Source: Candidatus Hodarchaeota archaeon (GTDB taxonomy: Archaea > Asgardarchaeota > Lokiarchaeia > Sigyniarchaeales > SOKP01). Taken from it: a stretch of 64,000 nucleotides of DNA. Shown piece after piece: positions 1 through 64,000 of this stretch. The stretch covers positions 51,294 through 115,293 of the forward strand of contig JBHLJY010000007.1 of NCBI GenBank assembly GCA_048887225.1. Reading direction: 5' to 3'. A model generated the notes under the pieces. It saw only the letters and a program-made list of their open reading frames with translations, did not search any database and was not told the origin of the DNA. Every line of letters starts with the position of its first letter. Within the stretch, counting starts at the first letter, position 1. Position numbers and translations under genes: made by a program.

Positions 1-785
1 ATGATAGATTTTCGTCATTTACGAATCTCAAAAAAATTTTAAAAGTAAGTACTGGTACGATTTATCATCATCTAGATTCATTATCTCAATTGATTGAACA
101 GAAAGAGGACAAAAAGTATTATTTGACTGACTTAGGAATGTACGCATATAATTCTTTAAAAGAAAATATTGAGATAATAGAATCGCCAGATATTTCAAAA
201 CGGGAATTTAATTCGCCTTTTTTGAGATTTTTAATGTTTTTAACTCCTAAAAAATTTATTTCATTTGAAGAAAAAGATAAAGTTTATAATTCCATAGTTT
301 CTCTTAGTATTTTAATGATAGGCGCGATACTTTGTGGATTAAACGCATTTTACACATTTTTTATATTTCATATAGAAACTACAGAAGATATTTATAAGTT
401 AGAAATTATTTCTCACGTATATTTTTCTATATTATATATACTTAATTTCATAATTTCTTTTTTGCTCGTAGAAGGAAGTTGTCGTTTATTTTACAAGAAA
501 AAAGAGAGAACCCTCGATTTCCTCTTTACCTTACCGATTATATTTTATCCGATGGTAATTTACTTATTAATACATTTCATTTTATTATCTTCAGAATTAC
601 TTATTAAAATAACATTTTTCCGTATTATAGATGTCTTTCTACTCATTTTTTTTCAAGTTTTATCCCTGTGGTTGTTAACCTATAGTATTAGTGTGAATAA
701 AGGATTAAAAATCGAAAATGGATTAATAGTTTCTTTATTTCTACATTGGGGTAGTTTTACAATTGTTTTGTTTTTACTTATTTGA
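1..785 (+). CDS. 5'-truncated gene: winged-HTH (ArsR-like) N-terminus fused to a multi-pass membrane domain
   Basis: The frame of ORF 90..785 stays open back to the window edge. It reads ...KVSTGTIYHHLDSLSQLIEQKEDKKYYLTDLG, an ArsR-type recognition helix plus wing. This is followed by about 5 hydrophobic segments. Confidence 0.5.
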   Translation, partial: DRFSSFTNLKKILKVSTGTIYHHLDSLSQLIEQKEDKKYYLTDLGMYAYNSLKENIEIIESPDISKREFNSPFLRFLMFLTPKKFISFEEKDKVYNSIVSLSILMIGAILCGLNAFYTFFIFHIETTEDIYKLEIISHVYFSILYILNFIISFLLVEGSCRLFYKKKERTLDFLFTLPIIFYPMVIYLLIHFILLSSELLIKITFFRIIDVFLLIFFQVLSLWLLTYSISVNKGLKIENGLIVSLFLHWGSFTIVLFLLI

Positions 786-790
786 ATGTT

Positions 791-2092
791 TCATAAATTA
801 ATTGAATAAAAATCTAATTTTTTGAAGGTTTCCATAATTTTAGTCAATCTTATTCGTGAAGATTCGTAATTTTTCTCTTTTGTAGCTATAAAACATGAAT
901 ATCGAATATTTCTATTTTGATTTGAGTTATTAAACGAAATTGGGGGAGTAACAAGTTCAGGTATTTCTTTAACCAATTTAGGGATTATTTCTTCCTTAAT
1001 TTCAATAGCAGTTTTATTACCATTATAATCCAATTCTATTCTTGAAAATTGTGAAAAATTCCTAAAATGTATTTCAGAGGAACTCAAAGACTTCATTTTA
1101 GTATCCCAGATTAATTCAGCGAGATTCTTATCAACAATATTTCTTATTCCAATATACGAGGTAGTTAATCTTGGATTTATTTCTATGAAATATATTGATT
1201 TATCTTTTTTTCTTATAAAATCAATTCCGTAGTAGCTTGAAAATTTTGAAAGATCCATATTTTCTAAAATTTTGACTAAATTTTTTGTTATTTCTTCATA
1301 ATTTTCTGCGGGAGTGGTTCCACCGAGATATTCAGATTCCCCGTTATGATTCTTTATATTAAGATTTTGAGTGTTAACACTTAAAATAATTGGGTTACTC
1401 GAAGTTCCTATCAACGATACACTCAAATCTCTCCCCTCTATAAATTCTTGGAGAATATAATTTCTATTAATATCAAGTTTTTCAGTTAGATCTTTAAAAA
1501 ACTCTCTTATTTGTTTTTCATTTTCAAAATAAAAGATATTCCCCGCTCCTACACCATCTTCTGGTTTAATTATTACTGGACAAGTTAATTGATTAAATTT
1601 TTGAATAATAGAGTTTGCATTAAAATTTTGTTTTTTTCTAGAAATCAGAAATGATAGTGGAGTATTTGCCTTAAAAGTTTTAAAAAATTCATATGTATCT
1701 AATTTATAAGTGCCTAAAGTTATACCATCTAAATCCTCGCTTAAAATTTCCTTATTATTATTTTTTACGATTTTAGTAAGTTTATAAAGAATATCTGAAA
1801 ATTCTGGAGCAATGAGAAAGCAAAATTCGCAATTTTTAACTTCCTTTTCAAACTTTACGAGATAATCATCATTTGCATTAACTTGTTTTATAATATCAGC
1901 TTGTAAAAATTTCTTGTAAGAGATTCCTCTATAATCTAAAAGTATGCTAATTTCAAAATCTAATGATTTAAAATCCTCTATGATTGATCTTAACATCCCA
2001 AATCCTTCGCAAAATAACGAAGTAGGGATGTTAACTTGATTAAATCCACCACCTGAGGCAAATTCAAATAAAAAGATTTTTTTTTTACTCAT
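791..2092 (-). CDS. ATP-grasp family ligase (COG1821/MfnD-like, tentative)
   Basis: 433 aa. The N-terminus FEFASGGG...EGFGMLRSII, the core IIKPEDGVGAGNIF and FIEINPRLTTSY are typical of the ATP-grasp fold. Substrate unknown. Confidence 0.65.
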   Translation of the reverse strand: MSKKKIFLFEFASGGGFNQVNIPTSLFCEGFGMLRSIIEDFKSLDFEISILLDYRGISYKKFLQADIIKQVNANDDYLVKFEKEVKNCEFCFLIAPEFSDILYKLTKIVKNNNKEILSEDLDGITLGTYKLDTYEFFKTFKANTPLSFLISRKKQNFNANSIIQKFNQLTCPVIIKPEDGVGAGNIFYFENEKQIREFFKDLTEKLDINRNYILQEFIEGRDLSVSLIGTSSNPIILSVNTQNLNIKNHNGESEYLGGTTPAENYEEITKNLVKILENMDLSKFSSYYGIDFIRKKDKSIYFIEINPRLTTSYIGIRNIVDKNLAELIWDTKMKSLSSSEIHFRNFSQFSRIELDYNGNKTAIEIKEEIIPKLVKEIPELVTPPISFNNSNQNRNIRYSCFIATKEKNYESSRIRLTKIMETFKKLDFYSINL

Positions 2093-2225
2093 ATCACTTA
2101 TTATAATTTCATTTTTCTGATTTTTAAAGATGAGTCTTTCATACAGTTTATTTAATTAAGTTTAAAAAAAAATGATGAATATCTTATTTAACTCAAATTT
2201 AATAAAAAAACTTTAAGGTTATAAT

Positions 2226-3464
2226 ATGTCATCTTTTTTTCCAGAAGAGACAATGCAGAGAATAAGATTTCTGCATTATAAAATTAAACAACTAGGAGAC
2301 GCTTTAGAAAACGACGAAGATTTTAGCTTAGACGATCTTAACTTAGTTTTTGAATATACAATGATTTTAAATGTAATTTATAAAAAAGAAGATCACAAAA
2401 AGATTTTAAAAGAATTAGATATAATTCCATCTTTTCATGATCCTATCGAGGACAAAGAGATAGAAATAAATGATTTGATTTTTGAATGCGCTCGTGCTTT
2501 ATGGATATTGGCAAGAGCTTATTCAAAACTTTCAGATAATTTTGAGGATGAGGAAGATTTTGAGAATGCTATAATTGCAATGGTAGAATGTAGCAAGATT
2601 TACAAAGCAGCGGCCTATTTCAGCGCAGCCGCTATTAATCAAAAAGAAAAAAGCAGTACGCTACTCCCTGATAATTTAGAATTAACTTCTGAAGAAGCTC
2701 GCGGGTTGGCTCAAAGTATTGCTGCCGCAAAGGAAGAAGATAATAATAATTTATATTTTTCCTCAAAATTGTATTCAGGACTCTCATTACTATCAAAAAG
2801 ATTATTTTACCTAAAAAAACACAATGAAATAAAAAAACAACAAATAAGAGCCCAATTTCATTATGATATGGGGAAAGCGTGTCACCTAAAAGCCCGTGCA
2901 TCCTTAGAATCTTCGATAACAGATATTAATCTAGAAAAAGTAAAGAAATTAAAACAAAAAGCTCAATTTTACTATTTAAAGGCTAAAGATATCTGGGAAA
3001 ATATGCTTAACAATTTAAAGGATCTTACAAAAAAGGAAGAAGAGAATTTAGATAACAACATATCTGTAGTTAAGGAGCATCTAAATGAAATCGATGAAGA
3101 GATTTTAGATTACGAAGAGATAAAGAGAATTCAGGATCCTGAGCCAGTTATAGTAGTTCCTGAAAATTTAGCGCCTTTTGTACCGAAATCGACAGTATAT
3201 TTAACTAAATTCGTACCGAAAGATTTAAATGTAAAAAGATTTAAGAATTTCCAACGCAAGAAATTGGAACAAAAAATACCTTATAGTAGAAAAGAGAAAC
3301 TAATAGATAAAAAGGCAGGAATCGTTAGAACCTTAAATGAATTAAAACAATTGAAGGATAATAAGGAGATCGCCATAGAGAAATTCGCTGAACTTATGGA
3401 AAAATACTCTACAAAACTTAAAATGGTAGATACGGCTATAGAAAAACTAAATTCTAAGTCTTAA
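2226..3464 (+). CDS. hypothetical all-helical / coiled-coil protein
   Basis: 412 aa long ORF. It has an Ala-rich helical repeat-like core and a K/E-rich C-terminal coiled-coil. No motif recognised. Confidence 0.5.
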   Translation: MSSFFPEETMQRIRFLHYKIKQLGDALENDEDFSLDDLNLVFEYTMILNVIYKKEDHKKILKELDIIPSFHDPIEDKEIEINDLIFECARALWILARAYSKLSDNFEDEEDFENAIIAMVECSKIYKAAAYFSAAAINQKEKSSTLLPDNLELTSEEARGLAQSIAAAKEEDNNNLYFSSKLYSGLSLLSKRLFYLKKHNEIKKQQIRAQFHYDMGKACHLKARASLESSITDINLEKVKKLKQKAQFYYLKAKDIWENMLNNLKDLTKKEEENLDNNISVVKEHLNEIDEEILDYEEIKRIQDPEPVIVVPENLAPFVPKSTVYLTKFVPKDLNVKRFKNFQRKKLEQKIPYSRKEKLIDKKAGIVRTLNELKQLKDNKEIAIEKFAELMEKYSTKLKMVDTAIEKLNSKS

Positions 3465-3530
3465 TTTTTTCTGAAAACTTTAATTTTTTAAATTATTTTC
3501 ATTTTTATTTTAAGAACTCTTTATTTAATC

Positions 3531-3800
3531 ATGTCTGATCAATTGGCATTATTAAAAAATATAAAAAGCATATTATCGGATTTAGTTTATATTAATGGAG
3601 TAATCGCAACAGAAATAATAAGAATTACAGAAAATACTGCTGTTATTCGCCGTGGAGAAGAATTCCTGAATAAAAGTACATGTATTCAAGAACATAATCA
3701 ACTAAATAAACGAATTATAGATATAGTAAAAAAAAACTGTCTTAATTTAGAAGACACCACAAGTTTAAAAAATCATGTTTTAAAACACGGAGACCAATAA
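3531..3800 (+). CDS. hypothetical small protein
   Basis: 89 aa ORF with ATG start in an otherwise empty gap. No motif recognised. Confidence 0.35.
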   Translation: MSDQLALLKNIKSILSDLVYINGVIATEIIRITENTAVIRRGEEFLNKSTCIQEHNQLNKRIIDIVKKNCLNLEDTTSLKNHVLKHGDQ

Positions 3801-3868
3801 AAATAATTCAATTTAAAGCATTTAATTTAAAAGAATAAAAACAATTTAAATTAGCTTAGGGTAATATA

Positions 3869-4591
3869 ATGGATAAGATTAATATAGAAAATATTAATAT
3901 TCCAATAAAAAAGGATAACATTTGCCTTAAGGGGTCTATATATTTTTCTTCAAATACTCCCACTAAGGCTCCTTGGATTATAGTTTTAGCTGGTTTATTA
4001 TATCACAGAGGTAGTAAATTCGTCAAATCCTACATTGAAAGATTTGCTTACGCAGGATATTATGTTTTATCTTATGATTATCGTGGTCATGGTGAAACCG
4101 TTAAAGAAACGGGAAAATTTAAATATATTGAAATGATACCAAAAATTTATTTGGATATTCATGAAGCTATAAGTTGGATATTAGATAAACAATCTAATAG
4201 GATTTTGAACGACAAAATTGTATTATTTGGAAGAAGTGTAGGAGGAGCAATTATATTAACTAATGGTTTTATAGATGAAAGAGCGAAAATCTTAATTCCT
4301 CTTTGTACAAGATATGACTATGCATCTATTGGAATTAAATACCCTCAAAATCTAATTGAAAAAATTAGTCCTAAGTATTTTTTAAAAGAAGATCCGTCAA
4401 ATAATCATAGAATTTTAATAGGGCATTGCAAAGATGATCAGAGAATGCCTTTTGAAAATGTTATACAAATAAAAGAGCATCTTGCTTTAAGTGATGAAAA
4501 TGTTATGATATTTGATGAAGGGGGACATTCCTTCAAAGGACATCGAGAGGAAGTATTTGAACGCTCTATCAATTTTTTAAAAAAATTATAA
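3869..4591 (+). CDS. alpha/beta hydrolase (dienelactone hydrolase / S9-like)
   Basis: 240 aa. Nucleophile elbow GRSVGG, a C-terminal GHCKDD acid and GGHSF histidine, and YDYRGHGET typical of the fold. Confidence 0.7.
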   Translation: MDKINIENINIPIKKDNICLKGSIYFSSNTPTKAPWIIVLAGLLYHRGSKFVKSYIERFAYAGYYVLSYDYRGHGETVKETGKFKYIEMIPKIYLDIHEAISWILDKQSNRILNDKIVLFGRSVGGAIILTNGFIDERAKILIPLCTRYDYASIGIKYPQNLIEKISPKYFLKEDPSNNHRILIGHCKDDQRMPFENVIQIKEHLALSDENVMIFDEGGHSFKGHREEVFERSINFLKKL

Positions 4592-4640
4592 GAAAAGAAT
4601 TAATAAATTAAATATCAAATTATAAAAAAGTGTAAATTTA

Positions 4641-5543
4641 ATGGACAAAATTCTGATTGTAGGACCTGCATCTCAAATTCTTGGGGTAAAAATCGCTCAA
4701 GAATTAGGCATCGAAAGCCTGAATACTGAATTTAAAACTTTCCCCGACGGAGAAAACTATTTAAGAATCAATATTGAAGATGAAACAGAAATAAAAGGAA
4801 AAGAAGTTATAATTGTTCAATCATCTGGACCAAGTTCTAGTGGTAATCAAAATACCAGATTATTTGAACTTTTTATGATGATAGACTCCGTAAAGCGCAT
4901 TGGAGCAGCAAAAATCATTGTAGTAATCCCTTATTTTGCTTATGGTCGTCAAGATAAAATATTTAGACCCGGTGAGAGCCAATTTGCTAATCTAATTATA
5001 AGAATTATAGATTCTATGGGCATCGATGAACTTTATATAGTGGATATTCATGCTCCAGAAGTTTTAGAAGAAACTTTTTGCAAAACTATAAATATTGATT
5101 CCATGAAAGTATTAGCTGATTATATTAAGTCAAAAGGTGCTAAAGATATTGTAGTTGTCGCTCCAGATAAAGGTGCTGTCGAAAGATCGAAAGCTTTTGC
5201 GAAATATTTTGGAAAAAATGTGCCTGTAGATTGTTTTGAAAAGAAAAGAGATTTTAAAACAGGTGAAATAACAATGTCGGGTAATTTAAGTCTTGAAGAT
5301 AAAGATGTAGTAATTTCTGATGATATTATTGCAACAGGCGGTACTATGGCCACAGCAATAAAATTGTCTAAAGAAAGTGGAGCAAATAAAATCTATGCTG
5401 TTGCTACTCACGCATTGTTATTACAAAATGCAAAATATAGGATATTGAATGCGGGTGCAGATGAAATAATTGGGACAGATTCTATAGATAACGAAGCTGC
5501 CAAAGTTTCATTAGCAAAAACAATCGCAAACTTCCTAATATAA
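4641..5543 (+). CDS. prs: ribose-phosphate pyrophosphokinase (PRPP synthetase)
   Basis: 300 aa. Contains FPDGE, YFAYGRQD, VDIHA and the PRPP-binding loop VISDDIIATGGT. Confidence 0.9.
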   Translation: MDKILIVGPASQILGVKIAQELGIESLNTEFKTFPDGENYLRINIEDETEIKGKEVIIVQSSGPSSSGNQNTRLFELFMMIDSVKRIGAAKIIVVIPYFAYGRQDKIFRPGESQFANLIIRIIDSMGIDELYIVDIHAPEVLEETFCKTINIDSMKVLADYIKSKGAKDIVVVAPDKGAVERSKAFAKYFGKNVPVDCFEKKRDFKTGEITMSGNLSLEDKDVVISDDIIATGGTMATAIKLSKESGANKIYAVATHALLLQNAKYRILNAGADEIIGTDSIDNEAAKVSLAKTIANFLI

Positions 5544-5555
5544 GAACTAAAATGA

Positions 5556-6098
5556 TTAATAATTATTTATTATTCCCAAAACTATTCTTCTGGTTTTGTT
5601 TTTTAAATCCTCAATAGTAGAGCTATTTTCTATTTTATATTCAGCTTTCTTAATAACATCCTTTAATCCGAAATGAATTTCCCTTTTGTCCCTTTCTCTT
5701 AATTCACTAATAGTCTTAGGATCATCGCGACGTCCTCTTTCATAAAGTCTTTTGAATCGTATATTTTCATCAATAACCGTTGCTATTAAAGGGAATTTCC
5801 AACTCTTTCTAAATATATTTATTTCTGCGATTGATCTCACACCATCTACAAAGATAACATCGCACTTTAAATTATTAATTAATTCAACGCACATTTTAGC
5901 AATAATTTCTTGTCCACCTTCGTTTCTTAAATTATTTGCAATCTTTCCTAAATTTACGTCTGTAGGTTCGATACCCCTTATTTTTGCTTCGTTCCGTATT
6001 ACATCTCCCATTGTGATTATTGTCCCTAAATCGCTTATTGCTTCCATTGCAGTTGATTTACCGGAACCAGGAAGACCACAGAATCCTATTACTTTCAA
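5556..6098 (-). CDS. P-loop nucleotide kinase, archaeal UPF0200 / CoaE-like family
   Basis: 180 aa. Walker A GLPGSGKST at the N-terminus, and FVDGVRS plus RGRRDD typical of small NMP/dephospho-CoA-kinase-like proteins. Confidence 0.7.
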   Translation of the reverse strand: MKVIGFCGLPGSGKSTAMEAISDLGTIITMGDVIRNEAKIRGIEPTDVNLGKIANNLRNEGGQEIIAKMCVELINNLKCDVIFVDGVRSIAEINIFRKSWKFPLIATVIDENIRFKRLYERGRRDDPKTISELRERDKREIHFGLKDVIKKAEYKIENSSTIEDLKNKTRRIVLGIINNY

Positions 6099-6205
6099 TT
6101 TGGTAAAATTAAATTTTTAAATATAATTTATATATTAAGTTTATATTTAAATTCTATATAGTCTTAATGAAGAAATGATTAAAAACCGTATAAAAAAATT
6201 CATTT

Positions 6206-7318
6206 ATGAATGTAGATCCAATTTCAGATCCTATTTCTGCTCCTGTTTTTCTTTCATATAAAGCATATAGGAGAATCGTTGGATATGCAACTAGGTATGC
6301 TAATAATCATATTGATGAGAAAGACTGGAAGGAAGTTTATGGAATATTAATAGGATCCGTAGAAAAAAATAAAAAAGTAGTTATAAAAGACGCCGTTCCT
6401 GTTTGTACTGGTTTGAGAACAGGAGTAGAATTAGAACCTATACATTATGTAGATTTATCACAAATTGATGCCTCTTTATATGAAAGATTTATTAAAAATA
6501 AAACAACAGATTTTTTTATCGGATGGTGGCATTCACATCCAGGATTAGGTTTTTTCTTTTCAGAAATAGATTGCAAGACGCATTTAGGATATCAAGATAA
6601 AAATCCTTTCGCTATTGGTTTAGTTTTTGACCATACTAAGATGAGTCCAAATTCTTTGGGTATAGCTGCTTTAAGATTAGATAATCCAGAAAAAGGTATA
6701 TTTAGTAAATATGTATTAGTAAAATTAAATTATAAGGGAAAAAAAAAAGCTATAAATCAAAAGATAAAAAAATTAAGAGGTGCTATTCAAAACAACATAA
6801 AGATGGTGCTTAAAGAACTCGATTATATAGATGATATTTTAGTAAGAAGGGAATTAATCAATCTACAGAAAAATTATGGGTTAATTCTAGTTTCAAAAGA
6901 CAACAATTTAGATATTAAAAAGCAAGACAAGGGTAAAATACAGGATGAGAATAAACTATATGTAGGACAGCCAAAAGATTATAAGAAGTCTTATAAAATA
7001 CCAAGATTTAGAAACGAGATCGAAGGAGATTTATTAATGTATTCAACAATTTTAAAACATTTTTCAGAAAGGGGAAATACAATAAAATTTGAAAAGAAAT
7101 TGACTAAGTATAAAAAAAAATTAAGAAAAAGGTTAAAAAAACCTAATCAATGGTATAACCGGTTAATGAATGATTTTACAAAAAGAATTGAGATTATAAA
7201 TCCCTATAAAGATTATTTAGACACCAATGAAAGAAAGATCATAGAAGTTTTTAAAAAAACCATAACAGAATATTATAAAATCTTAAATAATCTAAACAAA
7301 AAAGCAGAGTTAAATTAA
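6206..7318 (+). CDS. JAMM/MPN+ metalloprotease (Rpn11/CSN5-like isopeptidase) with long Lys-rich C-terminal extension
   Basis: Complete JAMM motif: upstream Glu (GVELEP), then WWHSHPGLGFFFSEID, which fits HxHx7Sx2D. About 170 aa of K-rich helical sequence follow the catalytic domain. Confidence 0.8.
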   Translation: MNVDPISDPISAPVFLSYKAYRRIVGYATRYANNHIDEKDWKEVYGILIGSVEKNKKVVIKDAVPVCTGLRTGVELEPIHYVDLSQIDASLYERFIKNKTTDFFIGWWHSHPGLGFFFSEIDCKTHLGYQDKNPFAIGLVFDHTKMSPNSLGIAALRLDNPEKGIFSKYVLVKLNYKGKKKAINQKIKKLRGAIQNNIKMVLKELDYIDDILVRRELINLQKNYGLILVSKDNNLDIKKQDKGKIQDENKLYVGQPKDYKKSYKIPRFRNEIEGDLLMYSTILKHFSERGNTIKFEKKLTKYKKKLRKRLKKPNQWYNRLMNDFTKRIEIINPYKDYLDTNERKIIEVFKKTITEYYKILNNLNKKAELN

Positions 7319-7532
7319 AATGCCTAGTTAATGCAATATAGAAATTTATCAGATGTGCTTTATTGAGAGATAATAAAAACTGTCTGATTTTAGTATTTGC
7401 TTTTTAATACATTTAAATATTTAAAAACTAATAACAAATTAAGAAGTTTTAAAAAATTTTATATTCATAAAAATATACTATTTATTGTATAACTTCTTTT
7501 TAATCAACAACGTAAAATTTTTATGGTTTTAT

Positions 7533-7850
7533 ATGGCTAACGCAAATACGATTTTTATTAAAAATCGACGAGATAAAAGTAAGATCATTAAAGACGCGAT
7601 TTTTGCTTTCTCTGGTGGGCGAAAATCTATTTTAATCAAAGGTGAAGGTGAAGAAATATCAACTGCGGTTGAAATTGCCGAGATTCTAAAAAATCGATTA
7701 TATCCTGGTATAGAAATAGAAAATGTGTCTTTGGGAAGTCGTCCCTTTTATGAACGCAAGCATAGAGGCTATAATTATAGAAATAAATCTAATCAAAATA
7801 AAAAAGATATAATTTCTAAAATCGAAATTTTACTTAAAACTAAATCTTAA
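7533..7850 (+). CDS. albA: DNA/RNA-binding protein Alba
   Basis: NTIFIKNRRDKSKIIKDAIFAFSGGRKSILIKGEGEEISTAVEIAEILKNR matches the Alba fold signature. The ATG at 7533 is preferred over the TTG-extended track ORF at 7485. Confidence 0.8.
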   Translation: MANANTIFIKNRRDKSKIIKDAIFAFSGGRKSILIKGEGEEISTAVEIAEILKNRLYPGIEIENVSLGSRPFYERKHRGYNYRNKSNQNKKDIISKIEILLKTKS

Positions 7851-7889
7851 ATGTAATTCTATGACATTTAAAAAATTTTGTTGTGATTT

Positions 7890-8063
7890 ATGACAATTGG
7901 CTTTAAGAATTTAGGACCTATGATTAAGGAGTTAAGATTACCTGTTGTATGTGAAAAATGTGGTAATTATATATATAAGATGTGGTTTTACGATGAAAAT
8001 TCTAAACATAAGGAAAAAATCGTTTTTGTTTGTAAAAACTGCCATAATAATTCAAAAAAATAG
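7890..8063 (+). CDS. small zinc-ribbon protein (57 aa), absent from the ORF track
   Basis: Hand translation gives MTIGFKNLGPMIKELRLPVVCEKCGNYIYKMWFYDENSKHKEKIVFVCKNCHNNSKK*. It has two CxxC pairs. It lies 39 nt downstream of alba on the same strand. Confidence 0.4.
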   Translation: MTIGFKNLGPMIKELRLPVVCEKCGNYIYKMWFYDENSKHKEKIVFVCKNCHNNSKK

Positions 8064-8069
8064 GAAATT

Positions 8070-8921
8070 CTAAATTTTATAGTTATTAGTTTTATCCAAT
8101 TTTTTAGCTACTTTTTTCTGTTTTTTGTTTTCTAAGTACTTGTTCCAATCGAAAGCAAAGATAATGTACATCATAGTTAACGTCACTAACAGCATTATAC
8201 TTTCAGTAACAACGCTTTGGATGTCGTCAGAATTAACCCCAAATGCAGAAAAACCTAATAATAATAGAATGGGGAGTAAAACATAAAAAATGGTAGTAAT
8301 ATTTTTTCCTAACCACCCAGATATTAAACATTTTGAAAAATTAAACTCTTTTTTTTCCAACATTCCTAAAGCTATCCATAATGGATCATCAGGAATAGGT
8401 AAGGCAGCAGCAAGAAATATATATAAATACGTGCGATTGGGGTGATCAAGAATTAATTTACCAAAACCTTTGACATTTTCAAGGGTTCTAGAATCTTTGC
8501 TTTCTGTAAATTTTCTTGCGCCTCTTCCCAGTAAGAAACTAGTAAGTTCACCTAACGCGCAACCTAGACCAGCAGCAATTGCAATCCCTATGATCTCGAA
8601 CCAGAAGGGTGCTGTCAATAATATTTCTTCCATTCTTAACCCATTATTCCTATATCTTAAATAAATAGAATTAGATAAAGAAAATAGTACAAAAGGGAAA
8701 GGTATTGGAAATCCTATACTTGCACTTCCAATGAAACAGATAATGAGCGAAATTAAAAGCGCCCATAAATAATTTGGTCCTTTAGTAAGATTTGCAATTT
8801 CTTGCCTTCCTTTTATTATGGTGTTTTGAATATCTGGCACTAGAAAAAATAATACAAGATAAATTACTACTGCTAAATAAAAGAATGTAAAAACAATAGT
8901 TAAATTCTTTCCTATCCCCAT
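8070..8921 (-). CDS. integral membrane protein (DedA/VTT-like, tentative)
   Basis: 283 aa with about 6-7 hydrophobic segments. The family assignment is weak. Confidence 0.55.
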   Translation of the reverse strand: MGIGKNLTIVFTFFYLAVVIYLVLFFLVPDIQNTIIKGRQEIANLTKGPNYLWALLISLIICFIGSASIGFPIPFPFVLFSLSNSIYLRYRNNGLRMEEILLTAPFWFEIIGIAIAAGLGCALGELTSFLLGRGARKFTESKDSRTLENVKGFGKLILDHPNRTYLYIFLAAALPIPDDPLWIALGMLEKKEFNFSKCLISGWLGKNITTIFYVLLPILLLLGFSAFGVNSDDIQSVVTESIMLLVTLTMMYIIFAFDWNKYLENKKQKKVAKKLDKTNNYKI

Positions 8922-8957
8922 TCTTAGAATTAACTCTTTTATTTTTTATCTTAGTTT

Positions 8958-9347
8958 TTATTTGATCTTAAATATTTTGGTGTTCAATCCATTCCTTGCG
9001 TACAAAATTTCTTCAGTAATAATAACTTTACCAACTTTATTTACCTTATTTGGCATTTCAAGATTTTCAATAACTATAATCAATTCATCTGTTTTCGGAT
9101 TATAAACCAAATCGCCTTTTTCAACATCTTTGATAGATTTTGGATTTATACCTTCTCTTAAACCCAAACCAGGAAGCGTCCAATATTTCTTCGATCCAAA
9201 ACTAAAACGTCCTCTTAGTACAAATGGCATCTTATCAAGTATTGCATCAGCAGAAATCGGAGCAAAAATACGGTCAATATAACCGTTTAAAGGTGTTATC
9301 CCGAAAATTTCAATCTTGATAGGGATATCTCCACCTGATTCTGACAT
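8958..9347 (-). CDS. cyclophilin-like (TM1367-like) small protein, tentative
   Basis: 129 aa. The pattern PISADAILDKMPF...GDLVYNPKTDELIIVIE...VGKVI resembles the cyclophilin-like fold family, recalled from memory only. Confidence 0.4.
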   Translation of the reverse strand: MSESGGDIPIKIEIFGITPLNGYIDRIFAPISADAILDKMPFVLRGRFSFGSKKYWTLPGLGLREGINPKSIKDVEKGDLVYNPKTDELIIVIENLEMPNKVNKVGKVIITEEILYARNGLNTKIFKIK

Positions 9348-9863
9348 ATTCTATAAATAAAGTAAATAAATATTTATATTATTTCAAAAAAGTAAAATTT
9401 TTAAATGTTTTATTTTAGCGAGGAATTTTGTATAATAGGAAGATTTAAATAACTAAAAAAAGATACTATATGTGGACAATAGAAGATATGCAATGGTTAA
9501 AAAACGTAAACACAGTCTGAGCTGTTGAGCTGTATTACGAATATTTTTAATCGGTTCTTAATTCTCGACAATTTTTTATTAATAACCTTAGCACATATTA
9601 ACAGAAAAAATACTTATATATTCCTTTATTACTCTTGTACAAAAGTACATTTTAATAAAGAATTACACAAAATTAACTAAATACGTTCCTTATAACTTTA
9701 AAGATTAGAGACAAAGCAACTTTTCTACTTTGATCTCTTGTCGATTTAAATAGTTATTTCTAATACCCGAGACAATTAAACCATAAAAATCGTTCTTATG
9801 AAAAAACAAAAATAGAAGCTTTGATTTCGTAGGATAATTGTCAGATCTTAAAAAAATAACGAT

Positions 9864-10748
9864 CTAAATTCCTTCGAAACAATAATTCTTTAAATTATCG
9901 GAGCTTCTATTGTCCTCTTTTTTTCTCCTTTTTAAAAGATTATTAAATATATTTAAATCCGTTTCATAATCAATATCGTGAAAATTGATTTTTTTTTCTA
10001 TTTCCATGGCAATTATTTCACTTCCATTTCTTATCATATGATTTATAATTTCTCTAATTGTATTTACCGAAAATTTATTCTCAAATTTTTTAATCCGTTT
10101 AATAAAATCAAACGAAAATATAAAAACAGGTATTATTTGTTTTATAAAATCTGAATCAGAAAAGTCCTGTAATTTATATTTTTTAATTTGTCTTATAAAG
10201 CATTTAGAGTCTTTCTTCTCTATATCAGCGATTGAAATTGTTTTAGATTCTTGTTGTTCTTTTAGAGCGCTAATTATCATTTCTCTGTAAAAGATTAAAG
10301 GATATTTTTGAATGAGATTAAAATTATTAACAATAATGCTAAAAATTTGATTTAGTAGATTAAATTGAAAAATTGTGTCTCCAGGAATCACAATATATAT
10401 AGAATTTCTCTTAAATACATTTTTACTTGTAGTAATGGTTAAAAATGAATATAAGGGTCCTAATTTATATTGATTGCCAGAATCTATTATTATCAGTTTT
10501 TCTTCAAAATTAGAATTATAATTCTTTATTGAGGAAACACATTCATCAATCTTCATTCCCAAATGGCCTTTTACTATAGCGATTCGATGAATTCCTAATT
10601 CAATTAAACTAGAAATCGTATGCTCTAAAATTGAAATATTATTTAATTCTTTAATTTTTATCAATGGTTTTGGGATGTTCTTGGTAATTTCTTTAAGTCT
10701 GATTCCTTCTCCAGCACATAGAATTATTGCTATAATTTTATTTTTCAA
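9864..10748 (-). CDS. sugar-phosphate nucleotidyltransferase family protein
   Basis: 294 aa. The N-terminal IILCAGEGIRLKEITKNIPKPLIKI matches the GxGxRL...PKPL signature of NTP-transferases. Confidence 0.65.
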   Translation of the reverse strand: MKNKIIAIILCAGEGIRLKEITKNIPKPLIKIKELNNISILEHTISSLIELGIHRIAIVKGHLGMKIDECVSSIKNYNSNFEEKLIIIDSGNQYKLGPLYSFLTITTSKNVFKRNSIYIVIPGDTIFQFNLLNQIFSIIVNNFNLIQKYPLIFYREMIISALKEQQESKTISIADIEKKDSKCFIRQIKKYKLQDFSDSDFIKQIIPVFIFSFDFIKRIKKFENKFSVNTIREIINHMIRNGSEIIAMEIEKKINFHDIDYETDLNIFNNLLKRRKKEDNRSSDNLKNYCFEGI

Positions 10749-10750
10749 AA

Positions 10751-11668
10751 CTATTCTCTCGTCGTGACTATAGTTTTGCCGTCCAAATCAATTACAATAG
10801 TGTGTTCTTCTTGAGCTACAGGAGCTCCAGTTCTTTCCACTAAAATTGGATAATGATCAAGTATTTTTTTTCTTAGAAATGAATCTATTATTCTATTAAT
10901 TTTAGTTTTAGGGATGAGATTATGATTTTCGAGGAAACGAGGTGAGAATGGAAGATGTTTACAGTATTTCTCAATATTATTCATAAATCCTTGTTCTTCG
11001 TAAGGTATATTTTTCTTAATTTTTTTAACAAATCGATAAATGTAAGAGCGTTGTCCATTGTCAACTCTTCCTACTCCAGAAGTTGCGAATGGTTCACACG
11101 CATAGGCATCGCCAGGCTTTAAAACTTGATTATGAATTTTTTCTTTGTAATTTGGGATAAATGGTCCTGCGTGTAAAATGTATTGCTTTAATTCATGACC
11201 CCCTAAATTTACAATTGGTCTTAAACCATGAGCGATAATTCTATTTGCAATAGCTTCACCCATTTCATATAATTTGATACCCGGCTTAAAAATCTCAATC
11301 GCAGCTTCAAGACCTTCTTTTGCTGCATCGACATAATTTTGAAGTTCAGGGTCATTATCAATATTAATTGTAAAAGCCGAATCCGCTATATACCCATTAA
11401 AGTGAGCCCCAATATCGATTTTTAATAAACCATTCTCGGGAACGACCGTATTATCATCTATAGGAGGGCTATAGTGAGCAGCAATTTCATTTAAAGAGAT
11501 ATTTATGGGAAAAGCCAATTCACATCCATTATTTAATATCTTAGCCTCACATCTATTGGCAATTTCTAAAAATGAGGCACCTGATTTTGCAATTTCACGA
11601 GCTAGCTTTTTAGCAGCGATTACAGCTTTTCCAGCTTTTATATAATCTTGGAGATAATCTTCACTCAT
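10751..11668 (-). CDS. map: methionine aminopeptidase, type 2 (archaeal)
   Basis: 305 aa. Contains AFPINISLNEIAAHY, KIDIGAHFNGYIADSAFT, GHELKQY and EEHTI metal-ligand blocks. Confidence 0.9.
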   Translation of the reverse strand: MSEDYLQDYIKAGKAVIAAKKLAREIAKSGASFLEIANRCEAKILNNGCELAFPINISLNEIAAHYSPPIDDNTVVPENGLLKIDIGAHFNGYIADSAFTINIDNDPELQNYVDAAKEGLEAAIEIFKPGIKLYEMGEAIANRIIAHGLRPIVNLGGHELKQYILHAGPFIPNYKEKIHNQVLKPGDAYACEPFATSGVGRVDNGQRSYIYRFVKKIKKNIPYEEQGFMNNIEKYCKHLPFSPRFLENHNLIPKTKINRIIDSFLRKKILDHYPILVERTGAPVAQEEHTIVIDLDGKTIVTTRE

Positions 11669-11700
11669 TTTTGAATAAATATTAAAGTAATTAAAATGGA

Positions 11701-13032
11701 TTAAGGAGTTAATCTATCTGGAGTTCGCGGATACATCACGCTTTCTCTGATATCTTCCAATCCACACAAAAATGTGACCCATCTTGCTATACCAAGACCA
11801 AAACCAGCGTGAGGTGGCATACCAAAATCAAATGTTCGAAGATGCGACTCAAATGAAGCAGAATTTAGCCCCTTTGCTTCAAGCGTCGCAGTTAATTGTG
11901 CTTTATTATGAACCCTTGTCCCACCTGACGTTAATTCTAACCATCCCATTTGTAGATCGAATGATTCACTATATTTTGGGTCTTTTGATGGCATAATGTA
12001 AAATGGTTTAATTGACATGGGCCAATGAGTGATGTAATAATATCCTGTTAATTCTTCTCCTAATTTTCGATAAGCTTCTGTCGAAATATCCTCACCCCAT
12101 TCAATTTCTATTCTAAATTTAGTATTTATTAATTCCAAAATCTCGTCGTAAGTATATCGAGGGAAAGGAATTTCTGGTACTGTTGTCTTGTTTTCCATTT
12201 TTAAAAACTTTAACGCATCCATTTTATTCTTTCTAATATCTTTGATAACATTATGAATTAATTCTTCTAAAATCTTGAGGATATCACTCATATCTGCAAA
12301 GGCCATTTCGATATCTAGGACAAAAATCTCACATAAATGCCTTTTTGTACGACTCTTCTCAGCTCTGAAACATGGGCTAATTTCAAAAACACGTTCATAT
12401 ACACCACTTAATTGTTCTTTATATAATTGGGCTGACTGTGTTAAAAAGGCTTCTCTCTCAAAATACATAATCGGAAATAATTCAGTCCCTCCTTCTGTTG
12501 CTGATCCGATAATTTTCGGTGTTGTCATTTCTGTAAAATCGTTTGCAAATAGAAATTTTCGAATAGCTCTTAGTAATTCTCCTCTTATTTCAAAAATTGC
12601 CTGATTTCTTAGAGATCTCAAATCTAAAGCTCTATTATTTAGTCTAAGATCCAATTCTGAAAGAGTCTCTCCAGTCATATCTATTGGTAGCTTTTCTGGA
12701 GTTTTATTAAGAATTTTTATCTCAATGGGAATAATTTCAATACGACCAGGAGCTTTATCAAAAGCTTTTACTTTTCCTTTTACCATAATACAATATTGAT
12801 ACCCTAATTTAGCTTTTTCAAAAACTTCGTTGGAAACGATACCTTTTTTTAAGGTTATTTGTCGCTCGCCATATTTGTCTTGAAGGTTTATAAACTTTAA
12901 ACCTCCAAGATCTCTATAATTGCGAACCCAGCCGCCAAGTATCACTTCTTGATCAACTAATTCAGGAGTAACATCTTTTGTATAATGTGTTTTTCTCCAT
13001 TCACCAATTTCATCTAGCATATTTTGTGGCAA
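11701..13032 (-). CDS. aspS: aspartyl-tRNA synthetase (archaeal/eukaryotic type, possibly non-discriminating)
   Basis: 443 aa. N-terminal OB anticodon-binding domain (GWVRNYRDLGGLKFINLQD) and class II motifs FEISPCFRAE and GFGLGIARW. Confidence 0.9.
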   Translation of the reverse strand: MPQNMLDEIGEWRKTHYTKDVTPELVDQEVILGGWVRNYRDLGGLKFINLQDKYGERQITLKKGIVSNEVFEKAKLGYQYCIMVKGKVKAFDKAPGRIEIIPIEIKILNKTPEKLPIDMTGETLSELDLRLNNRALDLRSLRNQAIFEIRGELLRAIRKFLFANDFTEMTTPKIIGSATEGGTELFPIMYFEREAFLTQSAQLYKEQLSGVYERVFEISPCFRAEKSRTKRHLCEIFVLDIEMAFADMSDILKILEELIHNVIKDIRKNKMDALKFLKMENKTTVPEIPFPRYTYDEILELINTKFRIEIEWGEDISTEAYRKLGEELTGYYYITHWPMSIKPFYIMPSKDPKYSESFDLQMGWLELTSGGTRVHNKAQLTATLEAKGLNSASFESHLRTFDFGMPPHAGFGLGIARWVTFLCGLEDIRESVMYPRTPDRLTP

Positions 13033-13107
13033 ACAATAATTTTTTTTAAAAATTAAAATTTGAAATGTAGAATAACAATAAAATTTTTTGTCTTCTTATT
13101 CTAAATT

Positions 13108-14619
13108 ATGGTAAATTTAAATTGGAAAGGGAAACCTGAAAATAAAAGAATTTCGTCAGAAAATCAAAAAGAGTTTCCTTTTCAAATTATAGAAATTCAT
13201 CACCTCATTCAACAACAGATAGTAAATAGAAAATTTAATAAAAGTTGGGAAAATCTCTTGATCTGGGGTGATAATCTTCCTATTATGTCGCATTTATTAA
13301 AAGATTTTAAAGGAAAAATAAATCTCATTTATATTGATCCCCCTTTTTATACAGGAGGGGATTTTAATTATAAAATTCAAATAGGAGAGAAAGAGATTTC
13401 TAAAAAATCGAAACATTGGATAAGAATAAAAGCGTATAGTGATTGTTGGAAAAACGGCCTCGAGTCTTATCTTAATTTCATTTACGAAAGATTACTTTTA
13501 ATGAAAGAATTATTAGCACATAATGGTTCAATTTACATTCATTTAGACTGGCACGTATCTCATTACGTTAAAATTATGCTTGATGAGATATTTGGAATTG
13601 AAAATTTTAGAAATGAAATCATTTGGGCGTATCCTGCAGCATCTGTACAAACAAGAAGATTTTTTATGCGATCATTTGATATCTTACTATTTTATTCAAA
13701 ATCAGATGATTATATTTTCAACGACGATCCAAATATCTATATGGAGTATTCTGATCGCGTTAAAATGGCATTAAAAGAAGATAATAAAGGGATTTATTAT
13801 TATCGTGGTGGTAGTCACAATGGCAAAAAATTATCACGAAAAGTATACATTAAAAATCAAGGAATTTTTCCAAGAGATGTATGGAATGATATTCCTTATG
13901 TGAGAGCCAATACTTTAGAATATCAAGGTTTTTCAACTCAAAAACCAGAACGCCTTTTAAAACGGATTATTTTAGCATCTACTAATGAGAATAATTTAGT
14001 AGCAGATTTTTTTTGTGGATCTGGAACGACTTTAACTGTTGCGGAGAAGCTAGGAAGGCGATGGATCGGCTCTGATTTAAGTCAACAAGCAATTCATATG
14101 ACCAGAAAAAGACTGCTCGATATCCATAATAGCAACGATATTTATAAATGGAACGAGAACTTTAATAAAAAGCCTCAATATTTTAAAATTTTAAAGTTAA
14201 TAGAAATTGTTGATGAGCCAATTATTCCAATTGATTTTTTAACAGAAAACGCCAAAGAAATAGATTTTTTAAAAATGGCGGGAAATATCACATTTAATAT
14301 TAAAATTAAAAAAAAAGAAAAAAAGATATTAATAGTATTATGTAATTACACTATTCCTTTTATAAATTTCATCTCTGAAAATGTTAAACAATTTATATCA
14401 TCATTCTCAGATTGGATCGATTATTGGTCAATAGATTTTAATTTTCAAGATAATAGTTTTAATAATATGTGGGCCTCTTATAGAACTCCAAAAAAAAGAA
14501 GACTGTCTCTTATCGCGTCATTTAATTATAAAAAACCTGGAGATTATCAAATATTAGTAAAAGTTATTGACATTTTTGGAATAGAAACAATTCAAAGTTA
14601 TACTGTAAAAATTATTTAA
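13108..14619 (+). CDS. DNA methyltransferase, beta-class N4/N6 (PF01555-like), with uncharacterised C-terminal ~160 aa
   Basis: Motif IV IYIDPPFYTG precedes motif I FFCGSGTT, which is the beta permutation. No nuclease gene is adjacent. Confidence 0.85.
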   Translation: MVNLNWKGKPENKRISSENQKEFPFQIIEIHHLIQQQIVNRKFNKSWENLLIWGDNLPIMSHLLKDFKGKINLIYIDPPFYTGGDFNYKIQIGEKEISKKSKHWIRIKAYSDCWKNGLESYLNFIYERLLLMKELLAHNGSIYIHLDWHVSHYVKIMLDEIFGIENFRNEIIWAYPAASVQTRRFFMRSFDILLFYSKSDDYIFNDDPNIYMEYSDRVKMALKEDNKGIYYYRGGSHNGKKLSRKVYIKNQGIFPRDVWNDIPYVRANTLEYQGFSTQKPERLLKRIILASTNENNLVADFFCGSGTTLTVAEKLGRRWIGSDLSQQAIHMTRKRLLDIHNSNDIYKWNENFNKKPQYFKILKLIEIVDEPIIPIDFLTENAKEIDFLKMAGNITFNIKIKKKEKKILIVLCNYTIPFINFISENVKQFISSFSDWIDYWSIDFNFQDNSFNNMWASYRTPKKRRLSLIASFNYKKPGDYQILVKVIDIFGIETIQSYTVKII

Positions 14620-14623
14620 TTAT

Positions 14624-15769
14624 TTATTTCATTAATTCTCTAAGAAGCATTGTAGCATAGGATCCTTTTGGGAGTGAAAATTCAATTTTTATTTTTTTTT
14701 TACCTGGAAAAAGATCATCATCGTTTAGTTCAACGATATTTAATCCAGTAGGTTTGGCAATCATAGCTCTAAATGAACCTTTAAATCCAAACTCATATAA
14801 TAAATCGCTTTTGTAAATGTTCTTATCAATATGTTCTTCTTTAATGATTACTTCAAAAAGATTTTTCATAAGGAGAAAGTGATCTAAATTAGTGTTATAT
14901 CCTACAATAGGAACAACTATCGTAGCCCTATTGACTTTTATTGCTTCGTCCAAATATTCATCATAAAGCCCCCCAAGCCTACCATATATATATTTTATTT
15001 GAGTAACATTTCCATTATCATCATCTAAAATACTAATAGTATCTCCTTTAACCGGTTTTAAGGGTATTCCCATTTTGACTCGTAGAGAAATCATTTTATT
15101 AAAAATGTAAGATTGAAACGAGCTAATTAATAAATTTTTTAAGTCTGGAGGGATTGCATTAAAGCAACCTTTATAATCTCCAGGAAAGTCTATTAAATGT
15201 TTAATCATAGACCTTTCATAAGAGAGGCTTTTTGGAAAGGTTTCATAAATCTTTTCAAGGTCAATATTATTCTTTACATTACTACGAATAGACTGCAATT
15301 GAGGACTTTCGGAAGAGTATTTCACTGAAACAAACTCATCGAACGCTTTTTCAAAATTTCCTTCTAACAAATACCTTCCTATTTTATGAGAATTAGGTCT
15401 ATACTTTCCGAATCTTTGAAGTCCAAAATAATTTGGGAATCCTTGCTTTTCTAAAAGTTCAATTAAATAATCAATATTTTTCTCTAAATTCTCTTTATTA
15501 TCAATATTTCTTATTACTATTGTAAAATTATTACCCCAATTAACTCCTAATTTTACTGGCTTTTTGGTTGGTTCAATACATCTAAAAAACAAATCCCTTA
15601 TCTTTAATCTTTTTAATTGTTCAATAAAATTTCCTCTAATAGAAAGCTTTTGAACGCTAATTGAACATTTATCTTTTAATCCAGAATAATATACAAAATT
15701 CGGTGAGATCTTTAAAGCTTGACTAATTTCATTTATAGCTTCAAAAGTGTCTTTATTAATCTTAATCAA
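14624..15769 (-). CDS. truD: tRNA pseudouridine synthase TruD/Pus7 (track ORF; true N-terminus probably lies upstream, see findings)
   Basis: Contains the catalytic GLKDK motif, plus NYFGLQRFG and the C-terminal LPKGSYATMLLRE. The frame stays open upstream to about 16006 and encodes the conserved N-terminal GIGGVYKNTYKDFIVKE block. Confidence 0.85.
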   Translation of the reverse strand: MIKINKDTFEAINEISQALKISPNFVYYSGLKDKCSISVQKLSIRGNFIEQLKRLKIRDLFFRCIEPTKKPVKLGVNWGNNFTIVIRNIDNKENLEKNIDYLIELLEKQGFPNYFGLQRFGKYRPNSHKIGRYLLEGNFEKAFDEFVSVKYSSESPQLQSIRSNVKNNIDLEKIYETFPKSLSYERSMIKHLIDFPGDYKGCFNAIPPDLKNLLISSFQSYIFNKMISLRVKMGIPLKPVKGDTISILDDDNGNVTQIKYIYGRLGGLYDEYLDEAIKVNRATIVVPIVGYNTNLDHFLLMKNLFEVIIKEEHIDKNIYKSDLLYEFGFKGSFRAMIAKPTGLNIVELNDDDLFPGKKKIKIEFSLPKGSYATMLLRELMK

Positions 15770-15978
15770 ATTAAATGTGGTATATTTATCTTTTGAATCT
15801 TCTAAAAAAGGTGTATAGGTGAAATCGTCTTTAATTTCGAGGATTTTCCCTTTAGTGGTTATTTCTTTTACTATAAAATCTTTATAAGTGTTTTTGTATA
15901 CGCCACCAATGCCACCTATTTCTGCTGTGCTGTATATCTCAATTCCTACAAATTTTTCAACATCCGTGTTGTTATTCT

Positions 15979-16335
15979 TTATAATAATTGCAAATCTCCC
16001 GTTATTTTATCAATTTCAGTTGATAAAGCAGGACCTATCCCCAAAGCAGTCATAGTACCAGGATCTAATTGAGTTAAACCTGCATCCTTAACAAGAAAAC
16101 ATGGAATTCTATTTTTAAGTACCTTCTTATATATTTCATTAATTTCTTCCATACTACTAACCTTTAATATAACTTTTTTTTGTCCTGAATTTTTCCATTT
16201 TTTCCATTCTTTTTTAGTTTTTACTCTTGCTAAATCGGAGGCAGAAACACTAGCATGACATGCTTGAGCACATTTCTTCCCAGCACTCATCTTTAAATCT
16301 ATTCTAATTAAAATAACTTGTTTAAATTTATACAT
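15979..16335 (-). CDS. pth: peptidyl-tRNA hydrolase, archaeal Pth2 type
   Basis: 118 aa. Contains [37 protein letters not shown]. Confidence 0.9.
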
Positions 16336-16376
16336 AGACGAATACCAAGGTTATTCTTAGGAAATTATTTTATCGA

Positions 16377-16892
16377 TTATAAGTATTCAATCCTTGTAGT
16401 ATTTCCAGTCAATTCATAAATTAATTCTTCAAGCTCGTTACTGGTGAATAGTATATTATTTTTGTCCGATTTACGAATTACAGCTTTGAATTCTATATCC
16501 CCAGTAGCAAGGAAAATTTCATTTAAAGAAACTAGTTTGCTTGGAGCAATTAAACTTTCAACCACGGGTCTAGGTTTGTTAGTCTTCTCGATTAAAATTA
16601 TCTTGTCGATCTTATATGATTCTCTTATCCATTCCATTAATTCTTTAGTAAATTTTAATTTATCTTTATATCCGACTTCAAGGATGACGACATCCTCATA
16701 ATCTATTGCCTTATAAAAAGATACCTCTTTTAAGAAGCCAAATTGTTCGTGATCATTTTCCTCCAGCTCAACCAAATCTTTTGCTAAATCTAATTCGAAT
16801 TCTGTCAATTTTCCTGTATCTAATCTTTTTTGACAGCTATTACATAAAAATCCTGAATTAACGCAAGTAAGACAGGCTGGAAGAACTTTCAT
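16377..16892 (-). CDS. zinc-ribbon protein of unknown function in a translation-gene neighbourhood
   Basis: 171 aa. The N-terminus has CLTC...CNSC. It sits between pth and eL38 on the same strand. Confidence 0.5.
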   Translation of the reverse strand: MKVLPACLTCVNSGFLCNSCQKRLDTGKLTEFELDLAKDLVELEENDHEQFGFLKEVSFYKAIDYEDVVILEVGYKDKLKFTKELMEWIRESYKIDKIILIEKTNKPRPVVESLIAPSKLVSLNEIFLATGDIEFKAVIRKSDKNNILFTSNELEELIYELTGNTTRIEYL

Positions 16893-16917
16893 TACCTAAT
16901 TGAATACTTATTTTTTT

Positions 16918-17112
16918 TTATAATTCAATTATATCGCAACTAATTTGCTTAATTAGTCGTTCAGCTGAGCTTGGGTCAGTTTTGAATGTATAAAGTATTT
17001 TTTTTGTGCGAAGTTTCAATTTAACTACATCTTTTATTCGTTTTACCCGACAGTGGAAAGCGTTCTCAGCTAACTCAAGGAATTTTTCTTCGTCAAATAT
17101 TTCTCTTGGCAA
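16918..17112 (-). CDS. rpl38e: ribosomal protein eL38
   Basis: 64 aa, TTG start. MPREIFDEEKFLELAENAFHCRVKRIKDVVKLKLRTKKILYTFKTDPSSAERLIKQ is collinear with eukaryotic RPL38 ([47 protein letters not shown]...). Confidence 0.8.
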   Translation of the reverse strand: MPREIFDEEKFLELAENAFHCRVKRIKDVVKLKLRTKKILYTFKTDPSSAERLIKQISCDIIEL

Positions 17113-17316
17113 ACCTAATTACACTATAACAAAATCAATTATTTATTAAATCAATTATTTATTTTCTATACTTAATAAAATTTTAATTTTTTTATTACAT
17201 AAAACAACCATCTAGCCATAAAACTTATTTGAAATCTCTTTTTTTACAAATCATTCATATTTATTTATTATCAAGACAATTTTAGTGGAAAAAAAAGAAA
17301 TATAAATTGATTTAAT

Positions 17317-17481
17317 ATGAGCCCGCTTGACGATCCAGTGAAGAGAAAAATAGCACAATACCATCTTTTATTAAAGAGTGTCTGCCGCAGATGCGGTGCT
17401 CTTAACCCACCAAGAGCTACTAAATGCCGACGTTGTCACGGTAAAGATTTACGTGAGAAAAAAAAAGATTTGCAAAAGTAA
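17317..17481 (+). CDS. rpl40e: ribosomal protein eL40 (54 aa), absent from the ORF track, not fused to ubiquitin
   Basis: Hand translation gives [54 protein letters not shown]. The C-x2-C-x(11)-C-x2-C zinc ribbon and [11 protein letters not shown] block are characteristic of L40e. Confidence 0.8.
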
Positions 17482-17544
17482 CTCTTAATTTTCGTTTTAA
17501 AGATAAAATTTTCGTAAACTTTTTTAATTTTATGACTTAGAGAT

Positions 17545-17554
17545 CTATATAAAG
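17545..17554 (+). promoter_or_regulatory. TATA-like box upstream of the thermosome gene
   Basis: The sequence ctatataaag is centred about 38 nt upstream of the ATG at 17587. This spacing is compatible with an archaeal TATA at about -26 and a short leader. Confidence 0.3.
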
Positions 17555-17586
17555 AACTTAAATTATAAAAATAGAGTGAAATAAGT

Positions 17587-19275
17587 ATGGCACAATTAGG
17601 CGGACAACCTATATTATTATTGAAGGAAGGCACTGAAAGAACTCGTGGGAAGGATGCTATGACGAATAATATCGCAGCAGCAAAAGCTATAGCAGAGGCA
17701 GTAAGAACATCATTAGGGCCTAAAGGTATGGATAAAATGTTGGTAGATCAATTTGGTGATGTCGTAATCACTAATGATGGAGCTACAATCTTAAAAGAGA
17801 TTGATGTACAACATCCAGCGGCTAAAATGATGGTAGAGGTGGCAAAAACTCAAGATAGTGAAGTCGGAGATGGGACAACAACCTCTGTAGTTCTGGCAGG
17901 GGAATTATTAAAGAGAGCAGAAAAGCTCATTTTGCAAAAAATCCATCCAACCGTAATAACAGAAGGATTTCGAAAAGCTGCTGAAAAATCTATTGAGATT
18001 CTTGATAAAATGTCAATAAAAAGCGGTATAGACGACGAAACGCAACTTAAAAACGCTGCAATGACCTGTATGTCTAGCAAAATTGTATCCGAATCAAGGG
18101 AACAATTAGCAGCAATTTGTATGGAAGCGATTAAATCAATTGCTGAAAAGGATGATAACGGAAATTGGGTAGCGGATATTGATAAGGTTCAAATTCAGAA
18201 AAAAGAAGGCGAGTCAATGGATGACACACGCCTCATTAAAGGTATCATTTTGGATAAAGAAGTAGTAAGCCCAAGCATGCCTAAATCTGTAAAAGATGCT
18301 AAAATCCTTTTACTACAAAGTGCTATTGAGATTGAGAAGACGGAATTTGATAGTAAGCTTCAAATAACCTCTCCAGAACAAATTCAGCAATTCTTAGACG
18401 AAGAGGAAAAAATGCTTCGAACTATGGTTGAAAAAATTATTAATTCTGGTGCGAATGTTGTTATTTGTCAGAAAGGAATAGATGATATGGCACAACATTT
18501 TCTATCTAAAGCTGGAATTATGGCAGTAAGACGGGTAAAAAAATCTGACCTTGAGAAACTGTCAAAAGCAACTGGTGGAATGATTTTTACGAATTTTGAT
18601 GATGCAACAGGAGATAAACTTGGATGGGCAGGATTGGTGGAAGAACGAAAAATTATGAAAGATAGTTGGATTTTTATTGAAGAATGTAAGGATCCTAAAT
18701 CCGTAGTAATTTTAATCAGAGGAGGTACCGAACTTATAGTAGACGAAGTTGATAGGGCTATTCACGATGCATTATGCGTAATTCGGGATGTCGTAGAAGA
18801 TCAAAAAATTGTAGGCGGGGGAGGTGCTCCAGAACTAGAAACAGCAATTCAATTAAGAAAATTTGCATCAACTTTAGGTGGGCGGGAACAATTGGCTGTT
18901 GAAGTATTTGCTGATAGTCTTGACATTGTACCAAAAACCTTAGCTGAAAACGCAGGGCTAGATCAAATCGAAATACTAATGAAATTGAGAGCAACTCATC
19001 AGCAAGGAAATAAATTTGCTGGTCACGATTTAGATACTGGTGAAATCATTAAAGACATGATGGAAGTTGGAGTTGTTGAGCCTACAGCTGTTAAAGTACA
19101 AGCAATTAAAAGCTCAGTTGAGGCTGCATCAATGATATTAAGTATTGATGATGTAATCGCAGGAGCCAAGAGTGCAATGCCCCCAATGCCTCCAGGAGGA
19201 GGAATGCCTCCAGGCATGGGAGGTATGGGAGGTATGCCTCCAGGTATGGGTGGGATGCCTCCAGACATGATGTAA
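17587..19275 (+). CDS. ths: thermosome subunit (group II chaperonin, CCT homologue)
   Basis: 562 aa. Contains [24 protein letters not shown], and a C-terminal GGM-type tail ([20 protein letters not shown]). Confidence 0.95.
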
Positions 19276-19432
19276 GAATTTTTATTTTTTTTTCTATTAT
19301 TTTTATTTCTTTATTGATACTACATTGGCTACTTTAAAATTTATTTTTCCTTTCTAATAGATTTGTTTTCAATTTCTTTTTCTTTTTCATTATAAATTAA
19401 ACTTTTAATTGGATTGTATCATTGTGAGTATT

Positions 19433-20236
19433 ATGAAATTTATTGATTTATCTATACCTATTATAAATCCAGATGAGATGATTTTTGATCCTCCAGCAAC
19501 TCAACCTCACATCGATTATAGCGATCACGATATGGGAGCAGAGCAAATGATGGGTTTATTTATGAAAATTAACCCAAAAGAACATTTACCTAATGGAAAA
19601 GGATGGGCTACAGAATTAATTCAACTAAGTACTCACAGTGGTACACACATGGATGCACCTTGGCATTTTTCATCTATTCAAGATAAGGAAATTGGACAAA
19701 AGGTGGCGAAGACCATTGATGAGTTCCCTTTGGAATGGGGTATTGGACCTCTTATAGTAATAGATTGCACTGATTATGAAGATGGATATGTATTGAAACC
19801 AGTAGATATTGATAAAAAATTAGATAATATTAATCATAAATTAAAAGAGGGAGATATTATGTGTGTCCATACTAATGCTTCAAAATATGCTGGCACCAAG
19901 GAATATACGAGCCGAGGGGCTGGGATTGGAAGAGAAGCAACGCTTCATATAATTAGACAAGGTGTTCATGTCGTAGGAACTGATGCCTGGAGCTGGGATG
20001 CCCCTTTTATGTATACTTCAAATAAATGGAAGAAAATGGTAAGAGCTAAAGCACCAGATCCCTCTATCATCTGGGAAGGACATTTTGCTGGTATAGAGCT
20101 TGGTTATTTTCAGATGGAAAAAATGGTAAATTTAGATAAAGTACCACCCGTTGGGGCAACAATTTATTGCTTTCCAATAAAGATTGCTCGAGCGAGTGCT
20201 GGTTGGGTTCGAGCAGTAGCAACTGTTCTAGACTAA
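19433..20236 (+). CDS. cyclase family protein (kynurenine formamidase-like)
   Basis: Contains the signature HSGTHMDAPWHF (HxGTHxDxPxH). The ATG at 19433 (MKFIDLS) is preferred over the TTG at 19409. Confidence 0.75.
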   Translation: MKFIDLSIPIINPDEMIFDPPATQPHIDYSDHDMGAEQMMGLFMKINPKEHLPNGKGWATELIQLSTHSGTHMDAPWHFSSIQDKEIGQKVAKTIDEFPLEWGIGPLIVIDCTDYEDGYVLKPVDIDKKLDNINHKLKEGDIMCVHTNASKYAGTKEYTSRGAGIGREATLHIIRQGVHVVGTDAWSWDAPFMYTSNKWKKMVRAKAPDPSIIWEGHFAGIELGYFQMEKMVNLDKVPPVGATIYCFPIKIARASAGWVRAVATVLD

Positions 20237-20312
20237 TCTTTGTAAAATAATTGAGCTTAAGAATTAATATTTATTTAAAACATATGTACTTTAATATATT
20301 GGATTCTTGATT

Positions 20313-21410
20313 ATGACGAACAATAAAAAAATTGGTATAATTGTTGATAACGATTTTGCTTCCATGAATAATCCTCCTTATCCTCATCCTATGTTTGTTT
20401 CCTATGAGAATCCTAATCGAATTAAATTTATAATTAATTATTTCGATAAAATACATCTTTTTGAAGATGAAAGAATAATTAAACTGTCTCCTATGTTAAT
20501 AAACGAAGAGATTATTGAATTAGGTCATTCAAGATATTATATTGATTCTATTAAGCGACTTTCAAATTACGGAGGCGGACTGTTAGGGGATGAAATCTTC
20601 ATTACAAATGATACGTTTTATTTAGCGAAAAAAGCTATCGGTGGAGCTATAAGTGCCGTTGAAAATGTAATTAAGCAAGAAGTAAATCAATCATTTGCTC
20701 TTATTAGACCTCCTGGGCACCATGCTTTACGAGAAATGAGTTCTGGACTTAGTATTTTTAATAATATTGCGAGTACAGTTCTTTACTTGAGAAAGATTTT
20801 AAAATATGAGAAAAAAATTGCTATAATAGATATAGACGATCACTTTGGAGATGGAATTGTTCAATATTTTTATAATGATCCGAGTGTACTCTATTTTTCT
20901 GTCCATGAGTTTGATTTTGTAGAGGGAGAATTAGGATTTCCTGATGAATTAGGCAAAGGTGAAGGACTTGGTAAAAGTATCAATTTTCCGATTCCAGTCG
21001 GTCTAAGTGATGGAGAATTCTTGGAATTTATGGACATTCTTGAACCTATTTTAAAAGAATATCAACCAGACCTTATCCTAATCGCTGCTGGATTTGATAT
21101 GTATTTCGCTGATCCAGTTGGAAATTGCAATTTAACTAGCATATCTTATTTCAGATTCGCCGAAAAAATTTTAAAAATAGCAGAAAAAGTCTGTAAAGGC
21201 AAATTATCGTTCATATTAGAAGGAGGATATGATTTAATAGGGTTGCCTTACTGCGTTCACTCTGTTATAAAAGCTCTATTAAATGAAAAATATGAACGCC
21301 CATTATTTGAAAATTTGGATTTCCAATATGAAACTAAAATGGATGAATTAATTAAAATTAAAAATTCCTTAAAGGAATTATTGAAAAATTATTGGAATTC
21401 AATAGAATAA
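20313..21410 (+). CDS. histone deacetylase / acetoin-utilisation (HDAC/AcuC) family deacetylase
   Basis: Contains RPPGHHA, DIDDHFGDG, AAGFDMY and LEGGY. The ATG at 20313 is preferred over the TTG at 20307. Confidence 0.85.
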   Translation: MTNNKKIGIIVDNDFASMNNPPYPHPMFVSYENPNRIKFIINYFDKIHLFEDERIIKLSPMLINEEIIELGHSRYYIDSIKRLSNYGGGLLGDEIFITNDTFYLAKKAIGGAISAVENVIKQEVNQSFALIRPPGHHALREMSSGLSIFNNIASTVLYLRKILKYEKKIAIIDIDDHFGDGIVQYFYNDPSVLYFSVHEFDFVEGELGFPDELGKGEGLGKSINFPIPVGLSDGEFLEFMDILEPILKEYQPDLILIAAGFDMYFADPVGNCNLTSISYFRFAEKILKIAEKVCKGKLSFILEGGYDLIGLPYCVHSVIKALLNEKYERPLFENLDFQYETKMDELIKIKNSLKELLKNYWNSIE

Positions 21411-21430
21411 TAAAAAAAATTTTTAATTTT

Positions 21431-21832
21431 TTATAAAAGGCTAGTTAATTTTAATGCGTAAGATTGTACAGCAAATAATGCATCTCTTGGTCCTACTTGA
21501 GGATTTATATAACAGATTAAGGCGCCATTACCTCCGATAGGAACAGGAGCAATAATAATATGTCCCTGACCGGTAATATTTGTCCCAATTTTTCTCTCTT
21601 CCGTGTTTTCCACGACCATGTATTTAATTCCTTGTATTGTTATACTTGTAATGCCTTTTTGACCTAGATCGGGATTATTTTGGATTAATTCATTAATAGG
21701 ACCTAAATCATTTGAAATATCCCAATTTTCGGTCTGTGTAACGAGTGAACCATCCAGACCGATTATAGCAACGCCATGAACATTTTGTTCCTCATCTAAC
21801 AGATCGTTAATTAAACTCTCTATTGTTGACAT
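21431..21832 (-). CDS. profilin-like protein (Asgard-type profilin)
   Basis: 133 aa. AIIGLDGSLVTQTENWDIS, then GITIQGIKYMVVENTEE.., then IIIAPV....ALICYINPQVGPRDALFAVQSYALKL are collinear with eukaryotic profilin blocks (AIIGHDGSVWAQS / LGGTKYMVIQGE / [25 protein letters not shown]). Confidence 0.75.
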   Translation of the reverse strand: MSTIESLINDLLDEEQNVHGVAIIGLDGSLVTQTENWDISNDLGPINELIQNNPDLGQKGITSITIQGIKYMVVENTEERKIGTNITGQGHIIIAPVPIGGNGALICYINPQVGPRDALFAVQSYALKLTSLL

Positions 21833-21932
21833 TTTTTACAAAACATTTTATTATAATCTTATTATATGTAATACAACTAAAATTTATATTTAAATACTTT
21901 TCATATAAAGTGGTGACAAAATTATTTTTAGA

Positions 21933-22472
21933 TTGATGAAGAAAGCTGTAAAAATGACACTTCGGGAGAAAAAAATGTTTGTCGTTTTTATGCTTATATA
22001 TACAATATTAATTTTTTTAACAAGTTTTTTTATTCAGATAGCAACAACTCCTAATGGTGGTGGCGGAGAACTTACAACTTTTTTTATAATAATTTTCTTT
22101 TCTACATCGCTAGTTCTTTCTCTTTTATATGCATGGATAATTGTTGCCAGAAATAGAAGAACATTTGCAACATTAAAGTGTATAGGTTGGACCAATGGAA
22201 ATATTAATAGGTTAGTTACAGGAATTATTTTATATACGACTCTTATGGGTTTTATCATTGTAATAGAAGTGTTATTTCATTATGCGGCTATAGTTACATA
22301 CCTGCAATCAGCAAATATATCAGCAAACATACCTGCAATATTAATTAGCTTAGTTCCAGTTGCTTTAACATTTGTAGTTTTTTTAGTTGTTCAATTAGTC
22401 GCAATTCTTTTAGCAAATAGGAAAGTTTTAAAGGTAAGACCAATGTTAGCACTAAAAAGGGTAGGTGAATAA
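21933..22472 (+). CDS. small ABC transporter permease (FtsX-like, 4 TM)
   Basis: 179 aa with four hydrophobic segments. It overlaps the downstream ATPase gene by 8 nt, which suggests translational coupling. Confidence 0.55.
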   Translation: MMKKAVKMTLREKKMFVVFMLIYTILIFLTSFFIQIATTPNGGGGELTTFFIIIFFSTSLVLSLLYAWIIVARNRRTFATLKCIGWTNGNINRLVTGIILYTTLMGFIIVIEVLFHYAAIVTYLQSANISANIPAILISLVPVALTFVVFLVVQLVAILLANRKVLKVRPMLALKRVGE

Positions 22473-23160
22473 AAAGATGCCAGTAGTTAAAGACGTTATA
22501 ATTGATGCTATTGATGTAAATAAAGAATATAGACGAGCTGGGGCAATAATAAGAGCGTTAGTAGATATTAATCTTACAATTAAATCGGGTGAATTTGTTA
22601 TAATTCAAGGACCAACTGGATGCGGAAAGTCAACATTACTTAATGTGTTATCAGGTTTGGATTTACCAGACTCAGGTAAAATAATTTTTGATGGTGAAAA
22701 TATAGCAAGGGCTACGGAAACACGCTTAGCTAAAATTAGACGTCAAAAAGTTGGTATGGTTTTTCAAGACTTCAATCTAATTAAAACTCTGACAGCAATG
22801 GAAAATGTCGAATCAATGTTATGGCCTACAGTATTAAGTAATAAGGAGATCGAAAATAGAGGTATTGTAGCTCTACGAGATGTAAATATGCTTGAAAGAA
22901 AAGACCATTTCCCTGTTGAAATGAGTGGAGGCGAAAAACAACGGGTAGCAATTGCAAGAGCAATAGTGGGGAAACCGAGAGTCGTCTTCGCTGACGAGCC
23001 CTCGGGTAATTTAGATCCTGATTCAGAAAATCAAATTATGGAACTTTTAAAAAATATAAATCGCGATTATGAAACAACAATTCTATGTGTTTCACATCGA
23101 GATTCCGTAGCTAAACATGGTGATAGAATAGTTAAAATGGATAACGGAAAAATTATTTAA
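22465..23160 (+). CDS. ABC transporter ATP-binding protein (LolD/MacB-type)
   Basis: Walker A GPTGCGKST, Q-loop, signature MSGGEKQRVAIARA, Walker B VVFADEPSGNLD, and H-loop VSH. Confidence 0.9.
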   Translation: MNKKMPVVKDVIIDAIDVNKEYRRAGAIIRALVDINLTIKSGEFVIIQGPTGCGKSTLLNVLSGLDLPDSGKIIFDGENIARATETRLAKIRRQKVGMVFQDFNLIKTLTAMENVESMLWPTVLSNKEIENRGIVALRDVNMLERKDHFPVEMSGGEKQRVAIARAIVGKPRVVFADEPSGNLDPDSENQIMELLKNINRDYETTILCVSHRDSVAKHGDRIVKMDNGKII

Positions 23161-23375
23161 GTTAAATATTAAAAATTTCTTTTAATTTTTTTTGAGTTTT
23201 TGTCGTTTTGATAATTATTGGACTAAAGATCATTTTAATACTAGTAATTTTGATTTAATCAAGATAAATATAAATATCTTAAGAATATAAAAATATTATA
23301 AAATTAAATAATAAGATAAATAAAGAGGTTTTAAATATCGGATTTTTACGGATTTTTGGATCGGGCATCGTTGGA

Positions 23376-23975
23376 ATGATATTAATGATTCCAATAGCTT
23401 ATATTTGTTTTGTTTCATTTGATACGCTAAGCTTAATTACTGGCGGTTTAATTCAAAATATACTTGGGTTGGTAAGTGGTTATGGAGAAATTGTTATGTT
23501 TATTTTCGGTGCGTTCTTAGGAGTAGGTTTAGTTTGTATATTTCCGATTCATTGGGCTCTTATAAATCATCCTGATAATATATTGTTATTATTAGCACTT
23601 GTACTTCCTTGGATTATTACTTGCTCTATAGCTTCGTTTTTGTTTGCTCATAGTCCCCGAGGAGGTATACATACGAGTTTAGCTATTGGACTTGGCTATT
23701 TCATTCTGATGACGATTCCTTACCTTCTATTCTCGTTTTTTTTAAGTCAAGCTGGTCTTGCAGGAGTTAGTATAATTGATGGTATCACAATAGGATTAAC
23801 TGGGATGCCATGGGTACTTTCAGCTCTTACTGCTACAATGGAAGGAGCTGGCATTGGAGCAGTTTTTGGAGCGCTTGTTGGTAGTTTTAAATATAAACCA
23901 GAAGGAAAAGAAAAAAAGAAGTCAAAAAAATCTAAAAAAGAGTTAGAATCCATAGTGGAGCCCACTTTTGATTAA
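23376..23975 (+). CDS. integral membrane protein with Lys-rich C-terminal tail
   Basis: 199 aa with about 5 TM segments. It ends in KPEGKEKKKSKKSKKE. Confidence 0.55.
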   Translation: MILMIPIAYICFVSFDTLSLITGGLIQNILGLVSGYGEIVMFIFGAFLGVGLVCIFPIHWALINHPDNILLLLALVLPWIITCSIASFLFAHSPRGGIHTSLAIGLGYFILMTIPYLLFSFFLSQAGLAGVSIIDGITIGLTGMPWVLSALTATMEGAGIGAVFGALVGSFKYKPEGKEKKKSKKSKKELESIVEPTFD

Positions 23976-24190
23976 TAATTTAGTATAACTGCTACAACCA
24001 AATTTATTGATGAATATTACACCAATTATGGAGAAAAACTAATTCTAGGAAATGACTTCTTACTAATTGTGGAGCTAAAAGAAAGTAATTTGTTTATCTT
24101 AAGAAAAGTTATTAAATTTTTAAATTTTAAAAATAAATATATTTTATATAAGAAAAATAGGTATAAAAATTAAGTTAGAGATGGCATATT

Positions 24191-25216
24191 ATGCCTAAGG
24201 AAATTAGAGGTATTATCGTAAGTCGATTAGTTGTTTTAATATCTATAATAGTGCTTCCAATAATTATATTTTTGATTTTTATTTTTGCGGATTTTAAACT
24301 TTGGTTTTCTGACAATCTGGCTTTAAATTTTTGGATAATAAAAATTCTCTGTCCTTTAATATTTAGCATATCATGGATTTTTTTTTTAATTCTATTTTCA
24401 ACAAGATTTTCAATAGCTATTGAATCTATGGATAAAACCGTTGCGGTTGTTCCTATTAGATTGAAACTATTTTTTGGAGCAAATGCGCTCTTTATTCTTT
24501 TTATATTTGTGTTTCCAATAATCACACCAATAATATCTGTTTTAAGTTTCTGCAGTATAGCTTGGAGGTTAACTTTTAGAAAGGAAGCATGGGAGGAACA
24601 AAAAACTCCCATGTTCACAAAGATTTTAATGGTAATTTTTTCAGTACTGCCAATCATTTGTTCAATAATCATATTACCACAATATTTAATTTTAGCACTC
24701 TTCTTATGGGAGGATTTATGGGTTCCTCTATTGCCTTATCTTTTTAAAATTTCATACGCAATATATACAGCATTGGCAATTGGTTCATTATTTTTCTTGA
24801 TTGCAAATAGAGGTATTAGTGAATATGAACAAATCTTTGCTGAGCCTAAATCAGAAGCAACAATTTGGTATATTAGAATTCTTGAACTATTTTTATTTAT
24901 TTTCTTTTTGTTTTTAGAAGGATTTTTTACTGGATTTCAAAGATTTGAAATCATTGATTTATTCTATTATAGCGGTTTTTTCATTGGAATCATCGTAGCT
25001 TTTATTAATTTTATTAACGGTAAAAGGAAAGACGTTAGTTTTAAAAGTTATTTTTTCGGGTATCTTTTAGCAGGAGTTTTTATGGGAGCAAATCTGCTTA
25101 TATTTAATGCCGAATTATCATTTTGGATTCAAATGTGGAGTTTGATAATTTCTGCTGTTTTATTCATTTTTATCTTCTTTTTTACGTTTATACGAGTAGA
25201 AGAATCTGAATTTTAG
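24191..25216 (+). CDS. polytopic integral membrane protein
   Basis: 341 aa with at least 8 hydrophobic segments. No motif recognised. Confidence 0.6.
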   Translation: MPKEIRGIIVSRLVVLISIIVLPIIIFLIFIFADFKLWFSDNLALNFWIIKILCPLIFSISWIFFLILFSTRFSIAIESMDKTVAVVPIRLKLFFGANALFILFIFVFPIITPIISVLSFCSIAWRLTFRKEAWEEQKTPMFTKILMVIFSVLPIICSIIILPQYLILALFLWEDLWVPLLPYLFKISYAIYTALAIGSLFFLIANRGISEYEQIFAEPKSEATIWYIRILELFLFIFFLFLEGFFTGFQRFEIIDLFYYSGFFIGIIVAFINFINGKRKDVSFKSYFFGYLLAGVFMGANLLIFNAELSFWIQMWSLIISAVLFIFIFFFTFIRVEESEF

Positions 25217-25252
25217 TACTAATAATTAATAATTCTTTTTTTTTAAGCTTTT

Positions 25253-25287
25253 ATCTTTCTAATCAATAATTAGAAAGATTTATTTTT
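25253..25287 (+). terminator. hairpin plus T-run downstream of the membrane gene
   Basis: A perfect 11 bp inverted repeat, atctttctaat / attagaaagat, has a 5 nt loop and is followed by ttatttttt. A T9 run also lies at about 25236..25244. Confidence 0.3.
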
Positions 25288-25505
25288 TATATTTAGAAGA
25301 GAGAGGTGACCACTTTAACTATGGTAAATTTTTTCTTTAAAATATAATTTAAGTGAAAAATTGAGATTTATATTAATAATTGAACTATATATAGTTAAGC
25401 TATTAACTATAATTCAAAGAATTTAAAGATTCTACTGCAATCGAACAATAATTATTATATAGTTGATTTAAAATTATAAATTTAAGAATATTTATTTTTT
25501 AAAAC

Positions 25506-27713
25506 TTGTTTATAAGAAAAGATGTGATGAAAGAAATGAATTTTAAGGCTTTAATGATTATTGCATTTTTCGTTGTTTCGATGATTTCAATTCCAACAAT
25601 GGTTTTTGGACAAGAAGATGAAGACTCTGATGAAGAAGATCAGGCTGGTAATTTTAAGGATTTCCGTGGAGGTTTTGGTGGAATTTTTAGCGAGAACATG
25701 GGTTATGGTGGAGATTTAATTGGGAGATTGTTTGAAATTCTTCTTCTCGACGGAGTAGATCTTGAAGATGATGAAGAAGGAGATGGAATTTATGTATTAT
25801 CTGCCAGTGATACAGAAACTTATACGGGCGAATATGATTTTGCAAAGGAAGGAGATACTGAGGAGATCCATTATTTACCATTTGTAGACTATTTAAGTCA
25901 TAACGAAACCTTCGGGACACAAAAATGGCATTCTCCTGACGGAATAAATGATTATAATGAAACTCATATAGACGGATTTGCCTATTGCAGAATTGAAAAA
26001 TCGGGAGGATTCGATTATGATTTACTCGTTGGTGCTGCTCTCACTCTTATTATCTGGGACTATGATGGATCCTTTATTGAGGCTGCTCAAAAAGTGCTTT
26101 CTTGGGCAGAAAAATTCGATGAAGATGAGGATGATCCAGAAGTAATTGCTGAGGGAATTGAAGTATTGACATGGCTCTTAGTTCATATAAATGATATTTT
26201 TACTGGTGATGAATTATTTGTATTTAATCCAATTGTTTGGCAACAATTAGATATAACACCTTGGAATAGCAGTTTAGGGAAACCATCCGATTTCAATATT
26301 ACTAAAACTTGGTATGATACTGGTGATGATAATGAAATTGATGGTGATGACATAAAAATCAAAGATAAAACTTATCCTCCTATTGATGGTCAGGATATTT
26401 TAGATGATTGGTTAGCTAATGCAACTGGTCCATTAAGAGATAGTTACATGCAGTGGTTATTGAATGATACTATTCCTGCTGAGGATGTGATAGAAACTAT
26501 CTGGACTCAATTTTCATTTGATATTGCTCAATTATGGATGAAAGAGTTCTACATTGAAATAGATATGAGCAAAGTAGATGAAATTAACGACGATGATGAT
26601 GTTGAGGAAGTTTTTGGTGGATGTGAAATCGAATTTTTTCTCTTCACACATCATTTAGCTGGCGTTTTTCTATATAATGATGATAATGAGGATGAAAAAA
26701 TTACGGTTGCATATGATTATCTCAGAAACGAATCCGCAGATTTAGGGCCTGATGGGAAGCATCCAATAATATATACGAATGGAACAGCAGCAATGATACC
26801 CACCTCTAACGAAGTTACCCATCAATTAATATTAGGAACTGTCGGGGGGTTTAGTTTTGATGAACCAGATGTTAAGGATGATACTGTAAAATGGGGATTA
26901 AGCTTGAGCAATGCAAATGTTTCGGCTGTACCAGTGGGTGTCGATCTAAATTCTTATCTTAATGCACCTCAGGAACAACTTGATACAATATTTTTTGGTT
27001 TAGAATTTGAAACCGATATGGAAGATCCTGATGATGAAGGTGAAATAGAAGCAGAAGGAAAATTAAAACTAGATACTTACTGGGCTGAATGGAATGATGG
27101 GAATGGCCCTAATAACCAAGATGTCGAGCAATATGCATTAGATATGGCAATCATCTATGTATCAACCGTTTTACACTTTGAACTAGACATGGATAAGGAT
27201 GATGAACCTGATGATCCTGATGATGAGTATTTGGATGAACAAGATTACTCCTCAACAACACATACTTTAAAAGTTGGAGATTATATTGAAGAAGATGCTG
27301 AGGATAAGCTTGATTTTGTCGACATTGCTGGTCCATATTATTCTCTTATCAATAGTAGTGGGAGTAATATTATTGATCAAGCAACTACAAGTATTATCCC
27401 TGTTGCATTATGGGAAGGAGAACACGTTTCGCATGGTAAATATGCAGGTGAAGAAGAAACACCCGAGGATGAAAATTCTAGTGATATTGATACTGTAATA
27501 AATGCTAAATGGAGTATCGTTCTCTATGCTGTTTGTTATCCTGGCTTTAATGGTACAGGTATGGGTATCTTGCATGACCCTATTTTCAATGTTTACATGG
27601 TTTTTACACCTGAAACTGCTGGTTTCTGGGCTTTAATTCTTTTAATAGCTGGCATCGGATTGGCAGGAGTAGCAACGATTTTAATTAAAAGAAGAAAGGA
27701 TAGGAAATTCTAA
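25506..27713 (+). CDS. large, highly acidic secreted/cell-surface protein with N-terminal signal sequence and C-terminal TM anchor
   Basis: 735 aa. The N-terminal hydrophobic signal is ALMIIAFFVVSMISIPTMVFGQ. The body is very D/E-rich with many N-x-S/T sequons. The C-terminal TM is FWALILLIAGIGLAGVATILI followed by KRRKDRKF. Alternative starts are GTG 25524 and ATG 25527. Confidence 0.7.
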   Translation: MFIRKDVMKEMNFKALMIIAFFVVSMISIPTMVFGQEDEDSDEEDQAGNFKDFRGGFGGIFSENMGYGGDLIGRLFEILLLDGVDLEDDEEGDGIYVLSASDTETYTGEYDFAKEGDTEEIHYLPFVDYLSHNETFGTQKWHSPDGINDYNETHIDGFAYCRIEKSGGFDYDLLVGAALTLIIWDYDGSFIEAAQKVLSWAEKFDEDEDDPEVIAEGIEVLTWLLVHINDIFTGDELFVFNPIVWQQLDITPWNSSLGKPSDFNITKTWYDTGDDNEIDGDDIKIKDKTYPPIDGQDILDDWLANATGPLRDSYMQWLLNDTIPAEDVIETIWTQFSFDIAQLWMKEFYIEIDMSKVDEINDDDDVEEVFGGCEIEFFLFTHHLAGVFLYNDDNEDEKITVAYDYLRNESADLGPDGKHPIIYTNGTAAMIPTSNEVTHQLILGTVGGFSFDEPDVKDDTVKWGLSLSNANVSAVPVGVDLNSYLNAPQEQLDTIFFGLEFETDMEDPDDEGEIEAEGKLKLDTYWAEWNDGNGPNNQDVEQYALDMAIIYVSTVLHFELDMDKDDEPDDPDDEYLDEQDYSSTTHTLKVGDYIEEDAEDKLDFVDIAGPYYSLINSSGSNIIDQATTSIIPVALWEGEHVSHGKYAGEEETPEDENSSDIDTVINAKWSIVLYAVCYPGFNGTGMGILHDPIFNVYMVFTPETAGFWALILLIAGIGLAGVATILIKRRKDRKF

Positions 27714-27984
27714 ATCTAATACAATATTTTTTTAAATTTTTTTTTAATTTTAATTTTTAACTTAAGAATTCTACTCTATTATTAATTATATTGTTTTTTA
27801 ATGTAAATAAAAACCTATTTTCAAGAGATTTATCATTAGGAACAATTTTAAGTGTTTTACAACAAAGACTTGCGATATATATTTAAATTTTATAAAATAT
27901 TTATACAAAAAATACTTAAATTTTTGATAATAAAAGACTTTTTTTAAAGAACTTAGAAATAATTATTGAAGAGGTTTCTCAAAT

Positions 27985-29775
27985 ATGAGTCCAATTAAAA
28001 TGGACGATACTTATCAAGTAAATGAGAACAAGCGATGGTTTCAAAAATGGTGGCCAGAAAATGTGCCGAAAAATGTAACTTTTAAAGAAATGACAATGAA
28101 TGATATGTTAGACGAACAAGTAGAAAAATATAGGCGCGATAATTTTATCTATTTTTTAGAAACTTGGATGACCTATGGAGAATTTCATCAATATGTTTTA
28201 GCATTGGCTACGGCTCTGGCTAATTTAGGTGTTAAAAAAGGTGATGTTGTTGCATTTCATTTACCAAATTGCTTCCAATATATTATTAGTTATTTTGCCA
28301 CAACAAGAATAGGTGCTATTTCTTCTGGTATAAATCCTACATATCAACCTTTGGAAATTCTTCATCAATTAGACATTATTAAACCTAAAGTTTTAATCGT
28401 GTTAGATGCATTGTACGAAAATTACATCATGCCAATAATAGCCAAATCAAGAATAGAAAAACTAATTTACACTAATGTTGCGGATATGGCGCATGGATTA
28501 GGGATTAAAAGAGCTCTCGGAAAACTTTTAAAAAAGATACCTAAAGGAAAAGTAGATCGCCCTGGGGCAATTAACTTTATGGATCTCTTAGATACTATAC
28601 CAAACGTTCCTAAAGTGGATATAGACGTTAAAACTCATCCTGTAACTTACATAATGACGGGAGGGACGACTGGATTACCAAAAGCAGCAGTAATAACGCA
28701 TTTTAATGCTGTATCGAACGCTAAACAATGCATGTATTGGTTAGGAGGAGAAAAACCTGGTATTGGAAGTGTAGGGATACTGCCTTTATTCCACAGCTTT
28801 GCTCATACTGTAATTATGAATGCCTCTATTGCGTTTGGAGGTTGGATCATGCTATTTCCAAGACCACCAACAGTAGAAGATTTATGCAAACTTATAGAAG
28901 AGATTCCTTGTCCAGAAGGTTTAGTGTATGCGGGAGCAGAAATTTTATTCAAAAATTTAGCAGAATTTAGAGCCATTAAAAAGTATCCAAAAGTTATGGG
29001 AAAATTAATATTATGCGTATCTGGGGCAGGACCACTACACAGACCAGTTCGAGATGCGTTTATCAAAAATACTGGAGGAAATATTGTTGAAGGGTATGGA
29101 TTGACCGAGACATCGCCCGTTGTGAGTGCAGGAAATCTGTTCAGTGAGAGCCCAATTGGCGTAATCGGTATGCCTGTCCCAGGAACTAAATGGGGTATCT
29201 GGCCCATAGAGGACTTTTCTAAAGGTCCAATTTGCTTAGGCAACCCAGACGATACAAATTTCAGTGAGGAGCACTCAGGTGAGATATGTGTTTATGGTCC
29301 ACAAGTAATGTTAGAATACTTAAACGAGCCCAAAGAAACTGCTAAAACCATCAAAGAATATAAGGGGCAACTATGGCTTTTAACTGGAGATATCGGATTT
29401 ATGAATGAAGATGGGACAATCGAAATTAGAGACCGAAAGAAACAACTTATTAAATATAAAGGTTATTCTGTGTATCCCAAAGAAGTAGAGGAGCTTCTAA
29501 TGAAGCATCCAGAAATTTCTGAGGCTGCTGTAGCTGGTCTACCGCATGAAGAATTTGGAGAGGCTGTAAAAGCTTGGGTTGAAGTTATTTCAGGCTCTAT
29601 GTTAACCCCTGATGATATTAAAGCTTGGGCTGAACAGAACATGACACATTATAAAAGGCCACTTTACATCGAAATACTTGAAGAGGTTCCTAAAAATTTG
29701 ATAGGAAAAGTTCAAAGAAGGATTTTACAAATTAATGACCCTCTTTGGAGAGCAAAGTATGGAGATACTCAGTAA
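27985..29775 (+). CDS. AMP-dependent acyl-CoA synthetase (long/medium-chain fatty acid-CoA ligase family)
   Basis: 596 aa. AMP-binding motif YIMTGGTTGLPKAA, plus EGYGLTETS, TGDIGFMNEDG, DRKKQLIKYKG. Confidence 0.85.
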   Translation: MSPIKMDDTYQVNENKRWFQKWWPENVPKNVTFKEMTMNDMLDEQVEKYRRDNFIYFLETWMTYGEFHQYVLALATALANLGVKKGDVVAFHLPNCFQYIISYFATTRIGAISSGINPTYQPLEILHQLDIIKPKVLIVLDALYENYIMPIIAKSRIEKLIYTNVADMAHGLGIKRALGKLLKKIPKGKVDRPGAINFMDLLDTIPNVPKVDIDVKTHPVTYIMTGGTTGLPKAAVITHFNAVSNAKQCMYWLGGEKPGIGSVGILPLFHSFAHTVIMNASIAFGGWIMLFPRPPTVEDLCKLIEEIPCPEGLVYAGAEILFKNLAEFRAIKKYPKVMGKLILCVSGAGPLHRPVRDAFIKNTGGNIVEGYGLTETSPVVSAGNLFSESPIGVIGMPVPGTKWGIWPIEDFSKGPICLGNPDDTNFSEEHSGEICVYGPQVMLEYLNEPKETAKTIKEYKGQLWLLTGDIGFMNEDGTIEIRDRKKQLIKYKGYSVYPKEVEELLMKHPEISEAAVAGLPHEEFGEAVKAWVEVISGSMLTPDDIKAWAEQNMTHYKRPLYIEILEEVPKNLIGKVQRRILQINDPLWRAKYGDTQ

Positions 29776-29851
29776 AGTTGTATTATAATTATTATTTTAT
29801 TCAAGTTTTATATTTTCTTTATTTCATAAGAGTTAAATCAATTATTAAAAA

Positions 29852-30376
29852 TTAGTAAAAACCTGAATCTTCCATCATTAATCTAGTTAATGCTTCGAAA
29901 GTTGTTTCTACATTCTCCCCTGTTTTCGCACTGCATTCTATAAATGCAGCAACATCCCTTGATTTGGCCATTTTTATACCCTCTTCACCTGTTACTTCTC
30001 GCTCGACAGCAAGATCGGCTTTCCCACCGACTACAATTATTGGAAATAATTTATTCATTTCTTTTTGAATTACAAGCAACCAATCGTCAATATGAGCTAA
30101 AGATGAATAATTTGTTATGTCGTACATAAAAATTCCTCCGGCTGCGCCTCTGACATAAGTTGGTAATATAAATCTAAATCTTTCTTCTCCACCAAAATCC
30201 CAAATTTGCAATTTAATTTTTTTATCATCAATTTCTAGACTCTTTACTTCAAATTCTACTCCAATAGTCATTCTGGAATCGGATTTAAAAAGATTAGTCA
30301 TGTATCTCTGAGTTAATGTGGTTTTTCCAGTACCTGCATCACCAAAGATGACTATTTTATAAGTCGCGTCGTACAT
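29852..30376 (-). CDS. small GTPase, Rab/Ras-like (divergent G3 and G4 motifs)
   Basis: G1 GDAGTGKTT, switch I TIGVEF, G3 WDFGGEE (Glu where Rab/Ras have the catalytic Gln), G4 GGKAD (not NKxD), G5 ECSAK. Confidence 0.9.
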   Translation of the reverse strand: MYDATYKIVIFGDAGTGKTTLTQRYMTNLFKSDSRMTIGVEFEVKSLEIDDKKIKLQIWDFGGEERFRFILPTYVRGAAGGIFMYDITNYSSLAHIDDWLLVIQKEMNKLFPIIVVGGKADLAVEREVTGEEGIKMAKSRDVAAFIECSAKTGENVETTFEALTRLMMEDSGFY

Positions 30377-30588
30377 CTTGAATATAGGATTTTTTTTCTT
30401 AGCTCAATAGATAGATTTTTCAATAATTTATAAATTCCTCAAACTTATAAATAATTTTATATTATTTAGACGTTTTTGAATTTAAATTTAATTCAATCAA
30501 TACATATAAAATATGTAAAAAACTGATAAAATTTAACAAATTTTCATTATTATTGAACTTTGAATAAATTATTGTTTAATTAACTTCT

Positions 30589-32307
30589 ATGAAAGTAATT
30601 AATAAAAATACTATTGCGAAATATCTAAATAATTACATATCTGACTATTCAATAGAGGATCTCGAAAGTTTTATTGAAATTCCACCAGCAGGAATTAATT
30701 TTTCATATGCTTTCCCAGCTTTTCCATTAGTTAAATATAAAAAAAAGGATCCTACGTTTATAGCTAAGAATTTGGAGAAGAAATTTATCTTACCGGATTT
30801 TCTAGATAAAATTGAGGCAAATGGACCATATTTGAATTTTAGAGTTAACGCAAAATTAGTTTTAGAGAATATTTTTAAACTTCAAAATGATTATGGAAAG
30901 ATTAAAGAAGTTATTAAAAAAAGCGAATTAAATCCTCAAAAAATTATTATAGAGTATCCATCACCTAATACAAATAAACCGCTTCATTTAGGCCACATAC
31001 GAAACATGCTAATAGGGAATGCCCTTTCAAATCTTCTAAAATATAAAGGTCATAATGTATTCAAAGTTAATTTAAACAATGACCGAGGCATTCATATCTG
31101 TAAAAGTATTCTCGCGTATAAGAAATGGGGAAATAATCAGGAACCTATAGATAAAAAAACAGACCATTTTGTTGGCGATTTTTATGTCAAATATAATCTA
31201 ATGGAACAAAAAAATAAAAAGCTAATCAATGAAGCAAAAGAACTTTTAAAATTATGGGAACAAGAAGATTCCGAAACAAGAGCAATGTGGAAAAAATTAA
31301 ATTCATGGGCCTTGAAGGGTTTCAAAGAAACTTACGCTAAATTCGATATTTCATTTGATAAAGAATATTACGAATCAGATTTCTATTTGAAAGGAAAATA
31401 TAAGGTTATTGAGGGCTTAAATAAGGGTATTTTTGAAAAAAGAGATGATGGAGCTATATTTGCTAAATTAAAAGATAAATTTGATCTTCCAGATAAAATT
31501 TTACTTAGAAGTGATGAAACCTCAATTTACATAACTCAAGAGATTTACTTAGCTTCCTTGAAAAAACAAGATTTTGATTATGATAAATCAATTTATATCG
31601 TTGGAAATGAACAAGACCTTTATTTTAAACAATTTTTTGCAGTTTTAGACATGATGGGCTTTAAAGAGGAGATGTATCATTTATCTTACGGAATGATTAG
31701 TCTACCTGAAGGAAAAATGAAAAGTAGAGAAGGAACTGTTGTTGACGCTGACGATATTGTTGAGGAAATGGAAAATCTGGCTTTCGAGGAGGTTAATAAA
31801 AGATATCCAGAACTTTCAAATGAAGAAAAATCGCATCGAGCGAAAATTATTGGAATGGCAGCTTTGAAATTTTTTATATTAAAATATAATCCAAAGTCAG
31901 ATTTTATATTCAATCCAAAAGAAAGCATTTCGTTTGAGGGAGAAACAGGACCCTATATTCAATATTGTTTTGCGAGAATTCAATCAATAATTAATAAATC
32001 AAAAGAAAACATTAGTTTAGATATAAACTTTGAATTATTGAATCATGAAAAGGAAATAAATTTAATAAAGCAATTAAATTATTTTCCAGAAATATTAGAT
32101 TCTACAATCAATACATATGGAATACATCTAATACCTCAATATCTTTTAACTTTAGGTCAAATATTTAATTCTTTTTATGGCGAATGTCAAGTTATTTCAG
32201 AAAATAAGGAATTAGAAAAAGCAAGATTATTATTAATAAAATGCGTTCAGATTATAATAAAAATTGGCTTAAATATTTTAGGTATTGATATATTAAACGA
32301 GATGTGA
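30589..32307 (+). CDS. argS: arginyl-tRNA synthetase
   Basis: 572 aa. HIGH-type PNTNKPLHLGHIRN, KMSKS-like GKMKSREG, and a C-terminal DALR anticodon-binding helix region. Confidence 0.9.
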   Translation: MKVINKNTIAKYLNNYISDYSIEDLESFIEIPPAGINFSYAFPAFPLVKYKKKDPTFIAKNLEKKFILPDFLDKIEANGPYLNFRVNAKLVLENIFKLQNDYGKIKEVIKKSELNPQKIIIEYPSPNTNKPLHLGHIRNMLIGNALSNLLKYKGHNVFKVNLNNDRGIHICKSILAYKKWGNNQEPIDKKTDHFVGDFYVKYNLMEQKNKKLINEAKELLKLWEQEDSETRAMWKKLNSWALKGFKETYAKFDISFDKEYYESDFYLKGKYKVIEGLNKGIFEKRDDGAIFAKLKDKFDLPDKILLRSDETSIYITQEIYLASLKKQDFDYDKSIYIVGNEQDLYFKQFFAVLDMMGFKEEMYHLSYGMISLPEGKMKSREGTVVDADDIVEEMENLAFEEVNKRYPELSNEEKSHRAKIIGMAALKFFILKYNPKSDFIFNPKESISFEGETGPYIQYCFARIQSIINKSKENISLDINFELLNHEKEINLIKQLNYFPEILDSTINTYGIHLIPQYLLTLGQIFNSFYGECQVISENKELEKARLLLIKCVQIIIKIGLNILGIDILNEM

Positions 32308-32339
32308 AAATTAAATAATTAAAGAGATTAATTTCTATC

Positions 32340-33248
32340 ATGAAATTTTTTGATTTTGGAGAAGTCATCGATTCTAATACTGAATTCGTAATATTTGGCA
32401 TCCCTTGGGATTATTTATCGTCTAATAAAGCACCTAACTCAGCAATGGCACCAAATAAAATACGTGAAATTACAGAAAATTTGGCACTTACTACTGAAAT
32501 GGGTTTTAAGATACCTAATTTAAAAGTGGTAGATTTTGGAAATATAAACATTATATCGACGAATGTTAATAAAAATCTAAAGGAGATCAAAAACTTCGTT
32601 AAGAAAATTTATAAACAAAAGAAAAATGTTATTCTCGTAATGATTGGAGGAGACCATTTTTGCACTTTTCCTGTTATAAAAGCTATTGGTAATAATTTTA
32701 ATAATAGAAGTGAATTTGGTGTAATTATATTTGATTCTCATATGGATTTCTACGAACAATGGGATAAAAATATTTATTCACATGCCACAATCTCTCATAG
32801 AATTTACGATTTAGATTACATAAATAATAAAAATCTCATAATTGTGGGAACGAGAGACATTGATATTCCAGAGTTAACCATAGCAAATAAGGAGAATATT
32901 GTACATCTTGATGCTTATATGTTAATTGATGATGGTTTAGAAAAATTTATAGAACGCATCGTCGACTTTTTTAAACAATCAAATATCAATTACATTTATG
33001 TTTCGATCGATATAGACGTATTAGATCCTTCTATTGCACCAGGCACAGGTTACGCTATCCCTGGAGGATTGTCTTATCGAGAAATGTGGCAAATTCTAAA
33101 AGAATTAGCAAAACAATTTAATATTGTAGGATTTGATTTAGTAGAACTCGCACCAAATTTAGATCTCTCCAATAATATGACCTGTAATTTAGCTGCCAAG
33201 TTAGTAATTGAATTAATATCTTTCATCGCGAATAATAAAAAAATTTAA
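32340..33248 (+). CDS. speB: agmatinase / ureohydrolase family protein
   Basis: Mn-ligand blocks IGGDH, FDSHMD, SIDIDVLDP, and LVELAP. Confidence 0.85.
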   Translation: MKFFDFGEVIDSNTEFVIFGIPWDYLSSNKAPNSAMAPNKIREITENLALTTEMGFKIPNLKVVDFGNINIISTNVNKNLKEIKNFVKKIYKQKKNVILVMIGGDHFCTFPVIKAIGNNFNNRSEFGVIIFDSHMDFYEQWDKNIYSHATISHRIYDLDYINNKNLIIVGTRDIDIPELTIANKENIVHLDAYMLIDDGLEKFIERIVDFFKQSNINYIYVSIDIDVLDPSIAPGTGYAIPGGLSYREMWQILKELAKQFNIVGFDLVELAPNLDLSNNMTCNLAAKLVIELISFIANNKKI

Positions 33249-33257
33249 TTGATTTAA

Positions 33258-34208
33258 ATGCCCGTTGAAGATTTTAAAGAAAAATTGAAGAATGTAAAAC
33301 AGCTTAAAATATCGGAAAATACAAAAATTGATGAATTAATTAAATCTTTTAAAGATACGGGATTTAACGCCAAACGTTTAGCTTTAGCATGTAAAATTTA
33401 TAAAGAAATGGTTGATGATAAAGATTGCGTTAAATTTTTTGGATTAGCAGGCGCCCTAGTACCTGCAGGAATGCGAGGAATCATACATGATTTTATTAAG
33501 GAAGGTTTTATTAATGTATTTGTTACAACGGGCGCAACCTTAACGCACGATATTGCTGAAACTCTAGGTTATCATCATCTTCAAGGAGATGTTAATATTA
33601 GTGAGATTGATGATTCAAATTTGCGTGAAATAGAGATAAATAGAATTTACGACGTTTTTCTGCCTAATAATGTTTATGAAGGGATTGAAAATTTTATTTC
33701 GCAATTAAAAATTCCCGATAACAATATGTCTGTTAGTGCATTTTTAAAATATTTAGGAGAGCAAATATACGATAATACAAATTCAATTTTAAAGATCTGT
33801 GCGGAGAAGAACGTGCCTATATTTTGTCCAGCTTTTACAGACTCAGGACTAGCGCTACAATTGGGATTTCATAATCAAACATTGAATCTTAACCATTTTA
33901 AAGACATGCTCGAAATGGTTAATTTAGCTTGGGAAGCAAAGAAAGCTGGTGTATGTATTGTTGGAGGTGGAGTGCCTAAAAATTTTATTATGCAATCGCT
34001 TCAATTTTGTCCAAACGCAGCTTCTTATGCTATTCAAATAACTATGGATCGACCGGAAACTGGCGGCCTTAGTGGTGCTACATTGCAAGAAGCAATTTCA
34101 TGGGGAAAAGTAAGCAAGAAAGCTAAATATTCTACAGTTATTTCAGACGCAACAATTGTGCTACCCTTAATCTTTTGGTATCTAAAAACATTAAAAAAAG
34201 CTCATTAG
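33258..34208 (+). CDS. dys: deoxyhypusine synthase
   Basis: 316 aa. Contains GLAGALVPAGMR, TTGATLTHD, VGGGVPKNF, and ISWGK with the catalytic Lys region. Confidence 0.9.
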   Translation: MPVEDFKEKLKNVKQLKISENTKIDELIKSFKDTGFNAKRLALACKIYKEMVDDKDCVKFFGLAGALVPAGMRGIIHDFIKEGFINVFVTTGATLTHDIAETLGYHHLQGDVNISEIDDSNLREIEINRIYDVFLPNNVYEGIENFISQLKIPDNNMSVSAFLKYLGEQIYDNTNSILKICAEKNVPIFCPAFTDSGLALQLGFHNQTLNLNHFKDMLEMVNLAWEAKKAGVCIVGGGVPKNFIMQSLQFCPNAASYAIQITMDRPETGGLSGATLQEAISWGKVSKKAKYSTVISDATIVLPLIFWYLKTLKKAH

Positions 34209-34242
34209 ATATATATATTACTCAAAATAAGAAAAGGTTTAA

Positions 34243-34707
34243 TTAATAAAAAGTACCTTTTAATTTTTGTTCGATTGTTTTTGTATCTGAACCAAATATT
34301 TCATCAAGATTTCTCCTAAAATTTTTAAATTGAGATATTTCAGACAAATTTTTTCCATCGTATTTTGCTTTAAATTGACCTATCACTTTCTTTAATGAAG
34401 GTTGAACAATTTTGTGAATAGCTTTATCTATTTTTTTCTCTTTATCTAATATAGCGTAAGAAATTATACTTTCTGGATCTGGACTGTCAGAAGGTTTGAT
34501 TTGGTCATCAATAAAAGCGATAATATACTTTTTCATTTCAAAATATTCCACTAGATCTGTTGAAAATGAGATTTCAGCGAAATCTTTGAGTGCCATTAAT
34601 AAACTAGCACGAAGATCAGCATCGATTTGTTCTACTGAAGTTTTATGATAGCTCGCATTTGCTAAAGTAAATCCTCTGAATAATATTCCAGCTTCGCGAA
34701 TGACCAT
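34243..34707 (-). CDS. small longin/roadblock-like protein (inferred fold), function unknown
   Basis: 154 aa. The residue pattern suggests beta-beta-alpha-beta-beta-beta-alpha: IREAGILF / FTLANASY / DADLRASLLMALKDFAEISF / LVEYFEM / KYIIAFIDD / SIISYAILD / long helix. Secondary structure was judged by eye. Confidence 0.4.
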   Translation of the reverse strand: MVIREAGILFRGFTLANASYHKTSVEQIDADLRASLLMALKDFAEISFSTDLVEYFEMKKYIIAFIDDQIKPSDSPDPESIISYAILDKEKKIDKAIHKIVQPSLKKVIGQFKAKYDGKNLSEISQFKNFRRNLDEIFGSDTKTIEQKLKGTFY

Positions 34708-34860
34708 TTTAAAATTATAATTTCTATATTTTTGGAAAGAAATTATATTATATATTATTATATATAGCTTGATAATAAATTTAATTGGTTCTAAAAGAAT
34801 TTCTTTTTATATGAATTATAAAATAGATAATTAGAAAAAATTCAATTTTTATATCATCAG

Positions 34861-35490
34861 ATGAAAAATAAGAACCAAATAAATCCTTATGATATTTGTA
34901 CGTGGCGTCCTATATCTGAGTGTAATAATTGCACGCTAAAAGGTTATCTAAAATGTCATTTTAAAAAAAAAAATTTGTTAAATTTTATAGGATTATTTCT
35001 ATTATTCGCCATACCCGCTTTTGCTGGAGTAATTATTGCAGATTATGGATGGTATCTTTTAGGATGGATTGCGTTTTGGATATTTTTTTTTGAGTTCTGG
35101 GAAATTCGAATCCTGTGCAGTCATTGCCCGTTTTATGCAGAAAAAGGAAGATTTATTCATTGTTTTGGTAATTACAAAAGTTTAAAAGTATGGAAATATC
35201 ACCCTGAACCCATCAGCCGTAGCGAGAAGATACAGCTTTTAATAGGATTTCTAATCTTTTTTGGATACCCGTACATCTTTATGATACTTGGGAAGCAATA
35301 TGTCTTTATAATACTTACTTCGATTGGGTTAATTATCTTTCTTGGAGTTTTAATTAAACGAAGATGTGCTAAATGTATTAATTTTTCTTGTATTTTTAAT
35401 CGAGTTCCCAAAGAAGTCGTTGATGAATTTCTCAATAAAAATCCGATAATGAAAGAAGCTTGGGAAAAAGCAGGTTATCGATTGAGTTGA
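34861..35490 (+). CDS. Cys-rich integral membrane protein
   Basis: 209 aa with about 4 TM segments. Cys clusters: CTW..C..C, CSHCPFY and CAKCINFSC. Confidence 0.5.
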   Translation: MKNKNQINPYDICTWRPISECNNCTLKGYLKCHFKKKNLLNFIGLFLLFAIPAFAGVIIADYGWYLLGWIAFWIFFFEFWEIRILCSHCPFYAEKGRFIHCFGNYKSLKVWKYHPEPISRSEKIQLLIGFLIFFGYPYIFMILGKQYVFIILTSIGLIIFLGVLIKRRCAKCINFSCIFNRVPKEVVDEFLNKNPIMKEAWEKAGYRLS

Positions 35491-35631
35491 TTGTCTAAAT
35501 ATTTCCCATATAATTTCATCAATTAAGAGGCTGTAAATTAGAATAAATTATCTCAGAAAATTAAATGTTTATATAAGATTAGGGGCAATTTTAATATATT
35601 AAGTCTTTAAATTACAAATGAGGTATATACA

Positions 35632-35895
35632 ATGGCGAGAGATTTTACAGTTGCAGATGTATTAGGAATAATAGCTATAATAGTAGCTATAATAGGATTA
35701 ATCTTTGAACCTTTAATACTAGGCGTTGTTGCTATAATCTTAGCGTTAATAGGATTGTATCTAGTTAGAGGTTCTGATAGAAAAAACATTTTTTGCATAA
35801 TAGGATTAATTCTCGGTATAATTTCTGTGATTTATGGCATAATTATACTTATTATGCGTTTAACGCATGTACCTCCAGGTCAAGCAAAAAAATAA
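35632..35895 (+). CDS. small two/three-TM membrane protein (DUF4190-like)
   Basis: 87 aa, Ile/Gly-rich repeated TM helices. Confidence 0.45.
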   Translation: MARDFTVADVLGIIAIIVAIIGLIFEPLILGVVAIILALIGLYLVRGSDRKNIFCIIGLILGIISVIYGIIILIMRLTHVPPGQAKK

Positions 35896-36035
35896 ATTCT
35901 TTTTTTTTTTCTTATTTTAAATCAAAATTATCATTAAAATATCTTAATTTTCCAATGGAAACCAACCAAGAAATCGAAGAGTTTTTAAATGAACTCGATC
36001 GAGAGAAAGTAAAGAAACAGAAATAAGATGTTGAA

Positions 36036-37220
36036 ATGATCGATAAAAAAAAAATTAAATCTTGTGCAGAGAATATAACAAAATGTGTCAATATTAAGGA
36101 AGGTGAATGTGTCTATATTAAGGGTGGTGTTTATTGCCAAGAACTTCTAGAAGAGGTTGCTTTAGAAGTTTTAAGAAAGGGAGGTCTTCCTCATATAAGT
36201 TCAACCACAGATTATTTTTCAGAAATGATTTATAGTGAAGAGCAGATAAAAATAGAGACATTGGAAAAGACTCCAATTCACATTCTAAAACTTATTGAAC
36301 ATCTCGATGTTTATATCGTTATTGAACCTTTCGAGGATCCTTCATTACGAAATAAATTTCCCAGAGACAAATTATTTGCATCATCAAAAGCATCAGCACC
36401 AATAAAGGATATTTTATATGGAAGTAAAAAGGAGTACGCTCCCGGAAAAAAATGGTGTTACGCAGGTTTTCCGTCTAAAAAAGCAGCAGAATTTTATAAT
36501 ATCAATTATGACTTATATGAAAAATTTATTGTTGATGGAATGAGTGTTCCTATTGAAGATTTAATGAAGATTACCAGAAATTTAGGAAAAAACTTTGAAA
36601 ATGCAAAAAATGTTCATATTAAAGATGAATTAGGAACTGATTGCTGGGTTTCAATTGAAAATCGCAGGATTAATTATGATGCGGGTATGTTAACGGATGA
36701 AATGATTGCTGTAGGAGATTTAGGTGGAAATCTGCCCGCGGGAGAAATCTTTATTGCTCCAAATGAAAATTTGGGCGAAGGTAAGCTTTTTTGTCCATTA
36801 ACGATTGATAGATATAGTAATAAGATCTTGAAAAATGTAGAATTATATTTTAAAGATGGAGTACTACAAGTTGATAAGGTTTTAGCTGATAATGATTTGA
36901 AAGATTTAATATCAAGCTTTAAAGAGTGTGAGGAAATTGATAAAACCAAAGATCTTGCTGAAATAAGAACATATAATGTAGCAGAGCTCGGAATTGGGTG
37001 TAATCCGAAGATAACTCAAGCAATTGGTTATATCCTAACCGATGAAAAAATTACAGGTAGCGTTCATATAGCCTTTGGATCAAATAAAATGTATGGTGGT
37101 ACATCCATATCTCAAATGCATTGGGATTTTGTAACAGCACCTAAAGCGAATATTACAATTGAATATAAAAATGGGGCAAAAAGAATTATAATGGAAGAGG
37201 GTAACTTAATCGAAGAGTAA
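36036..37220 (+). CDS. aminopeptidase, peptidase M29 (AmpS / aminopeptidase T) family
   Basis: 394 aa. Contains GGNLPAGEIFIAP, AELGIGCNP, GSVHIAFG, QMHWDF. Confidence 0.8.
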   Translation: MIDKKKIKSCAENITKCVNIKEGECVYIKGGVYCQELLEEVALEVLRKGGLPHISSTTDYFSEMIYSEEQIKIETLEKTPIHILKLIEHLDVYIVIEPFEDPSLRNKFPRDKLFASSKASAPIKDILYGSKKEYAPGKKWCYAGFPSKKAAEFYNINYDLYEKFIVDGMSVPIEDLMKITRNLGKNFENAKNVHIKDELGTDCWVSIENRRINYDAGMLTDEMIAVGDLGGNLPAGEIFIAPNENLGEGKLFCPLTIDRYSNKILKNVELYFKDGVLQVDKVLADNDLKDLISSFKECEEIDKTKDLAEIRTYNVAELGIGCNPKITQAIGYILTDEKITGSVHIAFGSNKMYGGTSISQMHWDFVTAPKANITIEYKNGAKRIIMEEGNLIEE

Positions 37221-37264
37221 ATTCATATTTCTTTATATTATTAATTAAAAAACTACTTTCCGTT

Positions 37265-37759
37265 TTATAAAGAGTAATTTTCCAAAAATTGTACAATTTC
37301 TTCTAGCACTAATTTTTTAAATGTTATTCTGTCTGCTTTAAAGTTATGTTTTTTAACCATTGTTTCTTTCATTGTTGAATAACTAATATACACTAAACCA
37401 ACAGGTTTTTCTGGACTCCCTCCTTTTGGGCCAGCAATGCCCGTAATTCCAATACCTATATCACATGGTTTCGACATTATTCTAACGTTATAAGCCATTT
37501 GTATTGCTACTTCTTCTGATACAGCACCATATTCTTCAATATATTTAGGATTTATTTTTAGGATATCAATTTTAGCTTGATTTCCATAAGAAACGATTCC
37601 TCTTTCAAAAGTTTTTGATGCTCCCGATATGCTTGTAAACATATGTGATACATACCCTCCAGTACAAGATTCAGCAATAGCAATCCAAATATTATTCTCA
37701 GAAAATTTATGGATAATTTTTTTAATTCTTTCATTAAGATCTTGGGACATTATTCTCAA
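37265..37759 (-). CDS. pncC: CinA C-terminal domain protein / nicotinamide-nucleotide amidohydrolase PncC
   Basis: 164 aa. Contains AESCTGG, ITGIAGPKGGSPEKPVGLVYI. Confidence 0.85.
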   Translation of the reverse strand: MRIMSQDLNERIKKIIHKFSENNIWIAIAESCTGGYVSHMFTSISGASKTFERGIVSYGNQAKIDILKINPKYIEEYGAVSEEVAIQMAYNVRIMSKPCDIGIGITGIAGPKGGSPEKPVGLVYISYSTMKETMVKKHNFKADRITFKKLVLEEIVQFLENYSL

Positions 37760-37897
37760 ATTAAATGTATAAACTTTTTTAATATCAATTTTTTATAAAA
37801 CTACAACTAATAAAAATTAATAAACACTAGAAATAACATAATTCTGAATTTAAAAATTAATAATTATAATCGGAAAAAAATTTAACAGAGTGATTGA

Positions 37898-38431
37898 ATG
37901 AGTCAAAATGAGAACGCATTTGTATTCAAAATAACTGTAATTGGAGATGGAGCTGTAGGAAAAACTTCTTTAATTAAGAAATACACCCAAGGTTCATTTC
38001 AAAAAGATTATATTAAAACTTTAGGAGCACAGTTTTCTAAATATGACGAGGAAATAGATGGCGATAATGTCAAATTATTTTTTTGGGATATTGCCGGTCA
38101 GGCGGAATTTATGTTTATGCGCCCTACTTTTTATAAAGGGTCAAAAGCAGCTATCATTGTATTTTCTCACGCCCCTGGAGAAGAAGAAAGTTATGAACAC
38201 GTTGTTCAGTGGCATGATGATATCAAAAATTTCTGTGGAGATTTACCTATAGTATTATTTGGAAATAAACTTGATTTAGTTAACGAGAAGAATTTAGATG
38301 ATAAAAAAGTACAAGATTTAATAAAAGACCGAAATTTCCTTGGATATTATAAAACTAGTGCAAAAACTGGTAGTGGAGTGTATAAAGCTTTTCAAGCAAT
38401 AATAAGGGAATTATATAATAAATATAAATAA
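37898..38431 (+). CDS. small GTPase, Rab-like
   Basis: G1 GDGAVGKTS, switch I TLGAQF, G3 WDIAGQ, G4 GNKLD, G5 TSAKTG. No C-terminal Cys prenylation motif. Confidence 0.9.
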   Translation: MSQNENAFVFKITVIGDGAVGKTSLIKKYTQGSFQKDYIKTLGAQFSKYDEEIDGDNVKLFFWDIAGQAEFMFMRPTFYKGSKAAIIVFSHAPGEEESYEHVVQWHDDIKNFCGDLPIVLFGNKLDLVNEKNLDDKKVQDLIKDRNFLGYYKTSAKTGSGVYKAFQAIIRELYNKYK

Positions 38432-38461
38432 AGGCGCCTAATACCTATTTTGACGATATAG

Positions 38462-38755
38462 ATGTATACTGACCAAGAATATCCTAAGATCCTATTTTTT
38501 TCATCTAATCATTGCGCACCTTGTAAACCTGTTGAAGAAATAATAAAAAGAATTAATATTTCAATGTTCGGAAAAAAATTATATATAGAAAAAATTGATA
38601 TTGAAGAGAGTGCAAACAGAAATGTCATACAAAAACACCGAATAACGACAATACCCACAATAATTATTGCAGACAGAAGACTCACCAAAAACATTCAAGA
38701 GGAAGAAATTATTGATGCTATTCTCTACGGCTTCATTTCGTCAGTTAAAATATGA
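38462..38755 (+). CDS. thioredoxin-fold protein (CAPC active site)
   Basis: 97 aa. CAPC lies after the first strand (FFSSNHCAPC), with a cis-Pro region TTIPTIII. Confidence 0.7.
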   Translation: MYTDQEYPKILFFSSNHCAPCKPVEEIIKRINISMFGKKLYIEKIDIEESANRNVIQKHRITTIPTIIIADRRLTKNIQEEEIIDAILYGFISSVKI

Positions 38756-38807
38756 ATAAAATCAAAAAAAGTAAAATGAATATTAAATATAAAATAATTT
38801 ACAAAAA

Positions 38808-39296
38808 GTGAAAAATATGGACCGCCAATTATTATCAAAAATATTGTCACAAATGAAAAAACATCTCAAAGAAAAGAAGGAAATAGGGGATATGAAAGTT
38901 GGAGCTTTACTAGCTTTGGGACACCAATTAGAAGCTATATTTTATTATTTAGGCCACGAATTAGGAACTATTCTAAGTGTTAAACGAGTTAAAGATGTAA
39001 AACATATTCCCGAAGCGTTAAAAAAAATAATTTCGGAATATAATATTGGAGATATTACAATTACGGAAAGTAAAGAAGAAATAGTTTCATTAAAATTGAA
39101 AGGGCACTCTTCTAGTAAAGATTTAATTGGAAAAGGTATAAAAGCAGAAGGAAATTTTTGTTCTTTTGAAGCAGGGATGCTAGCTGGGATTGTCGAACGA
39201 ATGAGTAATATCCACTGCTTTGCTCAAGAGTTAAATTGTAGTTTACAATCCGGAGAAGGTGCATGCGAATTCATGATAGTATTTCAGAAAGATTAA
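38808..39296 (+). CDS. V4R domain protein (Bet3/TRAPP-fold-related)
   Basis: 162 aa. The C-terminal GNFCSFEAGMLAGIVERMSNIHCFAQELNCSLQSGEGACEFMIVF fits the V4R Cys pattern (C.F.aG.l.G.....E..C...G...C.F). GTG start; an alternative ATG is at 38817. Confidence 0.65.
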   Translation: MKNMDRQLLSKILSQMKKHLKEKKEIGDMKVGALLALGHQLEAIFYYLGHELGTILSVKRVKDVKHIPEALKKIISEYNIGDITITESKEEIVSLKLKGHSSSKDLIGKGIKAEGNFCSFEAGMLAGIVERMSNIHCFAQELNCSLQSGEGACEFMIVFQKD

Positions 39297-39388
39297 TTAT
39301 TTTTAATCTCTCAAATATCATAAAATTATTAATAATCGCGCGAATATTATAACGATATATAGAAAGTAAATTATCTTATTGATCGAAA

Positions 39389-39919
39389 ATGACTGAAAGA
39401 AATTATGTTGTTAAAATTTGTTTGTTAGGGGAAGCAAATGTGGGAAAAACTTCATTGGTGTATAGATTTATTGAAAATAAATTCAGAGACAACTATAAAA
39501 GTACTCTGGGAGTTAATCTTTTAAAGAAAGATCTCGATATTGATAATTACACGGGAGTTTCGGCTCAAATATGGGATCTTGGAGGGCAAGAATCTTTTAA
39601 AAGTCTAAGGAAATTATATTTAGAGGGAGCCAATGGTGCTCTTATAGTTTACGATACAACAAAAAGAAAGACCTTTGATAGCCTCAGCGATTGGGTTCAA
39701 AGCTTTCGAGAATCAAGGGGAGATCAACCGTTATTATTAATAGGAAATAAAATTGATTTAAAAAATAAGATAAAAATCGACGAAAAAGAAGCTAAAGAAT
39801 ATGCGGAAAAAAATCAAATGGCGTTCCTTCTAACATCGGCAAAAACTGGTAATAACGTTGAAACAGCATTTAAAGAATTAATAAAGACTATCCTCGATAA
39901 AGCTATGTCGAATAAATAA
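39389..39919 (+). CDS. small GTPase, Rab-like
   Basis: G1 GEANVGKTS, switch I TLGVNL, G3 WDLGGQ, G4 GNKID, G5 TSAKTG. No prenylation Cys. Confidence 0.9.
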   Translation: MTERNYVVKICLLGEANVGKTSLVYRFIENKFRDNYKSTLGVNLLKKDLDIDNYTGVSAQIWDLGGQESFKSLRKLYLEGANGALIVYDTTKRKTFDSLSDWVQSFRESRGDQPLLLIGNKIDLKNKIKIDEKEAKEYAEKNQMAFLLTSAKTGNNVETAFKELIKTILDKAMSNK

Positions 39920-40130
39920 CTAGTAAATCATTTTATTTCATATTTCCATTTTTAACAAATAAAAAAAATATGTTTAAAAATACTCTTCAAATTTGATGTT
40001 TTAAGGTTTATTTATTTTTAAAACAATTCCTTTATAAAGGATACTTTACTTTATAAAAAATATAAAAAAAAAACCCATACTTTTTTCTTAATAAAACTCA
40101 ATTTATCAAATATCTGCTTTAGATGTAATA

Positions 40131-40781
40131 ATGTCAGAGGAAGAAGAAGAGGAAGAGGGCGAAGAAGAGGAAGAGAAGTATGATTATGAAACTGACTTAG
40201 ATTATAAAATAGAGAATGTTGTAGCAACTGTAAGCGTTGAGATTACTGAAAAGATCGACCTTAACCAAATTGCCCGAAAACATGCAGAAGTAGAATATAA
40301 TCCAGAGAGATTTCCAGGATTAGTGATGAGAATCGAAAAGCCACGTGCAACTATTCTTATTTTCTCTACTGGAAAAATGGTAGTTACCGGATTAAGAAGA
40401 GCAGCTGAGGCTCAAAGAGTTGTAGAAAAAGTAGTAAAAAATATTAGAAAAGCTGGAATTAAATTAGCTAATCCTGAAATTACAATTCAAAATATTGTCG
40501 CTTCTGGAGATCTTCATACAAACATTGACTTAAATATGGCAGCGATTGTTATGGAATATGCAATGTACGAGCCTGAAGTATTCCCTGGTTTAATTTATCG
40601 GATGCAAGATCCTAAAACAGTATTTTTAATTTTTAGTACTGGGCGCATTGTGTGCACAGGTGCTAAACAAAAAGAAATTGTTAGGGACGCCGTTTTAAAA
40701 TTAAACCAACAAGTCCGTGAACTGGGCGTTGCTAAAAAAGATATTGCCGAATCTGAATATCAAGATATAACTTTTATCTAA
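40131..40781 (+). CDS. tbp: TATA-box binding protein with acidic poly-Glu N-terminal extension
   Basis: Two TBP repeats (IENVVATVSV...FPGLVMR...IFSTGKMVVTG and IQNIVASGDL...FPGLIYR...IFSTGRIVCTG). These are preceded by MSEEEEEEEGEEEEEKYDYE. Confidence 0.95.
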   Translation: MSEEEEEEEGEEEEEKYDYETDLDYKIENVVATVSVEITEKIDLNQIARKHAEVEYNPERFPGLVMRIEKPRATILIFSTGKMVVTGLRRAAEAQRVVEKVVKNIRKAGIKLANPEITIQNIVASGDLHTNIDLNMAAIVMEYAMYEPEVFPGLIYRMQDPKTVFLIFSTGRIVCTGAKQKEIVRDAVLKLNQQVRELGVAKKDIAESEYQDITFI

Positions 40782-40815
40782 TTTTTTATTTTTTCCCCTT
40801 ATTTTTACAATATTT

Positions 40816-41097
40816 CTATAAAGAACCGCAAAATTTACGTTTAATAACATTTTGAAATTCTTTAAGAACCCTCTTATTGACTATTCCATCACCATTGTTA
40901 TTATAAAGAAGCACTATTTCTCCTGAACTTAAATCTTTAAATCCCGCAACTTCAAAATGATTATGACTATTAGCGCAAGAAATATATACCGAATCTTTTT
41001 GATTGTCGAAATTTAACTCTGAATCACATGTAGGACAATGATTTAGTTCAATTGATTGAATACTCCGCAATAATTTGTTCATTTCATCGCAGTACAT
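40816..41097 (-). CDS. hypothetical small Cys/His protein
   Basis: 93 aa. Contains HCPTC....C..H.H, a possible zinc site. No family recognised. Confidence 0.4.
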   Translation of the reverse strand: MYCDEMNKLLRSIQSIELNHCPTCDSELNFDNQKDSVYISCANSHNHFEVAGFKDLSSGEIVLLYNNNGDGIVNKRVLKEFQNVIKRKFCGSL

Positions 41098-41162
41098 AAC
41101 AGGAAAAATTACTAAATCGTTAAAGAAAGAAAGTATTATTTGAATAATACTAAATTCAAATT

Positions 41163-41435
41163 TTAAAAGGAATAGTCAAAGTTTTTAAATTTATTTTGAG
41201 GCTCTTTAATTTCGTAATCAACTTTATCAACATGTGCATATTTTGGACCTTTTTTAGAAAACTCAAGTAATTCAAGCAATTTTTCACGGGGTCCTTCTGC
41301 TTCAATATATACACTACCATCTGGCATATTTTTAACGTAACCAGTTAAACCTAATTTTCTAGCAACTTTTCGAGTCGTATAACGAAAAAAAACTCCTTGA
41401 ACTAGTCCATAAACGTTAATAATAATTCGCTTCAT
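41163..41435 (-). CDS. acyP: acylphosphatase
   Basis: 90 aa. Contains VYGLVQGVFFRYTTRKVARKLGLTGYVKNMPDGSVYIEAEG. Confidence 0.85.
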   Translation of the reverse strand: MKRIIINVYGLVQGVFFRYTTRKVARKLGLTGYVKNMPDGSVYIEAEGPREKLLELLEFSKKGPKYAHVDKVDYEIKEPQNKFKNFDYSF

Positions 41436-41460
41436 TTCAAATAATTAATTTCTTATTTAA

Positions 41461-42594
41461 TTATTTACTCACTAGCTTTTTCATAATATTAATATATTCA
41501 TCTAAATCTTCTTTTAATATTTCAGGATGAATATCCAGAGCAAAAACCTCCTCTGTTACTTTTTCTACGACTGGTAGATTAATCTTTGAATATTCAATAT
41601 CTTTTCCATAAAAGGGACAAGACCATGGACAACCCTTAGGATATGCTATTTTTTCTTGAAATAATTTAGTCTGATATAATGGAATGGGATATAGTACTTT
41701 GCTCTGAGGAAATTTTTCTATGAAATGTTGTTTGTTTAATCCAATTATATTAGGTTGAATTCTTCCAATCCAATAATTAAAGGCGGGTTCACAATATTCT
41801 GGAACATAAGGAGGATCAATTCCATTGATATCATTTACTTTATCTGTTAAATATTGTGCATTTTTATTTCGCGCCTTTACGTAATCATCTAACTTCCTTA
41901 ATTGAACTCTTCCGATTGCTCCTTGAATTTCAGTCATTCTATAATTCCAACCTAAACGATTATAAACATACCAAGAAGGTTCACCATGATGCCTGATTAA
42001 TCTACATAACTCAGCTAATTTGTCATTATTGGTGGTGATCATTCCCCCTTCTCCCGTAGTCATATTTTTAGAAGGATAAAAACTAAAAGCACTAAAATTT
42101 CCTAATGATCCTACTTTTTTGCCTTTATATTTTGCTCCATGTGCTTGACATGCATCTTCAATAATATACAAATTATTCTCTTTAGCAATTTCCAAAAGAG
42201 GGTCCATATCAGCTGTTAATCCAGCTAAATGTACAGGAATTATTGCCTTGGTTTTATTTGTTATCCGTTTACTTATTGAATCTGGATCTAAGGTATAGGT
42301 TTTGTTGTCTATATCAGCAAATATAGGAATTGCGTTATTTTGCAAAATTGAGCTTGCCGTAGCTATAAAAGTAAAAGGAGGAACAATTATTTCATCACCA
42401 GGTCCAATTCCCAATGCTGCAATAGCAATATGGAGGGCCGCAGTTCCAGAATTAACTCCAATAGCATGTTTTACACCAATATAATTTGCAAATTCTTTTT
42501 CAAAATTTTTTACGACATTTCCAGCTAATAAGGTTAGCATCTGAGATTCAATTACCTTAATAACTTCTTTTTTTTCTTCCTCAGTAAGATTCAT
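41461..42594 (-). CDS. DegT/DnrJ/EryC1/StrS family PLP-dependent sugar aminotransferase
   Basis: 377 aa. Contains NSGTAALHIA, DACQAHGA, and SFYPSKNMTTGEGG with the PLP Lys. Confidence 0.9.
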   Translation of the reverse strand: MNLTEEEKKEVIKVIESQMLTLLAGNVVKNFEKEFANYIGVKHAIGVNSGTAALHIAIAALGIGPGDEIIVPPFTFIATASSILQNNAIPIFADIDNKTYTLDPDSISKRITNKTKAIIPVHLAGLTADMDPLLEIAKENNLYIIEDACQAHGAKYKGKKVGSLGNFSAFSFYPSKNMTTGEGGMITTNNDKLAELCRLIRHHGEPSWYVYNRLGWNYRMTEIQGAIGRVQLRKLDDYVKARNKNAQYLTDKVNDINGIDPPYVPEYCEPAFNYWIGRIQPNIIGLNKQHFIEKFPQSKVLYPIPLYQTKLFQEKIAYPKGCPWSCPFYGKDIEYSKINLPVVEKVTEEVFALDIHPEILKEDLDEYINIMKKLVSK

Positions 42595-42706
42595 TTTAGC
42601 CTCTTAAATCTTTATTTTTTTAAGATTTGATTATAGCACATATAAATAAAAAAAAGAATAGCCATCTTAAGAATGTGCTTATTAAAAAATAGAAAGGAAA
42701 GGCTTT

Positions 42707-43285
42707 TTAGTATAATATAAAATATGTGTTATTTGTACTATTGTAAGCAACTATTTTATCTTTAAGAAGACTTTTTATAACGCTCTCTAACCAACGCTCA
42801 CTAGTTTTTACTTGTTTTTTAATATCGTTATAACTTAGTTGATCATTCGTAGCTAATAAGAATAAGATTCTGCTTTTAATAGTTAATTGGTTTGAACTTA
42901 GTACTCTATCAATTCTTTTTTCTAAATCATAGAGTCTCATCTTCAAATCTGCGACCTCATTACTTAATTTAGCAATGACCTCATCTCTAGTTCTAAAGAC
43001 ATTTAAACTGAATTTAAATCTCCTTTCTAATTGTTCCTTTAAATCCTCTTCATTTTCATATTTATCAAGATCTTTGTTGAATTCTTCAAGAACGATTAGA
43101 TAATCGTTGCCTTCATCAAATTTGTCTAATACAAGAACAATCACTATTTCTTTTTTGGAATTATAAAAGGAAACTGAATTCCATTCTTTCTCTTCCGTTA
43201 TGATATACGATTCCGTAAAATTATGAGAAATTTGAATTTGTTGTACTACGCTATCAGGAATATTGAGATCCCCTGGAAACTTCAA
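42707..43285 (-). CDS. hypothetical protein: longin/roadblock-like N-terminal half, coiled-coil, C-terminal winged-helix-like segment
   Basis: 192 aa from a TTG start. The frame is open about 20 codons further upstream (KIIPKGIFLIKWDEVIGGTIYL) without a canonical start. The C-terminal LSYNDIKKQVKTSERWLESVIKSLLKDKIVAY looks wHTH-like. Confidence 0.45.
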   Translation of the reverse strand: MKFPGDLNIPDSVVQQIQISHNFTESYIITEEKEWNSVSFYNSKKEIVIVLVLDKFDEGNDYLIVLEEFNKDLDKYENEEDLKEQLERRFKFSLNVFRTRDEVIAKLSNEVADLKMRLYDLEKRIDRVLSSNQLTIKSRILFLLATNDQLSYNDIKKQVKTSERWLESVIKSLLKDKIVAYNSTNNTYFILY

Positions 43286-43522
43286 ATAAATTGTTCCACC
43301 AATTACCTCATCCCACTTTATTAGGAAGATTCCTTTAGGTATTATCTTTCACCAATAAATTTAATATATAATTTTAAAAATAAACTTTTATGACTTAATA
43401 ATAATCGTATTGTATTTTCTTTATATTTTTATTTGAAATTTTTTAAGAAAAATAGTTCATTAAGTAAGATTATCTAAAAAAATATATATGACAAATTCGA
43501 TTTCTTAAATAGAGGATTCTTT

Positions 43523-43792
43523 ATGTCTGTTTATTACGTCTATATCTTAGAAACAGTAACTAATAACGGTAAAAAAGGCTATTATACTGGATATACTAAT
43601 GATTTATTTAGAAGATGGAATCAACATCGAAATGGGACTGGGGCTAAATATTGTCGAGGTAAAAAAAAAGTTGAATTAAAGTATTTTGAAACCTATACAA
43701 ATAGAAAAGAAGCTATGAGACGTGAATTAGAAATTAAGTCTTTTTCAAGGCAAAAGAAATCAGAATTAATTAAGAACTTCATTTATAGCTGA
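43523..43792 (+). CDS. GIY-YIG nuclease superfamily protein (UPF0213/SLX1-like catalytic domain only)
   Basis: 89 aa. Contains YYVYILE...GYYTGYTNDLFRRWNQHRNG...E. Confidence 0.8.
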   Translation: MSVYYVYILETVTNNGKKGYYTGYTNDLFRRWNQHRNGTGAKYCRGKKKVELKYFETYTNRKEAMRRELEIKSFSRQKKSELIKNFIYS

Positions 43793-43800
43793 TTTAATCG

Positions 43801-44601
43801 TTGGAAAAAGATAACTTTTTGATTTGTTTAGCTGGGTTACCAGCATCGGGTAAATCTAATTTTGCTAATAAGTTGAGAGAATTATTAGAGAAAAGATTTA
43901 ATAATTTGAAGGTAAAAATTATAGATCCAGATAAGATTAGGGAGAATATAGTTCCAGGTGAATTTGATTATAATAAAGAACAAATAGTTCGAAACAAAAA
44001 CTTAGAATCTGTAAAAAAGGAACTGGATTCAGGTTTCATCGTTATTAACGATGATTTAAATTATTACACCAGTATGAGACACGATTTGAAAGAAATTGCT
44101 GAAAATTTGGGTCTGAAATATTTCATAATTCATATATCGACACCACTTGAAATTTGCATAAAATGGAATGAAGAGAGAGGTAAACCAATTCCAAACAGCG
44201 TGATTCTTAATATAAGTCAAAAATTTGACGAATTTGGTAAATATAATTGGGATATTCCTATAGCAAATTACGATCTCTCTAAATTGAAAGATTTAAATCA
44301 ATCAATTGAAAAATTGATTAATACCTTTATTCAAAACTTAAAACTCTTGAAAATTAGAACAGAAAAAAAAGAAATTGTTCAGCAAAGTTTAAGTCTGGAT
44401 AATGAAAAATTAGATAGAATAACGAGAAAGATAGTTGGAGATTTATTAAGAACTCCTAAATATCGCTCTTTAAAGAATAAAATTATAAAATATCGAAAAA
44501 TGTATGTGAAAAAGAGAGCAAATACAGTTTTAAGTGAATCTGATATTATAAAAACTTTTAAGCAATATTTAGAGAAGAGTTTAAACATTAAAATTTCCTA
44601 A
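43801..44601 (+). CDS. pstK: L-seryl-tRNA(Sec) kinase (PSTK) / KTI12 family P-loop kinase
   Basis: 266 aa, TTG start 8 nt after the GIY-YIG stop. Contains Walker A GLPASGKSN and VINDDLNYYTSMRHDL. The basic C-terminal domain (LDRITRKIVGDLL..KYRKMYVKKR) is collinear with archaeal PSTK as I recall it. Confidence 0.6.
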   Translation: MEKDNFLICLAGLPASGKSNFANKLRELLEKRFNNLKVKIIDPDKIRENIVPGEFDYNKEQIVRNKNLESVKKELDSGFIVINDDLNYYTSMRHDLKEIAENLGLKYFIIHISTPLEICIKWNEERGKPIPNSVILNISQKFDEFGKYNWDIPIANYDLSKLKDLNQSIEKLINTFIQNLKLLKIRTEKKEIVQQSLSLDNEKLDRITRKIVGDLLRTPKYRSLKNKIIKYRKMYVKKRANTVLSESDIIKTFKQYLEKSLNIKIS

Positions 44602-44722
44602 GAATTCTTTGAGTAGAATGTTATTAAAAATAAAGAAAAAGAAAATAAACCATTAATTCCTTTAAATACTTGGATTAAAATATTTTATATATTAGTACAT
44701 CAAATTTCAATCAAAATCGAAA

Positions 44723-46999
44723 ATGACACAAGAAAAAAAGGCAATAAAATTAAGAATAGAAAGATTAGAAAAAAATCGTAGCGGGCGCAGTTTATGTTAT
44801 GTGGACCAAGATGCTATCAACCAGTTAGGTTTATCTACAGGTGATATAATTGAAATTAGAGGTAAAAAAAAGACCACAGGAATAGTTGTGGCCAGTGTAG
44901 CTGATAAAGGTAAAGGTATTATTAGGATAGATGGGATTCAAAGGCTAAACGCAGGTGCCACTATCGGAGAGTATGTTACCATACAATTAGCAGAAGTTTT
45001 TGCTGCAGAAGAGATCGTTTTGACTCCCACGAGACCAAATATTGATATGAAAAGACAAGCTGAAGCAATAAAGGGTAAATTGATTGATAAACCTGTGGTA
45101 ATCGGAGATATTGTTGATGTATTAGGAGCATTCGTGCAAAGGGATGATCCTGATAATCCTATGGCCGAAATCATGAAAATGTTTCCTTTTTTCAAAGGTG
45201 GAGGAAGGCGTCCTACATTAGGAACTTTAAGGCTTATTGTAGAAAATACTAGACCTTCGGGTAAAGTAGTTCGAATTACGCGTAATAGCAAAATAAAAGT
45301 AAACAAACGGGTTGCTGTATTAAATGTCTCAGGAGAAATTGTAACCTACGATGATGTAGGGGGTTTAAGTGATGAAATTCAGAGGATAAGAGAGATGGTC
45401 GAATTGCCTTTAAAGCATCCAGAACTTTTTCACAGGCTAAATATTGATCCTCCTAAGGGAGTTCTTTTCTATGGACCATCTGGAACGGGAAAAACTTTAT
45501 TAGCTAAAGCTGTATCTCAAGAATCAAACGCTTATTTCATAACCATCAACGGTCCAGAAATTATGAGTAAATTTTATGGGGCAAGCGAAGGGAGACTTCG
45601 AGATATTTTTACAGAAGCTGAAGATAATGCTCCATCAATAATTTTTATAGATGAAATTGATTCTATCGCGCCAAAAAGACAAGATGTCACTGGAGAAGTT
45701 GAAAGGCGTGTTGTTTCTCAGCTGCTTTCTTTACTGGATGGACTAAGAGCGAGAGGAGAAGTAATTTGCGTTGGAGCTACTAATAGAATAAATTCACTTG
45801 ATCAAGCATTAAGACGACCAGGTAGATTTGACCGTGAAATTGAATTTGGGGTACCTAATGTGAAAGGTAGAAAAGAGATATTTCAAATCCACACTAGGGG
45901 TATGCCTATTGAGCCAGATGTAGACCTTGACCATTATTCAGAAATAACTCATGGTTTTGTAGGCGCTGATATTATGGCAATAAGTAGAGAAGCAGCTATG
46001 CTTTCATTAAGAAGGATTTTGCCTAAAATAAATTTAGATGAGCCCATACCTAGTGAAATAATTCAAGAATTAAAAATTAAAGACGAAGATTTTGTGCAAG
46101 CTATCAATATGATAGAGCCATCAGCAATGCGGGAAGTTATGATTGAGATCCCTAACGTGCTTTGGGAAGATATTGGGGGGTTAACGGAGATAAAACAGGA
46201 GTTGAAAGAAGCTGTTGAATGGCCATTAATGTATCCAAAATTATTCAAGAAAGCGGGGATACGCCCTCTCAATGGAATATTATTATTTGGTCCACCAGGG
46301 TGCGGAAAAACATTATTAGCAAAAGCAGTTGCAACAGAAACTAAATCTAATTTTATTACTGTAAAAGGACCTGAAATTTTTTCTAAATGGGTAGGAGAAA
46401 GCGAAAGATCTGTAAGAGAAATCTTTAGAAAAGCTCGACAGGCAGCACCTTCTATAGTTTATTTCGATGAAATTGATGCAATTAGTTCTGATAGAGGTGA
46501 ATATCAAGGAACACATATTTATGATTCGATAGTCAATCAAATTCTTGTTGAAATGGATGGTATCGAAAATAGAAAAGGGATTGTGGTTATAGCAAGTACG
46601 AATAGACCTGATTTAGTAGATCCAGCGTTATTAAGGCCGGGAAGGTTTGATAGATTATTATTTGTGACTGCACCTGATTATGATGCAAGGATTAAAATCT
46701 TAAAAGTTCATACTAAAAATATGCCATTAACTAAAGATATTTCCTTGAAAAAAATTGCTCAAATTACTGAGGGTTATAGCGGAGCCGATTTAGAAAATTT
46801 ATGCCGTGAGGCGGGGATGAATGCTATTAGAGAAAAAATGACAGATTTAGAAAAAATCGAATGGAAACATTTTGAAAAAGCAATGGAAAAAATTAAATCG
46901 ACATTATCTAAAGAAGTTGTTGAAAGGCACGAACAGTTGGCTAAACAAATAACTGAATCTCGTAATATAAGAGATACATCCGCAGATCTTTATAAATAA
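44723..46999 (+). CDS. cdc48: CDC48/VCP-like AAA+ ATPase (two AAA domains plus N domain)
   Basis: 758 aa. N-terminal double-psi barrel region. D1 has [16 protein letters not shown] and D2 has [16 protein letters not shown]. Both have the SRH RPGRFDR. Confidence 0.95.
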
Positions 47000-47143
47000 A
47001 TTGAATTTAAATTATGTATTAATAATAATTCTTCATTTTTTTAACACTTTTGAAGGTTTATTTTAAAATCTTCACCATAGAAAATGTTTATATAAAACAT
47101 CATCAAAGTTAGAGTAATTAAAAAAATTTTAGAGTTACTTTCT

Positions 47144-48343
47144 GTGAGTGAAGTAAAGATTGATTGGGAAGGTCACGTAAAAAAATATCAAGCCGCTATG
47201 GAAGAACTTAACCTTGATTTCTGCGTTTTGACTCGTATTAAATCCATTACTTACCTTTCTGGTTGTTTCGTTCCATGGAAAAGTGTAATTTTCCTACCCA
47301 AGGAGGGGGTGGGTGAGCCAATATTATTCACTGTACTTTTAGATGTAGAACGAATCAAGGCCGAGGGGAAGATTGAAACCCAGGGCTGGGGGCCAATGAA
47401 AGGTTTTTATTGGGAGAAAAAAATACAATCTGCTGCCAAAAAATCCGGTCTATTCAAACCAAAAGGAACTCCACCTCGAATTGGTGTTGAACTCGGGTTA
47501 GATATTTGTGTTACGGGACAAATGCTTTCTTATTCAGAGGCAGAACTTCTTAGAAAAGTATTCCCTGGATGTGAATTGATTGATTTTAACGATAAAACAG
47601 AGCGGATTCAATTAATTAAAGAACCTGAAGAAATAGCTATGCTACGTAAAGCAAGTGAAATAACAGATATAGGTCAAAAGGCCGTGAAAAAAGCTTTGAG
47701 TGAACGACCATCTGGGAAAGTTTTCACAGAAAATGAAATTGCTGGTATTGGTACATTAGCGATGAGGAAAGCTGGAAGTAATTACGAATGGACTTTCACT
47801 GGAAATCAAGAGATTGGATCAGGATATAGAGCAAGTTGGACATTTAATGGATGTACACCTGCTACAAATAAGCAAGTTAAAGAAGGTGAGTCATTATTAG
47901 TAGACTTACACAGTGAAATTGGCTGCTATCTCGGTGATCTTAGTCATAATTATGTTCTTGGAAAGTGTCATCCTGGATTAAAGACCTTTAACAATATATA
48001 CGAACAATTATGTTATACTCTCATAGATAATATGGTTGTTGGTAATACTTTTGAGGAATGTTATAATGAAGTGCGAAAAGTGGCCGATAAAGCAGGATTT
48101 GGGAATGATTTATTTTTCGGGCTAGGGCATGGAATAGGTTGTATAGGAAACGAATCATGGCCAGTTGTAGTACCTGGGAAAGAATGGGGACCCATGGTGT
48201 TTGAAGAGAATATGGTAGAAATTGCTGCAGTCGTTTTTAATAAACCAGGGCTAGGAGGATTGAGGTTAGAATCACCAACATTTTTAACGAATAAGGGTGC
48301 TGAAGTCCTCCCGAAGACGCCATTTGAAGTAGATTACATATAA
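47144..48343 (+). CDS. peptidase M24 family (Xaa-Pro dipeptidase/creatinase-like)
   Basis: 399 aa, GTG start. Creatinase-like N domain and pita-bread C domain with LVDLHSEIGCYLGDLS, GLGHGIG, and EENMVE. Confidence 0.8.
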   Translation: MSEVKIDWEGHVKKYQAAMEELNLDFCVLTRIKSITYLSGCFVPWKSVIFLPKEGVGEPILFTVLLDVERIKAEGKIETQGWGPMKGFYWEKKIQSAAKKSGLFKPKGTPPRIGVELGLDICVTGQMLSYSEAELLRKVFPGCELIDFNDKTERIQLIKEPEEIAMLRKASEITDIGQKAVKKALSERPSGKVFTENEIAGIGTLAMRKAGSNYEWTFTGNQEIGSGYRASWTFNGCTPATNKQVKEGESLLVDLHSEIGCYLGDLSHNYVLGKCHPGLKTFNNIYEQLCYTLIDNMVVGNTFEECYNEVRKVADKAGFGNDLFFGLGHGIGCIGNESWPVVVPGKEWGPMVFEENMVEIAAVVFNKPGLGGLRLESPTFLTNKGAEVLPKTPFEVDYI

Positions 48344-48361
48344 ATTTCTTTTTTATATTAA

Positions 48362-49525
48362 CTATAATTCTTTCACAAAACTTTCGATTCTATCCATAGC
48401 TTCCCTAAGTTTGCCAACATCAATTGCATAAGAAATTCTTAACTTATCAGCTGAGAAAGAACCAAAAATATCTCCTGGAACGATTGCTACTCCTTTTTCC
48501 TTAATAATTTTTCTTGAAAACTCTTGACTGCCTATTTGAAAGTTTTTTATAGAGGGCATAATATAAAATGCACCACGAGGTTTAAGAACATCAAAACCAA
48601 TCTCTTTTAATCTATTATATGCTAAAAGCCGTCTTTCGTCGAATCTCTTTAAAATCTCATCGAAAAAGCTAATATCCATTTTTAATGCTTCTACAAAACC
48701 ATATTGAGCAGCGTGATTTGTACCCGCAATTGTATATTGGAGGTATTTTTCCATTAGATCAATAATTTCTTTATTAGCTGCAACATATCCCAGCCTAAAA
48801 CCCGTAGCGGAGTACAGTTTACTCATTGCGTTAAGTGTCACTGTTCTCTCAAACATATCATTAAGTGATGCCGGACTAATATGCACCAAATCCTCGTAAA
48901 TATAATTCTCATATACCTCATCGCTTATCAAATATAAATCGTGTTCAAGTACCATCTCAACGATCTCTTCTAATTCTCTTTTTTCTAACACATAACCAGT
49001 TGGATTATTCGGCGAATTAATAAGGATTGCCTTGGTTTTATTAGAAATTGATGCTTTCATTTCCTCGATATTTAGACTAAAGTCTGAATTACGCTCAATT
49101 TCAACAACTTTTACACCAAAAAAAGAACTGCAATAGAAATACGACACGAAATTAGGTGATGAAAGAATTAACTCGTCACCGGGATTAAATATCGATGCAA
49201 ACGTAAGAGTAATGGCGTTTGAGCCCCCATTACATAAGATAATATTTTCTTTCCAATTTATTTTAATATTATTATTTTTTTCTAACTTCTTTTCAAGCAG
49301 TTCTAATAGCTTTGGAATTCCTCTCGTTGGAGCATACATCGTGATGTTTTTTTTTAGCGCTTCAATATTACCTTGTATTGCTGGCTGAGGTGTGGGAAAA
49401 TCAGGTTGACCAATACCAAGGCTAATAACATCAGAGCGCCCAGCCGCAAGATCAAATAGTTCCCTAATCTTGGATTTTGGAGCTGCAATTACTCTTTGAG
49501 ATAGGTCTTTCATAATATATATCAC
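48362..49525 (-). CDS. class I/II PLP-dependent aminotransferase (aspartate aminotransferase family)
   Basis: 387 aa. Contains NSPNNPTG and NAMSKLYSATGFRLGY with the PLP Lys. Confidence 0.9.
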   Translation of the reverse strand: MIYIMKDLSQRVIAAPKSKIRELFDLAAGRSDVISLGIGQPDFPTPQPAIQGNIEALKKNITMYAPTRGIPKLLELLEKKLEKNNNIKINWKENIILCNGGSNAITLTFASIFNPGDELILSSPNFVSYFYCSSFFGVKVVEIERNSDFSLNIEEMKASISNKTKAILINSPNNPTGYVLEKRELEEIVEMVLEHDLYLISDEVYENYIYEDLVHISPASLNDMFERTVTLNAMSKLYSATGFRLGYVAANKEIIDLMEKYLQYTIAGTNHAAQYGFVEALKMDISFFDEILKRFDERRLLAYNRLKEIGFDVLKPRGAFYIMPSIKNFQIGSQEFSRKIIKEKGVAIVPGDIFGSFSADKLRISYAIDVGKLREAMDRIESFVKEL

Positions 49526-49605
49526 TGACTTAATTATTTTTAAATAATTTTGTCTTTAAAGAATAAATATATAAAAAGAGTTATTAGTCAAATTACAAAA
49601 TTTAA

Positions 49606-50154
49606 CTAAGCCTTTTTACCCAATTTGTTTAAAATATTATGGACCAGATTTTCAAAAGCCTTTTCTACATTCTCGCCATATTTTGCGGAAGTTTCTATGA
49701 AATCACTCGCATTAATTTCGCTCCCAAAACTACTACCCTCCTCTGTTGACACTACTCGCTGTTCCGATAAATCAGTCTTGTTTCCAATTAAAATATAAGT
49801 CCCTTCTTTTTTAACATATTTATTGAAATCCCGCAACCATTTAGAATTAATTGTCTCAAAAGTAGCACGTCTAGTTATGTCATAAACTAATAACGCTCCA
49901 ACGCATCCTTGGAAATACATTGAGCGAATTACATTATATTTTTCTTGTCCAGCAAGGTCCCACATTATAAGGCGAACATTAGCATTAATTTTTTCCAAAT
50001 GCATATCCTTTCTAATTATGTTCGCCCCAAGCGTAGGTTTATAATCTTCCTGAAACGAATGTTCTATATACTGGTTAATTAGAGATGTTTTACCTACAGC
50101 TGCATCTCCCAAAACCACTATTTTGAACACGAATTCTTTAACTTCTTCCGACAT
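49606..50154 (-). CDS. small GTPase, Rab-like
   Basis: G1 GDAAVGKTS, switch I TLGANI, G3 WDLAGQ, G4 GNKTD, G5 TSAKYG. Close paralogue of 50809..51345. Confidence 0.9.
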   Translation of the reverse strand: MSEEVKEFVFKIVVLGDAAVGKTSLINQYIEHSFQEDYKPTLGANIIRKDMHLEKINANVRLIMWDLAGQEKYNVIRSMYFQGCVGALLVYDITRRATFETINSKWLRDFNKYVKKEGTYILIGNKTDLSEQRVVSTEEGSSFGSEINASDFIETSAKYGENVEKAFENLVHNILNKLGKKA

Positions 50155-50202
50155 TTTTAATATCTCTATCCTTGTAATTATTATATTTTTTTTATTCTTT
50201 AT

Positions 50203-50709
50203 TTATTTTTTCCATATTAATTTCAAAATATATGGTTTATGAGTAAGATCTGGTATCTTTTCATCTTCATTTGTATAAATAACTCTTCTATTGTCTGGTA
50301 TCGCTTTTTTTAAAGAAGTGACGAGAAAACCAGTGAATAAATTGCATGGAACTCCAACCTCACTGCAAAAAATACAATTTTGAATTTCAACTGTAACAGA
50401 ATTTTTTCCTTGATCTATTATTCGAACGGCCCAATTTGTTTTAATTAATACGTTAATTTCTTGAATTATTTCTTCAAAAGGTTTTCCCCAGGGAAAAAGA
50501 TAAAAAGCAAATTTTTTACCGACTTCATATTGAAGTCTGTAACATCCGTATAACAATAATTCTTGAGCTTTGATGATTTTCTTAAAAGATAAAAAATCTA
50601 TCGTATCGTTTGGATCTACATTTTTGTTATCTTTTATCTTTAACATATCAGCTTCTCTTAACACAGATTTCATTCCATCGTAATCAAGAATATCTAAATA
50701 AGCTTGCAA
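50203..50709 (-). CDS. V4R-like domain protein (partial motif), function unknown
   Basis: 168 aa, TTG start. IQNCIFCSEVGVPCNLFTGFLVTSL matches the first half of the V4R Cys motif (C..C.....PC....G.l). The terminal E..C...G..C.F block was not seen. Confidence 0.45.
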   Translation of the reverse strand: MQAYLDILDYDGMKSVLREADMLKIKDNKNVDPNDTIDFLSFKKIIKAQELLLYGCYRLQYEVGKKFAFYLFPWGKPFEEIIQEINVLIKTNWAVRIIDQGKNSVTVEIQNCIFCSEVGVPCNLFTGFLVTSLKKAIPDNRRVIYTNEDEKIPDLTHKPYILKLIWKK

Positions 50710-50808
50710 TAGAGCCGTAACAACCTTGTTTTTTACTTCCTCTTTATATTCGCCTACTATTAAAGTTCACCAATTATTAATATTGCAATCAACAAAATTT
50801 AATCCCAT

Positions 50809-51345
50809 TTAAATTTTCACTCCATAATTACTTAAAATGTTATAGGCTAAATTTAAAAACGCTTTTTCAACGTTTTTTCCAGTTTTGGCACTTGTTTCTA
50901 TGAATTCAATTGCTTTAATTCGCTCCGCCATGTTATGAGCATCATCTTTAAAAACATATCTTTGCTCTTCTAAATCGGCTTTGTTTCCAATTAAAATATA
51001 TGATCCCTCTTTTTCGACATGGTTTTTATAATCTGTAAGCCACTTATACTCAACATTTTCAAAGGAAGAATATCTAGTAATATCGTAAACTAATAACGCT
51101 CCTGCGCATCCTTCATAATATGCACCCCTAGTTTTTTCATATTGTTCTTGTCCAGCAATATCCCAGAGAATTAAACGAGCATTGGAATTAATTTGCTCTA
51201 ATTTGATGGTTTTCATGATTAAATTCACGCCCATAGTTGCTTTGTAATCTTCTTTAAACCTTTCCTCTACAAATTGGTTTACTAATGATGTTTTCCCAAC
51301 TCCAGTGTCTCCTAATACTGCAAGTTTTAATACGTAGTCTGACAT
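50809..51345 (-). CDS. small GTPase, Rab-like
   Basis: G1 GDTGVGKTS, switch I TMGVNL, G3 WDIAGQ, G4 GNKAD, G5 TSAKTG. Confidence 0.9.
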   Translation of the reverse strand: MSDYVLKLAVLGDTGVGKTSLVNQFVEERFKEDYKATMGVNLIMKTIKLEQINSNARLILWDIAGQEQYEKTRGAYYEGCAGALLVYDITRYSSFENVEYKWLTDYKNHVEKEGSYILIGNKADLEEQRYVFKDDAHNMAERIKAIEFIETSAKTGKNVEKAFLNLAYNILSNYGVKI

Positions 51346-51367
51346 TTTATCTTCCTTTTTTCTTTAT

Positions 51368-51796
51368 TTAAAGATCTAAAAGAGATAATCCAAATTGTGG
51401 ATCAACAGCACGATTTAATTTTTGACCAATTTCATAAATATAAACTTCTCCAGTAATGGAAACGATTGATGGTGTACTTAAATGACCCCCAATAATATTA
51501 TAATCCTCTCTACCAACTGATACATGGATATGTATTATTGGTTCTCCATCCTTATAAGAAATATTTCCCATGCAAGAAATTAATTCAACATTTTCTTCAA
51601 AAGTTTTAAAATTATATTTTTTTTCCTTAATATTAAAATATCCGATTGTGAATTTTTTAAAAGCTCCAATAACGTTGATTAATCCGGCTTTAATATTATA
51701 TTTTTTAACAATTTCTTTTATAGCATCAATTAAATCCTCATCAGCCATTACTCTCGCAACAATAACCCTACCGATATTTGTTTCGATACTTTTCAT
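51368..51796 (-). CDS. PPC / DUF296 domain protein
   Basis: 142 aa. Contains IGRVIVARV..DEDLIDAI, AGLINVIGAF, and ELISCMGNISYKDGEPIIHIHVSVG, typical of DUF296 (COG1661). Confidence 0.7.
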   Translation of the reverse strand: MKSIETNIGRVIVARVMADEDLIDAIKEIVKKYNIKAGLINVIGAFKKFTIGYFNIKEKKYNFKTFEENVELISCMGNISYKDGEPIIHIHVSVGREDYNIIGGHLSTPSIVSITGEVYIYEIGQKLNRAVDPQFGLSLLDL

Positions 51797-52033
51797 TTTT
51801 TTAGAAAGATCTATCAGATTTTTTAGCGTTTATATTCAAGGAATACTTAAAATTACTATAAAATTCTTTAAATCCAATGTTTTTTATATTTTTTTTATAA
51901 TTTTACTTTTATTTATAGATTTGGTTTTTTATAATGACATGAATTGTTATTACTATTTTTTTCTAAGAGTAAAAAATTAATTATTCTGATTTTTATATAA
52001 TTTAACAATCAATGAATTTGTAATATTTTAATT

Positions 52034-52930
52034 ATGAGCGAAAAGGTCACGATTTCTGGCGTTGAATTGAAGTTAACCGAGCCTGCTGAAGTTGATATGG
52101 CGTGGGTTGGTAATGAAGATATAATTAATGAATTAAAAGCGGCATGGATGGTTGTTGATGAGAAAGAGGATCTCCCACTAAATCCTAGAATATTAGGAAA
52201 ACCTGGAGTGGGAAAAACAACGCTTGCATATGCTACTGGTAAATTGTTAAATAAGTATGTTTATATATTTCAGTGTACAATGGACACCAGACCAGAGGAT
52301 CTTTTAATTAGCCCGGTTATTTCCTCTGATAATAAAATTGCTTATGTTGCTAGTTCGTTAGTGTCTGCTATGATTAAAGGAGGTGTATGTCTTTTGGACG
52401 AAGGGAATCGTATGAGCGAGAAAAGCTGGGCCTCTTTAGCTCCATTGATGGACAAGCGACGTTACGTGGACTCGATAATAGCAGGTATAAGAATTTATGC
52501 TCATCCCGATTTTCGCTTATGTGTTACTATGAATAGCGACAGTAGCACCTATGAAGTCCCAGAATATATTCAATCTCGTCTACAACCTAAAGTTTATATC
52601 GATTTTCCCAATAGAGTTGACGAATTAAAAATTTTAAAATATAATTTACCGTTTGCTTCAGATAAAATTTTGGAATATTGTGTAGATTTTCTCCAGAATG
52701 CACATATTCACGATGAGCCATTTACGGTAAGAGAAGGCATAAATATTGTAAGGTATTACGTTAAAACTCGGTCTTTAAACGGAAAAGATAAAATTACTTT
52801 AAATAAAAAAGAATTCAAAAGTTCTATTGCACACATTTTAGAAGAAAGTTCGAAAAGATATTGTCCCGATGAATATGAGGAATTTTTAGAAAAGCAAAAA
52901 GAAGAATTTTCAGATCGTCTCCTATTTTAA
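52034..52930 (+). CDS. AAA+ ATPase, MoxR / AAA_5 (dynein-related) type
   Basis: 298 aa. Walker A GKPGVGKTT, Walker B VCLLDEGNR, and a single AAA module with a short lid. Confidence 0.8.
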   Translation: MSEKVTISGVELKLTEPAEVDMAWVGNEDIINELKAAWMVVDEKEDLPLNPRILGKPGVGKTTLAYATGKLLNKYVYIFQCTMDTRPEDLLISPVISSDNKIAYVASSLVSAMIKGGVCLLDEGNRMSEKSWASLAPLMDKRRYVDSIIAGIRIYAHPDFRLCVTMNSDSSTYEVPEYIQSRLQPKVYIDFPNRVDELKILKYNLPFASDKILEYCVDFLQNAHIHDEPFTVREGINIVRYYVKTRSLNGKDKITLNKKEFKSSIAHILEESSKRYCPDEYEEFLEKQKEEFSDRLLF

Positions 52931-53027
52931 ATAAATTTTTAATATTTTATAATCATTGGACTAAAAAAGATTTAAAAATTAAATTACAAAATATAACACA
53001 ACTAAAAATAAGACGTGATAATAAGAA

Positions 53028-53780
53028 ATGTCGAATGAAAATGTAAATAGGGAATTGTCGAATTTTGGGAGAAGAATGAAAATATTAGCGATAATGACGC
53101 TTGTAGGTTTCATATTGGGCATAGTAGGATGGTTTATAAATGTAACAATTATTAGTATTATAATAAGTATAATTATTATAATCTATTTCCTATTATTGCT
53201 AGGGAATATTAAGAGAGCTGGTAGAACACTTAATAATAAAGATTTACTATCATTTTCTCCTAGATTTTTATGGGGGACTATTATAAGATTCATTGGGAAC
53301 CAATTATTTGGAATTGGAATTTTATTCATATTGATACTTATATATGGTGGAGAACCTCTCGCAACAGTGATCCCTTTTATAATAACGGCACTTATAGGTG
53401 TAGCCCTTATAATCATAGGATCGATATTAAGATTTATGGCATGGGGAGGTTTAGCTACTTTTTTTGAAACAAATTATCAACTATTTCCCCCAAATATCAG
53501 TGGTAATGGAAAAACGGGAGCTAAAATGTGTAAAATTGCAACTATTCTTGACATGACAATATTTCTTTCATCTATTGGAGATATTTTAAGGATAATAGGA
53601 TATTTCAAATTGGCTTCCTTAAAAGATTTAATAGGAGCTCCAGTTCAGCCAGTACCTCAGCCTTTAGCGCCAATGCCTACTCCTGTAGAAGCTCCATCAG
53701 CGAATTTTTGTCCAGAATGTGGAAGTGCTATTACTCAAGGAGCAAGATTTTGTCCAAGTTGTGGAAGTGAAATACTTTAA
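53028..53780 (+). CDS. membrane protein with C-terminal Pro-rich linker and double zinc ribbon
   Basis: 250 aa with about 5 TM segments, then PVQPVPQPLAPMPTPVEAP, then FCPECGSAITQGARFCPSCGSEI. Confidence 0.65.
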   Translation: MSNENVNRELSNFGRRMKILAIMTLVGFILGIVGWFINVTIISIIISIIIIIYFLLLLGNIKRAGRTLNNKDLLSFSPRFLWGTIIRFIGNQLFGIGILFILILIYGGEPLATVIPFIITALIGVALIIIGSILRFMAWGGLATFFETNYQLFPPNISGNGKTGAKMCKIATILDMTIFLSSIGDILRIIGYFKLASLKDLIGAPVQPVPQPLAPMPTPVEAPSANFCPECGSAITQGARFCPSCGSEIL

Positions 53781-53898
53781 TCTTTTTTTTTTATTTTAAT
53801 TTTAATTTAAACATTTTTATTATTGTAATAACTCTAAAACATGATAACTTAATCTTTGAGCTTAGAAATATAATATAAACCTATAGGAACAATTCTGA

Positions 53899-55893
53899 AT
53901 GAATAAAACTCCATATCTTAAGTATAAAAACATTTACGTCATTCCATCTTTTCATTCGAGAATAGAATTTTCTAAATTAGTTCGTACAGCATATTTTTTG
54001 GTATTTCCAGATGTAATCGCAGTTGAATTACCAGACAATATAAGAAACGAAGTAATAGAAGGAATAGAAAGATTACCGTTTTTATCTTTAATTGCGTACA
54101 CAGATACACTCAGTCCAAAAAAAATGAATTTTGTACCTATTGATCCAGGAGATTCAATTATAGAAGGGATAAAGATCGGATTAGAATTTGGTGTTCCAAT
54201 TGAGTTTATTGATTTATCTATAACAGATTATTTGCCAACCAGCTTTAGACTACCAGATGATCATTCTTTAAATGAAATAGGACTGCCCTTATTTTACCAA
54301 AAAATTTCAAAATATTTTAGAAAAGAATTTATGACCAAAAAAATAGAATTAAGAGATAAATTAAGTTTAGAGGATTATTTAAAAAACCAAGAAAATCGAG
54401 AGCAAAAATATGACTTTTTAGAGAAGGATGTACTTCGCGAGAGATATATGGCATCGCATCTTTTAAAAATGATGCCTTTATATCATAGAATCTTGTTTAT
54501 TGTAGGTATGGCTCATTGGGAAAATATTAAATATTATTTAGAGAATCCCGAAAAAATTCAGGATGTAGAATTAGATTTAATCCCTTATAAATTTGTTAAA
54601 ATCTATAATGTGAAAAATAAGGACGCTCGATTCCTTTTAAGAGAATTACCTTATAATACCTACAAATGGTTAAAATTCAAAGAAAAATATTCAAAGGAAG
54701 TCTTAGAAGAACTTGAATCTCCAAATGAATTATATACGATTCTTGAATCTTATAATAAAATTGATCATATTAGAAAGATATTTTTAAAAGCGAAATATGA
54801 TTACGAGGAAGAATTTAAAGAATTTGTTGATCTTCACAAATTAAAAACATTGTTTCAATATTCAAGGAATTTATCATTAGCAGAACAAAGATTATTGCCT
54901 AACCTTGCACATTTATTAATTTCTTCTAAAAATATCGTTGATGACGATTACGCTTGGAAAGTATTAAAAAAAGCAACTAAATATCCTTATGATGATGAAA
55001 GCAATAAATATGAAACGATGAAATTAAGCTTAGAAGGGGGATACGATCCTAGTGGACGATATATAAAATTGAGAAGACGCCATCCTTATGACTATGGTAA
55101 AGAGCGAGAGGTTCCTCTAAACAAACGACCTGAAGAAGAATATGAAGGACAATGGAGAGATGAATGGGAAGAAGGTAAATGGAATACCGTTTCGTGGCCT
55201 CCAGAGGATATAATTGAGGAGGATTATTTCGCTTATATTCGTAAGAGAGCGCTTAAGAACCTTAAAAATCAGCGAATTAAAATAGAAGAATTCAAATCGA
55301 GTCTAATGGATGGCATCGCAATTAAAGAAACAATTAGAAATTGGGCTTTTAAGAAAAAAATTTATGTGCGAAACGAACAACAAATTCAAGGAAAAATTGA
55401 TACTCTTGTTGTCATTTTCGATCAGGATGATGAAGATGTGGAGAAATACCCTTATAGATTAACCTGGTGGGCGGAACATGATAGAGAAAGCGATATGGCC
55501 TTCTACTCAACACTTCCAGGAGACTATTTAATTGGACCAGGAATCTCTCATGTAGAGATAGGAGGGATTTTATCTATTTTTCCTCCTCCGAGATTAAAAG
55601 AGGTCTTTAGATCGTATATGGATTATGAGTATCGCGATACTCTTAATAAAGCTGAAAGGCTTTTGAAGGCAGCCATCCTATATTCGAAAGAAAGATATAT
55701 AATATATGTTGGGGAAGAAACACCAAGGAAATACTTCTATTCTATGGCAGGAGTTAAAAATAGAGAAATTTTATATATCCCATTAGATTATTTTAGTCAA
55801 GAATCACTCAAAACCATTAAACATATTCATATACTTGCCGGAAAAGACAAAAGGAAAATTGCTCATAACTATATCTTTTTAGACACACATTAA
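53899..55893 (+). CDS. large protein with TraB/GumN-like N-terminal domain (DUF5682-like, tentative)
   Basis: 664 aa. The N-terminal IPSFHSRIEFSKLVRTAYFLVFPDVIAVELPDN and the later RERYMASHLL...RILFIVGMAHWENI resemble TraB-family blocks (GTAHVS..PD.VaVEL / ERD..MA...vVGaGH). The remaining ~450 aa are unrecognised. Confidence 0.5.
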   Translation: MNKTPYLKYKNIYVIPSFHSRIEFSKLVRTAYFLVFPDVIAVELPDNIRNEVIEGIERLPFLSLIAYTDTLSPKKMNFVPIDPGDSIIEGIKIGLEFGVPIEFIDLSITDYLPTSFRLPDDHSLNEIGLPLFYQKISKYFRKEFMTKKIELRDKLSLEDYLKNQENREQKYDFLEKDVLRERYMASHLLKMMPLYHRILFIVGMAHWENIKYYLENPEKIQDVELDLIPYKFVKIYNVKNKDARFLLRELPYNTYKWLKFKEKYSKEVLEELESPNELYTILESYNKIDHIRKIFLKAKYDYEEEFKEFVDLHKLKTLFQYSRNLSLAEQRLLPNLAHLLISSKNIVDDDYAWKVLKKATKYPYDDESNKYETMKLSLEGGYDPSGRYIKLRRRHPYDYGKEREVPLNKRPEEEYEGQWRDEWEEGKWNTVSWPPEDIIEEDYFAYIRKRALKNLKNQRIKIEEFKSSLMDGIAIKETIRNWAFKKKIYVRNEQQIQGKIDTLVVIFDQDDEDVEKYPYRLTWWAEHDRESDMAFYSTLPGDYLIGPGISHVEIGGILSIFPPPRLKEVFRSYMDYEYRDTLNKAERLLKAAILYSKERYIIYVGEETPRKYFYSMAGVKNREILYIPLDYFSQESLKTIKHIHILAGKDKRKIAHNYIFLDTH

Positions 55894-55959
55894 ACAGACT
55901 AAAAACAGTCTTTTTTCAAAAGAAAAAATATAGTTGATAAAAAATTTAAAAAAATAAAA

Positions 55960-57675
55960 TTACTTTTCAATAGACTCTACATATTCTGAAATTTTCTCAG
56001 TTATTATTTCTGGTTTCTCGGCTTCGGCACCCTTTTTCACATGAGCAAGTTCCAAGCGCTCCCTATGCAAGGTATTCATAGCACAAAAGGGCACTTCCAA
56101 AACTTTGGTTGGGTCATCTGGGTCAATTATTCCATAGTGTACAAGACAGGACTTTATCCTATTAAGGTCAAAATTATAAGCGTCTTGAAAATGCATTGCA
56201 CTAACAAGCATATTGCCAGTAAGTAAAAAGTTGCCAGCTGTTCTCATGTTTGGAGCAATTACTAGTTTGCCTAATGATTGAAAAAATTTGCTATCTAACA
56301 CTTTTTTAATTTTTACATATTTAAACATACCAGCAAAGAAATAGGCCTTCATCATTTGCCTATAGCCAATATTGGTCATATCATCGATAAATTTTCCAAC
56401 TGTAGCTGCAAGGCTACCATAATCCGCTAAATTAATGTTTCCTAAAAGACCGGTAGGTTTTGGCACTTCCCTCGATTGGACCATGTCGTAGACTTTGTTA
56501 GACCATCTAAGTAATCCTTCTACATCTACATAATGTTCAATGGGTTCCCACTCATTATTTTTGTTTATGATCCCTATAGTGGCAAAACCACAGTCGTGAT
56601 GGCTTGTAGTTGACCAATTCGGAGCATCATCAAACCATGCTAATAATCCCGTGAATTTGGCAGTTGTTGCGAGAGGATAAAATTTTGTAATCATATTATT
56701 TGTTGCTTTATTAATATCTACTTTTAGGTCGGAAGTTGTGTATCTTAAATCCATTAATTCTTCGAAACTTATACGACCACATAGAGAAACTGGTTGGAAA
56801 ACCACACCCCCACATATGTCTTTATATTCTTTGGCAAATTCCATAATTGGGCCAACTTGACTGTCGTTTACACCTTTAGCTATAACAGGGACTAACATAA
56901 GAGTAATTCCGCCTACTTTTCGAATATTATCAACAGCTCTCTTTTTGATGGGCCAAAGATTAACTCCTCTTACTTTTTTCCAAACCTCAGGAGCGTCGGT
57001 TGCATCAAACTGTAAATATATAGTATCGAGTCCAGCATCTTTCATTTCTTGAAGATATTCAATTGATTTAGCAATTCTTATCCCATTTGTTGAGACCATA
57101 ATATCAAGAAATCCCATCTCTTTACCTACTCGAATCATTTCTGGGAGATCGTCTCGAAGCGTTGGTTCTCCGCCAGCAAATTGAAGCAAAACTGCTGGAG
57201 TTGGTTTCATAGATCTAAAATGTTCCATAATTTGTATGATATCGTCGAAACTAGGCTCAACAACATAACCTTTCGCACTCGCATTCGCGAAACAGATAGG
57301 GCATGCCAGATTACACCTATTAGTGATATCTATTAAACATATACAAGGAGCACTTAGATGATTCTTACAAATGCCACAATCATAGGGACATCCTTTCGCA
57401 TCTTCCCTAATTCCTGAAGATACTTCACAAGGTTTCGTTGAAATTTTATCGCCTTTTGTCGAACCGATTTCTTCTGTAAATTTCATGCTCCACTTGTAAT
57501 CGTCAGCATTGATGGAGATTTTATCCTTGAACTCGCCATGATCTTCACAAGTTTTTCGAAGCATTACATAATTATTTGTAGGATCTACATAAAATTGCGC
57601 TGGTATTTGCGTTAAGCATTCTGGGCACAAAGACATAGTTTCCCGTACAATCTCATACTCTGTCATAAAAATCAA
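55960..57675 (-). CDS. radical SAM enzyme, COG1964-type (tetraether lipid synthase Tes/GDGT-MAS-like candidate)
   Basis: Contains the N-terminal zinc-ribbon-like CPEC...CEDHG, the Cys-rich CPYDCGICKNH...PC, and the radical SAM CNLACPIC (Cx3Cx2C). Length is about 570 aa. The likely true start is the ATG at 57666 (MTEYEIV). Confidence 0.8.
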   Translation of the reverse strand: MIFMTEYEIVRETMSLCPECLTQIPAQFYVDPTNNYVMLRKTCEDHGEFKDKISINADDYKWSMKFTEEIGSTKGDKISTKPCEVSSGIREDAKGCPYDCGICKNHLSAPCICLIDITNRCNLACPICFANASAKGYVVEPSFDDIIQIMEHFRSMKPTPAVLLQFAGGEPTLRDDLPEMIRVGKEMGFLDIMVSTNGIRIAKSIEYLQEMKDAGLDTIYLQFDATDAPEVWKKVRGVNLWPIKKRAVDNIRKVGGITLMLVPVIAKGVNDSQVGPIMEFAKEYKDICGGVVFQPVSLCGRISFEELMDLRYTTSDLKVDINKATNNMITKFYPLATTAKFTGLLAWFDDAPNWSTTSHHDCGFATIGIINKNNEWEPIEHYVDVEGLLRWSNKVYDMVQSREVPKPTGLLGNINLADYGSLAATVGKFIDDMTNIGYRQMMKAYFFAGMFKYVKIKKVLDSKFFQSLGKLVIAPNMRTAGNFLLTGNMLVSAMHFQDAYNFDLNRIKSCLVHYGIIDPDDPTKVLEVPFCAMNTLHRERLELAHVKKGAEAEKPEIITEKISEYVESIEK

Positions 57676-57861
57676 ATTTTCATTTATTAACTATTTATTT
57701 TGTATAAATAATTATTTGATTAAATAAAATAACTTGTTATAAAAATGTTTTAAGAGTAAAAATAATCTTAAGAATATTATTTTTAAATATCCATTTAAGG
57801 AATCATCATACGAAATTATTACATAGAGAAATCCCTAAACTCTTTTTTTATTTATTATTTA

Positions 57862-57875
57862 ATCTTGATCAAGAT
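57862..57875. promoter_or_regulatory. perfect 14 bp palindrome next to the candidate RNA
   Basis: The sequence atcttgatcaagat is its own reverse complement. It lies 15 nt from the terminal helix of the GC-rich element, inside a divergent intergenic region. Confidence 0.25.
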
Positions 57876-57889
57876 ATTAAAGAAAAAGA

Positions 57890-58008
57890 GACTCCTGCCA
57901 GCCAGACCTAAAGAGAAGGTCAGAAATTAAATAGGGGGAGGAGGGCAAAATCATAGCGTACTAAAATACGCTAACCAAAAGACAAAAATCCAGGGTGCGG
58001 CAGGAGTC
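57890..58008. ncRNA. candidate structured small RNA of unknown family (strand uncertain; + slightly favoured)
   Basis: A GC-rich island lies in a 565 bp AT-rich intergenic region. The perfect 10 bp terminal helix pairs gactcctgcc (57890..57899) with ggcaggagtc (57999..58008). Internal hairpins are gacc/ggtc (57905..57921) and tagcgta/tacgcta (57954..57973). There is a purine tract, agggggaggaggg. A T7 run follows directly on + (58010..58016), and tcttttt follows on -. Confidence 0.45.
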
Positions 58009-58240
58009 ATTTTTTTAAAGTTTTTATATAGGTTAGATTTTACTAATTGTATTTTGAGTTGTAAATGAAATTTAAATTTTTATCTTAAGATAATATATAC
58101 TTTCCATTATATAAAATAATTATAATAAAAATTTAACAGTAATATTTAAATTAATAGAGTGGTATTTTACAAAATTGTTAAATGCTTCTTTGGCTATTTG
58201 CTGATTGGAAAATTAAAATAATATAATTATATAGGCTTTT

Positions 58241-58636
58241 ATGGTAGACAAGAAAGAGGAAAAAGAAAAAAGCCCCTTAGGAAGGATTGAGCCCGAATTT
58301 AAATTCGATGTTGGCACAGTTGTATTCTTTTTTATTGGATCAATTATTTCTTGGTTGAATATGTTATTGATTTTTGCGTTCATGGAAGTTTGGGCTTTTT
58401 TATCTATTATTCTTATTTCAAGCATTCCAGGAATAATTGTTGCTTATAAAAACAGGTATTGGGGTTATGGATTTATGTTTGGATATTCTATGGCAGGAAT
58501 TCCATTTATGATTTTTGTTGATTTGTTTATAGGAGGCTATGTTTTTGCAACAGCATTATTTATTTTTATAATCATGTGGCTGGTGTTTTGGAAAACGTGG
58601 AGATCTCTTTCGGCAATTAAAAAAGAAAGCGAATAA
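58241..58636 (+). CDS. small 4-TM membrane protein
   Basis: 131 aa with a charged N-terminus and then four hydrophobic segments. It lacks CrcB motifs. Confidence 0.55.
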   Translation: MVDKKEEKEKSPLGRIEPEFKFDVGTVVFFFIGSIISWLNMLLIFAFMEVWAFLSIILISSIPGIIVAYKNRYWGYGFMFGYSMAGIPFMIFVDLFIGGYVFATALFIFIIMWLVFWKTWRSLSAIKKESE

Positions 58637-58651
58637 AATTGAGTACTAAAT

Positions 58652-58870
58652 TTATAAGAAGATCAGTTTCTTGCATTTCACGCATTTTTTTCCTTCTTCC
58701 TTTGCTTTTTTCGCACACTCTAAACAATATTTTGTTTTACAAGCTGTGCATTGATAAATATCTCCTTTCAAATCTCCTTTATGGAATAGACAAAAATTCT
58801 CTCCAATTTTCTCGTATTTAGGAGGTAATACTGGAGGAGGGGGTATTTCTTTATTACTCATAATTACCAA
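58652..58870 (-). CDS. small zinc-finger protein with 8 Cys/His ligands and N-terminal poly-proline stretch
   Basis: 72 aa. It starts with IPPPPVLPP. The ligand pattern is C-x2-H-x11-C-x2-C-x4-C-x2-C-x10-C-x2-C, which is two-zinc, RING/B-box-like spacing. An ATG at 58861 is an alternative start. Confidence 0.5.
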   Translation of the reverse strand: MVIMSNKEIPPPPVLPPKYEKIGENFCLFHKGDLKGDIYQCTACKTKYCLECAKKAKEEGKKCVKCKKLIFL

Positions 58871-58882
58871 ATTTAATTATTT

Positions 58883-59359
58883 CTAACCTTTTTTATTATA
58901 AATTGGAATATCTTCGATATCGACTTCAATCACCTTCATGATTGCCTTGAATTTTTCTTTAATAGACAGAATTTTAGTAGCGTCTAAATCTTCTGCAATA
59001 ATATAAGTCTCATAAAAACACTTTTCCATTTCGTAGCAGAGACCGGTTGTATGTAAAATATCTTTACTTAAATCTAGTTCTCTTAACACGCTAGATATCC
59101 CTTTCACTAGATCTGGTGAAAATTCAGTTAATTTTATTAGAACTTTTTTAATATTACTTGTTTTCGTAGGAAAACAGCTTGTTTTAACCACATCTTCTCG
59201 AGAAATGAAAATCAATAAATAATAAGGAGTTTCTGAAATTTCTTTTAAAACTTCTTTAGGAAAAATAGAATTCCTTAATTGGTCTCTATTTATTATCAAA
59301 CCTAAAGAAATTCTATTCTTTTCTTTGCTTTTATCGCTTTCAATTCCCATATTAATCAA
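58883..59359 (-). CDS. hypothetical protein (possibly ACT-like C-terminal half)
   Basis: 158 aa, same strand and 12 nt upstream of the zinc-finger gene. No firm motif. Confidence 0.45.
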   Translation of the reverse strand: MINMGIESDKSKEKNRISLGLIINRDQLRNSIFPKEVLKEISETPYYLLIFISREDVVKTSCFPTKTSNIKKVLIKLTEFSPDLVKGISSVLRELDLSKDILHTTGLCYEMEKCFYETYIIAEDLDATKILSIKEKFKAIMKVIEVDIEDIPIYNKKG

Positions 59360-59576
59360 TACTTATTATAATGTATTAAACAAATTTGTTGAATAAAATA
59401 TTTAATTTTTATAATTTTTTAATTGTTACTTATTTTTTTATTGAAGAAAAAAACATCATATCACCGAGATAACGTATGTATTTTTTATAAAAACTGTTTT
59501 TTTTTCTTTTAAAGAAAGAGATTTTACAAAGAAAAGCTAAAAAAATAACTATATTAATATCTAAGATCGATAGATT

Positions 59577-60080
59577 ATGTCTTTAAGATGGAAAAACGAT
59601 TATATGGAAAACTTTGGATTTAAACATAAACAATTAGAATTCAACGATAATAGATTTCACGCGATTTATTTCGTAGATAGTGTGACAGGTGCTTTACTTT
59701 TAAGTAATAGATATTCAGATAACTCTCCCGGAATATCTAAAAATTACGACGATTTAATTGGCAGTTTTTTGAACGCAATAAACATGTTTATTAGAGAAAT
59801 TAAAAGCAATAAAGACGAAGAAATTCAAGAAATAAATTTTAAAAAAACGCGAATCATTTATGAGAAGAGAGGGCGATTAATTTGTATCGCAATTTCTAAA
59901 AAAACCAATCTCCAAACTGAAAGACAGATCATTCACGAAATTATGAAAGATTTTTATTATAGATTTGAACATGAGATAAATGAATTCAAAGGTTTCATTG
60001 AACCTAAAATTTTAGATTATAAAACCCGATTAAAATACCTAAATTTGAACTCCTTAGTCTCGTTCAATAAAAATATTTAA
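59577..60080 (+). CDS. small longin/roadblock-like protein (inferred fold), function unknown
   Basis: 167 aa. Pattern FHAIYFVDS / ALLLSNRY / DDLIGSFLNAINMFIREI / IQEINFKK / TRIIYEKRG / LICIAISKK / TERQIIHEIMKDFYYRFEHEI fits beta-beta-alpha-beta-beta-beta-alpha. Confidence 0.45.
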   Translation: MSLRWKNDYMENFGFKHKQLEFNDNRFHAIYFVDSVTGALLLSNRYSDNSPGISKNYDDLIGSFLNAINMFIREIKSNKDEEIQEINFKKTRIIYEKRGRLICIAISKKTNLQTERQIIHEIMKDFYYRFEHEINEFKGFIEPKILDYKTRLKYLNLNSLVSFNKNI

Positions 60081-60089
60081 AAAAAAGCG

Positions 60090-61427
60090 TTAACTCTTTC
60101 TGTGTTTTTTTAGTTGATCTAACCATTTTTCTAAGTCAGTTTTAGTTGTTTCGCGTTCATCTGGTTCACGTCCGATTTTTTTTTGTTCAATTTTTTCAAT
60201 CTCGGATTCGAGTTTTTCACCTATTGCTTTTACATCAGCTTTCAAACTTTGCCGTTTTTCGTCCAATTCACGTTGTTTATCTATTCTAAAGGCTTTTTCC
60301 CCAACTGAATGAGTTATAGCTTTAGCTGAAGTTTCCATATCAGGTTTTAACTCTTTAAGTTCAGTGTCCCTCTCTCTTTTTTTGTCAATCATGAATGCTT
60401 TTTCACTGACAGACTTACTTATGGCTTCAGCAGTGCTCTCTATTCTTGGTTTCAATTCTTTAAGTTGAATATCTTTTTCTCTTTTCTTTTCAATCATGTG
60501 AGCTTTTTCTTCGATTGATTTACTTATTGCTTTGGCAGATTTTTCCATGTCCGGTTTTAATACTTTGCGTAGAGTATCTCGTTCTTTTTGTTTCTCGATC
60601 ATAAAGGCTTTTTCGCCGATAATTTTGTTAATCGCCTCGGCAGATTTCTCAATTTCAGGTTTTAATTTCTTAAGTTGAATACTTTTTTCCCTCTGTTTTT
60701 CGATCATAAAAGCTTTTTCTCCGACAGATTTTCTAATTGCTTCAGCGGTACTTACTATTCTGGGCTTCAATTCTTTAAGTTGAATGTCTTTGTCTCTTTT
60801 CTTTTCAATCATATAAGCTTTTTCTTCGATTGATTTACTTATTGCTTCGGCAGATTTTTCCATGTCCGATTTTAATTCCTTGCGTTGAGCATTTCTCTCT
60901 TTCTTCTTTTCAATCATAAAGGCTTTTTTGTCGACAGATTTGCTAATTGCTTCCATTGATTTTGCTATGTTTGGTTTCAAACCTTTAAGTTGAGCGTCTC
61001 TTTCCCTCTGTTTTTCGATCATAAAAGCTTTTTCGCTGACAGATTTACTTATAGCCTCAGCGGTGCTTTCTATTCTGGGTTTCAATTCTTTAAGTTGAAT
61101 TTCTTTTTCTCTTTTTTTGTCGATCATATATGCTTTTTCTCCAATTGATTTGCTGATTATCTCGGCAGATTTTTCAATGTCTGGTTTTATTCCTATACGT
61201 TGAAGATCCTTTTCTCTTTTTTTATCAATCATAAAAGCTTTTTCGCCAATAGATTTTTCTATTTGTGTTTTACTTTCTTCGAAAGATTTCTTTCTTCGTT
61301 CTTCAGTTTTTTTTAAATATTTTTCTCTCTCCTCCTTTTCTTGTTTGAATAGATCTTCAATAATTTTTTTCTGTTTTTTGACGTCTTCTGGATCTAATGG
61401 TTTTTCATTTTCTTCCATAAAATTCAC
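60090..61427 (-). CDS. repeat protein: ten tandem 35-aa Lys/Glu-rich helical repeats
   Basis: 445 aa. The motif (E/S)KA(F/Y)MI(D/E)K recurs at residues 61, 96, 131, 166, 201, 236, 271, 306, 341 and 376, an exact period of 35. Confidence 0.75.
   Translation of the reverse strand: MNFMEENEKPLDPEDVKKQKKIIEDLFKQEKEEREKYLKKTEERRKKSFEESKTQIEKSIGEKAFMIDKKREKDLQRIGIKPDIEKSAEIISKSIGEKAYMIDKKREKEIQLKELKPRIESTAEAISKSVSEKAFMIEKQRERDAQLKGLKPNIAKSMEAISKSVDKKAFMIEKKKERNAQRKELKSDMEKSAEAISKSIEEKAYMIEKKRDKDIQLKELKPRIVSTAEAIRKSVGEKAFMIEKQREKSIQLKKLKPEIEKSAEAINKIIGEKAFMIEKQKERDTLRKVLKPDMEKSAKAISKSIEEKAHMIEKKREKDIQLKELKPRIESTAEAISKSVSEKAFMIDKKRERDTELKELKPDMETSAKAITHSVGEKAFRIDKQRELDEKRQSLKADVKAIGEKLESEIEKIEQKKIGREPDERETTKTDLEKWLDQLKKHRKS
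60228..61280 (-). repeat. coding tandem repeat, 105 bp unit, organised in 315 bp (3-unit) super-repeats
   Basis: DNA segments about 315 bp apart are near-identical. One example is ttcaatcat(a/g)t(a/g)agctttttcttcgattgatttacttattgctt(c/t)ggcagatttttccatgtcc at about 60490 and about 60800. Protein units 2-3-4, 5-6-7 and 8-9-10 correspond. Confidence 0.85.
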
Positions 61428-61544
61428 TCTTATAAAAAAAGAAGGTCCTTAGTTATAATTATAAGACCTTGATTATTATAATTTTCTTATTGAAAATTAA
61501 TTTTATAAAAAAATTAAAATGAACCAATATTGCTTTCAAAACTC

Positions 61545-62297
61545 TTATTTATTTATTGGAAGAGGTTCAAATGATTCATCTATAGAATCCATTAAACTCA
61601 AAACAGTAAGTCGCATTGCCAGCATTTCTTCAACTTCTTTCATTAATTTCTTATACGATTCTGACTCCTTTGATAAATTATACTCACCAACCAGTTGATC
61701 ATAAGTTTCTTTTAACTGTAATTTTAAAGTGTCTTGACTATCTAAGCTAAGTTCTTGAATTTCAAGCCAATTATCAATCTCTTTCTTTATTTTAATTTCA
61801 TTTTCATCGTTTAAGATATAAGAAACCTCTATTTCCTCATAATCCTTAATTTTGCTGAGATAGTCTTCATCTGAATACATTGGTTTAAGTAATAATCCGA
61901 GATTAATAATTAAAGGCTGAAGCTGTAATTTCTCTAAGGAACGGGAAAGAAAATTAAGGATTTCTTCTTTTTGTGATAGATTAGAATAGGTAATATATTC
62001 CTGAACAAATCTCATAAGTGAATTTTTTATTAATAACTCGTCGTAGTCTTCTAAATTTTCAGCCTTTATTTCTAAAGTTTTTTTTATACAAATAAAAACA
62101 GAATTCATAAAGGGTTTTATTTCTTTAAACATAGCAAAATTAGTTATAAAATTAAATGTTTTACCTAAGACTTTTGATTTTATATCCTCCGATTCCGATT
62201 TAAAAGTATAGTTTACAACTTCCTCCAGATCAAATCTATCATCAGGAATTGATAAAAAGCTTTTTATCTCGGAATATAAAGATCTAAGTTCAGTCAC
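61545..62297 (-). CDS. hypothetical acidic helical protein
   Basis: 250 aa, E/D/L/K-rich. It sits on the same strand between the DUF362 gene and the repeat-protein gene. Confidence 0.5.
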   Translation of the reverse strand: MTELRSLYSEIKSFLSIPDDRFDLEEVVNYTFKSESEDIKSKVLGKTFNFITNFAMFKEIKPFMNSVFICIKKTLEIKAENLEDYDELLIKNSLMRFVQEYITYSNLSQKEEILNFLSRSLEKLQLQPLIINLGLLLKPMYSDEDYLSKIKDYEEIEVSYILNDENEIKIKKEIDNWLEIQELSLDSQDTLKLQLKETYDQLVGEYNLSKESESYKKLMKEVEEMLAMRLTVLSLMDSIDESFEPLPINK

Positions 62298-62394
62298 TAC
62301 AATTAAAGTAATAGTGTATGCTTTTTTATAATTTTTTTTATAAAATCTCTATGAATTCATTTTAAAAATTGATTTTAAAAACTTTTTTATTTTA

Positions 62395-63744
62395 TTACAA
62401 AGGCATTAATGCTTTACTACCATGTTTTTTAGCGGCTTCAAGGAGAGCCATTGCCTCTTGAATTGGAATTGACTCTGGAACTAAATCAAATACGTTCATA
62501 CCCGATAATTTTAGCGTAGCATTAACAGTTTCAGCTAGATTATTGCAATCCCCAGTAAAAAAAATCTTTTTTTTACCAAATTCTTTTTTCATTTTTTCAC
62601 CAATTTCATCGATAGCGCAATAACCTGCCACGAGACCTTTTTTATATCCTTCAGCTTTTAATTGATCTACAAGATCTTCGTCAAATCCTTTCCCCATTAT
62701 AAGAAACCACCCACCTTTAAATTTTTCGGGATAATCATAAGCAAGCAACTGTAAAATAGTTAATGGATTGTTCTGACAACCTTCCCTACATATTAGTTCC
62801 TTCCCTTTTACGATTTTAACGTCTTCTGGAAATTCTTGTAATAGATCCCAATCATATTTTTCTTTGAACTCTTCCAAATCTTTCCCTATTACTTTGATTT
62901 TACTTAAATCTCCTTCACCTAATCCTCGCTCGTGGGCTATTTTCAAATGAGGAATTTCGTCTATAGTTAAACCAAAAGCTCTTCCACCAATGACATCAAC
63001 AGCTAACGTGTCTCTTCCTCCGATTAATATGTTAAATTGTTTAACGAGTCGATCTTCCCAGGCAGTCGGAGGATAATGCCCGTGAGTGGTCCCTTCAATT
63101 CCATCGATAATTGTTATATCCGGTTTAATGTATTCATACACATCAATCAATTTTGAATGCAAATTATAGTTGTGATCTTTACCCCGGTCTTCATGTTGGG
63201 GATATCCCCATTGATTCTTTATGCCAAGTGTAACTCCTGCCATTGAATGAGTTTTAAGTTTTGGCAAGTTGATATAAGTTATCGAATCTCTATTTTCCAT
63301 AATTTTAACAATTGTCATAGGTAATCTAAAAGTCTTTAAATTGTATCCTTTAGGATCGTCTTTTGAAGATGGTTTTCCCTTGAACTCGAAGGTTTTAGTA
63401 TCTTCCTCGTCTAAATATATGATTTTTGCTCCTGCCTTTTTACAAACTTCCTTGTAACCTGTAATTGCGAAGACAATCCGCGTCATGTTTGATTGAGTGC
63501 TATTTTCCATAACATAAACTTTTGCACCAAGATTATTTAGGTATTTTATAACAGCCTCTAAAACTTCTGGAGAGGTATAAGCATGTTTCTTAAAATCTAT
63601 ACCATTTACTTTAATGTAGACTTCTTTTGAGCTTTTCAGGATGGGTTCTCCAGATTTCTCAATATTGGAAAACATTTGACCTACAGCAGGTTTAATCCCT
63701 TGTTTGGTATCAACTAAATATACTTCTGTCATTATTATAGTCAC
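62395..63744 (-). CDS. DUF362 domain protein with C-terminal extension
   Basis: 449 aa. The N-terminal KEVYIKVNG..., VYVMENS, LPKLKTHSMAGVTLGIKNQWG and IIDGIEG are typical DUF362 blocks. Confidence 0.65.
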   Translation of the reverse strand: MTIIMTEVYLVDTKQGIKPAVGQMFSNIEKSGEPILKSSKEVYIKVNGIDFKKHAYTSPEVLEAVIKYLNNLGAKVYVMENSTQSNMTRIVFAITGYKEVCKKAGAKIIYLDEEDTKTFEFKGKPSSKDDPKGYNLKTFRLPMTIVKIMENRDSITYINLPKLKTHSMAGVTLGIKNQWGYPQHEDRGKDHNYNLHSKLIDVYEYIKPDITIIDGIEGTTHGHYPPTAWEDRLVKQFNILIGGRDTLAVDVIGGRAFGLTIDEIPHLKIAHERGLGEGDLSKIKVIGKDLEEFKEKYDWDLLQEFPEDVKIVKGKELICREGCQNNPLTILQLLAYDYPEKFKGGWFLIMGKGFDEDLVDQLKAEGYKKGLVAGYCAIDEIGEKMKKEFGKKKIFFTGDCNNLAETVNATLKLSGMNVFDLVPESIPIQEAMALLEAAKKHGSKALMPL

Positions 63745-63852
63745 CTTAATTTCATCTAATGCAATATAATAAAAAATATTATCAATAATTCAAGGAACCT
63801 TTTTTATTTTATTAGAATTAGAATTAAATTAAAGAAATAAAATGTGTAAATT

Positions 63853-64000
63853 ATGCCATTTTTCGAATATAATGGAAAAAAGATATTTTATCAATTTAGT
63901 GAAAAAGAAAAAGAGAGAACTATTATTTTTATTCACGGTTCAGGAGAAAACTCACACATATGGAAAAAGCAACTTAATGACCTAAATCTTAATTATAACC
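63853..64000 (+). CDS. alpha/beta hydrolase, 3'-truncated by the window end
   Basis: MPFFEYNGKKIFYQFSEKEKERTIIFIHGSGENSHIWKKQ is a typical N-terminus with the HG oxyanion motif. Confidence 0.5.
   Translation, partial: MPFFEYNGKKIFYQFSEKEKERTIIFIHGSGENSHIWKKQLNDLNLNYN

Follow-up and report, generated by a model that had tools for sequence, protein, structure and literature searches.

A family of modular 35-residue repeat proteins in Loki-type Asgard archaea, and what its members may do

The locus and its genes

The window, by which we mean the whole 64,000-nucleotide stretch of Asgard archaeal DNA that we analysed, contains a gene for a basic protein with a long tandem array at its centre. 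The features that matter here are these.

60090..61427, minus strand: repeat-protein gene, 445 aa from GTG 61427; stop codon 60090-60092
61278..61427, minus strand: N-terminal head, residues 1-50 (EENEKPL.PEE.EKQKKI.E.L.K.EKEERE.YLK..E..RKK.FE)
60228..61277, minus strand: array of ten units of exactly 35 aa, residues 51-400 (repeat searches)
60858..61172, minus strand: super-repeat 1, units 2-4, residues 86-190 (unit comparison)
60543..60857, minus strand: super-repeat 2, units 5-7, residues 191-295 (unit comparison)
60228..60542, minus strand: super-repeat 3, units 8-10, residues 296-400; unit 10 is degenerate
60093..60227, minus strand: C-terminal cap, residues 401-445, with a conserved AIGEKLESEIEKIEQKK, an acidic linker and a terminal helix TDLEKWLDQLKKHRKS
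60093-60140, minus strand: the terminal helix of the cap (ortholog comparison)
59577..60080, plus strand: convergent neighbour, 167 aa, longin-like (Fuz_longin_1, E = 2.8e-4, under the Pfam cut-off)
61545..62297, minus strand: upstream acidic neighbour, 250 aa, pI 4.57, net charge -18, no family match
62395..63744, minus strand: DUF362-domain protein, 449 aa, which heads the conserved block

The repeat gene probably starts at ATG 61418, three codons past the GTG, because the N-termini of its orthologs read M-EENEKPL. The protein has a net charge of +24 and a pI of 9.5, and the charge sits in the array (+24, pI 9.65), both ends being neutral. Head and unit 1 together are the part of the family kept most widely among orthologs; the head is also found in Sigynarchaeota relatives whose tail repeat differs, and a PDB search with it returned no relative. 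The terminal helix is confined to the window protein, L001, L002, L003 and the distant relatives P0001 and P0002. MIT-interacting (MIM) motifs follow the pattern LxxRLxxL[KR], and we considered the C-terminal helix (LEKWLDQLKK) as one of the ESCRT-III type; the likeness is partial, the helix is missing from most orthologs, and we mention it as a side observation.

The preliminary description of this DNA had placed the repeat gene last in a three-gene unit with the DUF362 gene and the acidic gene. As synteny this holds: the order is kept in nearly all related loci, and the acidic gene is syntenic wherever related loci cover its position, L018 excepted. As a claim of co-transcription it fares less well, given spacers of 97 and 117 nt and an L018 locus that does without the acidic gene. 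The longin-like gene, whose stop lies 10 nt from that of the repeat gene, is syntenic in all loci; the whole stretch from the DUF362 gene to a radical-SAM gene is syntenic as well. Besides the longin-like gene the window holds five Ras-like GTPase genes and, about 40 kb from the repeat gene, a profilin gene; the conserved block itself has no actin, gelsolin or profilin gene. Rfam families are absent throughout the window.

The module, the family and its history

Ten in-register units of 35 residues, grouped into super-repeats of three, were already seen in the preliminary description, and both observations stand. The motif KA[FYH][MR]I[DE]K occurs at residues 63, 98 and so on to 378, with nine consecutive spacings of exactly 35. 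Tandem Repeats Finder gives a period of 105 nt (8.7 copies, 70% matches) and another of 315 nt (2.8 copies, 80% matches, zero indels), and a repeat search returned eight copies spaced exactly 105 nt from start to start. Identity is 78% between copies 315 nt apart, 75% between those 630 nt apart and 67-70% at other spacings; unit by unit, mean nucleotide identity is 75% at an offset of three and 67-68% at offsets of 1, 2 and 4, with units 2, 5 and 8 reaching 84-91% among themselves. Unit 1 groups with the conserved N-terminal part, and unit 10 shares only 40-51% amino acid identity with the others. Across 19 orthologous sequences, 170 units and 151 junctions keep to exactly 35 residues without a single indel. 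The exact 35-residue period is far beyond chance.

The unit consensus is xxxEAISKSIxEKAFxIEKQRExDxxRxELKPDIE, with I6, K13, F15, K19, E22, K31 and P32 near-invariant. K31 and P32 each occur in at least 90% of units, which bears out the LKP(D/R)I ending noticed at the start. The block in the middle of the unit reads [G/S/D/N]11-E12-K13-A14-[F/Y]15-[M/R/L]16; of 74 units, 23 have S at position 11, six have Y at position 15 and two have K at position 16. Every module carries one copy of the conserved block E-K-A-F-x-x-E-K-x-R-E-x-D. Conservation along the unit shows no periodicity of 3.5-3.6 residues, and columns 12-22 are conserved on every side of a helix.

These proteins form a family of Loki-type Asgard archaea, not described before, with a head, a run of 35-residue modules and a cap. 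We defined it by an EENEKPL...RKK.FEESK head, at least six in-register 35-residue units with EKAF..EK.RE.D...KP, and a GI[GS]xK[IL]E..IEKIE.KK cap; all three are present in the window protein and in 15 further full-length orthologs. The same architecture (head of about 50 residues, 6-12 units, GIGEKLESEIEKIEQKK cap) recurs at 18 syntenic loci in Asgard assemblies. The preliminary description had looked to copy number among relatives, and it does vary, from 6 to 12 units across the 16 full-length proteins (ten in the window protein; 12 in L004, nine in L008, six in L010). We found the family in the Loki and Sigyn lineages only. More distant relatives have a period of 37 or roughly 40 residues, so that of 35 is not universal. 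When 1.84 billion proteins were scanned exhaustively, 46 matches came back, mostly fragments, and every named one is called hypothetical; members are usually truncated in assemblies because the repeats break contigs. That the window's own array might be an assembly artefact, a worry raised at the outset, can be set aside: no exact run exceeds 34 nt, and complete arrays occur in 16 independent assemblies.

The repeat gene is real and under purifying selection, with dN/dS of 0.08-0.48. Two of the original impressions of its history need correcting. The super-repeats had been credited with near-identical stretches, an overstatement for sequences that are 71-80% identical with a longest common exact run of 34 nt. 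They had also been put down to recent unequal recombination; compared with one another they give dS of 0.84-1.9 and dN/dS of 0.10-0.18, and are therefore old duplicates under purifying selection. L005 is unlike the window here, its triplets being 96.5% identical at the nucleotide level, the result of a recent triplet duplication. Lineage-specific duplicates at an offset of three occur in the window, L002, L004/L008, L005 and L006; duplication in three-unit steps has arisen independently in no fewer than five lineages. Differences in copy number are often steps of three; the number of units in an array need not be divisible by three, and the three unit types of a super-repeat are not kept from lineage to lineage.

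No known repeat family had been recognised in the protein by eye, and databases agree: Pfam, NCBIfam, the PDB, PHROGs and PADLOC offer none, and hmmscan of the window protein against Pfam-A gives zero families at E <= 0.1. The Nebulin repeat profile (PF00880) is unmatched by the window protein in Pfam-A, and when seven to eight orthologs were searched at E <= 10, Nebulin was absent among the 25 listed of 37 matched families. Spectrin (PF00435), PPR, TPR, WH2 (a helix plus LKK[TV]) and Thymosin are likewise matched neither by the window protein nor among the ortholog families listed. Entericidin, UBA_SIK3 and DUF6398 do appear for some orthologs, because the score of a short motif (KTGEAI..) adds up over the many repeats, and we discount them as artefacts. 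A resemblance to stathmin and beta-thymosin (EERRKS; KPDM..EKF) exists by eye only; Pfam gives none. The lack of any meaningful match in PHROGs and PADLOC means that the gene is neither viral nor a defence gene. PDB sequence and profile searches with the protein, the unit profile, the head and the acidic and longin-like neighbours found nothing significant. Foldseek found zero PDB matches to the full-length model, as expected of a rod with a pTM of 0.24. A word-indexed homology search with the full-length protein found no match, probably swamped by K/E-rich candidates, and two-unit profiles brought back 12 and then three sequences, all short fragments.

A predicted rod and its possible partners

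The protein had been called K/E-rich and helical, and AlphaFold concurs. The full-length model is all helix (H13-78, H82-146, H154-418 and H428-444; pLDDT 72.7, pTM 0.24, with about 90 for the helix at 13-78 in the head region), and super-repeat 2 alone, three units and 105 residues, becomes one helix from 2 to 104 (pLDDT 86.7), both runs resting on very thin alignments. AlphaFold is prone to long helices for sequences of this kind. The protein is thus predicted to consist of long helices without a tertiary fold. Covariation, which among paralogous units is confounded by common ancestry, is consistent with this: the top pairs lie at separations of 1, 3, 4, 5 and 7, recur in each half of an alignment of two units, and include no hairpin-type or long-range pairs. 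Opposite charges at i+3/i+4 are enriched (87 pairs vs 72.6 +/- 6.9 in shuffles, z about +2) and like charges depleted (56 vs 75.2 +/- 6.9, z about -2.8). Charged residues make up 46% of the protein and I/L/M/F/V/W/Y 25%; the latter share is more than one expects of a single alpha-helix that stands free, and self-association or a hidden fold is therefore possible. Position 11 (mostly G/S/D/N) and K31-P32 could also break the helix, giving a helix-kink-helix module that the model misses.

Our tentative reading, possible rather than probable, is that the protein is a basic, extended helical rod serving as a multivalent scaffold or tether of variable length. It would be cytoplasmic and structural, specific to Loki-type Asgard archaea, and built in three parts: the conserved N-terminal helix of about 50 residues, a rod of 6-12 modules and the short conserved cap. 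The modules would be long, solvent-exposed, charge-stabilised alpha-helices, neither globular nor solenoid, and the array, if continuous, would measure about 52 nm, or some 5.25 nm per module (350 residues x 0.15 nm). Since EKAF..EK.RE.D is conserved all round the helix, its pattern is that expected of a repeated binding motif and not of a hydrophobic core. The rod may thus offer a putative binding motif at 35-residue intervals to a partner that would be acidic and probably periodic or present in many copies. Unequal recombination that adds or removes blocks of three modules (105 residues) would adjust the length of the rod. The ruler of the preliminary description, perhaps tied to membranes or filaments, is likewise a hypothesis. 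We infer both the scaffold function and the candidates for a partner: a filament of lokiactin, the acidic neighbour, or other copies of the repeat protein.

The last of these candidates would make the protein a self-assembling coiled-coil or filament cytoskeletal protein, like intermediate filament proteins or crescentin, packing through I6, I10, A14, I17, L30 and I34. Thirty-five is five times seven, so any heptad register stays in phase from unit to unit; AlphaFold renders coiled-coil monomers as just such long single helices, and a quarter of the residues are strongly hydrophobic. The sole PDB match, a weak one to the designed antiparallel coiled-coil barrel sc-apCC-6 (E = 0.0014), points the same way, though we put it down to K/E-rich helix composition. 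We nonetheless consider self-assembly unlikely, given the pattern within the unit. Fourier power for column hydrophobicity is split between periods of 3.89 (579) and 3.5 (445), none of the heptad classes stands out as hydrophobic enough to make an a/d stripe, columns 18-29 are almost wholly charged, and conservation does not follow a 3.5-residue period. The recurrence of a near-invariant proline at 35-residue intervals, together with the net charge of +24, speaks further against homotypic packing.

Lokiactin as the partner leads to a nebulin-like side-binder or ruler, with one module per actin subunit (about 5.5 nm), a reading we consider unlikely. The nebulin simple repeat has about 35 residues, is basic and helical, is arranged in super-repeats and spans some 5.5 nm per actin (PMC7109182). 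Our module has the same length and, at 0.15 nm per residue, would cover 5.25 nm. The rod is basic and actin acidic; the host is an Asgard archaeon with a profilin gene in the window, the conservation all round the helix is like that of a linear binding motif, and [S/G/D/N]-E-K-A-[F/Y]-x loosely recalls nebulin's S-D-x-x-Y-K. That likeness spans only three or four loose positions, however, and the Nebulin profile went unmatched in the searches described above. The F-actin short linear motif (SFM), with a hydrophobic residue at P1, L at P4, F at P8 and E at P9 (PMC13364712), fits no better: taking F15 as P8 puts M/R/L at P9, variable position 11 at P4 and K8 at P1. Actin, gelsolin and profilin are missing from the conserved block; the family is limited to Loki and Sigyn lineages, whereas lokiactin occurs across Asgard archaea; a three-unit super-repeat fits no known actin periodicity; and distant relatives have 37-40-residue periods. 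Put at its most specific, the proposal is of a functional analogue of nebulin or tropomyosin, evolved independently of the animal protein, with 6-12 modules that would define or stabilise stretches of filament some 33-66 nm long in Loki-type Asgard protrusions, and this we regard as improbable.

It is also unlikely that the modules dock the products of neighbouring genes, the acidic 250-residue protein or the longin-like one, for instance as a tether in a trafficking-like system of small GTPases and longins. The charges are complementary (+24 against -18), the gene order is kept in all related loci but one, and the five Ras-like GTPases lie in the same window. Yet the entire block from DUF362 to radical-SAM is syntenic, and its order may simply mirror descent within one clade; the exceptional locus, L018, does without the acidic gene, about 100 nt lies between one gene and the next, and the longin-like gene, with a match below the Pfam threshold, runs convergently.

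Proline-punctuated helices also recall the exchangeable apolipoproteins or perilipins, and with them binding to lipid or a membrane surface, a very unlikely role here. The amphipathic scaffold first proposed for this protein is weakly true of columns 27-10, which span the proline (muH about 0.45, maximum 0.58, net positive charge), and fails for the AFMI block, which is not amphipathic (muH 0.1-0.17) and belongs to the most conserved stretch, EKAF..EK.RE.D. Even the best amphipathic windows have a low mean hydrophobicity (about 0.15), half of each unit is wholly charged, and the 11/22-residue periodicity is absent. A protective or nucleic-acid-binding "charged helix" protein (of chromatin, RNA or stress), suggested by the strongly basic repeat region with its conserved K13, K19, R21 and K31, is more improbable still, since no nucleic-acid-binding family is matched, variable positions 23 and 25 lack the pairing seen in the hypervariable "code" of TALE, PPR or PUF proteins, and the strict module length and invariant exposed Phe are left unexplained.

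Comparison with known repeat systems

Several known systems share one feature or another with the basic, length-variable rod that we favour. The spectrin repeat (about 106 residues, a three-helix bundle) resembles the 105-residue super-repeat with its three helical segments of about 35 residues; it differs in that the Asgard protein has no Pfam match to it, its super-repeat is modelled as a straight helix and not a bundle, covariation has no long-range component, arrays do not always divide evenly into threes and unit types vary by lineage. PPR (35 residues) and TPR (34 residues) units are of the right length and all-alpha, and the PPR consensus likewise ends in ...KPD. Neither is matched in Pfam, and hydrophobic positions in the Asgard units are too sparse to build the core of a solenoid; neither AlphaFold model contains a hairpin, and covariation is local (i+1 to i+7).

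Exchangeable apolipoproteins are built of proline-punctuated helical 11/22-mers, and their K/E-rich tandem units, split by a conserved proline, look similar to ours. The Asgard period is 35 and not 11/22, amphipathicity is weak, half of the unit is purely charged, and there is no signal peptide. With single alpha-helices of the ER/K type, very rich in E, K and R and almost devoid of hydrophobic residues, and with long helical spacers the protein shares a predicted long helix, high charge, opposite-charge pairs at i+3/i+4 and the lack of tertiary contacts. It departs from the ER/K type in having about 25% strongly hydrophobic residues alongside only 46% charged ones, and in its strict 35-residue repeat, conserved Phe motif and near-invariant Pro, all foreign to ER/K helices.

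The nebulin family (nebulin, nebulette, LASP, N-RAP), with its modules of 35-40 residues, differs from the Asgard protein in several ways. The Asgard protein has no detectable sequence homology to it, its motif is EKAF..EK.RE.D and not SDxxYK, its super-repeats have three modules where nebulin's have seven, and there are only 6-12 modules. It has no SH3 or LIM domain, and its host is an archaeon. The plan is nonetheless alike: basic helical modules of about 35 residues without a globular fold, one short aromatic-containing motif per module, super-repeats, and a copy number that differs between species. This is a family that escapes homology searches and yet is conserved, selected and regular, with 35 residues per module and length changes mostly in steps of 105 residues, and the protein is tractable for expression and cryo-EM. 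Even as a mere spacer or tether it would offer a clean natural case of length tuning by modular helical repeats. Accessory proteins of the Asgard cytoskeleton are known almost entirely from their homology to those of eukaryotes. Should the partner prove to be a periodic polymer, archaea would have their first lineage-specific cytoskeletal ruler or scaffold, the nebulin principle invented independently.

The repeat gene and its surroundings

The gene at the centre of this work, window 60090..61427 (-), is one open reading frame of 445 residues counted from a GTG, and the opposite strand holds no frame of 60 or more residues across it. The ATG at 61418, three codons in, is the likelier start, since several orthologs open with M-EENEKPL. 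The motif KA[FYH][MR]I[DE]K falls at residues 63, 98, 133 and so on to 378, with all nine spacings exactly 35 residues. Tandem Repeats Finder returned two periods, 105 nt (8.7 copies, 70% matches) and 315 nt (2.8 copies, 80% matches, no indels), and a second, independent search found eight copies starting exactly 105 nt apart. Compared unit by unit, units three apart average 75% nucleotide identity, against 67–68% for units one, two or four apart. The ten-unit array and three 105-residue super-repeats (units 2–4, 5–7 and 8–10) of the preliminary description are therefore real. The 'near-identical stretches' it saw between super-repeats were overstated: these are 71–80% identical and share at most 34 nt as an exact run, in a window of 30% G+C. 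Units 2, 5 and 8 are mutually 84–91% identical.

The gene lies in a conserved block:

62395-63744 (-), DUF362 protein, first in gene order
61545-62297 (-), acidic protein of 250 residues, pI 4.57, net charge -18
60090-61427 (-), repeat gene, after the acidic gene
59577-60080 (+), 167-residue protein, convergent with the repeat gene, sub-threshold longin-like match
next beyond, 158-residue protein
then, 72-residue zinc ribbon
then, 131-residue membrane protein
55960-57675 (-), radical-SAM enzyme whose N-terminal zinc ribbon is of HMPTM type (Pfam PF23545, E = 1.7e-14), last gene of the block

Scanning prokaryotic genomes at one per species gave 12 related loci, all in MAGs labelled Promethearchaeota/Promethearchaeia, with one each labelled Thorarchaeota, Hermodarchaeota and 'uncultured archaeon'; metagenomes gave six more. 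The order from DUF362 to radical-SAM is kept in all 18 as far as contigs reach, save that metagenome locus L018 (5743-5967) lacks the acidic gene and has ~225 nt between DUF362 and the repeat gene. The radical-SAM protein is 64–97% identical across these loci. The three-gene minus-strand unit described earlier thus recurs as a gene order; an operon is only putative because the spacers between its genes (97 and 117 nt) are AT-rich and a weak hairpin and T7 precede the repeat gene. As evidence of function the order is weak, since synteny extends over the entire block in this single clade. The hairpin (61431-61470 (-)), an inverted repeat of 6 bp (AAGGTC ... GACCTT) around a loop of 17 nt, lies ahead of the repeat gene; T7 and then TATAAG come after it, 10–15 nt short of the start codon. 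It could be the acidic-gene terminator, belong to a promoter or, in DNA so rich in A+T, have arisen by chance.

In Pfam, the 167-residue neighbour has a weak, sub-threshold match (E = 2.8e-4) to longin domain 1 of FUZ/MON1/HPS1, and a profile built from 12 of its orthologs found no match in the PDB. Its stop lies 10 nt from that of the repeat gene, an arrangement convergent in 18/18 loci. In the MAG Loki_b31 (locus L004, 9075-9815) the acidic-protein ortholog has an in-frame stop and ends at ~174 residues; the gene could be a pseudogene or recoded, or the stop a sequencing error.

Elsewhere in the window, ~40 kb from the repeat gene, lies an Asgard-type profilin of 133 residues (21431-21832 (-); Pfam E = 2.4e-7, above the gathering score). 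There are also five small Ras/Rab-like GTPase genes, one recognized by Pfam (Ras, E = 1e-51) and four by their G1 motif:

29852-30376 (-)
37898-38431 (+)
39389-39919 (+)
49606-50154 (-)
50809-51345 (-)

A V4R/DUF2507 protein (38808-39296) and a 168-residue protein (50203-50709) adjoin GTPase genes. Profilin and five such GTPases are typical of Loki-type genomes.

A rare family of changing length

Every ortholog has the same three parts: an N-terminal head of ~50 residues (EENEKPL.PEE.EKQKKI.E.L.K.EKEERE.YLK..E..RKK.FEESK), units of exactly 35 residues and a C-terminal cap (GI[GS].K[IL]E..IEKIE.KK). Across 19 sequences, 170 units and 151 junctions contain no insertion or deletion. Ortholog dN/dS of 0.08–0.48 shows that the frame is translated and that purifying selection acts on it. 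In L001, the closest relative, neighbouring proteins are 91–97% identical to the window's whereas identity falls to 73% in the repeat protein, which has 9 units rather than 10; the array is therefore the fast-evolving part of the locus.

Copy number does vary among related loci, as the preliminary description thought worth checking, from 6 to 12 units in 16 full-length proteins (6, 6, 7, 9, 9, 9, 9, 10, 10, 11, 11, 11, 12, 12, 12, 12; one 6, that of L016, is truly 7, with W replacing F in one unit). In the window, L002, L004/L008, L005 and L006, the best within-protein match of each unit is three units away and closer than any unit from other lineages. Nucleotide identity at that offset reaches 85–100% in these loci, against 50–70% at others; in L005, units 4–6 and 7–9 are 96.5% identical. 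One clade holds 12 (L004), 9 (L008) and 6 (L010) units. Three-unit (315-nt) duplications or deletions have thus occurred repeatedly and independently. A conserved A-B-C structural domain is excluded, since the three unit types differ between lineages and counts are not always 3n or 3n+1. On sequence grounds, the super-repeat is a family-wide property and an old one in the window: the 'recent unequal recombination' once proposed gives way to triplet dS of 0.84 and 1.9 (dN/dS 0.18 and 0.10, respectively), only units 2, 5 and 8 being younger or homogenized (dS 0.3–0.6). Helix geometry might possibly favour triplet steps: at ~3.62 residues per turn, 35 residues come to about -120 degrees and 105 return to the same face.

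A phmmer search run exhaustively over 1.84 billion representative proteins returned just 46 matches at E <= 0.001 (26 at E <= 1e-10). Most are 50–150-residue fragments at contig ends, so short-read assembly commonly breaks off in the repeats; the few members with names, all annotated 'hypothetical protein', belong to Promethearchaeota, Lokiarchaeia and Sigynarchaeota. In distant members the head and first unit persist and the tail diverges: the period is 37 residues in P0004 and P0016, P0001 has some spacings of 32 and 36, and P0032 and P0046 (Sigynarchaeota) have another tail repeat of ~40 residues. P0005 and P0022 (MHA1148452.1, MHA1148453.1), 'hypothetical' genes side by side in a Promethearchaeota MAG, together make up a single member, the one its N-terminal and the other its C-terminal part; they have unit sequences in common, and the gene was probably split by a frameshift or misassembly within the repeats.

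The module and its predicted helix

The consensus of 74 units is xxxEAISKSIxEKAFxIEKQRExDxxRxELKPDIE, with I6 invariant and K13, F15, K19, E22, K31 and P32 each in at least 90%. A neutral head and cap enclose a basic array (net +24, pI 9.65). Hydrophobic residues gather in columns 5–17, and columns 18–29 are charged almost throughout. Column hydrophobicity has no clean heptad stripe and information content no 3.5–3.6 periodicity; relative to shuffles, opposite charges are enriched and like charges depleted at i+3/i+4. An amphipathic helix carrying an AFMI patch had been proposed: columns 27–10 are moderately amphipathic (muH ~0.45), the AFMI block is not. Conservation of E12-K13-A14-F15 ... 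E18-K19-x-R21-E22 lies on all sides of the helix, a pattern typical of linear binding motifs and not of cores or membrane faces.

AlphaFold2, working from thin alignments, gave the full-length protein helices at 13–78, 82–146, 154–418 and 428–444 (mean pLDDT 72.7), with a pTM of 0.24 that leaves the tertiary arrangement undefined; Foldseek with this model found no matches. A three-unit construct, for which the alignment was slightly deeper, gave a single helix, 2–104 (pLDDT 86.7). Covariation (mutual information with APC correction, 147 distinct two-unit windows, inflated by units related through duplication) put the top pairs at separations of 1, 3, 4, 5 and 7, identical in both halves, with no hairpin- or bundle-type pairs among them. 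Pairs 33-36 and 34-38 indicate that the helix continues from just past P32. With I10 and F15 as an apparent hydrophobic staple around it, position 11 (G/S/D/N) resembles a helix N-cap; kinks there and at K31-P32 are therefore possible.

After an acidic linker comes a C-terminal helix, TDLEKWLDQLKKHRKS (60093-60140 (-)), kept in L001–L003 and in the more remote P0001 and P0002 and missing from the L004–L008 and L005/L006 clades; P0001 ends in a second copy, VKWFIQFNFLRKST. It may be a docking motif, and we take it to be partly like the ESCRT-III MIM1 (LxxRLxxL[KR]).

Known families and a possible role

That no known repeat family accounts for the protein has stood: protein, unit and head found no credible match in Pfam, NCBIfam, PHROGs, PADLOC or PDB sequence and profile searches. 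Pfam Entericidin did score in 5/8 orthologs (L004, L005, L008 and others; best E = 5e-9), as did UBA_SIK3 (best E = 2.6e-5), solely from the short motif KTGEAI..K.. repeated in each unit; tandem repeats inflate whole-sequence HMM scores. These genes make up a genuine and hitherto undescribed family of repeat proteins, lineage-specific within the Asgard archaea.

Our best-supported mechanism, a tentative one, is that a basic, extended helical rod would show one conserved motif per 35 residues, have its length tuned in 105-residue steps and work as a multivalent scaffold or tether. The most interesting possibility, that the rod serves lokiactin filaments in the manner of nebulin, is improbable: the design is similar, but the nebulin profile, the SDxxYK motif and an F-actin short linear motif of recent definition (PMC13364712) all failed to match. 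Spectrin, PPR/TPR, canonical coiled coil and WH2/thymosin were each tried and did not fit. The scaffold or tether we favour has a predicted shape like that of ER/K single helices, although its composition is unlike theirs. Its nearest analogue in design is nebulin, whose basic helical modules of 35–40 residues (~5.5 nm each) carry one aromatic-containing motif apiece and are arranged in super-repeats of variable copy number (PMC7109182).
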